From NCBI GenBank assembly GCA_951406725.2, contig OX597820.1, positions 114,824,001 to 114,888,000 on the forward strand: 64,000 bases of DNA. Reading direction: 5' to 3'. Below, one piece after another: positions 1 to 64,000 of this stretch. Both the position numbers and the translations under genes were made by a program. Below the pieces are notes generated by a model. That model worked only from the letters and a program-made list of their open reading frames with translations. It was not told the origin of the DNA and did no database searches. The stretch comes from Octopus vulgaris. Lineage: Eukaryota. Position 1 is the stretch's first letter, and each line of letters opens with the position of its first letter.

Positions 1-775
1 ATAATAATAATGATATATAATAATAATGATATATAATGAATAATAATAATGATATATAATAATAATGATAATGATATATAATGAATAATAATAATGATAT
101 ATAATAATAATGATAATGATATATAATGAATAATAATAATGATATATAATAATAATGATATATAATGAATAATAATAATGATATATAATAATAATGATAA
201 TGATATATAATGAATAATAATAATGATATATAATAATAATGATAATGATATATAATGAATAATAATAATGATATATAATAATAATGATAATGATATATAA
301 TGAATAATAATAATGATATATAATAATAATGATATATAATGAATAATAATAATGATATATAATAATAATGATAATGATATATAATGAATAATAATAATGA
401 TATATAATAATAATGATATATAATGAATAATAATAATGATATATAATAATAATGATAATGATATATAATGAATAATAATAATGATATATAATAATAATGA
501 TAATGATATATAATGAATAATAATAATGATATATAATAATAATGATATATAATGAATAATAATAATGATATATAATAATAATGATAATGATATATAATGA
601 ATAATAATAATGATATATAATGATAATGATATATAATGAATAATAATAATGATATATAATAATGAATAATAATAATGATATATAATAATGATATATAATG
701 AATAATAATAATGATATATAATAATAATATATAATGAATATAATAATGAATAATAATAATGATGTATAATAATAA
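1..775. repeat. AT-rich compound minisatellite (ataat/gat/gaat units)
   Basis: Direct tandem array of taataataatgatata and atgaataat variants. Confidence 0.95.
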
Positions 776-783
776 GAACTGAC

Positions 784-921
784 CACCATTAACAAAATAT
801 AATGGTAAAGAATTTTCATGAGAACAAGTCTCTTCAGAATTGTCATCATCACTGCTTGATGTTGGCTGGCCATTAATTTGCACAAGCGTTTTGCTTCGCT
901 TAATGTTGAGTTCATTGTCAT
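784..921 (-). CDS. NF-kB exon with NLS-like KRSK and Ser/acidic linker; gene continues beyond window start
   Basis: DDNELNIKRSKTLVQINGQPTSSSDDDNSEETCSHENSLPLYFVNG; acceptor tttcag, probable donor GTCAGT; phase matches the previous exon. Confidence 0.75.
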
Positions 922-1399
922 CTGAAATTACAACAAAGAGATCATTAGTAATTTAGTAATTAGTCCAATGTAATCATCATCATCATCATTTAAAGTTGCA
1001 CTTTTCCAAGCTTGCATGAGTCAGAGAGAATTTGTTAAGACAAGTTTACCTGTCACCAGCATCCCCCTGTTTCCAACCAGGTAATTTTACCCCCATGGTC
1101 AGATATGTTTTCTGCAGAAGACTGGAAATGAAGAATATCACTTATATGACAATGATTCTCACTTTACAGCCATTGCATGCTGTCAAGACAAAGGTACACA
1201 AAAACAGACACACATATACATCAATATACACATATATACAATGGAAATCTTTCAGTTTCCATTATCAAATCCATTTGCAAAGCTTTGGTTGTCCCAGAGC
1301 TACAGTAGAAGATACTTAACCAAGGTGCTGCTTATATTAAACACATTTTTGCCTTACAATATGGAACATTTCCTTTTCTTTCACTCTTTTTAAAAAATG

Positions 1400-1720
1400 G
1401 CACTCCATTGGCTACGACAACAAGGTTTCTGTTAATCTGATCAATGGAAGAGTTTGCTTGTAAAATGAATGCGCTAAGTGGTTGAGTACTCCATGGATAT
1501 GCATACCATAAGGTAGTTCTTAGGGAGATTCAGCCTCACACAGAATGTGACAAGGCTGGCCCCTCTGAATTACAGCTACGACTCATTTTTGCCAGCTGAG
1601 TGGACTGCAGCAAGGTGAAGTAAAGTAGCTTGCTCAAAAACACGGCCTGCCGCAGAGAATCATACTCATGACTTTACAATCATGGGCTGAATACCCCTAA
1701 CCACTGAGCCACGCACCTCC
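1400..1720 (-). mobile_element. tRNA-derived SINE
   Basis: Minus strand begins GGAGGTGCGTGGCTCAGTGGTTAGG (box A-like); related heads at 11680-12020 (+) and 57890-58210 (-). Confidence 0.6.
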
Positions 1721-2664
1721 GCTCTCTTAATCGTAGAGAAAAGGAGTGAAGCAATAGAGACAGAGAAAGGAAAGCCTCAGTCATTAACAATGACATTAGA
1801 CTGAAATGTGATCAACCTGTTCTAGCTTCTTTACTTTTAACGATGAAGAAGAGGGAAAGACATGAATAGGGGGAGAGTCTTTCAGGTGTTTAGGTTTTTA
1901 TTCTGGGAGTTCTAGAACAATCGAGTGTTTAGTTCTCTCTTCTTTCCTCCAACCCCTGGTATTTATTCGCCTTTTTTCATAATTCTTCATGTCTTTTAGT
2001 TGGGGCAAGAAAGACCATGCTCTTTTTCAGGCACGTTTAACATTTTCTCTACAAACTACAAACAAGCCCCATTCCCGTCCTGATTTTTTTCACACAAAAA
2101 CTAATGCAAATTTTGAACGGGATATAGCTGTGAAAAGAGCCCAGAAAATTGCTTTAATACCCCCCTACAAAATGGGTGGGGGAGAAAAGTTGCCAACAGG
2201 TGGCTACACGAAAATCAACTCTATGCTTTAAAGAGTGTCTTCTACTATAGCCTCGGGCTGATTAAAGCCTCGTGAGTGAATTTGGTAGACGTAAACTGAA
2301 AGAAGCCTGTCGTGTGTATGTGTGTGTGTGTTTGTGTCCGTTCCCCCCTTCCCCACCATTGTTTGACAACTGGTGTTGGTGTGTTTGCGTCCTCATTACT
2401 TATCTGTTTGGCAGAAGAGGCTAATAGAATAGGTACCAGGCTTAGAGGGAATAAGTCCAGGGGTCAATTTCTTCAGCCAAAGGGTGGTGCTCCAGCATGG
2501 CCACCGTCAAATGACTGAAACAAGTAAAAGAATATAAGAATACTAGAAGAACATTCCGTATCATTAAACCAAGAAGGTTCTTTGAATACGTATGATGAAT
2601 TTTAAGGCCAAATAGTAATTCTGTTTATATTTACATAACTGAGATATTTTGTTTGGATTATATA

Positions 2665-3904
2665 TTAGGTCGTCAAGTATGAAATTTGTAGAAAAGAAAA
2701 AAGTTTGCTAATGCTTTATAAATACAAGGAATAGTTTCATTCACCAAAGTATGCACCCATATCGTCAATACACTTTTACCATTTCAGCGGTAGCTTGTCC
2801 AGCCCGGAACTGTAAAAGCCTGGCAATCTAGAGTCAATAAAACTTTGGAAGGCCTGTTTCACAGCATCATCAGAATTGAATTTTTTTCCTATCAAAAATT
2901 TATCAAAATTCTGGAAGAAGTGGTAGCCAGTGGGTGCAAGATCAAGTGAGTATGGCAGATGATGAAGAACTTCCAACTCCTGTAGTTTCACCAATGTCAT
3001 TTTTGCAATGTGTGGTCTAGCATTGTCTTGCAATAAAACAGAAGTGGATATGTTGACTAATCTAGGCTGTTTTTTTTGTAAGTTTCTACATCAATTGGTC
3101 CAGTTGGCTGCAGTATACTTCGGCCATGATTGATGAGCCAGGTTAAATGAAATCATAATGGATTACACCTGTGCCAAACCACCAAACACACACTATCAGT
3201 TTCTTTTGATGAATTTCGCTTTTTGAACTGTGTTTTGGTGGCTTGTCTTTGTCCAACCATTTACAGTTGTTGTATTGGATCCATTTCTCATCACATGTTA
3301 CAATTCGATTAAAAAATGTGACGAGCAAGTAGCATAATGCAGGCTTCCAAACACTGATGTTTCTGATTTTCATTGAGTTCGTGTGGAACCTACTTATTCA
3401 ACGTTTTCACTTTACAGGTGAGTCAATATTGTTTGCGTGCTAACACCAAACAACAATAATTCATGGATACTTTGAGATGGATCTGACTCAACGGTGGCTT
3501 TCAGTTCGTTATCCACCTTTGTTTCTGGTCAATCACGTTGCTCATTTGTGAGGTCAAAGTTATCAGAACGAAATTTTGCAAACCAATTTGATACTGTCTG
3601 CTGTGTAATAACATTAGAATGAAATACTCCATTAATATTCCAAGCTGTATGTGATGCTGTTTTTCCAAGAAAGAACTCATATTTCAAAACTGCACAAATT
3701 TCCGACTCATCCATCTCTAAGCAAAAATAGCAAAAAAGGATTTATAAATACTCTATAAAGCACAAAATGAGTTAGAATAAAGAAATAGATGTGTCAGCTT
3801 TCTAACAAAAAATGCAGATTGTCAAAATAAAATAATGGCACAAAATGAGCAGCTGTCAAAGTTTATCATATACCTTTCTACAAATTTCATAGTCAAAGAC
3901 CTAA
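2665..3904 (-). mobile_element. Full-length degenerate mariner (Tc1/mariner) transposon
   Basis: About 30 bp TIRs (ttaggtc..tatgaaatttgtagaaa) flanked by TA; broken transposase with IVTCDEKW, QDNARPH and YSLDLAPTGYHFF motifs. Confidence 0.92.
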
Positions 3905-4911
3905 TAGTTATCAGTTTTACACTCTTTGCTATATTCTATAACTGTCAGAACATCGAAACATTTCTCATGGCACCAGTACACAATTTACAGACACTTACAT
4001 TCTTTGTTTTCCATGAATTTTTCATGGGTCCATCTAGTTAATATTATTCATACTTAACACCCATTGAAATTGCTGCAAGACTTGTAACACCAATTACCCA
4101 CTTTTTGCCTGATTGTTGGATGATTGCAAAAAAGCTTCACTATCATACAGACAATGTTGTTGTTTACAGACTTCCATGAAAATCATGTCAAGCCATGGGG
4201 AAATATATTACCTTGTTTGGAAACAGTTGAGTGTTGGCAACATGAAGAGCATCCAGCTGTAAAAAAAATTTGCCACAATAAACTGTCTGACACATACAAG
4301 CATAGAAAAGTGGACATTAAATGATGATGATGAAGAAGAAACAGTGTTTTGTTAGTTTTCAGTGATGAGTTCAAATCCTTGGATGAAGTAGAAATAAAAA
4401 GTAGAGAACCACTCCAGAGTAGCCCAGGATATTCTACTCAAAATAATCATGAGATATTCCAGATGTTGTCAAGAGTATTAGTGGATCAAATGGTGTGAAG
4501 TGACTGCAACCAAGATTAGAAACCAACTTGTAAAGTCAGCTCACTACAAGCTTACCTTTTAGTACTAGGTACTCACCAACAACAGTGAGAAATTAACCCT
4601 TTGAGCTGGGGAGTGTGTTTTAACAGGTGTGATTTTATTTGACCATATCACTGGAAGAAGAAGCCATATGGCTTTTATGTTTACTGAATAATGATGTTTC
4701 TGCGAATTAATGCAGCATAAACTTAAAATCATGCGGTTGCCTGCTTTTCCATTTTCTAAGAAGATTGTCAAACAAAATTGCACTTGCTAAAGCACAGTGG
4801 TGGGTTCAAAGAGTTAAAATCCATTTATATTAAGACTAACAAGAAATTATGATTGAACTGAAAAGAAAGAAATGGAATACACATTGCATTAATCAGAATA
4901 TAAATCTTTAC

Positions 4912-5050
4912 CTGGGCATTTTGGGTAATATGTGAAGATCATTGCTTCGCTTGTTTCATTGTTAGATGGCCTCTCCAGTCGGATGTTAACTTGTATAGGT
5001 TTACTGATATGTATATTATGATATGGTGGCGTTTTAAACACAATAGCATA
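4912..5050 (-). CDS. NF-kB IPT exon
   Basis: YAIVFKTPPYHNIHISKPIQVNIRLERPSNNETSEAMIFTYYPKCP resembles p50 FAIVFKTPKY..FLYYP; ttctag/GTAAAG boundaries; 139 nt. Confidence 0.95.
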
Positions 5051-5356
5051 CTAGAAATGAATAATAATATAATGTAGTTAATATTTCTAGATATAATATT
5101 CATATGTGTGAATACATATTAGATTGTAGAGTCTGGAAGAATGGGCAGAATGAATAAAATAGCTTGTTATTTGGTTGCATTCCTTGACCCTATCCAGATC
5201 AACTGACTTTCATCTTTCCTAAGCTGGTATCCAGCTTGGCCACAGTTCATTGACAAACTAATAAAGAATACATCCATTATAAAGATTATAAAAGTCAAAT
5301 GATTTGTAAGATAATATTGGAAAGACATACTAAAACTGAATAATAATAATAATAAT

Positions 5357-7944
5357 GAGAAAAGCCCGCATTGAATAACAACATGGATGTACTAAACCAG
5401 GCTCTCCATTCAAAAACAAATCTAATCCGATAACATCGATGGAATTAGATAAGACTTGAAGGCAGTGGCTTTTTAACGAAAATACTAAAAAAAAATTGTA
5501 CTGCCATACAAAGTTTCTCTTACGCACGGTGTCTCAATGAAACATGTGCAAAACACACATGTGATATCAACACCGGAATGTTTGCAAATTATAAAATAGA
5601 AATGGAACAAAATTGTAAGTACATAAATTGAGTAATTATGCATACACTCAAATGTCTACACAATCATATATACATTTTGATAACCACAGGACTACACATA
5701 CATCCCAATGTTTACACAACTACATGAAATTTACAGGACACACACTCACACACATGAAAGCAGGTGTCACAAACGAAGCAAAAACAAAATCAAAACTTTT
5801 TTTCTTATCTTATTTTCTTTTTTCGAACTAACACAGACAGAGTGAACCATTCATAAGTTTAAAAACACTACAAAAAAAAAAAATCTATTTTCGGAGATAA
5901 ATCTATCAACAAAAAAAAATACAGAAGTACACAGATCAGCTAGCCTTAAGAAGCTATGCTGCGAGCGATGTTTACATGCAGAGACCATGGAGATGGTGTT
6001 GTTGCAAAAAATTAACCCTAAACAGACAGATCTGTCTCCTAATGTAAGCATCGAAGCTTGTCATGCCTCACTGTTAACAAAACAAATTACAAACCGCAAT
6101 GGTCATCGATCGGATTACAAAAGACCACATACTCAAATGTTGAACTAGATTCGGGTTGAAAAATCAGCTACTGGTTCAAATCTTTCCAAAACACAGGAGC
6201 TGGAAGTACCCCACAACCGGAATATTCCAACAGATAGCCATCCATGCCCATCAAATAACCAAAAGAAAAAGATGGAAAAATGGTCTAGGGAAGATTAATA
6301 AAGAAGTTCTTATGGCCTTCCATCATGCCAGATATTTCCCCACAGATAAATCTAACACTGTACAAACCTACATAAACTGGAGACAGAAACACCCTGAAGC
6401 AAGACCCTACATAGACAGTAACAAACTTGCCAACGTCAGAAGAAACATTATGAAAAAAAAATTACTGACTGAAGTAGAGATTGACCAAATTAAACAAGCA
6501 GTAAAGGATAAAAAGAACGAAGCTGCAGCTAAAGAAGATAATACAGAGGAAATAATTATAGACCAGCCCAGGGCTGATAAAAACGCAGTAAGGATTGAAA
6601 GAGTTAGTATAACTGATAGGCAAAGTGAAATACTCACTGAACCAATCATAAACACTAATACAGATGAAAATGAAATAGATGAAGAAAGTCACACAAATAT
6701 TGACCCAACAGAACTACATGAGCTAAAAAATTTCAAATCATGATTGAATGGCTGAAAATTAAAGAAACCAGTATGGATGAATGCAATACTCTCCCAAAAA
6801 TCCGCAATTCTAACCAAAACCTGAAAATAATTGGTAAAATCCGCCTTGCACTTAAGGATATAATTTCAGCTAATGATGGTGATATCACAGATCTCAACCA
6901 CCTGTACTATGCATCCGCGAAAATCTCAACGATTCTATGTGGTGAAAAGATTGCCACAATTGGCCTGGACACCTACCTGAAAAACTCTGAGGACTGGATG
7001 TTAAAACTTGTCTCAAAACATGAAAACAAGAAAGCATCATACTCAGTAACAAAACAGGCAAAGGAATATCTAAGTGAATTCCGAATACAACAAATTTCGA
7101 AATTAAACATACAAGAAACAAGCGCAGAAAAAGCTAAGCGCATGAAAACTGCTACCTTAGATATTCTGAATGATAAATGGCAAGAAAAACCTCTCAATGG
7201 CAAATAATGCCAATGTTGACAAAGCCCTGATCCATCAATGGCTAATGGCCTCTGGCTTAAAATCTGAAACAGAAGGGTTTATCATAGCAGCTCAAGATCA
7301 ATGCCTACCTACAAGGAACTACCAGGCCAACGTATTAAAGAACGGCAGTAGCCCAACATGTCGTGTATGTCAACAACAAAATGAAACCATTGATCATGTT
7401 GTCTCCAAGTGCAGTCTTCTTACGCCTACAGAGTATCTCAACAGGCATGATAGAGCTGCACAATATATTCACTAGGTAATTTGTAAAAGCCTGGACTTGC
7501 CCCATGATAAAAACTGGTGGGAACGCAAACCACCTCCAGTGCTTGAAAATGATCACATCTCACTCCTCTGGAACTTTACCATTCAAACTGACAGAAAGAT
7601 AAATGCGAATAGGCCAGACATCATATTGAAAGACTTCAGACAAAGAAATGCCTCCTCATTGATATGACTGTCCCAATCGATATAAACATATCTGTCAAGA
7701 CCTACCAAAAACTGAGCAAATATAAAGATCTTGAAATAGAAATTAGCAAAATGTGGAACCTGAAGACTAAAACAATACCTGTTGTCATAGGTGCCCTGGG
7801 AATGATAGCGAAAGGGGCTGATTACTACCTAGCTCAGATACCAGGAAACCCCAAAATGGCAGAAATTCCAACCTGTTGTCTCTTGAGGTTTCTGGGTGAG
7901 ACTTGGAGCCAACTTGTACAGACGTAAAGCAAAAGTCAAACATA

Positions 7945-7975
<31 letters not shown>
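5357..7975 (+). mobile_element. R4/Dong-clade non-LTR retrotransposon, internally deleted
   Basis: AAQDQ motif, CRVC..ETIDH..C zinc knuckle, RHD and RPD restriction-like endonuclease motifs, KYKDL, PVVIGALG; (TAA)n on both sides; no RT motifs seen; 5' boundary approximate. Confidence 0.8.
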
Positions 7976-9185
7976 TTCTACTGTAGGCACAAGACCTGAA
8001 ATGTTGAAGAGTACTCAACTAGTATTTATTCCATCAACCTTGAAAGGATGAAAACTCAAAGTCAACCTCTGCAGCATTTGTACTCAGAATGCTAAGACAG
8101 ATGAAACGTTGCTATGCATTTTTTCCAGCACAGTAAATATTCTGCCAGCTTGCCACCTTCATTATCATCATCGTTTAACGTCTGCTTTCCATGCTAGCAT
8201 GGGTTGAACGCCTTGACTGAGGGCTGGCGAACCAGATGGCTGCACCAGGCTCAGTCTTGATCTGGCAGAGTTTCTACAGCTGGATGCCCTTCCTAACGCT
8301 AACCACTCCAAGAGTGTAGTGGGTGCTTTTACGTGCCACCAGCACGAGGGCCAGTCAGGAGGTACTGGCAACGACCTCGCTTGAATTTTTTTACACATGC
8401 CAATGGCACAGGTGCCAGTAAGGCGATGCTGGTAATGATCCCACTCGCATGGTGCCTCCTACATGCCACCGGCACGGAAGCCAGTTAGCTGCTCTGGCAA
8501 CGATCAGATGGTGCTCTTAATCCTTTCTGCTATAGGTACAAGGCCTGAAATCTTAGAAGAGAGGTTAATCAATTACATTGACCCTGGTGCTTATTTCATT
8601 GACCCCCCCCCCCCCCCCAGGATGCAAGGCAAAGTCAACCTCAGCAGAATTTGATCTCAGAACATAAAGCCCAATGAAATGCCACTAAGCATTTGTGTGT
8701 TGAGTTTTGCCACCTTAATATGATAACTCTTTTTAATTTTGGCACAAGACCAGCAATTTTAAAAGGTAGAGTTAGTTGATTACATCAAACCCAGTGCTCA
8801 AATGGTACTTATTTTTATTGACTCCGAAGTTCTTATTTTTATTTTTATTGACTCCAAAGAGATAAAAGACAAAGTGAATCTTGATGGAATTTCAACTCAG
8901 AATGCAAAGAGCTGGAAATGACACAAAGCATTCTGTCCAACATTCTACTGATTCTGCTGGTTCACTGACTTAATAATAATAATTCTTTCAAATTTTGAGG
9001 AGAGGGTAAACTTAATTATATCAAAACCAGTGCTCAGCTGATACTAATTTTATTAGCCCCCCCCCCAAAGGATGAAAAGCAAAGTCAACTTCTGTGGCAT
9101 TTGAACTCAGGACATAAAGAGCAAGTAGAAATGCCACTAAGAATTTTGTCCAGTGCAGTAACAGTTCCACCAACTCACTGTCTTA
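7976..9185 (-). mobile_element. Cluster of four same-orientation SINE copies plus an RTE-tail repeat (8162-8519)
   Basis: Each copy shows aaaggatgaaaggcaaagtcaacct..gaatttgaactcag. Other copies lie at 27266-27466, 35645-35845, 40820-41010, 41790-42246 and 44960-45130. Confidence 0.8.
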
Positions 9186-9442
9186 ACAACAATGATGATG
9201 ATGATGATTGTAAATCTGGGGATTTTGAATTTAAATTTCTTCATTCTTTCTCTCATATCTGATAGCAGAAAGATGTCCTGGTCAAAGTCTCGGTGAAAGA
9301 TGTGTATTTTGCAAAAGTATTTGAGGGAATTTGCTTACTCTCAGAATATGGATTATATTAATTGAAATTGTTGTTATATGATGCAATCACCATTAATGTT
9401 ACTGATGCTTATAATTAAACTATCATACACACTTGAAACAGT

Positions 9443-9900
9443 CATCATCATCATTTAATGTCCGTTTTCCATGCTAGCATGGGTTGGACGGTTCGACCGA
9501 GGTCTGGAAGCCATGGAGGCTGCACCAGGCTCCAGTCTGATCTTGCAGTGTTTCTACAGCTGGATGCCCTTCCTAACACCAACCACTCCACGAGTGTAGT
9601 GGGTGTTTTTTTATGTGCCACCGGCACAGGGGCCAGAGCAGGCTGGCAAACGGCCACGATCGGTTGGTGCTTTTACGTGTCACCGACATGGACGCCAGTC
9701 AGGCAGTGCTGGCATCTGCCACGTTCGGACAGTGCTTTTTACGTGTCACCGGCACAGGTGTCTTAACTACAATTTCCATTGAATTTTTATTTTGATGTTG
9801 ATGTACTTAACTCAGTAGGTCTCCTCATGAACAGCGGGTCACTCTACAATCCAAGGTTAGCACAGCAGGCCATCCTGCGAGCCATGAACTCACTTCATTT
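9443..9900 (-). mobile_element. RTE LINE 3' end repeat with (GAT)n tail
   Basis: Shares gtggttggcgttaggaagggcatccagc..ggacgttaaacgatgatg with the 3' UTR of the RTE at 21192-22198. Further copies at 12652-13199, 44117-44550, 47478-47870, 49364-49598, 52003-52278 and 61323-61545. Confidence 0.8.
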
Positions 9901-12900
9901 AAAATACTGATGTGTATAACATCTCAGTCTAATGCTATTTCAAATGCAAATATTAATTTAATTCTAGCCTGCCTAGGTTTCACACAGATCGGTAAATGTT
10001 TTGCCAACTGATTTGTACATTGGAACAATTATCTTCAGTTAACCTCAAAATGCCAGGGTATTTGTCACTAAAGAGACCAAATCAAGTTGAAATTCCCAAT
10101 GTTCTTTAGCATGTAAGTCTCTGAGATATTTCTCTGGAATACAATATTACAGTAAGAAGCATTCCATACTTGTATACACATAAATTTTATTACATACTAG
10201 GATACTAATAATGACTCTGTATCATGTTTTACTGTTTGTGTTGTTAACCCTGGAAGGAAACATTTTCCAGCTTTCTGGCTTTACTTTGGTTTATATTCTT
10301 CCTTTATCTGATCAGTTGTTTGATGCAGAGTTTATTTCTGCTGTTTGTGGTTTTGGCTCTGGCTTTTGTCAGGTCAGCTGTTTTAACTGAATAATGAGGT
10401 TTATTTTTTTTTGGCTGTGTGGTTACACTTGCTTCTTCAACCATGTGGTCTCAGGTTCAGTCCTGCTGTGTGGCATCTTGGGCAAGTGACTTCTGCCACA
10501 GCCCCAGGCTAACCAAAGCTTTATGAATAGATTTGGTAGAAGGAAACTGAAAGAAGCCTGCCAAATGTGTGTGGATGTATGTGTGTGTTTGCATGTACAT
10601 GCATACCCTTGTCTTCACACCATGCGATGGCCGTCACCAAGCACCACCATCATACAAGCGATGTTGTTCATGTTTAGTCATGTGAAAAACATGTGTGGTT
10701 ATGAAAAGATATTACGTTGCTCAGATAATTTTGAGGACTGGTGACAGAAAAGGCATCCAGCTGCAGAAAATCTTCCTCAACAAATTCTACCTGTGCCATG
10801 TAAGCATGGAAGAGTGAATGTTGAATAAGAATGAAGATGATGATATTACCTTGAAGATAAGTTTTTGGAAGCTTTTACATTTATTCTGTTGACCGTATAT
10901 CCTGTAGTGTTTATGTTGATAGTTGGAATGTTATTGAATTCTAAACACTGCTGTTAGCAGTGGTTTGATTGGACTTTATTTTCTTTGAAGTTTGTGAAAA
11001 TGATTTTGTTTTATTCATAAATGTGATGATGAGCAGGGGATCAGAAGAAAGTTGAAGACTATCTAAGCTGATTGATGTTTCAGGTATGACTTAAAACTGC
11101 ATCCTGTAGTGGGGCCATGGTTCAGCAGTTACGGGCTTTTGAGAAGAGTGGAACCACCTCTTAGTCACTACGGCTCCCAGGTCTGATCTGACTCAGAGTA
11201 ATAGCACTTGTCAGGGTCCCAGCTATGAGTTAATTAGCAGGTTATGGAAGAATTTCCAAGCACAAACCCTCACTGCCTTGTAAGAGCCTTGGAAAAAGAA
11301 AAGGCTAGGGGAGTCAACCTTGATAGTAAATCAAAGAGTGGAGGCCCTCAAATGATATGGTACCCTCTTTGACATTCTTCTGGCAACTCCATGGAGCATG
11401 GAGCTCTCCAACCCTGTAAGGCCACCTAGAAGATGGCTACTCCAATGTAAAATCTACAGCTTGCTGGTGACCACAGCCATCATAGCCCACTGAGCCACTG
11501 TGGATTGCAATGACTGACTCTCAATTTAAAACTAACCAGTTGAGGATGTGCCACTCTTTCATTGCTGCTATTGCCATCAGCCCTGATTGAGCAATCTAAT
11601 GCATTCCAGCCATGCCCATCCTGTTTGTTTTTTCTTTATTCAATTAGTGTATTTAAAATTGCACTATCCAAGATGTATGAAGGCACATGACTCAGGGGTT
11701 AGAGTGTCACGTTTACAATCATGAGGTTGTGAATTCAATTCCCAGACCAGGCTGTATTGCATTCTTGATCAAGACCCTTTATTTCATGCTGTTCCAGTTC
11801 ACTCAGTTGAAGAAATGAGTTGCAATGTCACTGGTGCTAAGCTGTATCAGCCCCTTTGCCTTTCCCTTGGATAACATCAATGGCATAGAGAGAGGAGAAT
11901 GGTATGCTTAGGCAACTGCTAGTTTTCCACAAACAACCTTGCCTGGACTTGTGCCTTGGAGGAGAACTTTCTTGGTGCAATCCCATGGTCACTTGTGACC
12001 GGAGGGGGTCTTTACCCTTTACCCTATCCAAGATGTACTTACCTGTTTAAGAGAATAAAGTGTGAAATGAGCAAGACTGAGCCGCTATTTAAAACCAGTT
12101 GATTGACCAAATAGAATCTCAGTAAGTAAGGAACCTGTTGAGAAGTATTTCTTTCTAGCTTGTTATATGATTGTGTTAGTGAGCATTCACTAACCTTTTT
12201 GATGCCAACCTGCTTGAGGCCAACCCTGGGTCTATTATACAAACTTCCTTTCTAAAGTGATCTAAACTAAAATTTCTCATTACAATTTCATGCTAATTTA
12301 TGTTACAAACAACAGATTAATAATAACAAAGTTATTTTACTAAATTCTTCATAATTTTTAAAGTTAACTGAAATGAAAATGGTGTATTTATACAGAAATA
12401 CAGTAACAAGAGTTAAGAAGACAGAGTTTGGTTGTGTTAACTGTATTGTTTTTGTATTAGGATATGTTGGATTCATTGAAGCATCCCAATGACTGTTTGG
12501 GAATGTTTTTATTTGTAGTAAGAAATGACTAACCTAGTAGGATTGTTGGTGAAGTTGTGGTTGTAAAATCTACAGCTTGCTGGTGACCACAGCCATCGTA
12601 GCCCACTGAGCCACTGTGGATTGCAATGACTGACTCTCAGTTTAAAACTAGGGACACAAAACTCTACTTGTGAAGACCTGTTGAGGCAAGCGAGGATCAG
12701 AATCGAAATCGATCAATGGAAATTGCAGATGTGTTACCAGTGCCGGTGGCATGTCAAAACTCTACTTGTGAAGGCAAGTGAGGCTCAGAAACGAAATTGA
12801 TCAATGGAAATTGCAGATGTGTTACCAGTGCCGGTGGCATGTAAGAGAACCTTCCGTTTCGCGACCGTTGCCAGCACCGCCCCAACTGGCCTCGTGCCGA

Positions 12901-14204
12901 TGGCACGTAAAAAGCACCATCCGTTCATGTCCGTTGCCAGCCTCGCCTGGCCCTCGTGCCGGTGGCACATAAAAAGAACCATCCGTTCGTGGCCGTTTGC
13001 TAGCTCTGTCTGGCACCTGTGCGGGTGGCACGTAAAAAGCACCCACTACACTCACGGAGTGTTTGGCATTAGGAAGGGCATCCAGCCGTAGAAATACTGC
13101 CAGATTTGACTGGGCCTGATGAAGCCTTCTGGCTTCACAGACCCCAGTAGAACCGTCCAACACATGCTAGCATGGAAAGCGGATGATGATGATGATGATA
13201 TTAATGGGCTTACTGGGGCAGGTCATTATTTTGAAGGTTTGCATTTATATCGCAGTTCTGTTCCCTATTAGTGTTTGAATATCATTTGTAGCTTATTATA
13301 CTTGATGCATGGCTTTATGTAAGTTTTAAGGTCTCCATCATAGTTTAGCCTGTTCATATTGCAGTGTAATTAGGGATTGAGGAGAATTGTGGTGATGCTG
13401 CTGTAGCATGGTCCCTTGTAGCATTGCTATGTGAATGTCATCTGTGATGATAAAAGTCTAATTTTTAAGCTGTTGGTGTTATGTGTCGGTGTTTAGCTCT
13501 TATGTTTTATTGTTACATGAAGTACAAAGGCTTTTTTGTATCTACTATTTTGTATTTTGTGTGATGTACTCAGATGTTGATATATTGGCTTATTTTGGTG
13601 CTGTTGTACAATTTGTTACAGCTCGGGACTTTAGCCTGGTTTTTCAGGTTGCTTATATTTTTTGTATGTGTGTGAGTTTTCTACTGGGTTGCTTCCAACT
13701 TTTTTTCCGTTGCCTTCATACAGAATCATTGCCTCTAAATTTTTGTTATGCTTGGCGTTCATCTACATGACATCCATTTTAATTCCTTTGTCAACTTTTC
13801 ATTTTTTATTCCAGTAATGACTATCCATCCGTTTTTCTTCTGCCATAATGTCAAGAACTTCACTTCTCAACCTCAGTTTCAGGTCAACCCCACTGTGTAG
13901 CAAGTAGGGTAAATATCTTCTAATATAGCCCAGAGCAACCAAAGACTTATCAGTGAATTTGATAGATGGAAACTGAAAGAAGGTATGTGCATGCGTGCGT
14001 GTGTGTGTGTGTGTGCATGCATGCACATGTCTATGTATTTCCAGGTCTTAACATCACACAATAGTTATAAATGAGTTTGTTCTTTCAGATTGTAAGGTAT
14101 GCTTTGAGAGAGATTAGACTGCTAATTCTGGCAGGTTAAGTGACTGCACAGAAGGTCTCTTGTTGGCTCTAAAGATAATAGTTGGACCACTTGGTATTGT
14201 ATAT

Positions 14205-14301
14205 ATAAAAAAAATAATAATAATAATAACAAAAATAATAATAATAACAACAACAATAATAATAACAATAATAAAAATAATGACAAAAATAATAACAATA
14301 A

Positions 14302-14332
<31 letters not shown>

Positions 14333-14421
14333 AATAACAATAATAATAACAACACTAATAAGAACAATAATAATAACAATAATAATAACTATAAAAATAA
14401 TAATAATAATAATAATAATAA
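14205..14421. repeat. (ATA)n/(ACA) trinucleotide microsatellite
   Basis: Direct observation; source of the spurious poly-I/poly-L ORFs. Confidence 0.95.
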
Positions 14422-14599
14422 TCAATTCTTTTTTATTGGCCACAAGGGCTGACACGCATGATTACATAAAGGGACAAGACAGGACGAAAGGTTACAAAGG
14501 GTTTTGCCGTTTTTTTTTAAAAACATCGAGTAAAAATCTTTATAACAACTTATAAAATTCAACAATGAAAAACTCCCAAAAGGGGAATAAAACACTTAC

Positions 14600-14691
14600 T
14601 TGCTTGTGTATATCTGTTGCCCCAAAGTCTGCTAACGCTCGCCACTGGTCAGGAGAATTATCATTCTCAGAAAAAACCACACTAACATCAT
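14600..14691 (-). CDS. NF-kB IPT exon
   Basis: DDVSVVFSENDNSPDQWRALADFGATDIHKQ resembles p50 [30 protein letters not shown] boundaries; 92 nt. Confidence 0.95.
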
Positions 14692-16225
14692 CTATTAAAA
14701 AAAAAAACATACAAATTATAAACATTCTGTGGAAATTCTCAATAATTTTTTTAAACTCTGAAACTGAGTTCAAAAACTTTATGTAAAGCAAGGCTTCATT
14801 CCATAAACCATTCTAGAGTTAAAAGCATGGTAGTAAAATTAGATATGGATCCTGCACAAAGTAATTCCATATGTGGATGAAGATACCAAACAGATCTTTG
14901 TGCATCATCATCATCATCATCATCATCGTTTAACGTCCGCTTTCCATGCTAGCATGGGTTTGGACGTATGACAGAGGGCTGACAAACCAGATGGCTGCAC
15001 CAGGCTTCAATCTTGATCTGGCAAAGTTCCCTACAGCTGGATGCCCTAGAAACTCTGCCAGATCAAGATTGAAGCCTGGTGCAGCCATCTGGTTTGCCAG
15101 CCTTCAGTCATACGTCCAACCCAGTTCTAAATCAAGCCATGCAGTTCCAGGTCCTTAATCTTAACTGTTACATATGACAGTAAAGGTTTAGGGTACTTGC
15201 TGGAGGTTCATCCATTCATCTGATCAACCTAATAAAGGCAAGTAGAGTTAAGTAACTTACATAAGGTCACGATGCAATGTCTATTCTTAGAAGCATTAAT
15301 CAAGAGACAGGTGCCGCAATTAGTTAAGGGAAGCAAATATCAGAATTTAACATTTTTTCCCTTTGTTTCAGTCATCAGACTGCAGCCATGCTGGAGCACT
15401 CCCTTGAAGAACTTTAGGTTGAATGAATTGACTCCAGTACTTATTGTTTTTTAAAGCTTAGTGGGACTCTTTTTGGCAAACTGCTAAGTTACAGGGAAAT
15501 AAACAAACCAACACTGGTTGTCGAGAGGTGGTGGGGGACAAACATACGCATATATATGCATGATGGGCTTCTTTCAGTTTTCATCTACTAAATCCACACT
15601 CAAGGCTTTGGCTATAGTAGAAGACACTTGCCCAAGGTGCCACACAGTGGGATTGAACCAGGAACTATGTGATTGGGAAGCAAGCTTCTTATCACTGTCA
15701 TGTCTGTGCTTATTTAAGGAATAAACTGGAGAGAATTAATTAGAACCAAATTTGAAGGTGGTGAGCTTGCAGAATCAGTAGCACATTGAACAAAATGCTT
15801 GGTGATATTTCTTTTGGCTCTTTATATTCTAAGGTCAAAATTTTGCCATTCATACTTTCAAGGTCAATAAAAATAAAGTATCGGTCAAGTACTGGGGTCA
15901 ATGTGATTAACAAAACATCCTCTTGCCAAAATACTGATCATGTTCCTAAATCATTAATTATTACTTGCCAAGGTCAACTTTGCTTTCATCCTTTCAGATT
16001 CAAAAAATAAAGTAAAAGCTCAATTCTGGAGTTGATGTAATTGACTGACCCCTTCTAAAAATGCTGGTCATGGAGCAAAATTCGAAACAATTAATTAGAG
16101 CTAAATTACATTATTGGTAATTTTTTTTCTAGAATTCAAGGAAGATTTATTCACACTCTGCTAAGTGTTGTTATTTATTCAGAATAAGAGAACAATGGAG
16201 GATTTTAAAAAAAAAATTTTGTATA

Positions 16226-16657
16226 GGCGCAGGAGTGGCTGTGTGGTAAGTAGCTTGTTTACCATCCACATGGTTCCGGGTTCAGTCCCACTGCGTGGCA
16301 CCTTGGGCAAGTGTCTTCTACTATAGCCTCGGGCTGACCAAAGCCTTGTGAGTGAGTTTGGTAGATGGAAACTGGAAGAAGCCCGTCTTATATATGTATA
16401 TATATATATATGCATGTGTGTGTTTGTGTGTCTGTGTTTGTCCCCCTAGCATTGCTTGACAACCGATGCTGGTGTGTTTACGTCCCCGTCACTTAGCGGT
16501 TCGGCAAAAGAGACCGATAGAATAAGTACTGGGCTTACAAAGAATAAGTCCTGGGGTCGATTTGCTCGACTAAAGGCGGTGCTCCAGCATGGCCACAGTC
16601 AAATGACTGAAACAAGTAAAAGAGAGAGTAAAAAGAGTAAAAGAGTAAAGAGAGTAA
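16226..16657 (+). mobile_element. Young tRNA-derived SINE
   Basis: Box A (TGGCTGTGTGGT) and box B (GGTTCAGTCCC), internal (TA/TG)n, (agtaaaag)n tail; near-identical copy at 58655-59052 and fragments at 2235-2535. Confidence 0.85.
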
Positions 16658-17008
16658 CTAAATTATCTGTTTTCAATTATCTTCAATTCATAAGATACTT
16701 TCTGATTGAGTAAAAGCTCAACTTTTATAGCAAAGAGGTACAGTCAATAGTAACATCCTCAGTGTATTATTGTTACTTATCTTATTCACCCCCACCCCCA
16801 TCTCTATCCTCCAATTGAATAGAAAGCAAAGTTGACTGACTGACTGCAATGGGATATGAACTCAGAATGTGGAAATGTGAAAATAAATACAAACTGGTTT
16901 TAGCTTTGTCCTCTACCTCGTTGACCAGCCCCAACCTATTATAAAAGACTAGAATAATTTTTTATGTTTGTATTGGGAAGAATCAAGCAATAAACTGCCA
17001 GATTTTAA

Positions 17009-17228
17009 CCATTTAGTTGTTAAACCAGCCATATTTGGCCCAAATATTCTACCTGTTTTATGTTCAAACCAACCAGATTTGGCCTCTCACACCTATCCTA
17101 CAATGTCATTCTAAAGATAAACAGTCACACCATTGAAATTTTGAAGCAATAAGTTAATGCATGATTAATTCAAACCAATGTAAGTAAATAAGTATTACAT
17201 TTGATAGAGTAATCTGAATGCTAAAGAG
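17009..17228. mobile_element. TTAA-flanked MITE (piggyBac-like)
   Basis: TTAA|ccatttag ... ctaaagag|TTAA, short imperfect TIRs. Confidence 0.5.
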
Positions 17229-17708
17229 TTAATCTGCCATTATCTCAGCCAGATCTATGAATGTATAAAACATATCAGACACCAAGCAAAGTTAATACAG
17301 ACTTTGTTGGCTTCCAAAAGACCATATGAACAGGCCTAATGATATAAGATTTTATAATCTTGTACAGACTAGTCAGAAACATTATGACATTATTTGTTCC
17401 AATAAGAGAGAGAGAGAGAGAGAGGGGGTAAACAATTTTTAAATGGTCTTAAAATGTCTATCAAGGCTGAAGTTACAACTCATTTTCAAGGGTCCACCAA
17501 CCAAACATAAATTCTTGCAATCAATAAAAGCTGCAAAAAAAAATTTAACAGAAACAATTAACTGCTCGTTAGCTGTTCTTTCTCTTTTGTACTTCTTTCT
17601 AATTTTTATGTTTTTACTTTTAGTTCACCATCTGATGTGAAGGTTAGTATAAATTTTTCTCACTGTGTCATGGCTTGCCAGCTTGATGTGGACATTTAAA
17701 CTGATTAA

Positions 17709-19645
17709 TCTATAATATAAAACCTGTTCTCTGTGTGTGTGTGTGTAAAAGATTATAACGGCCATATTTTTCAACTGATATTCTCCAAACTGGGAACATA
17801 CATTACTCATGTTCCAGGGATGGTTTTAGAATCTTCAAATTTTTTACATAATGAGTAACAGGCCCCTTCGGGGCAGAAAACACCCGGTCCTGGGTTATGT
17901 AGAGAAGGGAGGTAACTCTTTGCAAAGTAACTTTCAGAAATTACATCTATTGGTCACTAAAAAAAAATATTGCTTTTATATTAGATTCAGGTCTTGGAAA
18001 TTCTTTTTAAATATTTACTTCCACTTTTCTAGCTTCAGTGACGTCTATATCTCTTTATCCATCTCTCTCTCTCTATCTCTATATCTATCTGTCTATGTCT
18101 GTCTATATCTTATCTAACTGTATCTTATTTGTATAACTAGCTAGCTCTCTCTCTCTCTCTCCATATTTCACTCACTCTCTATTGTTTCCACTTTTATTTT
18201 TCAGATGCTATTGTTTTCTCTTTAAGTTCAATCACTATTATTTTCATTGTAAGTTTTCAATTGCTATTTACAAACAACAATGACAGAAAGAAGTTTACAA
18301 TTACTGATGAAAGTAATTTCATACATAACTTACTGACAGAAGTAACTTCATAACTTTCACTTGAATCCGTACACTTAGTTAAATTTGCCTACAAATTTCT
18401 TATTTACTTTTTGCACCATATTGCTTCTTTTTTTTTTTTGTTAACAGAATTACTGATAAAACTAAGTTCATAATTTAATGACAGAAGTAACTTCAAAAAT
18501 TTCACTTAAATCCATACATTTAGTTAATTTCCTTAAAATTTTTTATTTACATTAATGGCTTTTTCTTGTTCCTTCAATACTGGCTCTTTGGTTCACTGAT
18601 AGATTTCACTTCAACCCATACAATTCTTTATTTTCCATGGAAATTTCTTACTTTTTGCCCATCGTATTACAAAATATATTTCTGTTACCCAGTTATTTTC
18701 ATTGTTTAGTATCTTCTGCACCCGTGTATTTCTGTATACATATATAACCATGCTTAGAAAGAAAGTGTTAAATTTGTCTACAATAATCAAGGTCAGCCAA
18801 AAGAATGTCTGTGTCCAAGGAAAGAGAGACAGCTGCCGAAAGGAAAGCATGCCAAGAAAAGAACATACAGCACTACAATAGCCAGAGCATCTCAAAGTGA
18901 TGAACAGAGGTATGCACGGCTGATAAAGAATAGGATCTCCACTGCAGAATGAAGAGCAGTTGCAATGGCTCAGAGAAACAACTTCTATGAAGTAGCTTTC
19001 AATTATGATCCAGCAGTTCATTATGCAGATGACACTAGGGTTTCCATTGGTGCAATAACAACTGAGTGCATATATTGTAAAGCAAGGAAGTGGCCTGGAG
19101 AGACACCTGCACTGTGCTGCAGTGGTGGAAAGGTTAAACTCCCTGCAATCACCCAACCTCCAGAGCCATTGAAGAAACTGTTGTCATCAACTGACCAAGA
19201 TTCCAAGCACTTCCAAAACAAAATTAGACAATACAACGCTGCACTACAGATGACATCATTTGGAGCCACAAGAGATTTAACTGAACCAGGATTCAGGCAA
19301 ACTTTCAAGATCCAAGGTCAGATTTATCATCGGATTGGTTCTCTACTACCTCAGTCAAATCGGCCTTTCATTGTTTATAATCTGTACCAGTTTTTTAGTT
19401 ACAAAATAACCTACCCAAAATGTGTTTTTGAATTACATGTATTTAGTTTCTATACATAGATGGGTTGAAAACTTTCTTTTAACATTTCACTTAACGTCTA
19501 TGTTCCATGCTGGCATGGCTTGGAGAGTTATTAATGTAGAAAGTTGGTATCTCAGCTACTAGCAGTTGAGACCTGCGTAATCTAGACAGCGTTTTTAAAT
19601 TTCATTATTCTCTTTAACCTGGGCAACGCCAGGTATTTCTGCTAG
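17709..19645 (+). mobile_element. Helitron, internally deleted, with RepHel N-terminal fragment
   Basis: A|TC 5' end (tctataatataaaa); 3' hairpin cctgggcaacgccagg then CTAG|T; ORF 18965-19459 has CxxCxA..CC.GGKV and YNAALQMTSFG..FKIQGQIYHRIGSLLP motifs typical of Helitron RepHel. Confidence 0.88.
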
Positions 19646-20099
19646 TAAATAAATAAACACAGAATAGGAGTAATAGTTGAAAATGTTTGAGAAGCAATGA
19701 GTTAGACAAAAGCACAAAGGCTAGCATAGTAAGAAGAAAAAACAAGAGTAGCAAGAAAGTAGTAACAGCATCAATAGTATTGAAATAGCAAAATGAAAAT
19801 AATGAATTATTGAATACAGTGCTACACTATAAGTTCATTGTTATCATTTTATTATTTGTCAATTGAGGTTCAAACTGCGAGGTAGTTAAAGCATGTTCTT
19901 TACAATTCATAAGCCAACCAACGCTTTGTGAGTGGCTTTGCTACCCAAAAACTGAAAAAAAAACCATAGTGAATGTGCCTGCACACACACACACATGTAT
20001 GTATACATATATGTATGTATGTATGTATTATTATTATTAATAATAATCCAAATAATAACCAATTTCATCAAAATAGCAATTTTCCTCATCCTCGTATTC

Positions 20100-21192
20100 C
20101 TAAAAGCAAACAGCCAAAGGAAGTAACCAAACTTCCTCGTCATTTTTACGCTACAATAATAAAACAAATTTTTTTAGTAATAATTCTTGCCATGCGTCAA
20201 GTACCCTTAATAAAAATATTTGGTTCATTATTCCATACGGTAAACAAGTAAAAAGTAACCTTCTATTATTTCACCAAGCAACAGAAAGGAACTTCCCTAT
20301 TAATTCTAGATATCACTCAATTTTTAACACACTGCATTAGAGTAGGTTTTTCCAATACCAGTAACATCTCACAAATTATAGCTTCATATAATAACCATGT
20401 TCTAAGAGGTTTTAATCTTTCTTCAAATAATACTAGTAACCTTATTAACACTAACAATAACAGTAATCTCTCCATAAATGGTAACAACAATACAACCAGC
20501 ATTTGCAATAGTGGCCCTGGTAAAATCTGTGTCCTAAATGGAAACTGCAGAATTAAAAATGCTGTTTACCAATGCAAGGTTACTACTGGTAACAAAGAAT
20601 ATTTTTATATTGGATAATCCTCAGCATTTTTGTAATGCTGTTTGACCAACCACTTCTGTAACTTTAAATACAATTGTAAGCGGAACTCTACGGGACTCAG
20701 TAAACTAATCTGGACCTCAAGAACTCTCACAAATCTTTTTCTTTGGAATGGAAAATTCTTTCTAGATCTTTTCCTTATGATAAAGGGAAGTCTTTCTGTC
20801 CTTTATGCATGGAAGAGCAGTATTTTATTTTCTTCTCTTCTCTAAATATAAATTGGAAAACAAATTTATAAAGAGAGTTTACAAATGTATACAGCAGGAA
20901 AAACACTCTTTTAGTTCTTTCAAACAATATCCACCCGTAACCTAATAATATTTCTAGATATAATATTCATGTGTGAATACATATTAGATTGTAGAGTCTG
21001 GAAGAATGGGTAGAATGAATAAAATAGCTTGTTATTTGGTTGCATTCCTTGACCTCATCCAGATCAACTGACTTTCATCTTCCCTAAGCTGGTATCCAGC
21101 TTGGTCACAGTTCATTGACAAACTAATAAAGAATACAACCATTATAAAGATTATAAAAGTCAAATGATTTGTAAGATAATATTGGAAAGACA
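20100..21192 (+). mobile_element. Penelope-like element remnant (GIY-YIG region plus 3' noncoding part)
   Basis: Near 20525 reads CVLNGNCRIKNAVYQCKVTTGNKEYFYIG; the 3' 245 bp are also present at 5081-5325. Confidence 0.65.
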
Positions 21193-22198
21193 GATTGTTT
21201 GATGCCTGTGTGTGAGCAGCTATGCTGCATGGCAGTGAAACATGGGCTATAATAGCTAATGACATGTGTAAGCTTGAGAGAAATGAAGCCAGTATGCTTC
21301 GCTGGATGTGCAATGTCAGTGTGCATGTTCGACAGAGTGTAAGCATCTTGAGAGAAAAGTTAGGCATAAGAGGCATCAGATGTGATGTGCAAGGGAGATG
21401 ACTGCACTGATATGGCCAGGATGAGGACAGCTGTGTAATGGAGTGCCAATCTCTAACTGTAAAGGGAACCCGTGGTAGAAGTAGACTCAGGAAGACATGG
21501 GATGAAGTAGTGAAGCATGATCTTCTAACTCTGAACCTCACAGAGGCAATGACAAGTGACCGAGACTTTTGGTGATGTGCTCTGCTTAAGAGGACCCATC
21601 AAGCCAAGTGCACCCATGCTGATGGCACATGAAAAAATCAACCTTTGAATGTTGGGCTTCATAGAGCACTGGGCCTCATGAAGACATAGTGGCCGAGTTC
21701 CTTTCGAGCATTGGGCCTGATGGAGGCAAAATGGCTGAGTTCCTTTCGAGCATTGGGCCTGATGGAGGCAAAATGGCTGAGTTCCTTTCGAGCATTGGGC
21801 CTGATGGAGGCAAAATGGCTGAGTTCCTTTCGAGCATTGGGCCTGATGGAGGCAAAATGGCTGAGTTTCTTTCAAGTGTTGGGCCTCATGAAGGCAAAGT
21901 GGCCAAGTTCCTTTCAAGTGTTGGGCCTCACAGAGGCAATGACCAAGACCTTTTGGCATTATGTTGTGCTTGAGAAGAAGACCTATCAAGCCAAGCAAAG
22001 TCACAGTCATAGCATATACTGGTATCACGCAAATGGCATGTAAAAGCACTCATTACACGCTCAGAGTGGTTGGCGTTAGGAAGGGCATCCAGCCGTAGAA
22101 AACCATGCCAAATTAGACTAGAGCCTGGCACAGCCTTCCAGCATGCCAGCCCAATCAAACCCGTGCCAGCATGGACAATGGACGTTAAATGATGAGGA
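21192..22198 (+). mobile_element. RTE LINE 3' portion with internal 42-bp tandem expansion
   Basis: AMLHGSETW..RNEASMLRWMC..RGRLRKTW RTE C-terminal motifs, followed by the 3' UTR and (GAT) tail. Confidence 0.85.
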
Positions 22199-22259
22199 TA
22201 AGCAGTTATAACTGTCCAAGATTGTTCTAATTTTAGTCTATCATTACTATACATCTAAC

Positions 22260-22670
22260 AAGCTGACCTGCCAACTTTTTTTTATTCCAGCTTGAAGGAG
22301 ACAGTTGGGACAGCACTTTGAACACACCCTACTAAACACTGCTGGTCACAATTCCATCCTCGTAACCAACTACTTAACAGAAATGGGCATCAAAACTGTC
22401 CCTTGGCCACCCTACAGTCCAGTCAGTGCTTCCTGTAACTTCTGGTTGTTCTCCAAGCTGAAGAAGAACCTCAGGGGAGTCATTTTGAAAACATTGAGAA
22501 GATAAAGGCGGTAACAAATGTCTTGGACACTTTACTTTGGAGGACTTCCATGGGGCCTTACCAAGGGCACTGAAGTTAGAGAGTCCCACTTTGAAGGAGA
22601 TTAGAGTTTGTACTTCTTTTAAATTAATAAATATCTTCTCTGAAAAAGTCTCAAAACTCCTGAAATGCAC
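22260..22670 (+). mobile_element. mariner transposase 3' fragment
   Basis: MGIKTVPWPPYSPVSASCNFWLFSKLKKNLRG resembles the HPPYSPDLAPCDF motif. Confidence 0.7.
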
Positions 22671-23495
22671 CTAATGTGTGTGTGTGTTTATTTATTAGGG
22701 AGAGAGAGGGGTTGACAGTGGTTTTGAAGTTTTGGCTTTCTTACCTTTGTCAGACTGTCAGATGATGGTAAGTCAAAACTTCAAAATTACTATCAACCTT
22801 TTCCTTGTAAAAGTTTAATAAACATGTACTCTAATAAAAGTACTGAGTGATCCCTCAGTTTAACATTAAATTGTTTTTATATATAGTGTGACATAAGAGC
22901 AAACACACATATATGTATGTTTGTATGTATGTAAAGTGTGGGTAGCATCATTCAAAGGCTAAAATGATGCACAATGAATTTTAGTGATTCAGCGTCAATT
23001 AATAAAACTCATTTAAGTCAGAAGACCAGTATCTTAATTAATCAGATGCCATAACTTGCCCATGATGTGATACTCATCATCAGAATCATTTTAATGTCCA
23101 CTCTTCCATGCTTGCGTGGGACAGAAAGAATTCTTTGAGGCAGGATTTCTGTAGCCTGATGCGTTTCCTGTCACCAGCCCTCATGTGGTTCCAAGCAGGG
23201 TAATGCTTCCTATGGCCAGATATACTTTTTATGGAAAACTAGAAACAAAAAAATATCACTAGTATGCCAGTGATGATCATTTATAATCATCACACAATGC
23301 CAAGACAAGGGTATACACAACCACATACGAACATATATATAGATTTATGATGGGCTACTTTGCTTCCGTCAATCAAATCAACTCACAAGTCTTTTGGTTG
23401 TCCTGGGGCTATAACAGAAAACACCTATGCAAGATAGCATGCAGTAGGATTGAACCCAAAACCACAAAGCCATGCTTATAAAGAGAAACACTTAC

Positions 23496-23600
23496 CTCTT
23501 GATATTCTGTCACACAGTAAATAGACTTCTTCATTTCCAGTGCAGTAACCACTATATTTGTCCATCCGAATAATTTTTAAATTAGCTGCACGAAGCGATT
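23496..23600 (-). CDS. NF-kB IPT/dimerisation exon
   Basis: KSLRAANLKIIRMDKYSGYCTGNEEVYLLCDRISR resembles p50 [37 protein letters not shown] boundaries; 105 nt. Confidence 0.95.
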
Positions 23601-23718
23601 CTTAAAGATAAAAGAAGAAAAATACCCTTCTTAATATACAATCAACTATGTGTGTGTGTGTGTGTGTATATATATGATTACACATTTGTCTATGTGTGCA
23701 TAGGCACCTACATATATA

Positions 23719-24992
23719 TCAGGTTGAGTAAAAAGTAAGCAATGTTTTGAACCATGAAGAATTTGTACCAGATATTTGCAGTTCTGAATTTTTTAAAGCA
23801 TTATTTTGCAATTATCTGATAATACAAACATAGACTTGTCCAAATGCATCAATAAATTAACATTGATATTTTTTTCACCATTGCTACAATCACCTGAAAT
23901 GGAACTGTCCAAGCCCGATGTTCAAGTAATTTTGCTATTCAACTTCAAAAAAGATGCAAAGCAGCAGAATCTGTTCACGATATCAACAAAATGTTTGATG
24001 AGGAAATGACCAGTGAGTGGTCAGCTCAAAAATGGTTTAAACAATTTCACATTGGAGTCCTGAGCCTTGAAGATCATAAGCATAGTGGATGTCCATCTTT
24101 CATTGATGACAGTCAATTGAAGACCATCATTCAGAAAGATCTATATAAAACCACACGAGAACTGACAAAAGAACCTCAAGTTGGTCAGAAAAGTGCCATC
24201 AACCATTTGCATGCAATTGGAAAATCAAAAAAGCTCGACAAATGGGTACCACACGATTTGAATGAAAATCAGAAAATGTGCAGATATGAAATTTGCTCAT
24301 CACTGCTTTTCCATAACCAGACCGATCCATTTCTTGACCGTATTGTAACTTGTGATGAAAAGTAGATTCTGTACAATAAATGTTCTTCGCAGTGGTTGGA
24401 CCAAAATGAAGCACCGAAAACCTTCCCTAAACCCGAGCTCTTCAAAAAGAAGGTTATGGTGACTGTTTGGTGGTGTACTGCTGGACTAATCAACTATAAC
24501 TTCTTAAAACCCGGAAAAACCATTACTGCAGAAACATATTGCCATGAAGTTGCAAAAATGAACAAAAAACTGCTACTCTTCCGTCCCAGACTGGTCAACA
24601 GAAGAGGGCCAATCATTCTTCATGGCAATGCTCGACCACACGTTTCACTAATGATGTTCCAGAAGTTGAGAAAACATGGCTACGATGTTCTTCCCCATCC
24701 AGCTTATTTCCCAGACCTTTCTCCTACTGACTACCACTTTTTCAAGCACCTTCTTGTTTTCCAGCAAGAGAAGGAGTTCTGAAATCAACCAATGCTGAAA
24801 GTACATTAAAGAGTTCATCAACTCCAGAACTCCAGATTTTTACGTTACTGGAATAAACAAACTTGTAACTCATTGGCAAAAATGTGCTGATTGTAATAGT
24901 ACTTACTTTGATGAATAAAATTTCTACATTGTTGAAATATATTGTGATGAATTACATGTCTCAAAATGTTGCTTACTTTTTACTCAGCATGA
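23719..24992 (+). mobile_element. Full-length degenerate mariner transposon
   Basis: 32 bp TIRs (tcaggttgagtaaaaagtaagcaatgttttga and reverse complement) flanked by TA; WVPHDL, IVTCDEK, HGNARPH and YFPDLSPTDYHFF motifs interrupted by stops and frameshifts. Confidence 0.93.
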
Positions 24993-25699
24993 TATATATA
25001 TATATATTGGAGCAAATATGAAAATCACATATGGTTTTGCATCCATGAAGCACTTAGCTTTATAGATGAATCGTCAAACCACAATGGCTGCAGGCATATA
25101 GCCTCTTCAAACTGGAGGTAGAAAACCATCATGGTCAGTTAATTTGTAAACAAAAGAATATTCTGTATTGTCTGAGCCTTAACAGGACCCTTAGCCTTAA
25201 ACAGGGTGGATTATCGCCCTAGGATCCTTAAAAACTTGCTTGACCAGGGGATGCTCTTAAACTCCAGAGATGAGATCTATAGTCCCTGATCACATTTTAG
25301 ACACTACCTGCTGCATGAGTGGGATTGCCTGTTCATCAAATATTTGCAGACCAGAACCAGTCTAAGGGCAGAGATTCCCCATACAACAATTAGGACCATA
25401 AGATTTTACTGACCAGACTAATCTGAGGGCGATCATCCATTCTATTTAAGGTTCAGACAGCATGGAATATTCTTTTGTTCACAAACAATTACTGACCAAG
25501 ACAGTTTCCTACCACCAGTTTGGAGAGAGGCTGTATGCTCGCAACCATTCAAGTCTGATGAGTCCCCTATAAAGCTAAACACTTTATGGATACAAAACCA
25601 TTATTCACTCTATGACCAACATATATTTAGCTTCATGTAAATACATTACTGCTCTAACTTTTAGAGTGTGCTTCTTTTTCAGATATATGATCCACTGAC

Positions 25700-26332
25700 T
25701 ATCTTCCAGCGAATGTTAAACGTCGTAAACAGTGGCTTGGAAAAATGAGAAAAGCTCAACCACAACCAAGCAGGGAACTTCATGGGAAAAAGGTTTTTCT
25801 CTCTATCTGGTGGGAATGCAAAGGCGTAATTCACTTTGAATTGTTACCACCTAATGCAACAATCAATGCTCAAGTCTACTGTCAGCAATTAGAGTGTTTG
25901 AACCAAGCTTTGAAGAAAAAGGACCCGCTTTAGTGAATCAAAAAGGAGTGATGTTTCATCAGGACAATGTATGACCCCACACTGCAGATATCACATCACA
26001 GAAGATCGAAGAGCTTGGTTGGGAAAAAGTTCCTCATCCACCTTATTCTCCCAACCTTGCTCCTTCAGACTACCAAATGGTAGTTTGCAGAATCATTTGG
26101 GGGGGTATAACTTTCGCAAGCCAGGAGGAGGTCAAAACTGACATTTCAGAGTTCTTCGCTTTGAAACCAAAAGAGTTTTACATTGATGGGATTAAAAAGC
26201 TTGTAAATAGATGGAAGGAAGTCACAGATAATCAAGGAAAGTGCATTGATGATTAAATTTCAATTAAATAGAACATTTGATCACTTGTTTTCTTTATTCA
26301 AAATTCGGACAGAACTTATGGGGTGACCTGAT
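25700..26332 (+). mobile_element. mariner 3' half
   Basis: KKVFLSIWWECKGVIHFELL..HQDN..HPPYSPNLAPSDY; ends in a TIR-like gaacttatggggtgacctga. Confidence 0.85.
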
Positions 26333-26343
26333 GTGTACATGTG

Positions 26344-26437
<94 letters not shown>

Positions 26438-26440
<3 letters not shown>

Positions 26441-26859
26441 TTTGTCCTACGAAGAATGGCTGAGGACGCTCGACCTTTGTTCTCTTGAAAAACGCCGCCG
26501 CCGTGGTGATCTCATTCTCGCCCACAACATCATAAGCGGGAAGTGTAACCTCTCGAAACAGCTGTTCTTCACTCCTGCTCCGGAGCGTCGGCTGCGGGGT
26601 CATTCCGAAAAGCTCTACCTGCGACGATTTCATCTCAATTGAAGGAGAGGAGCTTTCTCCGTCCGGGTTGCGGATCCGTGGAACAAGCTGCCAGACGAGA
26701 TGGTGAAGATGCCGACGACCGCTTTGTTCAAAGCCTCCCTGGACCTCAAGTGGCCTGAACTCTTTACATGAACACCACCCTGTACTTAACTCCATGTCCC
26801 CCTACATGGCCTTGCTATTTGCTTTTGAGCCAAATTAACTAACTAACTAACTAACTAAC
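26438..26859 (+). mobile_element. CR1/L2-type LINE 3' end
   Basis: LSYEEWLRTLDLCSLEKRRRRGDLI..LRGHSEKL..FSVRVADPWNKLP; (AACT)n tail; CpG-rich, so likely young. Confidence 0.85.
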
Positions 26860-27476
26860 ATATGATAAATGCGAAAACTAATTTCTGTGAGTCACACTTA
26901 GACCCCGCCTCTCTCACTATTCAATGACATTCCTACCGTTCCTCATGACGAGGATGATGAGGTGAGAGTAATAGTAGGCATAGAGATGGTGAGGGCACTG
27001 ACCAAGGCAGACAGAGAAAGAGTGGGTAGGTGAGAGAAAGTGGGAGATGATATACAACTTTGTTTAACCATGTCTCTTTGACAGAAATTCCTGTTGCCGA
27101 CACAGTAATTTTTGTTTTATTTTTTGCTTTCTTTAATACACACACATAAATAAAATACACTTTAATTGAAATAAAGTTTCCCCAAAATTAAACGTATCTA
27201 ATATAATAAATGTGAACGTCAGTGTGTCACACTTCTACAACTTGACTAAATCGTTTGAACTGGAAGCACAAGGCCTCAAATTTTGGGGGAAGAGATTAAG
27301 TCGATTACACCGACTCCAGTACATAACTGGTACTAATTTTATTGACCCTGAAAGGATGAAAGGCAAAGTCAACCTTGGCGGAATTTGAACTCAAAACCTA
27401 ATGGCAGATGAAACACCGCTAAGCATTTTGCCCAGCATGCTAACGATTCTGCCAGCTCGCCACCTTAATATAATAA

Positions 27477-27879
27477 TCTTTATATATAAAAGTGAGGTTG
27501 TGTGCTGTCTGTCTCCTACGATTTAGATTCCTAACTACTCCCACATTTTGCGGTGCAGTTTAACCAAAACCAGGTATCTTATAGTCGTGATTCATATCGA
27601 GCTCTTCTGGGTATTAGCGTGCGTCTATGATGAGTCTACGATTTAAAAAAAAAAATTACCATAATTTTTTTCCATTTTAATGCATTTTTTTCGCTATTAT
27701 ATAAGGGAAGTAACTCTCTAAAAATGTCTACGATGAGTCAACGATTTAAAAAAAAAATTACCATAATTTTTTTCCCATTTTTAATGCATTTTTTTGCTAC
27801 TTTTTGGCTATAACTCTCTAAAAATGCTTATATAGTTATTTCCCTTACAAACCCGAGCAACGCCGGGCGATACTGCTAG
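27477..27879 (+). mobile_element. Non-autonomous Helitron, about 400 bp
   Basis: A|TC start, cccgagcaacgccggg hairpin, CTAG|T end; near-identical copy at 48960-49353. Confidence 0.88.
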
Positions 27880-28261
27880 TATAATATAATATAATAAATG
27901 TGAATGTCAGTGGGTTATACTTTTTCAACTTTACTCCTAGAGGCTGTATCCCAACATTATACCATTTTGGAATCAGGCTTACTCTAAGAGCAAATTAAAA
28001 ACATTCTGGGCCATGGGCTGAAACCAGACCTGCAATCCTGAAATTTTGGATTCCTATGTTTTCATTACTGTGCTTGTTTCTGGCAATTTTTTTTTACGTG
28101 ATTTTTTGTGATGAATATGATTATCATTGGGATATGACTCTGGAGGAAGTAATTGCAACAAATACTCCAAAATAAGGCAGAGATCTGTTTGCAGATCTTC
28201 CTATTCAGGATCAGTTGCTTAAAAGCTAGTATACTAGCTTAAAAACCACCCTATCAGCTAG

Positions 28262-29036
<775 letters not shown>

Positions 29037-29248
29037 CGCCATGTTGATTATAGCTATACGCATATATTTTCTATCCTTCTTTCTGTATATATTTATCATC
29101 TCTATGTATCTTTCTGTATGAAGAGCGTAGGCTATATATACGTTATAATACTATGTTTTATTTATATTACATAGCGCCATACTAATACAATTGTTCGTTT
29201 GTTTTCCACCTGCCTTCGTCTTTTGTTTATTTTCATAAAGCTTCCCGT

Positions 29249-29781
<533 letters not shown>

Positions 29782-29880
29782 TAGTAGTAGTAATGGTAAG
29801 ACAACAAAAGAATGAATGAGACCTCGATATTACGTAAATAGAGGAATTTATCTGTAATATAATATGTGACAATTATTCGG

Positions 29881-29955
29881 TTGCCATAATAAGACTCTGA
29901 GATTCGGATGTTGAGGCAGAAACCTGCTCTAGCATCTCATCAGTTATCGAGGCAA
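29881..29955 (-). ncRNA. Type I hammerhead motif, mutated (left arm of palindrome)
   Basis: Reverse strand reads CTGATGA-GATG..CATCC-GAAT-CTCAGAG-TC; the GAAA core is changed to GAAT. Confidence 0.6.
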
Positions 29956-29990
29956 TCGAAAAATGCTATGAAAGTCATAGCATTTTTTGA

Positions 29991-30062
29991 TTGCCTCGAT
30001 AACTGACGAGATGCTAGAGCAGGTTTCTGCCTCAACATCTGAAACTCAGAGTCTTATGGCAA
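29991..30062 (+). ncRNA. Type I hammerhead ribozyme motif (right arm of palindrome)
   Basis: TTGCC-TCG-ATAA, then CTGACGA, helix II GATG..GCAG-GTTT-CTGC..CATC(T), GAAA, helix III CTC-A-GAG, TC (GUC triplet), TTAT-GGCAA closing helix I. Confidence 0.72.
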
Positions 30063-30387
30063 CCAAATAATTGTCACATATTATATTACAGCCGCTGTTT
30101 TTGTCCTGTTTTTACTATTATTGTTTTTTGTATTTTATATTCGTGTAACATCATCTGTTTTTCTGTCCCTGTTTTGTATATATTCGATCCTTTTTCCAAG
30201 AAATCTAATGCTCGTAGCTTAGTTTTTCCTTGGGGCTGGCCAGATTGGAGCAATCTCAAGATTAATCAGCCGAAATTGCTAGGATGATCCGGTTCTTGAC
30301 TGAAGATTGAAGGCTTCGAATGTTCCGTCCGTGTTTTTTGTATCGTCTTCTAAATGTTTTACGTTCTTGTCCCAGTTTGTATTTTTC

Positions 30388-30418
<31 letters not shown>

Positions 30419-30419
<1 letters not shown>

Positions 30420-32043
30420 CTTATTATAAAAGGCAGATTTTATCTGCCTCCCTTTGTCACTTATAGAAATCTACAATATAGGATTTCTTCAATTACAATT
30501 TACCTAGCATTTTTAAGAGTAGAATGCATCGGGTCATGCCAGGTCCAGTTTTTAAAATTTAAACTCCAATTAAGCAAAATTTACAGAAAACTCACATTCT
30601 GGTGTGTATGTCAAATGCTTTTCTTAGTCTGGTTTACAGCACACGCAAACTCACACTTGTCACTTATAGAAATCTACAATATAGGATTTCTTCAATTACA
30701 ATTTACCTAGCATTTTTAAGAGTAGAATGCATCGGGTCATGCCAGGTCCAGTTTTTAAAATTTAAACTCCAATTAAGCAAAATTTACAGAAAACTCACAT
30801 TCTGGTGTGTATGTCAAATGCTTTTCTTAGTCTGGTTTACAGCACACGCAAACGCACACTTGTCACTTATAGAAATCTACAATATAGGATTTCTTCAATT
30901 ACAATTTACCTAGCATTTTTAAGAGTAGAATGCATCGGGTCATGCCAGGTCCAGTTTTTAAAATTTAAACTCCAATTAAGCAAAATTTACAGAAAACTCA
31001 CATTCTGGTGTGTATGTCAAATGCTTTTCTTAGTCTGGTTTACAGCACACGCAAACGCACACACACAGTGTGCAACGAATAAAGTGAAACTAATTCACTG
31101 TGTGTGTGTTGACAGGTAGACAATAGAATGCGATGGCGATGTAATATTTGTTTCTGTCTATCACGCTGATAGATACATGAGTAAAATGTATGGCAAGCTA
31201 AGAGATAAGAGTGAGTGAAAATGTTCTTGGAAGAGAGTAAATAGCGACAGAGTGATTTGAGGAAGACTAAACTGAAAGTATGAAACAGTGTTTATGTATA
31301 AACAGACGACACTTATATATAGTTATGTATGCATCCGTTTAACCCTTTCGTTACCAAACCGCCCGAATTTACCTATTCATATTTAAATGAGGATATCAGA
31401 GTAAATCTCTTTACTACATTCGTGAAAACACGTATTATACTTCGTAAACACTTCAAATACAGTTTTGTACAAAAATCGAAGTGTAATTTTAATTCCGTGA
31501 ATTATGGGAGATTTTTTTCCAAAATTTGTTCCTATTGTGTTTTCAAAATTTGTAATTCTGACAAAAAATGGATACGAATTTCATTATATCAAGCAGCGAG
31601 TCAGAATTCGAAGGATTTTCTACTGAAGACCTTCATAAATCTAACTCTATGACTAAAAAAAAAAAGCATCGTTATATAAGAGTGAAGTTGTGTGTCTGTC
31701 TCCTACGATTTAGATTCGTAACTACTCCCACATTTTGCGGTGCAGTTTAACCAAAAGCGGGTATCTTATAGTCGTGATTCATATCGAGCCCTTCTGGGTA
31801 TTAGTGCGCGTCTACGATTTAAAAAAAATTTACCATCATATTTTTCCATTTTAATGCATTTTTTTTCGCTTTTATATAAGGGAAGTAACTCTCTAAAAAT
31901 ATCTACGATGTGTCAACGATTTAAAAAAAAAATTTACCTTAATTTTTTTTCAATTTTTAATGCATTTTTTGGCTATAACTCTCTAAAAATGCTTATATAG
32001 TTATTTCCCTTACAACCCAAGCAACGCCGGGCGATACTGCTAG
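30419..32043 (+). mobile_element. Composite Helitron with three 203-bp tandem repeats (30456-31062)
   Basis: TC start; repeat period measured at 30456/30659/30862; ends in the 400-bp module with hairpin and CTAG. Confidence 0.8.
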
Positions 32044-32494
32044 TCTTATTATAAAAGGCAGATTTTATCTGCCTCCCTTTGTCTCTTATAGAAATCTACA
32101 ATATAGGATTTCTTCAATTACAATTTACCTAGCATTTTTAAGAGTAGAATGCATCGGGTCATGCCAGGTCCAGTTTTTAAAATTTCAACCCCAATTAAGC
32201 AAAATTTAGAGAAAACTCACATTGTGGTGTCTAAGTCAAGTGCTTTTCTTAGTGTGGGCTAGAGCACACGCACACACACACACACACAAAAACGGAGCGA
32301 TCTGATTCACTCATGCTATCACTCTAATTTCTACGACTTTCTCTTTGCAAGTGTGCAACGATTAAAGTGAAAGTAATTCACTTTTTGTAGTGAGTGACTC
32401 TTTCACTCTGCATTCCCACTTCCTCTTTACACACATAGACACGCAAATATATAAATAAAATTGTAAGCTAATGTGTGTGTGTGTGTGTGCGTGT

Positions 32495-32531
<37 letters not shown>

Positions 32532-34107
32532 CGTGTGTGTGAGGGTGCGTGTGTGTGTGAGGGTGCGTGTGTGTGTGACAGGAAAGTTTTTTAGGACGAA
32601 TATAAGACCTAAAGTATATCCAAGTAGCAGAAAGATCGCCCAAAAGTGTATATAGATATTTAAATGTATTTATATATTCATCTATACACAGATGTATGTA
32701 TAATGTGTGTGTATATATTTCCATAGAGGTAACCTTTCACTCCATACAAAGTTTTTTAGGACGAATATAAGATCTAAAGTATATACAAGTAGCAGAAAGA
32801 TCGCCCAAAAGCGTATATAGATATTTAAATGTATTTATATATTCATCTATACACAGATGTATGTATAATGTGTGTGTATATATTTCCACAGAGGTAACCT
32901 TTCACTCCATACAAAGTTTTTTAGGACGAATATAATATCTAAAGTATATACAAGTAGCAGAAAGATCGCCCAAAAGTGTATATAGATATTTAAATGTATT
33001 TATATATTCATCTATACACAGATGTATGTATAATGTGTGTGTATATATTTCCATAGACGTAACCATTCACTCCGCACAAAGTTTTTTAGGACGAAAATAA
33101 GATCTAAAGTTATCTCTAAGTAGCACAAAGATCGCCCAAAAGTGTATATAGATATATAAATGTATTTATATATTGATCTATGCACACATGTATGTATAAT
33201 GTGTGTGTATATATTTCCATAGAGGTAACCATTCACTCCATACAAAGTTTTTTAGGACGAAAATATTTATATATAAAAGAAAGGTTGTGTGTCTGTCTAC
33301 TCCGATTTAGATTCGTAACTACTCCCACATTTTGCGATGCAGTTTAACCAAAACCGGGTATCTTATAGTCGTGATTCATATCGAGCCCTTCTGGGTATTA
33401 GCGCGCGTCTATGATGAGTGTACGATTTTACAAATAATTTACCATCATTTTTTTCCATTTTAATGCATATTTTTTTAAATAAAGGGAAGTAACTCTCAAA
33501 CTTCACACCAATATGCGTGCTCATATGCGACATAATATCACATCAGCAGCATTTCCTCACACCCTCCTTGCACTTGGCGAAGGCAAAATACCAGGGGATG
33601 AAAATGGTAATATTGCCATCGATTCCATTTGTACCATTGTTAAGACGCCTTCTGATCTCAGAGATGCAGTGTTCCCAGATCTACAAGCTAATTATCAGAA
33701 TATGGACTGGATTCGGCAAAAAGGCTATACTGGCCCCGAGGAATAAAACTGTTCACCATATTAATGATGAAATGCTAAAACTCATTCCTGGGGAAGTCTA
33801 TGTATATCAGTCTATCGATACAACTCCTGACCCACAGGACGTCATCAACTATCCAATAGAGGTACTCAATTCCTTTGAGCACCCCGGACTACCACCACAC
33901 TTTCTCAAACTTAAAGTTGGTGCCCCTATAATGCTCATCAGAAATTTGGTTCCCCCAAAACAATGCAATGGCACACGTTTGATCGTTAAGTCCTTATCTC
34001 CCACCGTAAGCTTATATCAATATTTGCCTGAATAATCATCATAATTCAGTGCAATTATTAACAGTACTTTCAAGCAATTCAGCCCCGAGCAACGCCGGGC
34101 AATTCTG

Positions 34108-34111
<4 letters not shown>
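32044..34111 (+). mobile_element. Second head-to-tail composite Helitron with about 4 x 165-bp repeats and a helicase fragment
   Basis: Starts immediately after CTAG with the same tcttattataaaaggcag end; 165-bp repeats at 32583-33262; 3' hairpin cccgagcaacgccggg. Confidence 0.8.
33513..34006 (+). pseudogene. Helitron PIF1-family helicase fragment (frameshifted)
   Basis: AILAPRN..IN, YPIEVLNS..GLPPH.LKLKVGAPIMLIRNL..CNGTRL motifs; frameshift near 33720. Confidence 0.88.
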
Positions 34112-34144
<33 letters not shown>

Positions 34145-34200
34145 AGTCAGTTGTTCATAAGTCTGAAAAAAAGCACGCACTAAAAACCTTTTGAGCAGTA

Positions 34201-34424
34201 GTATTTAATGTAGTTTTGGTTATGGCCACCTGTCTGCACTTAGCAAAATAGGTGACCCATCAAACCTGGCTGGAGGCACATAACCTCTCTACTACTGGAG
34301 ACAGGAATATCTCCTGCAGAAGAGAGGTTATGTATGTCTCTGGCCAGTAGGTCTGATAGGTCGCTGATTTTGCAAAATCAATGGTAACTCCCTGACTGGC
34401 CATAACCAACAACTACATTAAATA
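34201..34424. mobile_element. Foldback/MITE-like palindrome
   Basis: tttaatgtagtt..ggttatggcca pairs with tggccataacc..aactacattaaa; inner arms cataacctctct/agagaggttatg also pair. Confidence 0.7.
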
Positions 34425-35446
34425 TATGTGTGCGTGTGTGTCCCACCCACAAGTAACAACACATTTTTCACCCACCATACCCTAAGAAGCCGAAATACAT
34501 CTCTTTTAAACTGCATCTTTCTCTTCCTCACATTCCTATGATTGTTTTCCAATACCCTTTTTCTGCCCTCACTACTCTGCTCACTATATCACTGCTCCCC
34601 CACCCCCTATTTTACTACCCACGTTCTATGCTCAGATCCTTATTACTTGTGAGTACACACTAGCACTACACCATCTCTCTTCTACTCTCTCTTACACTTT
34701 TGCTGTTTCCTACTCTCCCCCTCTCTCTCTTTCTCTTTGGTCACTCTCTCCTCTTCTTTTTCTTCTGATTAGGTAACCAAGTATCTCCTTTACATTAGCA
34801 CAATTGTTTCTGGCCTCTTTCTTGTACCCCCTCTCTCTCTCTCTCACTCTCTCTCTCTTTCACTGGGTAACCATGTACCTCCTCTATAGCAGGACACCTA
34901 TTTCTGCCTCTCTATTTCTCTGTCACACTAACCTTATATCATTTGATATTGGTTCACCTCCTCTAATGAACCCCTCTGTTGTGGCAAGACACCTGCTTCC
35001 GTCTCTCTGTCATCTTCAAAACTTTCATCCTCTGACACAAGTTCTCCCTCCTCAAATGCTCCTGCCCCTCTCATAATTCCTTGTCTTGCAAGTTGCTTGG
35101 TTACCCCGCCCCTGCTGGTGTCACATTAAAAGCATCCAGTCCACACTGTAATGCGGTTCACCTTTGGAAGGGCATCCAACTGTAAAAATCACATCAAAAC
35201 TGCCAGTGTCATATAAAAAGCACCAAGTCTCCTCTGTGGAGTGGTTGGTGTTAAGAAGGGCATCCAGCCGTAAAATCCCTGCCAAAACAGACAGTAGCCT
35301 AGGGTAGTTTTTCTACCTGGCTGGCTCCTGTCAATCATCTTACCCATGTATGGAAGATGGACATTAAACGATGATGATGATATATTATTCACTTATATAT
35401 TGAAATATTATTTTACCAAACAAAATATATAAATTTTTATACTTAC

Positions 35447-35608
35447 TACTGTCAAAAACTGGATTTGAAACAACAGAAGGCAATGAAATGGAAAATTTAT
35501 TGTCTTCTTTGCTATAGAGGTATGCCTGGAAATTAAGTCTCACAACATTCAGTGACATATTCTTGCCTTGCTTTCTGGCTGATTCTTCAGCATCATTGAT
35601 TTCATTCT
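35447..35608 (-). CDS. NF-kB RHD exon (end of N-terminal domain)
   Basis: ENEINDAEESARKQGKNMSLNVVRLNFQAYLYSKEDNKFSISLPSVVSNPVFDS resembles p50 MDLSVVRLMFTAF..VVSDAIYDS; 162 nt, phase 1-1. Confidence 0.95.
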
Positions 35609-36049
35609 CTAGAAAAGACAATAACAACAATGAAATAATAATAGTCCTTTCTATTATAGGCAAAAGGGATGAAAGTTTGGGGCAGGGAATTAGTTGATAA
35701 CATCGACCCAGGACTGAACTGGTGCTCATTTCATTAATCTGAAAGGATGAAATGCAAAGTCAACCTCAGTGGAATTTGAACTCAAAAGGTAAAGATGGAC
35801 GAAAAGCAGATAAACATTTCTAACAATTCTGTTAGCTCATAGCCATGATGAGATGATGATGATGATGATGATGACTATCATCATCATCATTTAAGGTCTG
35901 CTTTCCATGCTGGCATGGGTTGGACGGTTTGAGATGGAGCTAGGTTGCAGGGAGCTGTCCAGACTCTAGCTGTCTATTGACGCAATGGTTTCTACATCTG
36001 GATGCCCTTCCTAACACCAACCACTTAACAAGTCCTCTATAGCCAAAGC

Positions 36050-36290
36050 CCACGCTTCACCAACACGTAACATAGTTGTACATACACAGGCATCAAACAA
36101 CATACCTTTCACTCTAAGGGAGAGACCCTTAGTTAACAACAACGGTAGAAGCTCTCTGAACTTCGCCCCTAACAACTACACTTTCAGAACTCCCTTCCCC
36201 ACTGCTAACTTGGTCTCCTAGGTAACAGAAGTTATCTACTATGTCTAATGATCTACATGAGCATTTCAGGGAGCCTACTGTAACAATAAT
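36050..36290 (-). mobile_element. RTE LINE RT C-terminal fragment
   Basis: LDIVDNFCYLGD..LSLRVKG.LFDACV..YVLGEAW-like remnants. Confidence 0.65.
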
Positions 36291-38149
36291 AACTAGCAGG
36301 ACTCGTGAATATTCCATGGAATTAATGGTAAACTTATTGGGTTATTTCTGAAAACATTATCCAAAAAACCTGAAAGTGTAGCCTGTGTTGTGTCTATATC
36401 AAAAGCTAGTTGCTCTCTTGCTATTCACTGAAAAGTGAAGGAAATTGGAATACAATGATTACTTAATGCATTTTATATACACACTTTACATACTTTATGC
36501 ACGGTTGTATAGACTTAATACACAGTACACTCCCTCTTTTTGCTGGTGTCACATTAAAAGCATCCAGTCCACACTGTAATGCGGTTCACCTTTGGAAGGG
36601 CATCCAACTGTAAAAATCACCAAAACTGCCAGTATCACATAAAAAGCACCAAGTCTCCTCTGTGGAGTGGTTGGTGTTAAGAAGGGCATCCAGCTGTAAA
36701 ATCCCTGCCAAAACAGACACAGTAGCCTGTCACTCTTCACCTTTACCTTTACCTTCTTCTAATCATGTGAAAGCATTACAGACAAGCTAAGTAATGGAGG
36801 AAACAAAAACTTCATTCAAATTATGTCTGATCTTTAGAATACTTCTGTTTGTCTTCTCAAATCACAATCACAGGAAAAAACAAAGCTGATAAATATGCTC
36901 AAGTATTGCAAAATAAGTTTAATAACCAATAAGCATCAGCTTGGATTACATTTTACTCAACCAACACAGGAAGGTGGCCAATCAAACTGATTATGTAAAC
37001 AGAATTCTGATTGGTTGAAAGTGTCTTCTTATCTCAAGCTCTGATTTTCTGCCTATCCCTGTCAGAATCTTTGATGCGGAGTATCAAAATTTTAATCCCT
37101 TTCACACTTATAAAATGTCGAGCAAACTTTAAAATTTGTCATTATCGTTTTGGCCAGGAGACCAAACTGACAGTTTGGTAACCCACTAAAATAAACATTA
37201 AAAATCGAAAGGAGAAAATAAACAGCTTCACAAGTTTAACCCAGTGCTTATTGAACAAGAGACACATGAAATTTAAGAAGCGACTTGTTAGAATATACAT
37301 GTCTGTGAGGAAACATAACCAAGAATCTACCATACCAAAAGAACTGGTAATACATACATTACAAGTGTTCTGTGAAGAGAACATAAGATTGCTGCATAAT
37401 TCAACATGAATGCAAAAATACATTAAACATCATATAAGGTAAATGAAGGTTTCTATAGGAATGGTAAGTCATATTCACTTAATGAGTTTACATGCCCAAG
37501 GATGAATTATGATTTTGTCATCAACATTAGATGCAGTAAGAGCTGGTGGCGGCGATGTTGGTGGTGATGAATTTCATTGTCCTGATGCAGAGAAAGCAAG
37601 CAATAGCTTCCAGGAGGCAAACACAAGCTAGAACTCTTAAGCAGAGAAAAACTGATCTATTTAAGGAAATTGCGGGGCTCCATTGTGATAGAAACTCCAA
37701 GCAATGTAAAATGTGGCCTGGACCGTGATTACCAGCATGAACATCAAACTTCAAAAAGTAGTTAACCATTTAATGATTTCAGTAAATTTATACAGAAAAA
37801 GTAAGCATGATAACCGTCCAACATAAATAAAAGTCAACTTCATTATATTTTTTCTGTAAAAACCTATTCTGACATTAAATGAGTCAACTTCCGGTATGAA
37901 TGTTTATATTTGTATTTCATTTTTCAACAAAAAAAAAAATTCTGGAAACAATCCACTCATGTAATTTATGTACCTTCTAAAGTTTATTTTTGTTTTTGTG
38001 AAAAAAATGCGTAAATTACATTTTACAGTAATTGTTCATGAACTGTCATGCATGAACTTGGAATATATCCACCTTGCAAATTCTGATTTCACATTTCAAG
38101 TACTTCTATTCTGGGCTCCAATTTATCATCACTTCTTTTTTCTTCTTGC

Positions 38150-38760
38150 ACTAACATCATCAAAATGCAATATTTGTAAAATCTGTTGAAATCTTCCCTG
38201 GCTCATAATTTTGTTGAATATTGGGCGGCCATCTTCATGACTCCATAACTGTGTGACATTTTTCATGTTTAGATTTATAAACACCTATAAGAATAGTCAG
38301 TCCAATGAATTTCTTTAGTTCAGAGTGATCAATTTCCCTTCCATTAATGTTTGTAAACAACCTGACCTTCAACATTTGTCCATTTACAAATTACTTCAAG
38401 AAGATTCTGGCACATAAAGATAGTAAAACATGTTTCAATGCTATCACAAGACCTTTTAGCAAAATGGGATGGTCCACATTCTTGGCGCACAATATTGCAA
38501 GATGAAATTCTTACTGCTACTTGAGTAAGAGGATTAGAATGCCAAACTTCTTGTTTGTCTCTAGAAACATATTGTTCATTCATAACTGGGTGGCTTGTAG
38601 ATAATTGTCTTTGAGTATCTTCATCTGATGACTCAGAACCTAAACTGTTCAGCACACAATCACTTTCACCATCATCTTCAGAGCAATAGAAGGAATCATT
38701 ACTATCTTCTTCTCATTTTTCATCTAATTCCAATAACCTTTTTGATATTTGGTCTTCATT
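38150..38760 (-). mobile_element. piggyBac-family transposase N-terminal remnant
   Basis: Acidic N-terminus, GPS..A, ICKWTN.EG, ELKKFIGL.IL.GV, LWS..GRPIF..IMS..RF; a TTAA-ccttc end near 39311 may be its terminus. Confidence 0.75.
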
Positions 38761-41213
38761 CAAGTTTTCATATCCATGCATATTGCAAACAACAACTGAA
38801 GTATATGAAACTTGATAGCAGACTAAAGGCAGATTTTGCTCTCACATATTTATACTGTCCTGAAAGATGATGCAATGTATTGTAAGAATTGCATCATCAT
38901 AGAAATATTGCATCACCCTATAACCTAGCAGGTTGAAGGTGATGTATACCACATAAATTTACAGGAATAGTTTCATAACTTTGCCTATTTTATCTAAAAT
39001 TTAGCAAATAAATTTAATACAATTTTATCTATTTTATATCTGATAAATATCTAGGAAAATTTGATACTGCTTTTACTCTATTTAGAATGTCAAGTGTATT
39101 GTCTGAATTTAATTCGAGAGACCAATGGACCCATACAGTAATGAATGTATAATGTGAAATTTGCTAGCTTTTATAAACATATAGAAATGTTTCCATTTGA
39201 CAAATAAAAGAGAGTCACAAGAAATCAGCAGAATCAAATTATATAAACAATAGAAAACGACTGAAAAAACTGAAACTGGTCCTTTGGACCCATTGATAGA
39301 TAGAAGGTTAAACAAGAGAAAGATGCTAAGGAAGAAAACAAGAAAAATAACACAAGGGAGATAACCAACGTTGCAGTAACCTAATGTCAAGCAAACGTAA
39401 ACAAGATATTAATGATTTACTATATGGCTGGTGGCCTATTTTTAAATTCCATCAAGATGTATTTCTTAAAGTATGGACATATAGAAAAATTTTCATTCCT
39501 GGAATTTATGTAGTTGTTGGAGGCTGCCAAGTTCTTAAAGAGATATAGTTCTTCAAGAGAACATACTGAAGATTTTTCGGCATCCTTGTCCATTCCCATT
39601 GTTGGATATTACTATTAAGTGGTACTTTAAGTTTTGGAAGTCTTCTACTCTCAGGTTCAAAATTCAAAACAATTCAAAATATTCTTCATGCTAGATTAAA
39701 TGACATATTGTTTTGGTGGGTTTGGGGTGTCATGAAATGTACAGTAAGTACTGCTTAAAATCTGTAAGTTTGCAGTTATTGTCTTTTTTGATGTTTATTT
39801 TCTTTGTTTTAGTTTTTTTTTTTTTTTTTGGTGGGGATTATAAAATATCCTTTTATTTTATTACATATATAACATGTATGTATATGATACATATCATACA
39901 AAACCACATTAAAATACAAATCCAAAACTGAAGAAAATATAAACATGAGCAAAGAAAGAAGAAAAAAAGAAAAGGGGAAGGAAAAAGAGGGTGAAAGAGA
40001 AAAAGAAAAACGGAGGGAAAAGAGGAAGAAAAAAGGAAAAAAACATCAATTCAACACCAAGTATCTCAATTAGTCACACACCACATGGTTCACCGGAACC
40101 TACTGAAGCAAGCCAATATGCTCGCAGCATTACCACGGGCAACGGTAAGGCTAAGGTGTTGGAACAGCCAAGCACCCACCTGGATAGCAAGGATTGCTGA
40201 CTGTGATGGTGCACCATTCTGAAATGTGTGGTATTATTTATGTTATTAATTAGGGTTTTAAAATCATTAAGCTTGTCAAGGCCGGGGTCCACAGAATAAG
40301 GCAGTCATCCAAGGAACACTTCCAATTTCCTAATAGATATTTATGGAAGTTGATACCATTATTTTAGTCTAGATTGTTCATTTTTCAACTATTTCATAAC
40401 CCAATAATACAACACAATCCACGTAGTACAAATTCTAAGTAACTACCACCCAATACTAAAACACAACTTATACAACCCAAATCTAAAACACAACTCACAC
40501 AACACATACGAAGCATTATCACTATCCAACAAAGTAACACAACTCACCTAATCCAAACTGGTACTCCGGTGTGCTAACGTTTCTGCCAGCTCGCCGCATC
40601 CATGTGCTACACAAAGATGAAACACTAATGCAAGCAACACAAGAAACAACACAACAAACCTTAAGACCACACAAAACAGATGTAGCACAATTCAGGTACC
40701 AGCATAATTCTACATTCCTAAAAAAAGACAAAGCTACACGCATCCAAAAAATATGGAGAGCCACCTGGTGGAACTGTAGAAACTCGCAAAAAAAAAACTG
40801 TTGAAATTATAATAATAATGGTTTCAAATTTTGGTACGAGGCCAGTAGTTTTGGAGAAGGGGTAAATCGATTACATCAACCCCCGTGATCAACTGGTACT
40901 TATTTTATCAACCCCAACAGGATGAAAGGCAAAGTCAGCCTTAGTGGAATTTGAACTCAGGACATGAAGACATAAAAAGTGCTGCTAAGCATTTTGTTTG
41001 GTGTGCTAATGATAACCATGATAATAATAACAATAACTGTTTCTCAATTAGGCACAAATTAGTAACTTTCTTTTAATTTTATTCTTTTATTCGTTTCAGC
41101 CATGCAGCCGCAGTTATTTTATTTTTTTTTAAGGGAAGCAGGTTAGTCAATTAAATCAACCCAATACTTGAGTGGTGTTTTATTTTAACAATCCTAAAAG
41201 GATGAAAGGCAGC

Positions 41214-41609
41214 GGATCTTTTCGGTTTGAATGGCAGTTTTTAACATAATTTCTAGGTAACTAAAACATTTTAAACTTTGTATACTGGTAGAATGTGTTT
41301 ATAAAACATCTTTTTCTCGTGGTTTTATTGAGAAAATTCTATAGTTTGTAAGATATTTGTTGTTTTATTTCTTCAATTTCAACCAATCACTGATGTCTAT
41401 TGAGGTAAAAAACATTGTGCTGTATGAATATGTCCCTCATTTAAGAAAAATATTGGGTTTATTTACATTTGTGAAGAAAAAAAGATACCCTTCTCCCCAT
41501 CCCTAACCCTAAAACAGATTGAAAATAGATCGATACTAGGGTTATAATTATGGGTAACAATTTCATATGACACCGCTAGAAAAAACTGCCGTTCAAACCG
41601 AAAAGATTC
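41214..41609. mobile_element. MITE with 29-bp TIRs and 8-bp TSD (Merlin-like)
   Basis: TIR ggatcttttcggtttgaatggcagttttt and its reverse complement; TSD AAGGCAGC at 41206-41213 and 41610-41617. Confidence 0.88.
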
Positions 41610-42282
41610 AAGGCAGCTTTGGTGGTTCTGGTTTCAAATGCTGTCAGGTCAACTTTGCTTTGCATCCTTTCAACATTGATAAAATAAGTATTAATCATGT
41701 ATCGGGAGTGATGGGATTGACAACACTTACCTTAAATCTTCTGGCCTAAATCAGAAACAATACACAATAATCATGAAAATAATACAGGCTTCAAATTTTG
41801 GCACAAGGCTAACAATTTTAGAAGAGGATAAGCCTTTTACATCAACCCCTGTACTTGACTGGTACTTTATTTTATCAATCGTAAAAGGATGAAAGGGAAA
41901 ATTGATCTTGGAAGGAATTGAACTCAGAACATAAAGAGCTGGAAGAAATACTGCTCAGCATTTTGCCCTATGCGCTAATGATTATGCCAGCTCACTACCT
42001 TAATAATAACAACAATAATCCTTTCTACTATAGGCACAAGGCCTGAAATTTTGGAGAAGCAGGTGGGGGTGGGGATTTAGTCAATTACATCAATACCAGT
42101 GTTCAACTGATACCTATTTTATCAATTCCAAAAGAATGAAAGGCAAGGCAGACATCAGTCAGGTTTGAACTCAAGACTCAAAGCCCAAAGAAATATCAAT
42201 AAGCATTTTGTCCAGCATGCTAACAATTCCGACAACTTGTTGCCTTAAATAGTAATAATAATAATAATAAAATTATAATTAC

Positions 42283-42419
42283 CATCAGCATTAATAGACA
42301 TGTCATTAACATTACCAGAATCAATACGTTTCTTAAGAATCATGGATTCTAAGATTCGTTCTCTCAGAATATCGATAACTTTACGCTTTGTCACGTGCAT
42401 CACACCAATGTTTTGCAAC
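42283..42419 (-). CDS. NF-kB RHD exon (start of p50/p52-type insert)
   Basis: (K)LQNIGVMHVTKRKVIDILRERILESMILKKRIDSGNVNDMSINAD resembles p50 NLGILHVTKKKV; ctgcag/GTAATT boundaries; 137 nt. Confidence 0.95.
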
Positions 42420-43717
42420 CTGCAGAGAGAAAAGAAGATAAATGAAAGTATGAAAAAAACAATTTTAAATATGAGGAAGCACATTGGGTAGTAACTGTTA
42501 CTTCCTTTTTGCTTACCCCAAGAAACTATGAAAAATGGCAAATACTTCCTTCAAACATTGCTTTCGTTACATTTATTCAAACCATTTTGTTATTTTGTTA
42601 CATTTATTCAAATGAAGATGTGTTAATTTTATTTTAATGTAATAAATATTTTTGTTGAAAATTAGTATTATTTCACTATTTTGTACAAACCCCAAGAAGT
42701 TATGTAAAAGTTAAATCATAATTATTGTATGTATACTATATTTTCTGATTTTACTTATGCTGGTAAAAATATACTTCCACAGTTAACCAAAATGAATTTT
42801 TTGCTCAAGCTGGCAAAAATCACTGGAGCATCAGACAAAATACCTTACAGTAATTGCTATGACTCTTTACATTCTGAGTTCAAATCCCAGCAAGGTCAAT
42901 TTAACCTTTCATCCCTCTGGGATCAACAAAATAAAATACCACTCAAGTACTGGAGTCAATGGTATTGACTAATCCCATCTCCTCAGAATTGATGGTTTTG
43001 TTCCCAAATCAAAAACCATTACTACGTTGCTATTTGAAATGTAAATCAACACAAAATTTTGATGGAAAATTTCATTCAGACCACTTTAAAACATGAAATT
43101 TTACATCATAGAACCAGGGGTAGTTTTAGAAAAATTGGTACTACTTAACCCTTTCCCCTGTGAAATTAAATTTCATGGTTATTCCAGTAACGATGCTAAA
43201 TATCTACCAAAAATACAACTGGTATTTTTTGCAAGTCATGCTGCTTCAATAAACTTGAAATATTTCAACAAAAAATAGTTTCAAACATAACAATCTGCAA
43301 CAAAGACTGATACATAAAACTGCTTCCCACAATAAGAGGGTTTTTATTGTTTAAAAGGGTTTATTGCTGCTGTTTATCAGATACTGGTTATGACAATACA
43401 TGTATGCCTGTTTTGTTTTCATAAGTTTTGCATCAAAATATACCACCAAACCTTAGTCGCAATTTATATTCCTAATACTAGCTTAATGACAACTAAGTTA
43501 TTTTACAAAATTCTTTGTTATATTTAAAATAATTGAAAGAAACACAGAGCATCTCAAAATAAATACAGTAACGAAAGGCTTAACATAGTTCTAGGTAAAT
43601 AATTCTTCAGATGGCAGGATGATCAAGGTTAGAATACTTATAAGTCTAACTATTCCAGTCTGATCTGAAGTAAAACAATGTGTTAGTGAGACAATGGCTC
43701 AGATATGAATAGCTTAC

Positions 43718-43869
43718 TTGCAGGTAGGATTGTTAGTACTTGGGACGTCAATTGTGCAAATACCCTTGCTGCAGTTTTTACCAACAAGTTCGTGAGCATG
43801 TAAATAGGGTTCAGGATCATCAGTGACCAAACTGACAACAAAAAGAGCTGGTCCTTTATAATTCAAGAT
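43718..43869 (-). CDS. NF-kB RHD exon
   Basis: ILNYKGPALFVVSLVTDDPEPYLHAHELVGKNCSKGICTIDVPSTNNPTC resembles p50 ICNYVGPA..LHAHSLVGKHC; AG/GTAAG boundaries; 152 nt. Confidence 0.95.
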
Positions 43870-45149
43870 CTAAAACAGAATACAAAAACAACAAAAAAAA
43901 TGAGATTTTAATTGTGCCATCGTTAGTGTCTGTATCAAATGGTTATCAAGTTGACAATATCAATGGAAACAATGATAATGACAGCTTCAATGAGGACTGC
44001 AATGATAATAGTAACAATGTTGACAATGGCACTAATGAAAACTGTAATATTGAAAATGGCAAACATTGGAATGCAAATGTTCAATTCTGTTTCACTCTAT
44101 TGCACTCATTATAATTCATCATCATCATCATTTAACGTCCGCTTTCCATGCTAGCATGGGTTGGACGATTTGACTGAGGGCTGGTGAACCAGATGGCTGC
44201 ACCAGGCTCCAATCTTGATTTGGCAGAGTTTCTACAGCTGGATGCCCTTCCTAACACCAACCACTCCGAGAGTGTAGTGGGTGCTTTTTACGTGCTACCG
44301 GCATCGGGGTCAGTCAGGTAGTACTGGCAACGAACTCACTCGAATCTTTTTACACATGCCACCAGCACAGGTGCCTGTAAGGCGACGTTGGTAACGATCA
44401 CGCTCGAATGGTGCCCTTTTACATGCCACCGGCACAGAAGCTCTGGCAATGATCACGCTCGGATGGTGCTCTTGGCACCCTACTAGCACGGGGCACAAGT
44501 GCCAGTAAGGCGACGCTGGTAACAATCACACTCAAATGGTGCCTTTTATATGATTGTTATTCATTTAATGGCATGGTATAGTAAAGTCAAGAAATCCAAA
44601 TGTTCAATTCTGTTTACTCTTGCTGTAAATATAGAAAATTCCATCTCTTCATTTGTTTTGTTTTTTTACTTGCTATCTTATCCAAATGTCCCATGGTTTC
44701 ATCGACCATCCTTAATTCTCAAAAATTTCACTGCTCTTCCTCTCTCTCTCGGTTTTGTTAACCACTTGCTTTCCCATGTTGATTGTTAAATAGTAGCTCA
44801 ATTTGTTTGTGGCTATGCCACATCAGCTTTAGCTAGAGAAGAGGGCAGCCACAGTGGCTTGCCATTCAAAGTGCGCCCTCCCATCCCACTCTCACCACCT
44901 ATTTCTTTACTACCCACAAGGGGCTAAACACAGAGGACAAACAAGGACAGACAAACAGATTAAGTCGATTATATCGACACCAGTGCGTAACTGGTACTTA
45001 ATTTATCGACACCGAAAGGATGAAAGGCAAAGTCGACCTCAGCAGAATTTGAACTCAGAACGTAACGACAGATGAAATACCGATAAGCCTTTCGCCCGGC
45101 ATGTTAACGTTTCTGCCACTCCCACCACCTATACAGGAAGATGCATAAT

Positions 45150-47125
45150 GCTGCTATCCCCCATCCTAGGGTCTTGCTGGTCCACACCTTCAGAGTTGGC
45201 ACATTGAAAGGTAGATCTAGTGAGATTGTTGAGATGCTTGAACAGAGATGTGTAGATTTGCGCTGCATCCAAGAAGGTGGAGAGGAAGTTCTGCTAGGTT
45301 CCTCACAGGCAAAGAACACATGTATAAGATTTTCTGGGTAGGGAACACTGATGGGGTCGGAGGCATGGGTATACTCCTTGTGAAGAAATAGGTTGATAAA
45401 ATAATTGAGCTAGCCAGAGTCTGTGATAGAATACTTAGGCTTAGACTAGTGCTGCAACATGGGTTAGCAACCATTATCTTGGCCTATGCTCCTCAGATAG
45501 GGCTACCTGATGAACAGAAAGACCGATTTTATGACACCCTCTTGCAGACTACATTGTCAACAAATAACAGGGACCTTCTCTTTGTGACAGGCGACTTCAA
45601 TGGACGTGTTGGACAACATCCAAGGGGCTTCCATGGTGTGCATGATGGCAATGGATTTGGTTCCCGCAATGAGAAGGGAACCAGTCTGCTGAAGTTCTGT
45701 GATGCAAGTGATCTTATGATCTGTAATATTAAGTTCAGGAAACCTGTCAGTCACTTGTTCACCTACCAGTCTGGTGGGTACGCTAGTCAGATTGACTACA
45801 TTCTCATCAGGAAATAAGAAAGATTGCTACTTATAAATGCCAAAACTTTCCCAGCTGAAGAATGCACCCTACAACATAGGTTAGTAGTTAGCAACTTCAA
45901 GATCAGGGCTAAATGGCTGCCCAGAAGATCTGGAAGCTTAAGGATCCTCTGAATGGACAGAGATTTAGAGACGCATTACTTGAAGCTTGACGAAAAAGTG
46001 GAGGATATAGCATCACATAAGATGGAGGACAACTGGAGGTTCCTACGGGACAACCTGTTGAGGGCTACTGACCAGATCTGTGGCTAGTGCAAAGTTCCCT
46101 CTCGAGCTAAGGTAACCTGGTGGTGGAACAATGTAGGTGACAGGGCCATTAGGGAAAAGAAACAGGCATGGTAGGACTGGAAGTGTGATGGTAGCAGAAA
46201 ACTGTATCAGATTGCCAGAAGGGAAGCTAGGAGACAGGTTTATTTAGCCAGAGGGGAAGCAGATAAGAAAAAATTTGCCAATGTTCTGCATTGTGTGGAC
46301 CAGATTCTTGAAGCGTTTTGAATTGCAAGACAGTGTGTGAGAGAAAATTGCGATGTCATAGGAGAGAAATGTGTCCACATGGATGATGGCTCACTTGCAT
46401 TTTATGATGCTGCAAAGACAGAGGCTTGAAGACACTACTATGAAAGGTTGTTAAATGAAGAGAACGAATGGGAGAAAGAGAGCCTGCCAAATGTCAACAG
46501 AGGAACCAGCTATTCAAATTGACAGTATCATGGTAGATAGAGCAATTAAGGGTATGAAGACAGGAAAAGCCCCCAGCCCATCAGGAATCACTGCAAAGAT
46601 ACTAAAAATATCTGGCAGTGTAGGATATAGTCACCCATATAGTTAACCAGGTGATACACAAAGGAGTCACTTTCAATGAATGGTGTAGCAGCACCATAGT
46701 CAACTATTACAAAGGTAAAGGTGATGCCTTAGACAGAAATAATTACAGAGGTATCAAATTGTTGCATCAAGTGATGAAAGTCACGGAGAGGGTCATAGCC
46801 CAACTAATTAGGGAGAGAGTTAGTTTAGATGAGATGCAGGGAGAAGCACAACTGATGCTATATTTCTGGTAAGACAGCTGCAGGAGAAATTCCCAGGCAA
46901 AGATAAACCTCTGTACTTGGTTTTTGTTGACATGGAGAAAGCCTTTTCATCATGCCAGCGTGATGAAAAAAAGCATCCAGCATGCAATGTAACGCGGTTG
47001 ACATTAGGGAGGGGATCCAGTTGTAGAAAGCATGTCAAAACAGGCATTGGTGCTTGATACAGCCTTCCAACATGTTACATCCTGTCAACCCTGCCAACAC
47101 GGAAAACAGACATTAAATGATGATA
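45150..47125 (+). mobile_element. Degenerate RTE LINE (APE endonuclease plus partial RT, joined to 3' UTR)
   Basis: VGTLKGRS..CIQE, YAPQ, GDFNG, QIDYIL, WWWN, GKAP, KGKGD..NYRGIKLL, FVDMEKAF motifs. Confidence 0.9.
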
Positions 47126-47232
47126 AAGCAAAAATTAGCTTTCGTTGGAGCAAATAGTGCAAAGGTATCAATCATCTCAATAAAGTTCATTTAAGACTTA
47201 TTCTAAGAGAGGAGGAGGAGATATTTACTTAC

Positions 47233-47372
47233 TTGTACTGTTGGATAAGTCCTTTTAGACTTTTGGCTATGGGCACCTTGCAAACCTCCATGAGATGGTC
47301 CTTCACACTTGTATCGAAATCTGAATCCACGTGACTGTGGTTGTTCAATGAAAACTAATTTGGGGGTTGTTT
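47233..47372 (-). CDS. NF-kB RHD exon (DNA recognition loop)
   Basis: [47 protein letters not shown] contains the RxxRxRxxC motif and the class I SHGGL signature; ttgcag/GTAAGT boundaries; 140 nt. Confidence 0.97.
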
Positions 47373-47393
47373 CTGCAAAAGTGAATAAAAAAA

Positions 47394-47453
<60 letters not shown>

Positions 47454-47963
47454 GTAGCAAGTAAAGAAACACTGTTTCAACTCTGTGCTTGAGGAGATCT
47501 ACTGAGTCAAGTACACCAACATCAAAAATCAATGGAAACTGTAGTTGTGATCCCTGGGCCGGTGGCATGTAAAAAGTACCATCCAAACATGGCCGATCCC
47601 AGTGCTGCGTTGACTGGCTTCCATGCCGGTGGCACATAAAAAGCACCAATTTGATCGTGGCCATTGCCAGCCTTGCCTGGCACCTGTGCCGGTGGCACGT
47701 AAAAATTACCCACTTCACTCACAGAGTGGTTGGCGTTAGGAAGGGCATCCAGCTGTAGAAACTCTGCCAGATCAGACTGGAGCAGCCTTCTGGCTTCCCA
47801 GATCCCCAGTCGAACCATCCAACCCATGCTAGCATGGAGAACGGATGTTAAACGATGATGATGATGATGATATATATAGGTGCAGGTGTGGCTGTGTGGT
47901 GAGGAGCTTCCTCCCCAACAACATGGTTCCAGGTTCAGTCACACTGTAGCACCTTGAGCAAGT

Positions 47964-48346
47964 ATCTATATATATAAAATTGAGGATATGTGTCTGTCTG
48001 TGTCTGTATGTGTGCATCACTAAAGCTCGAGAACTACAAAACCAATTTCATTCAAATTTTACCCATGCCTTACTTCGGAGCCAGGCAGAGTCAGGGGCCA
48101 AAAACATTTTCAACCTCTTGCCTAATGCAAGCCTAGAGCAATCCCTTATCTCTTAAACTATTTCAGCATTACATGTCAATAGCATCTCAATAACAAGTGA
48201 AACAATAGTATCTCTATGTGAGATAATACTTTCACTTTTCATAGTTTCACTATTAAGACTTTCACAGTGTATATGATAAATAAATAGTAAAACTATCAAT
48301 ACTGAAATTATTATCTCACATAAATACATACATGTACATCTATATG

Positions 48347-48385
<39 letters not shown>

Positions 48386-48950
48386 CTTATGAAAGTAAAC
48401 AAAGTTTCCTTTAGAAGCGTTGAGATGTATTCAAACATTCAGAACTAATTTACTCACAAATGTATGATAATGCTAATACAATAGCATGAACAGGATAAAC
48501 TATCAATGTATTGCAGAAAATATTGTAACCATACCGCCGTGAAGCACGAACTCACATACCTGTGATTACGCAACAAGTGCATTAACCATTAAGCTACATT
48601 GTCCAGTAACAAATTCTTCTGCAATTTTAGGATTTATAAATCTACATTTCAAAGACACTGATGTTAAATTTAACTGATGATGAAAGAGAACAAAGCTTGC
48701 TCTAGAAGTGTTGAGATGAATTAACAGATAGAGAAACAATTTAATTTCAAATACATGATAATGTTAATACAATAGCATCAAGAGGATAAACTACCTGTAT
48801 ATTGCACAAAGAATCCATACAAGCCAGCTATGAGAATAATGGCTGAGTAGTAATAATTTTTTCTGCAAGATTGTTTATGCTGTTCTTGGTAGAGTATAAA
48901 AATTGTCATGCGTTCCAGAATAAATCATTTCTGTAAATTTATATATATAT
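47964..48950 (+). mobile_element. Helitron-like 5' segment inserted in a SINE
   Basis: A|TCTATATATATAAAA start followed by tgtctgt repeats; internal duplication (about 48395 and 48688); tRNA-like piece at about 48535-48600 (-). Confidence 0.6.
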
Positions 48951-48959
48951 ATATATATA

Positions 48960-49353
48960 TCTTTATATATAAAAGTCAAGTTTTAGATTCCTACGATTTA
49001 GATTCCTAACTACTGCCACATTTTGCGGTGCAGTTTAACCGAAACCGGAGATCTTATAGTCGTGATTCATATCGAGCCCTTTTGGGTATTAGCGTGCGTC
49101 TACGATGAGTCTACGATTTAAAAAAAAAATTTACCATAATTTTTTTCCATTTTAATGCATTTTTTCGCTATTATATAAGGGAAGTAACTCTCTAAAAATG
49201 TCTACGAAGAGTCAACGATTAAAAAACAAATTTACCATAATTTTTTTTCCATTTTTAATGCATAGTTTTGCTATTTTTTGGCTATAACTCTCTAAAAATG
49301 CTTATATAGTTATTTCCCTTACAAACCTGAGCAACGCCGGGCCATACTGCTAG
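48960..49353 (+). mobile_element. Non-autonomous Helitron, about 400 bp
   Basis: Same family as 27477-27879; TC start, hairpin, CTAG|T end. Confidence 0.88.
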
Positions 49354-49998
49354 TATATATGTATCATCATCATCATCATCGTTTAACGTCCGTTTTCCGC
49401 GCTAGCACGGGTTGGACGGTTTGACCGGGGTCTGGGAAGCCAGAGGCCTCTCCAGGCTCCAGTCTGATCTGGCAGAGTTTCTACGGCTGGATGCCCTTCC
49501 TAACGCCAACCACTCCGCGAGTGGATTGGGTGCTTTTTACGTGCCACCTGCACAGGGGCCGGGGGGTCCGGCATCGGTCACGATCGGTTCGAGCTTTTTC
49601 TAGAGTTGAGTTGGGGGGGGTCTAGCTGAGAAAGGTTCCACCAGTGGAAAGAGAGGGAGAGATAGTGGGGGGTGCAGGTAATAAAGGGAAGCACCAGTGG
49701 GGAAGGTTGGGTAAGGAGGAACGATGACAAGGAAAGGGTTGGTGCAGAAGAAATAAAAACGTAGGATATCACGAGACAGGGAGGGGGACTGGAAGGAGAT
49801 GGTCGGATTGAGGCAGTGCCAGATTCTAAACAGGAGGTAACATAAGATCAGTGGGGCAGTTAATGAGCTGCGGTACTAGCAGCTTGACTTGGTGGGGGGA
49901 AGGGGTAGTACACAGTGAAAGCATATGTGAAGGAGGGGTAGGAGGGAGAGACACACGTGGGGGAGGAGGAGGAGGAGGGCATATCCGGTGTAGATGGC

Positions 49999-50240
49999 GA
50001 GAAGTGTTCACCGGTATTGGTGGTGAGAAGTGTTCACCGGTATTGGTGGTGGGGGTGAGAAGTGTTCACCGGTATTGGTGGTGGGGGTGAGAAGTGTTCA
50101 CCGGTATTGGTGGTGGGGGTGGAAGGGCGGGGGTATTGGTGGTGGGGGTGGGAGGGTGGGGGTATTGGGGGTGGGGTGGGAGGGTGGGGTATTGGGGTGG
50201 GAGGGTGGGGGTATTGGTGGTGGGGGTGGGAGGGCAGGGG
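49999..50240. repeat. G-rich minisatellite (about 32-bp units grading into GGGT/GGGA runs)
   Basis: Units of gagaagtgttcaccggtattggtggtgggggt, followed by many G3-G5 tracts. Confidence 0.9.
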
Positions 50241-50518
50241 CACCGCCGAATGGCGGAAAAGATGGAAATTAAGGATTGAAGGATTAAAGGGTTAAATTTC
50301 GTAGAGAAAAGATAGGAAAAAACGAAGCAGTTATTGTATGAGTACAGACGTTTAACAATAGTAACGAATGAGGTACGAAAGATAATGGGATAAAATGTTT
50401 TTGCAACTTGCTGCGAATATGAAAGCCGGAAGCCGCTGTTGGAGAAGAAAGGAAGTCTAAAAATTGGGAACCGTAAATCGTAATGGCGAAGAAGAAGAAG
50501 AAGAAGAAGAAAAGAAGA

Positions 50519-50608
<90 letters not shown>

Positions 50609-50724
50609 TATATATGATATTGATACGAACGAAAAAAAATGAAGACGAGCAAAATAACATTATGTCCACGGGCTGTTTGTGTGAGGGCCCATGGTGGCAT
50701 CGTAGGCTTGCGTGTGGCATAAAA

Positions 50725-50755
<31 letters not shown>

Positions 50756-50759
50756 AATA

Positions 50760-51720
50760 TACAACATGCTGGAATGTGTATGTCCACCTTGCAGGACTCT
50801 ACTAGCAGTGACCAACCCAGAAGCATTTAGTACTTACTGCAAGAGGACTAGGTTTGCAGTTCTCAGTGAACCACAGGGGAGTGATCACTAATAGAACAAA
50901 GAGTAGGCTACATGCTGTACTGTCCAGACAAGCTAAGAACAACTGAAGACAGTCTGGAGTTGGCTTTACAATAAAGAACACCATTTTCTCCAGGCATGAG
51001 AGTTTCCACATTGGTCACTCTCAGTACATCTATTTGGGGGGCTTGTCAATGCCATGTACCTGTTTGACACTTGTCTAGATGAAATTCATGTGTTGATATA
51101 TAACAGACAGTGAATAATACCTCTCTAGGTATTGCTGAAAGTTTGCCAAGTTGTAAAAAACTCAGTGAACGCAACTGAAACAGCATTTAACTTTCTCTAC
51201 AAGATGGCTATTATGCAAGCATCATCAGCATCTATGCTTCAACCCTTCAAGCTAATCCAGCTATAAAGTGAATTGAGTTCTCTCAACCAAAAGACAACAG
51301 CAAAAGACAGAATCTTCCTTATGGGTGACTTTAACTCAAAGGTCAGCAGAAACCACACCATATGGCTAGACAGACTCACTCAACATGGCATTGGCAATTG
51401 CAACAACAATGAGTAAATGTTGAATGAATTCTGTGCAGAACATGGTTTTGTCATTACCAATATCCCGTTTTAGTAGAGAGCACAGTTCAAGACAACTTGG
51501 AGACACTCTTGGTTGAAACACTGGCCCCTGCTTCACTACATATTGGTGCAATAGATGGATATAAAGATCATGCTCAATGTCAGAGTCATGCCTAGTGCAC
51601 ACTGGTACACAGACCACAGGTTGGTTTGTGCACAAGTCAGACTGTTCATCAAATCTGTCAGGAAGAGAGGTCATTTAACAAAGAAATTGCAGGTCAACAG
51701 ACTTCTACAACTGCAGGAAG
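50760..51720 (+). mobile_element. Old LINE endonuclease remnant
   Basis: CWNV, GVGFTI, LMGDFNSKV and TDHRLV-like motifs in broken frames. Confidence 0.6.
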
Positions 51721-52382
51721 GGTTTCTGTGAAGGTGCCTCTGTGTGTATAGTCATTTGTGTATCATACTAAATATATGTACACCACTGAAAGGTAAGTAG
51801 GCTGCTAAGGTGTTGGACTAAGAGAAAATCTCTTTATAGACGTGTTAAAAACACAGTATATACCAGAGTAAAATGAATATCATTGCAGCTGTACCTCACA
51901 AGAATAACAGACACATTTAGCCCTACTTGGGGGCTTGTCAATGCCATGTACATGTTTGACACTTGGCTAGATGAAATTCACGTGTTGATATATAACAGAC
52001 AGGATTGTTACCAACGTCACTTCACTGGCACCTGTGCCAGTGGCACGTGTAAACAGATTCAAGCAAGGTCATTGCCAGTACAACTTGACTGGCCCCTGTG
52101 CCGGTGGCACGTAAAAAGCACCCACCACACTCTCGGAGTGATTGGTGCTAGGAAGGGCATCTAGCTGTAGAAACTCTGCCAGATCAATATCGGAGCCTGG
52201 TGCAGCCTTCTGGTTCGCCAGCCCTCAGTCAAAATCGTCCAACCCATGCTAGCATGGAAAGCGGACGTCAAACGATGAGTGAATAATACCTCTCTAGGTA
52301 TTGCTGAAAGTTTGTTAAGTTGTAAAATACTCAGTGAACGCAACTGGAACAGCATTAAATTAAAATTTACATATAAACTTAC

Positions 52383-52524
52383 CTGATGTCTTTGTTATAT
52401 CATTACTTTGAAGAAGACTAGTACTGTTCTCACTTGTTAGAGAACTGAAAATTTGTTTTACATGCTCATTAGTCAATTCTATAGACTCCTCAGAGTCACT
52501 TCTTGAAGATAAACAATCATCCAT
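52383..52524 (-). CDS. NF-kB p105/p100/Relish-like, first coding exon (Ser/acidic N-terminus)
   Basis: Translates MDDCLSSRSDSEESIELTNEHVKQIFSSLTSENSTSLLQSNDITKTS. Acceptor ttcag at 52555, in-frame TGA just upstream of the ATG, donor GTAAGT; phase 1 joins the RHD exon as G+AA=E. Confidence 0.75.
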
Positions 52525-52719
52525 ATTTAAATTTCACACAACGACGATTATCAGCTGAAGTTGGGAAAATCTAAAAAAACAAAAAAAATATATATATATA
52601 AAACAATAACATAAGCATTTGCAAAAACAACTACAAAGTAATGAAAATAACAAACTATTCCTTGCAAGTTGCAAGTGAATTGCACATGCATGTGCATTAT
52701 TCTATCCACTGTTCCTGAG

Positions 52720-54420
52720 AGGAATGTGGAAGCTGAGTCCACAGGCATCTCCTCTGTAGGGTTCTATCAGAAGCAACTGTTAAATTTTCCAGCTGGATTC
52801 CCAAAGCACAACCAACTGAGACTATTCATATTAACCAATCATCTTGTAGGCCTCTTGTCCATTGGATTGGTTAAAAGAATCAGTCTTGCAATTCTTTCTT
52901 GTGACTTTCTTAACACCTGTCCATAGTACTGGAGCCATGATCTCTCAATGTTGTCAAGTTGTGGCTTGACCCAGAGAGACTCCCTGATCTCCAAGTTAAG
53001 CATCCTGTCAAGTCGTGTTACTTCAGAGACCTTGAAGACCTCAGCTGCCTGTATTTGTGATCATACTTTTTCAGTTATTAGCCAACATTCATGACCATAG
53101 GTGAGGATAGTCACAACAACTGAATTGAAGATAGCAAGTTTGGCCTTTTTACCAACCTCTCCTCTCCTGAGGATCAAATGCTGGAGCTGGTGCATTACTG
53201 TGCCAGCATCTGCCATTCTAGCATCCAGTTTAGCCTCCTTCTTGTTATGAAGTCAGCAGATGGTCAGCCAGAATAATTTATTGGTCAATCTAAAGTCAGA
53301 GTCCAGCTTGACTTCAAAGTCCTCCTTCAGTTTAGCCTCAGACGTTTTTACAGTTTCTGCAACTTTTTGCAGCTCAGTGCACTGCCTGCACAAAACAGGA
53401 GGTTCATTTCCAAGCCAAGCCTAGTAAACCTCCTTCTCTGCATGAATGGTATATTTAACTTCCTGCTTAAACCAGGGGATTCTTTTGCTACCTGGTGCCA
53501 ACCCAACCACATTCATCCACAGCACTTTACAGCCAAAAAAGAAACTGCTGAACAAAATCTCCATTCTGATTTGACATCCTCAGTTTGTTCAGGAAGTTCT
53601 CTGAATTTGGATGCAATTGTTTCTGATTCCATCTACCAGGGGGCTTCCCACTTTATCCTGCACTGGGCTTACAAGTTTTGGGAGTTCTTTCTGTGGTAGA
53701 TAGTAGATAGTTGTTGGTTGCAGACAACCAGGTAGTGATCAGTTGATAGCTTTGCCACTTTCTTTACGTGTACATTCAGCACAGAAACAAAGAAATTGGA
53801 GACAATAACAAAATCTATCATTGACCTCTGTCCCAAAGTATCCCTATACCAGGCATACCTATGGATATCTCTGTACTAGGAGATTGTGTTCATAATGGAG
53901 AACCCATTTCCAGCGCAGAAGTCTAGTAAAGTCTCTCTATTTGCACCAAGGATCACCATTCCTACCAATCACTCCTTTCTACGTCTGGTGATTGGTGCCA
54001 ACATGTACACTGAAGTCTCCTTGTCGGACAAATGACTTGGTCTTAACTATGTCTGCAGTGACCTTGTCAAGGGAAGATTTGTATCTGACCTCACTGTTTG
54101 GTGCATATACTGGCAACAAACACAGTTCTTCCTTCAGCCTAAGGTTCAGAAGACAAACCTTCCCACCTAGTGGGATCCACTCCGTAACACAATCGAACAG
54201 CCAGGGACTTGTGAGTATCTCCATTCCCATCTGTCCAGACATAGTTGGCACCACACCTGAATAGTGGAGTTTCTGCACTCCATCCAAATCCTTGGTACCA
54301 GAGCCTCAGAACCTTGTACAGAAGACACCAACTATAGCTAGCCAGCAGTGTTTGGCCTCCTCCATTAGTTTCTGCTTTTCACCCATAAGGGTTGTGACAT
54401 TTCAGTTCCCAATCCTTGAT
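52720..54420 (-). mobile_element. Old RTE-like LINE remnant
   Basis: GNCNVTTLMG, VYAPNS, GDFSVHVG, IDFVIVS, STDHYLVV and LTYGHECW motifs on the minus strand. Confidence 0.7.
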
Positions 54421-55799
54421 GGTAGTCCCCTCATGGACCCACTTCAGGGTCCCAAAACATGTATCCTTTGTACTTCCACCCTGCACCTCTCAGAACAAGT
54501 TGCAAGCTTATTGCTGGTTTTACTGGCATTGGGTGGAGACAGCATTATATTTTTCAAACAGACCCCTCGATCTAAGATTCCAACCTGCCTGAAACCGCCT
54601 CTTGTTTTCAAAAGTTCTGAATTATATCTTCCACCAAACCTTAGTCACAACTTATGTTCCTAACACTAGCTTAATGATAACTAAGTTATTTTACTAAATT
54701 CTTTGTTATATTTAAAATTAATTGAAAGAAACACAGAGCATCTCAACAGAAATATGGTAATGAAAGGGTTAATGTTCTTGGTATTTTTGCAATGTATATC
54801 ATTTCGAATATGTATTTCCAGGACAGATTCAAATCTGCAATGCAACCACATTGTGATTTAATATCTACATCATTACTACACTTTATCATATAAAGTTTGG
54901 TTGTCCAGTTGTTTTGTGCATCTGAATTTACAGCTTATATAATTTTTGTATGCCTAACAACTTTAAGCAGATGGGTTCAACAATTTGACTGAAGACTGGC
55001 GAACCAGATGGCCACACCAGACTCCAACCTTGATCTGGCTGAGTTTCTACAGCTGGATGCCCTTCCTAACTCTCGGAGTGGTTGGCATTAGGAAGGACAT
55101 CCGAATGCCAGATCAAGATTGGAGCTTGGTACAGCCATCTGGTTCACCAGTCCTCAATCAAATCGTCCAACCCATGCCAGCATGGAAAGTGGACGTTAAA
55201 CAATGATGATGATGATGACTGTTTAGTTTCTTTTATCATGAGTATAATTTTAGCCAATCAGAAAATAGTTGTCTGTTGCTCTATATTGTTCTTTTTTTTT
55301 TTATTGGCTAGTTAATCAACAGAATATACAATTGTCCCTTTTCTCCCTCTCACTCTGTCATTTAACCAATGATTAGGATTCTATCTGCTTCAACAGAATA
55401 TCTACCAGTTTAAAATCATTATCTACATCTATCTTTACTTGCTATCAGTTATCTACTCGTAAATATTTTGTACGTACATGCATTTTCCATAACACTTTCT
55501 GCAACACATTCTATTGGCCTCGTAAGACATGGAAATACACAGCTGCCGTCTGTTTCAGTCAGAGGACTGCAGACATGCTGAAGAACCACCTCGAATGGTT
55601 TTGTCAAACAAATCAACTCCGGTACTTTTATTTAAAGTGAGGTACTTGTTCTATCTGTCTCTTTTGCTGAACCATTAAGTTATGGGGGACATAAACAAAC
55701 TGACAGCAGTTATCAAGTGGTAGGGAGGACAAACACACACTTTATACATATGTATATATATATATATATATATATAAAGTAGCAGACAAACGAAAGAAG

Positions 55800-57430
55800 G
55801 GCACTCAACACATTTACTGAGAGTTACATGTGTGGATCAAGCAGTCTAATTCAAACTCCTTGGACAGGTTCAGGAAGGACTTGGTAAAAATATTCAAAGA
55901 ATTCAGCCTGTCCATAACAGTTACCACCAACCTGACTGCGGTTGATTTGTTGGACATAACTTTAGACCTGAACACAGGCAAGTACTACTCCTACAGGAAG
56001 CCTAATGATGAAATGGTATACATCCACAAGAGCTTACCCCCACCCCCATGGTTGAATTTAGAAACCTGGTTTCAGGCATTAGCAAACAGGTATCTAAACT
56101 CTCATCCACTGTTACAATGATGCTTTGGCTAAGAATGGATTTTCTGAGAAGCTTATATACGTGGACATTCCCCAAACCCCCTCTCCACACCTAGAATTGT
56201 CTACCAACATAGCCAGGCGCTTCCTGTCGTTAGATAAGAAACATTTCTCCAGAGACCATAAGTATTACAAACTCTTCAACCCCCATAATGTCAAGGTGAG
56301 CAATTCCTGCTTAGACAACATTGCATCTAACATCATATGCATCAGCAGATGTAAAAATGCACCCACACAAACCCCAACCTGTAACTTCTGAAACCCCATT
56401 ACCTGCCCTCTAGAAGGATCCTGTCTGTTAAGAGCTGTAGTATACAGAGCCACCCTTACACCATCTGATGACATCACTAGGCACCATACAGATATGACAA
56501 CCAATGACTTTAAAGGAAAGTACTCCCAGTACATGCACTCATTCATACCCAGGGATAGAGAGAACTCCACTTCCCTATTGTGCTTCCTCTGGAGACTCCA
56601 AGATATAAAACACCCAGCATCAAGTGGACTATTGTTCACAGAACACCATCGTATTCACCTGGTACCCCTAATTGCCAGCTCTGCCACCGAAAAACTGCAT
56701 ATCCTCTACCAACCCATCAACAAGAAATACAATCTATCCTATTGCTGTCACCAGAGGTGTGCCCTTGCGGTAAATTTCAAGCCATTGGCCAACAACCCAG
56801 ATATACCTCTTTAGTACCAGCTGCTCCCCTGCACAGCCTGCACCAAGGTCCTCATCACCAACTAACACCCATGAGCAGGACAGAAATCACCAACCTCCAA
56901 CACTTCTACCTGCATACTCTCACTCGTACATAACCACACGAGTTTATATATGTGCACACAAGTGTGCATTACCACACCATCTGCATACATGTTGATATAT
57001 ACACACTAGTGTGCATACACATGCACATGTGTTCATGCATGTACACACACACTTACGTATGCGCAAGTGTGTGCACAAGTGGATACATGCATGTGTTCAT
57101 GTATACGTGTATGTGCATACATGTACGTGTGTGTGGGTGTGAATGTACATCTACGCACACATACACATATATACTCGCATATCCACTGCCTCTTCCTACT
57201 TTCCCCACTAATCAGGCAACCAATTTCCTGTTTATCATGTGGTACTTTCCAAATAATTGTTGTCACTGAAATAACATCAAACTGTGACACTGCATGACCT
57301 TTCTCGACCAATCGCAAACTAACATCCAGTAATAAACATTGGCTTTCTCCTATCGACCTCTCATTCAAATTCCAATGGCTGAAGATTAGCATCAGGCTTG
57401 AAACTCAAAGTACCAAGGAATTTGAATCAA
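55800..57430 (+). mobile_element. Penelope-like element remnant (RT thumb, GIY-YIG, pLTR-like tail)
   Basis: KIFKEFSLSITVTTN..LDITLDLNTGKYYSYRKPND..YIH, HKYYKLFN..VKVS.SC and CPLEGSCL..VVYRA motifs; hammerhead downstream on the same strand. Confidence 0.8.
57363..57427 (+). ncRNA. Type I hammerhead ribozyme motif in Penelope tail
   Basis: ATTCAAATTCC-AA-TGG, then CTGAAGA, AGC-ATCAG-GCT, GAAA, CT-CAA-AG, TA (GUA triplet), CCA-A-GGAATTTGAAT; helix I has 3 plus 11 perfect bp. Confidence 0.75.
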
Positions 57431-57814
57431 ACTATTTGATCCATATAGAATCATCATTTAACATCCATCTTCCATGGGCAGGATGGTTGACAGGAGCCAG
57501 CCAGATAGAAAAACTACTCTAGGCTACTGTGTCTGGTTTGGTAGGGTTTTTACAGTTGGATACCCTTCCTATCACCAACCACTCTGTAGAGTGAACTCAA
57601 GGCTTTTTATGTAGCACTAGCACAGGCGAGGTTAGTTTTGGCATGATTTTTGCAGCCGGATGCCATTCCAAATGCCAACCACTTTACAGTGTGGGCTAGA
57701 TGTTTTATATGGCACCAGCACTTTCAGGGTCACCAAGTAACTCACAAAACAAGGAACTAGGAGAGGGGCTGGAACATTTGAGGAGAGGAACTTCTGTCAC
57801 AGGATGAAAGGTTA

Positions 57815-59385
57815 CATCAAAAAGGTCCCAGACTAGTTATGTTTAATTACAAAAATAAAATAACTCATTTACCTAAGTTTTAACATCTAAAGAGAAGAAC
57901 CCCATTTTCAGTCCTGAATAACCATGGGATTGCACCTAGAACATTCCCCGCTCCTAGGCACAAGTCCAGGCAAGATTGTTTATGGAAGATCAGCAGTCGC
58001 CTATGCATACCAGCCTCCTCCTCTCTCCATGCCATTGATGCTATCCAAGGATAAAGCAGAGGCCAATACAGCTTAGCATCAGTGACATCACAACTCATTG
58101 CTACAACTGAGTGAACTGGAGCAACATGAAATAAAGTGTCTTGCTCAAGAACACAACTCACTGCCACATGATTGTTAGCCTGAGACTAACTACTGAGCCA
58201 TGTGCCTTCACTTTACCCTTTAAGTTGTAACATCATCTCCCTTGAAATGGTCCCAGCATTCCTACCACTTCTGGAATCTGACCTGGAAGTCATTTTCCGT
58301 AAGCGAGTCGCTCTTCATCTTGACAATCATGTTAAATCAGTGACCTTTGAGTAGCATTTTCATCTTGGGGAAAGAGATGGAAGTCTGCAGGTACTAAATC
58401 AAGTGAATAGGGCAGGTGCGGAAGCAAAACCATGTTGTTTTTGGCAAGAAACTCAAAAGTGAGGAGAGCTCAGTGATGGTGCACTGTCATCATGAAGAAT
58501 CCAATCCCTCACATTCCACAGATCCAGTCACTTCAACTAAATGTCCTCCTTCAAGTGCTTCCAAATGTCGCAGAACCCTCAATTGATGGTCTGGCCCTGG
58601 AGGATGAATTCTCAATGCACAAATCCATGGACACCAAAAAAAAAACAAAGAAGACTGGCTGTGTGGTAAGTAGCTTGCTAATCAACCACATGGTTCCGGG
58701 TTCAGTCCCACTGCGTGGCATCTTGGGCAAGTGTCTTCTGCTATAGCCCCGGGCCGACCAATGCCTTGTGAGTGGATATGGTAGACGGAAACTGAAAGAA
58801 GCCTGTCGTATATATGTATATATATATATATATGTGTGTGTGTTTGTGTGTCTGTGTTTGTCCCCCTAGCATTGCTTGACAACCGATGCTGGTGTGTTTA
58901 CGTCCCCGTCACTTAGCAGTTCGGCAAAAGAGACCGATAGAATAAGTACTGGGCTTACAAAGAATAAGTTCTGGGGTTGATTTGTTCGACTAAAGGCGGT
59001 GCTCCAGCATGGCCGCAGTCAAATGACAAACAAGTAAAAGAGTAAAAGAGAGTATGCTCTTGATTGAGTTACAACATTGTCATGCCTTTTGAAGTGCCCA
59101 TGACACTCAAAACATTGTGTATAACTCATTACCTCGTCGTTGTAAGCTTGCCAAAGTATGCTCAATGGCTGTAGCAGACTTCCCAAGTTTAACACAAAAT
59201 TTCACAGTTCCTGTCCATGGCAAAAATTGCAGGCTACAGCATACATGTGATCGCAAAAAGATAAATTTCTCAACTTGCAAAGTAAACACAGCTGCCTCAT
59301 GAATGTCACTGCAAGCTCTCACAGCACATGCAACCATGCGCTGCTATTTGTCGGAATGTTCAGAACTCATCTGAAAACTTTTTTA
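57815..59385 (-). mobile_element. Highly decayed mariner interrupted by two SINEs
   Basis: VKFCVKLGKSAT HTH start near 59190; PAPIHLI (PYSPDL-like) remnant near 58400. Confidence 0.55.
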
Positions 59386-59389
59386 TACT

Positions 59390-59433
<44 letters not shown>

Positions 59434-59811
59434 AGTATATATATATATATATATATATATACGGTTATCAATTTGTGTTGCAAGATTCCTGATGTGAAAT
59501 TGTGTGTTGAAACCGATATTGTTGTATTTTGGGATGGTCATTCTTTTTTTTGCCAAATAAACACACGCACTATATATTTTTTTTAATTTGTTTATTACTG
59601 TTCTTATTTTATTATTGTAACTCATGTCCAATGTCCGGAAATCACAAGAACACACATGAAAACGAAAAGTGTCACTGAAGAGGTCATAGATGTGTGACAA
59701 AAGATTTCCAGACATTGGACAGGAGTTAACGTAATAAAATAAGAACAGGAATAAACGAATGAAGAAAAAATATATAGTGTGTGTTTTTATTTGAGGGGGG
59801 GGGGGATAACT

Positions 59812-60170
59812 AACCAAATTAATTGAAGGTGGTTATATTTCAGACCAAGTTTTCAACACAGATGAAACTGGTCTTTTTGGAAAAAGATGCCAAACAGAAC
59901 ATATATAGCAAAATCAGAGAAAAGTGCCAGTGTTTTTAAGGCAGCTGAAGACCGTGTAACTTTTTTGTTATGTAGCAACACTTCAGGAGATTGTTAAAGC
60001 CGTTATTAATTAATAGATCAGTTAGTTTGCATGCAATGAAAGGTGTAGACTTAAGTAAATTACCAGTTCATTGGAGAGCCAATAAAAAATCATGGATGAC
60101 AGCAGAAATATTTACTGAATGGTTTAACAACTGCTTCATTCCCAAAGTAAAAAGATAAATGGAAGAGAAA
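59812..60170 (+). mobile_element. pogo/Tigger DDE transposase fragment
   Basis: GYISDQVFNTDETGLF.KKMPNRTYI..KAAEDRVT.LLCSN.SGD, LPVHW.ANKKSWMT..IF.EW. Confidence 0.85.
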
Positions 60171-62128
60171 TGTGGACAGGTGAATCAAAATTTTTTCTTC
60201 TTTGTTACATATGCAGGAGAAATAACTCTTGATATCATTTTGTCGAAGTATGAATCCATCTGAGAACATTAAATTAAATTCTATTTGATCTTTGTCTGCG
60301 TGCAAGGTATGCATCGCCACTCCGATGCCCTTTTTTCTCTTATGAACATTCTTATATAATTGATTATACAGGTTTGAATAAACCTGCAATTGGTGAACCC
60401 AAAGTCAAAACAAAACAGCCATGCTTCTAAATTTAACAGCTATGAATCAGCCTACAATTGGTGAGCAGAAAACTTTCAAACCAAAAGTCATTTTGGTGTT
60501 AAAACGGTATCTTCATTCAGTAATATTTCTTACACGCTTCTACTGCTTTGGTTATAACTATTACAAAATTTTCAGGCTGTGTTCAAACATACTGCTGTCA
60601 CTGCACCAATTTTAGTGAGATGATTAGCCATATATTCTTCAAAGACTATTCACAGTGTGTGGTAGGTTGTGTATGTAGACAATGATCACGCTAAAGCATA
60701 ATTGAGTTTTCAAATATCTTATTAACCTGCATCATTATATTTACAAAGGTACATCCAATAGATTGATAGAACAATATTCAAAAATAACAGGAATATTTTG
60801 TTTATAATTTGCTGTATAATATTGTGAAAATTGTGCAAGCAACTTCAATATAATTAATGTGTGTTACTTGACATTAAAAACTGGTGCCAATTGTCAAGTA
60901 AGATATAAGTATGTTATATATAGAAAAAAAATTGTAACAGGAAGGGAGGACAACTTTTTCTCAACTATGCCTTTCTTCTCTCTCTCTCTTGTTCTTTACA
61001 ATGCTCCCTATCCTCTTACCATTCCCTCTGTTATAGGACCTACATTAAGGACTTAGCTTTGCAAGGCAATCATCATTAGTCCTGGGAACATGAAAAAACT
61101 GAGTACACTCTATAAAGTAGTTGGTATTGAGAAGGGTATCCAGCTACAGAAACCTTGCCAAAGAAGACATTGTTGGAGATATCCTCCAATGCGGACTATG
61201 TCAAACTGTCCAGCCCTTGCCGGCATGCAAACCAGATGTTAAAGATGATGGTAACAACATACACAGACAGGAATATAGACACAATGAAACTTAGTTATGC
61301 AGCTAAGTTATACAAACACAAACATCATCATCATTTAACGTCCGTTTTCCATGCTAGCATGGGTTGGACGATTTGACCGGGGTCTGGAAGCCATGTAGGC
61401 TGCACCAAGCTCCAATCTCATCTGGCAGAGTTTCTACAGCTTGATGCCCTTCCTAACGCCAACCAACGGCTATGATCAGTCGGTGCTTTTATGTGTCACC
61501 GGTGCTGGCATCTGCCACGTTCGGATGGTGCTTTTTACATGTCAACTTCTCTTTTCTATACTTGCATGAACTGGATGGAATTCATTAAGGCAGATTTTTT
61601 TTTCCTTCAGCAGAATACTTTCCCTGTTGCTAGCCCTCACCTGTTTCCAAGCAAGCTGTTTCAATGGTTGAATGGATTTTCAGGGAAGACAGGAAACAGA
61701 TGACATTGCTTCTATGATGGTGACTCATTCACAACTGTTGCACAATATCAAAACTAAGAGGCATACATTACATATTTGAAAGGTCATAAAATGAATATTT
61801 TGAGGGAAATGTCTTTCACCTTTCCTCCTATTTTTAGTTATCCCCCCCCCCACTTAATTCTACAAAATATAAAATCCAAATTTTGAAAGAATGCTTGCCA
61901 TAATTACACTTTGTTGTTTGACAATTTTCCCTATCCCTACAGATGTTAGACATAAACAAAAATTGTTTAAAAATAAAAAATAAAAATAAGCATTTATTTT
62001 CCTCTCTTTTACAAAGCTACAGTTGTAAATTTTTTAGTAGGTATGTTTCTTTTGGTCGTAGTTTAAATAAAACATTAAGCTTCTAGTAACTAATTTTTAA
62101 ATGTGTGACCTGCATTTGCAGTGATTAA

Positions 62129-62350
62129 CCCTTTTGATACTAGCCCGGCTGAAACCGCCTCTGGCTCTGTAGTACAAATGTCTTGCTTTCATAAGTTTCG
62201 AATGAAAATCTTCCACCAAACCTTAGTCACAATTTATGTTCTTAACACTTGCTTAATGATAACTAAGTTATTTTACTAAATTCTTTGTTATATTTTAAAT
62301 TAATTGAAAGAAACCCAGGGCACCCCAAAATAAATATGGTAACAAAAGGG
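62129..62350. mobile_element. piggyBac-type MITE with TTAA TSD
   Basis: TTAA|cccttttgatac ... gtaacaaaaggg|TTAA; partial copies at about 54580-54768, 43400-43583 and 12250-12415. Confidence 0.85.
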
Positions 62351-64000
62351 TTAAATCATGAACAAGTTTTAAAATCTGTTTGCTTGTTTTTGTCAGACCC
62401 ACCCGAACATGGTCATTTTTAATTGTACTTAATGCATAGAATTATCAGAATGAAAAATATACAAGAAAAAGTTAAATAAAACAAAATCTGGGGTCTTTAT
62501 ATATCAATGTATTCTCTTCATATCAAATTCAATATATAAAAAATATTACAGCATTCCCATTGAAAACATTGAGAAAAAGTTTATATTTATTTCCTTCGCA
62601 GCAGAATAAGAGACAAATTTAAGATGGTTGTAAATGCTTGTAATTTGTCCAACACCATTGCAAACGAAAAAGAGGATTGAATTGATGCAAATTTTTTGTG
62701 TTCTCAATGACATTTTGAAGCCCTAGGGGTACTACTGTGATATGTCTTTAGCATTTTTAGACTGAGTGCAACCAAAACACATTTCTTTCAGAAGAAAGAC
62801 TGAAAGAGAAGAATTGAGCTCAGTACAGGACCTTGGTGAGATTTGAACTCCAAACAATTACAGCAACACAATCTATTCAATGTTCTTGCAACTCTGCCAA
62901 CTGGCCACCTAATAGTTACAATTAGTATTATTGGTCAGAGCTTGAATGCTTTTACTGATAACAATTTGAAAAAGAACATTCCTGATTCCTAAAAAATGAG
63001 ATGGTCATGGTTGGAAAGCCACAGTTACATTGAAAATTCTTAGAGCATGCATATGACCCATATTTTCAAGTACAAAAATCAAAATGAAATCAATAAATAT
63101 TTGATTTGAAAATGTTGTACTTCAGACTGTGAAGACAAGAATATTTGAGAAAGTTAGCAATGCCATTGGTAGGATTTGAACTCAGAATGGAAAAGAATGT
63201 CTCTGAATACAAAAAATTATTTTCATCCATTACTCAACTAATTTTGCCACCTAAAAATGTTTTCAAACTTTGAATAAAATTTGTTCTTTTTTAAAGCAAA
63301 CTTTCTATAAATATGAGATGATATAAAACTTTCGATAGAGACTTTATGAAAAACTTAGAAGTCCTGTTCTCCATTTGTTTTATACAAAACTTCATGGACC
63401 CCTGGCTATGCTGTTTCATATTATAACAGGGAAAACTGGAAATAAAAAGTTAATTAAAAAAAAAAAAGCTTCATAAAAATTTTAATTTTACAAGATTATG
63501 ACTTAATTTTGATATTTTTCATTTCAAACCATTACAAGAATAACAGAACATGGAACTGTTAGTCTTGCAATAGCAACAAGATATGTCGTCATCATTCCAG
63601 TAGTTAGTAGTGGTGTTAGTAATAGTAGTAGCAGCAGCAACAACTCCAGTAGCTGTTACTGCTGCTACTGCCAATGAAATGTCAAACAAAAATTAACTGG
63701 AACAAACTTTACAGCAGAATCTTCGAGAATTTTCACATTCATTTAAGAGTAGATTTTTTTTTCCTTTTTTACCTAACTTTCTTAATATCTTCTAAGTATT
63801 ATATCTTTAGAAAAAAAGGTTTTCTGGTTTTCATATTTCAAACAAGAAGCTCAGAATTTACAAACAAAAATAATTCGTTTTTGAACCATGAACTGGTTAT
63901 AGTTTAGGGATTTATAGCTGCTGCTCTTTTTGAGGTGTGTCTGTTTATCAATATATATGAAAATACATTTTAGATATAAACGCATCCCATTTCTACTAGA

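Follow-up and report, generated by a model that had tools for sequence, protein, structure and literature searches.

An inverted repeat in an intron of NF-kB

The window, that is, the whole stretch of 64 kb analysed here, contains ten matches to NF-kB exons on the minus strand, running from 52524 down to 776, when searched by tblastn with the NF-kB proteins of Octopus sinensis and O. vulgaris. One exon peptide, 46 residues long, matches NF-kB p100/p105 of both species at 100% identity. The inverted repeat that concerns us lies between the exon matches at 35609-35421 and 23601-23497; it is therefore intronic, and its left arm is in the sense of the gene. The features around it are the following.

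23602-35420 (bounds approximate), minus strand: NF-kB (p100/p105-like) intron containing the insertion, delimited by the two tblastn exon matches
28262-29781, no strand: (TA)n tract, probable insertion target, ending 70 nt from the left arm
29790-29851, minus strand: one-sided extension of about 60 nt, beyond the left arm alone; family contigs have no continuation into the right flank
29852-29971 (120 nt), minus strand: left arm, truncated hammerhead-bearing end of a repeat family, sense to the NF-kB pre-mRNA
29877-29958, minus strand: left type I hammerhead motif, from the descriptor scan; no Rfam hammerhead match
29972-29974, no strand: AAG loop, the inversion junction, locus-specific as far as seen
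29975-30091 (117 nt), plus strand: right arm, the other truncated copy, in antisense to NF-kB, of a family that is multi-copy in four of four runs
29988-30066, plus strand: right type I hammerhead motif, from the descriptor scan and a sub-threshold Rfam match
30092-30390, plus strand: right flank, probably a piece of a different and far more abundant repeat, ending in (TA)n at 30391-30419

Two other features of the gene were recorded. The stretch 4257-4213 is a 15-codon NF-kB exon in O. sinensis isoform P0001, missing from P0002 and P0003, and is probably an alternative exon. The intron with the insertion also contains two tandem arrays, one of three 203-bp units (30454-31062, 99%) and one of four 165-bp units (32583-33265, 95%), both devoid of a hammerhead motif.

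A reading of this DNA made from its letters alone (hereafter, the sequence-only reading) had described a near-perfect inverted repeat beside a (TA)n tract, with arms of about 118 bp and an AAG loop. This description holds: in a blastn self-comparison the inverted repeat at 29852-30091 has 92.2% identity over 243 columns (E 1e-98). The arms are joined at their 5' ends, head to head, and in the family sequence the two ends of the palindrome correspond to one and the same base. They differ by five substitutions (right-arm positions 29988, 30007, 30040, 30044, and 30065) and by one 3-nt indel placed after the cleavage triplet, where the left arm has an extra TTA. Neither the repeat scan nor the self-comparison revealed a tandem copy of the arm at the locus.

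Because a near-perfect palindrome here adjoins a 1.5-kb (TA)n tract that is difficult to assemble, one could suspect a fold-back artefact of the assembly. We regard this as extremely improbable: the arms are not identical, two of their differences (the indel and T/C at 30040) recur as variants of the family, and run X1, possibly the sample of the assembly itself, covers the bin spanning the junction at a depth of 37.

Two outward-facing hammerhead motifs

We tested for the type I core C3 U4 G5 A6 N7 G8 A9, G12 A13 A14 A15.1, and U16.1 H17. The core consensus of hammerheads, and the cost of changes at 15.1/16.1, are treated in the available part of Perreault 2011 (PMC3088659). Over both strands of the window, the hammerhead descriptor returned just the two arm motifs, against 0.025 hits per window in 40 local Markov shuffles. 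A relaxed version allowing one core mismatch matched the right arm alone.

The right arm has all 11 fixed core bases, in CUGACGA (30003-30009) and GAAA (30041-30044), and an intact GUC triplet (30051-30053) that places C17 at 30053 and the putative cut after C30053. Its helix I consists of ATAA/TTAT and TTGCC/GGCAA. The foot of helix II pairs GATG (30010-30013) with CATC (30036-30039) and has an extra T at 30040; the whole helix follows a 13-position register (30010-30022 with 30027-30039), of which 10 positions are paired in this copy, and before G12 a pyrimidine (30039 or 30040) remains as an extra or bulged base. An alternative in which G30010 is an extra base between 9 and 10.1 was rejected because the subsequent pairs fail in that register. 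Helix III is the palindromic CTC-A-GAG (30045-30051). Helices I, II, and III can thus all be drawn on the core, provided that helix II accommodates the extra or bulged base at 30039/30040. Each motif that the sequence-only reading had listed, including the irregular foot of helix II, is found where it had been placed. The 1-nt loop that this reading gave to helix III does not stand, since such a loop cannot close: as a monomer, helix III has 2 bp and a 3-nt loop.

The left arm has CUGAUGA (29943-29937), the foot of helix II (29936-29933 with 29910-29907), a C at 29906, and a GUC ending at 29893, while its helix I has a two-sided internal loop. It departs from the type I core at A15.1, which is U (29902), making GAAU of GAAA; the remaining motif is present. 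Since the gene is on the minus strand, the arm with the broken core is indeed the one in NF-kB sense, as had been claimed.

A comparison with Rfam had been proposed along with these claims. Hammerhead_1 (RF00163) matches the isolated right arm with 24.3 bits (E 3e-4), below its gathering score of 34 bits. The alignment covers all 45 positions of the model with the core intact, and passes over helix II by way of a local end. The left arm has no match to this model up to E 10. At gathering level, Rfam has no match in the whole window, and there is no hammerhead among the 15 matches on the 609-nt region around the palindrome. These 15 are mostly miRNA models, which fit any long hairpin, and all are below their own cut-offs; a miRNA precursor was rejected on account of these scores, which are far under the cut-offs, and of the repeat origin of the hairpin. 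We also found no support for a coding role of the arm: its antisense frame of 45 codons gave no candidate, and its 51-codon sense frame gave no hits among 1.84 billion proteins. Pattern scans gave no matches in metagenome contigs, viral contigs, and prokaryote genomes.

The repeated unit is one arm with its upstream sequence

Parts of the stretch are present in 20 of the 24 public sequencing runs listed, none of these 20 being recorded as RNA. Contigs from four of them, representing three organism codes, were mapped to 29945-30392 with a required likeness of 80%, and the arm is a multi-copy family in all four. In X1 and X7 the summed contig depth, which is not a copy number, is 5-20 thousand at 29975-30049. 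It rises to 100-380 thousand at 30050-30094, where a distant sister group shares the 3' part; upstream, this group keeps CATC-C-GAAA-CTC-G-GAG-TT (a loose end of 47 contigs). The bin covering the junction (29960-29974) has depths of 37, 2, 0, and 0 in the four runs, and the value of 37 resembles that of long single contigs in X1. In the run guessed to be RNA the arm family is present and the junction bin is absent, which is uninformative on expression.

Among the 32 contig pieces listed, seven cover the arm, and all seven begin at 29975-29979 with 21-395 unmatched nt upstream. All four of the listed pieces that extend at least 7 nt past 30090/30091 stop matching there, off the right flank. Because the centre has single-copy depth and the family copies continue upstream, the unit of the family is one arm plus upstream sequence, and the palindrome is a local product, not the mobile unit. 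The proposal that the palindrome is itself a ribozyme-only element is not supported: its centre reaches depth 37 in a single run and 0-2 in the others, against thousands for the arm.

Under this proposal the palindrome would spread whole, as a fold-back or MITE-like non-coding unit carrying only ribozymes. It is compact (240 bp), without an ORF, and ends on both sides at the same family base, and one X8 contig that joins opposite strands at 29982/30054 shows that other inversions exist. Yet this contig has breakpoints other than those of our palindrome, the locus has no clear target-site duplication, the centre is at single-copy depth in one run of four and nearly absent in the other three, and the family pieces stop matching at the centre to continue with other sequence. 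This explanation is largely refuted, and we hold it to be highly improbable.

The variants of the family inform on the motif itself. The statements that follow concern the 40 of 74 variants that were listed; these are unphased, the other 34 may include changes in the core, and one further A>T variant has no position. Thirteen of those listed fall within 30003-30053, at 12 positions. Position N7 is A in 28-65% of depth, N17 is U in 67-94%, the centre of helix III is G in 7-36%, and 30040 is C in 25-49%; the others are in loop II (30023) and helix II (30015, 30016, 30018, 30028, 30029, 30032, and 30034). The variation of this multi-copy motif thus falls on tolerant sites: none of the 12 listed variable positions is among the 11 core bases, for 51 positions in total (P ~0.035), which is the excess conservation of the core that the sequence-only reading had called for. 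G12 has no listed variation, and its CpG partner 30040 is variable. With the majority letters, 30016-30033 and 30017-30032 become G-C pairs, and in three of the four runs 30015-30034 becomes C-G; these letters pair better in helix II than those of this copy, with the proviso that the variants are unphased and of CpG type. Taking the swap between U-A and C-G at 30015/30034 as proof of covariation was rejected, because CpG decay explains it. Overall, the listed variation is what one would expect if selection had preserved the motif during the spread of the family, with CpG decay explaining part of it.

The arms share T30015, A30016, T30032, and C30053, where 67-97% of the family depth has another letter in the four runs. 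Such shared minority letters imply that both arms come from one template, or that they were homogenised. The extra TTA of the left arm is found in 6-13% of depth and also in the sister group; the right arm is therefore not simply the intact one. Both arms, the right one included, have drifted since the insertion.

Probable origin as a truncated Penelope-type insertion

At this locus, (TA)n sequences at 28262-29781 and 30391-30419 bound a composite insert. The search for a target-site duplication found just (TA)n and one 7-nt match overlapping an arm end. The extension of about 60 nt beyond the left arm is probably a one-sided tail of Penelope type, by analogy with published insertions. The right flank is probably another repeat, judging from its summed contig depth, which reaches 3-5 million in two runs, and no listed piece bridges 30091/30092. 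Since the summed depth hardly changes across 30091 in X7 and X8, the flank could also be a sister subfamily of the same element. Separately, the larger (TA)n tract is interrupted at about 29037-29250 by a 215-bp insert, unrelated to the arms by blastn, in which TGAAGAGCGTAGGCT (29119-29133) looks like the decayed start of a hammerhead.

We think it most likely that the locus is ordinary Penelope-type debris, from a type of element that is already known. More precisely, one Penelope-like element (PLE), or else a non-autonomous derivative mobilised by a PLE enzyme, would have inserted here once and in 5'-truncated form, a reading to which we give a probability of about 0.8. Its head-to-head ends, presumed one-sided tail, (TA)n neighbour, and pair of hammerheads on opposite strands are all published features of PLE insertions. 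In the parts of these publications available to us, Craig 2021 (PMC8557442) describes an inverted 5'-truncated copy, a one-sided tail of 30-40 bp, and a bias for (TA)n; Arkhipova 2013 (PMC3846280) describes head-to-head inverted pLTRs with palindromic junctions, for which self-priming was proposed; and Frangieh 2024 (PMC11167929) describes the tail as the interval between two start sites of reverse transcription, and AT-rich targets. The locus resembles the insertions of endonuclease-bearing PLEs in its head-to-head inversion, palindromic junction, extension of one arm, (TA)n neighbour, and 5' truncation.

Following these papers, the PLE endonuclease would have cut in or beside the (TA)n tract, and reverse transcription would have begun just downstream of the pLTR hammerhead from two nearby start sites, leaving one arm with the tail of about 60 nt and the other without it. 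Reverse transcription would have halted after about 120 nt, and a fold-back or self-priming step would have produced the inverted second copy in the same event. The hammerheads would face outwards because each truncated copy retains its 3' end, the site of the motif. Both arms would have decayed after the insertion.

Some observations fit this scenario less well. The presumed tail exceeds the published 30-40 bp, and there is no clear target-site duplication; such duplications are often not discernible in microsatellites. Unlike the typical PLE insertion, this one has no ORF body left, and its right end abuts what is probably another repeat; no Pfam match to a reverse transcriptase or a GIY-YIG domain was found among eight ORF pieces of the window. 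The sequence-only reading had spoken of a non-coding, ribozyme-only Penelope derivative. The hammerhead of Penelope or retrozyme type, the palindromic helix III suited to dimers, and the origin from an inverted pLTR remain of this proposal; the palindrome as the element itself does not.

The closest published motifs are the hammerheads in pLTRs of metazoan PLEs (Cervera and De la Pena 2014, PMC4209133). The available part of this work reports dual minimal hammerheads, derived from truncated PLEs, that lie on opposite strands at distances of 100-700 bp. It also reports palindromic helices III, and ribozyme activity that is absent or low for monomers and low for dimers. The octopus motif is like them in its type I topology, long helix II, and short helix I, in its palindromic 15.2-16.2 and loop 3, and in the high number of heterogeneous copies with opposite-strand pairs about 100 bp apart. 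It differs from them in lacking an extra base between 9 and 10.1, in the extra or bulged pyrimidine of its helix II (3' side), and in its longer helix III (CUC-R-GAG). Within Fig. S3 of that work, one of 56 rows has a base before GAAA, and D. virilis has a bulge in helix II; neither that figure nor Table S1, as available to us, has an octopus entry. As in the anole PLE, there is an ATG at the start of helix II, but in octopus its frame stops after about 20 codons.

Alternatively, the arm could come from a tandem non-LTR retrozyme, with the inversion arising at or after insertion. These elements, according to the available part of Cervera and De la Pena 2020 (PMC7229834), have units of 150-450 bp, canonical type I hammerheads, and circular RNA intermediates, and like our arm they are non-coding and of low GC, with a weak helix III that may need dimers. 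The helix III of 2-3 bp and the two-part helix I of the arm resemble the canonical type I more than the minimal PLE motifs, and the sub-threshold match to Hammerhead_1 points the same way; moreover, the monomers of retrozymes occur dispersed, and PLE pLTRs may be their source (bioRxiv 10.64898/2026.07.22.740005, as available). Retrozymes nevertheless need tandem motifs on the same strand (PMC7229834; bioRxiv 10.64898/2026.07.22.740005; available parts), whereas here the motifs are on opposite strands and there are no head-to-tail units; this arrangement does not allow a unit-length RNA to be excised and made circular. Tandem copies are absent from the locus, none of the eight joints listed is of the 'goes back' kind at the arm, and a contig that extends 395 nt upstream has no further match among those listed. 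Head-to-head inversion with a one-sided extension has been described for PLEs. We therefore consider a retrozyme origin unlikely and retain the Penelope-type insertion.

A more speculative possibility, which we find doubtful, concerns the family as a whole. A non-autonomous PLE derivative would carry an undescribed cephalopod family of hammerheads whose architecture is a variant one: an extra or bulged pyrimidine would precede G12, helix II would have 13 positions, helix III would be a 7-nt palindrome, and the triplet would mostly be GUU. Such ribozymes would act as dimers or with the help of a protein. Through the fold-back stubs of this derivative, octopus introns would acquire long perfect hairpins, which would both silence the ribozyme and be open to A-to-I editing, here in the NF-kB pre-mRNA. 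Among the papers listed by our literature searches, none is on an octopus hammerhead family; the family may already be contained in Repbase, Dfam, or the 2026 O. vulgaris repeat library. The annotation of repeats in O. vulgaris published in 2026 (PMC13282606) reports abundant PLEs and 30 recently active Penelope families; the words 'hammerhead' and 'ribozyme' do not appear in the available portion of its main text. The locus adds octopus to the long list of animals with hammerhead motifs in Penelope-type repeats and is a tidy example of a fold-back insertion product. If the variant foot of helix II is active, the natural consensus of hammerheads would become modestly wider.

Predicted sequestration of the motifs and the proposed selection against cleavage

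We computed fold energies, which leave out tertiary contacts and Mg2+. For a single arm, the hammerhead fold is 11.9 kcal/mol (right) or 8.6 kcal/mol (left) above the free ensemble, and these gaps are compatible with activity because of the contributions left out. In the free fold, the CUGA of the core pairs with the UCAG of helix III. The claim that the right arm folds into a full hammerhead is thus sustained for the parts of the motif and not for its predicted fold. As a side observation, CUGA (30003-30006) can pair with UCRG (30046-30049) in both the A and the G variants of the family, an alternative inactive fold.

Inside the palindrome the gaps increase to 104.5 kcal/mol (right) and 101.0 kcal/mol (left), the hairpin having about -195 kcal/mol on either strand. 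By this model, a gap of 100 kcal does rule out hammerhead activity in read-through transcripts, where the hairpin sequesters the motifs. Since each motif is transcribed after its own complement, neither is likely to cut at this locus. For two copies of the same strand, the double-hammerhead dimer is 15.3 kcal/mol (right) or 8.4 kcal/mol (left) above the free cofold, and no such dimer can form in cis because the two motifs are on opposite strands.

These results bear on the suggestion of the sequence-only reading that the core of the gene-sense arm was broken by selection against cleavage of the host pre-mRNA. It is true that the sole core substitution (A15.1>U) is in that arm, that changes at 15.1/16.1 cut activity at least 10-fold (PMC3088659, as available), and that retrozymes are depleted from introns in Xenopus (bioRxiv 10.64898/2026.07.22.740005, as available). 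Against purifying selection, this is a single event, and five random substitutions would hit the core of the gene-sense arm with P ~0.21, and that of either arm with P ~0.39. In the pre-mRNA the hairpin is predicted to sequester the motif by about 100 kcal/mol, with an intact core as with a broken one, and even for arms outside the hairpin the free cofold is favoured over the dimer fold by 8-15 kcal/mol. Furthermore, PLE hammerheads have no or low activity as monomers (PMC4209133) or need the PLE protein, and the protein-assisted hammerhead is reported to be dispensable for insertion in vitro (PMC11167929; both as available). Since its complement is made first in the NF-kB pre-mRNA, the left motif would pair as it emerges. 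By these models an intact left core would have been silent too; the claim of selection is neither needed nor supported, and we judge such selection very unlikely. When a stub is joined head to head, transcription always reaches the complement of an outward-facing ribozyme before the ribozyme itself, and fold-back stubs should therefore escape selection against cleavage.

Other repeats in the window

Four further palindromes were searched for a hammerhead core, and none was found: those at 14957-15122 and 54971-55175 are inverted pieces of an abundant dispersed repeat, that at 34202-34424 has a MITE-like look, and the last is at 48215-48322. ORF fragments at 20252-20617 and 55821-56814, which have no Pfam match, resemble what we take to be remains of a Penelope-type endonuclease and reverse transcriptase, unlinked to the palindrome. 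The Pfam search on eight ORF pieces of the window gave one Pif1 helicase domain: of the fragments at 33493-34035 and 18953-19459, one has the Pif1 helicase 2B domain (E 3e-15) and the second is Helitron-like by eye.

Another palindrome of 240 bp, at 59554-59793, is older, with 78% identity between its arms. It has CTGAAGA at 59675, a 6-bp hairpin, and AAAA in the expected place of GAAA, and is probably, from its sequence, a decayed fold-back stub of another hammerhead-bearing family.
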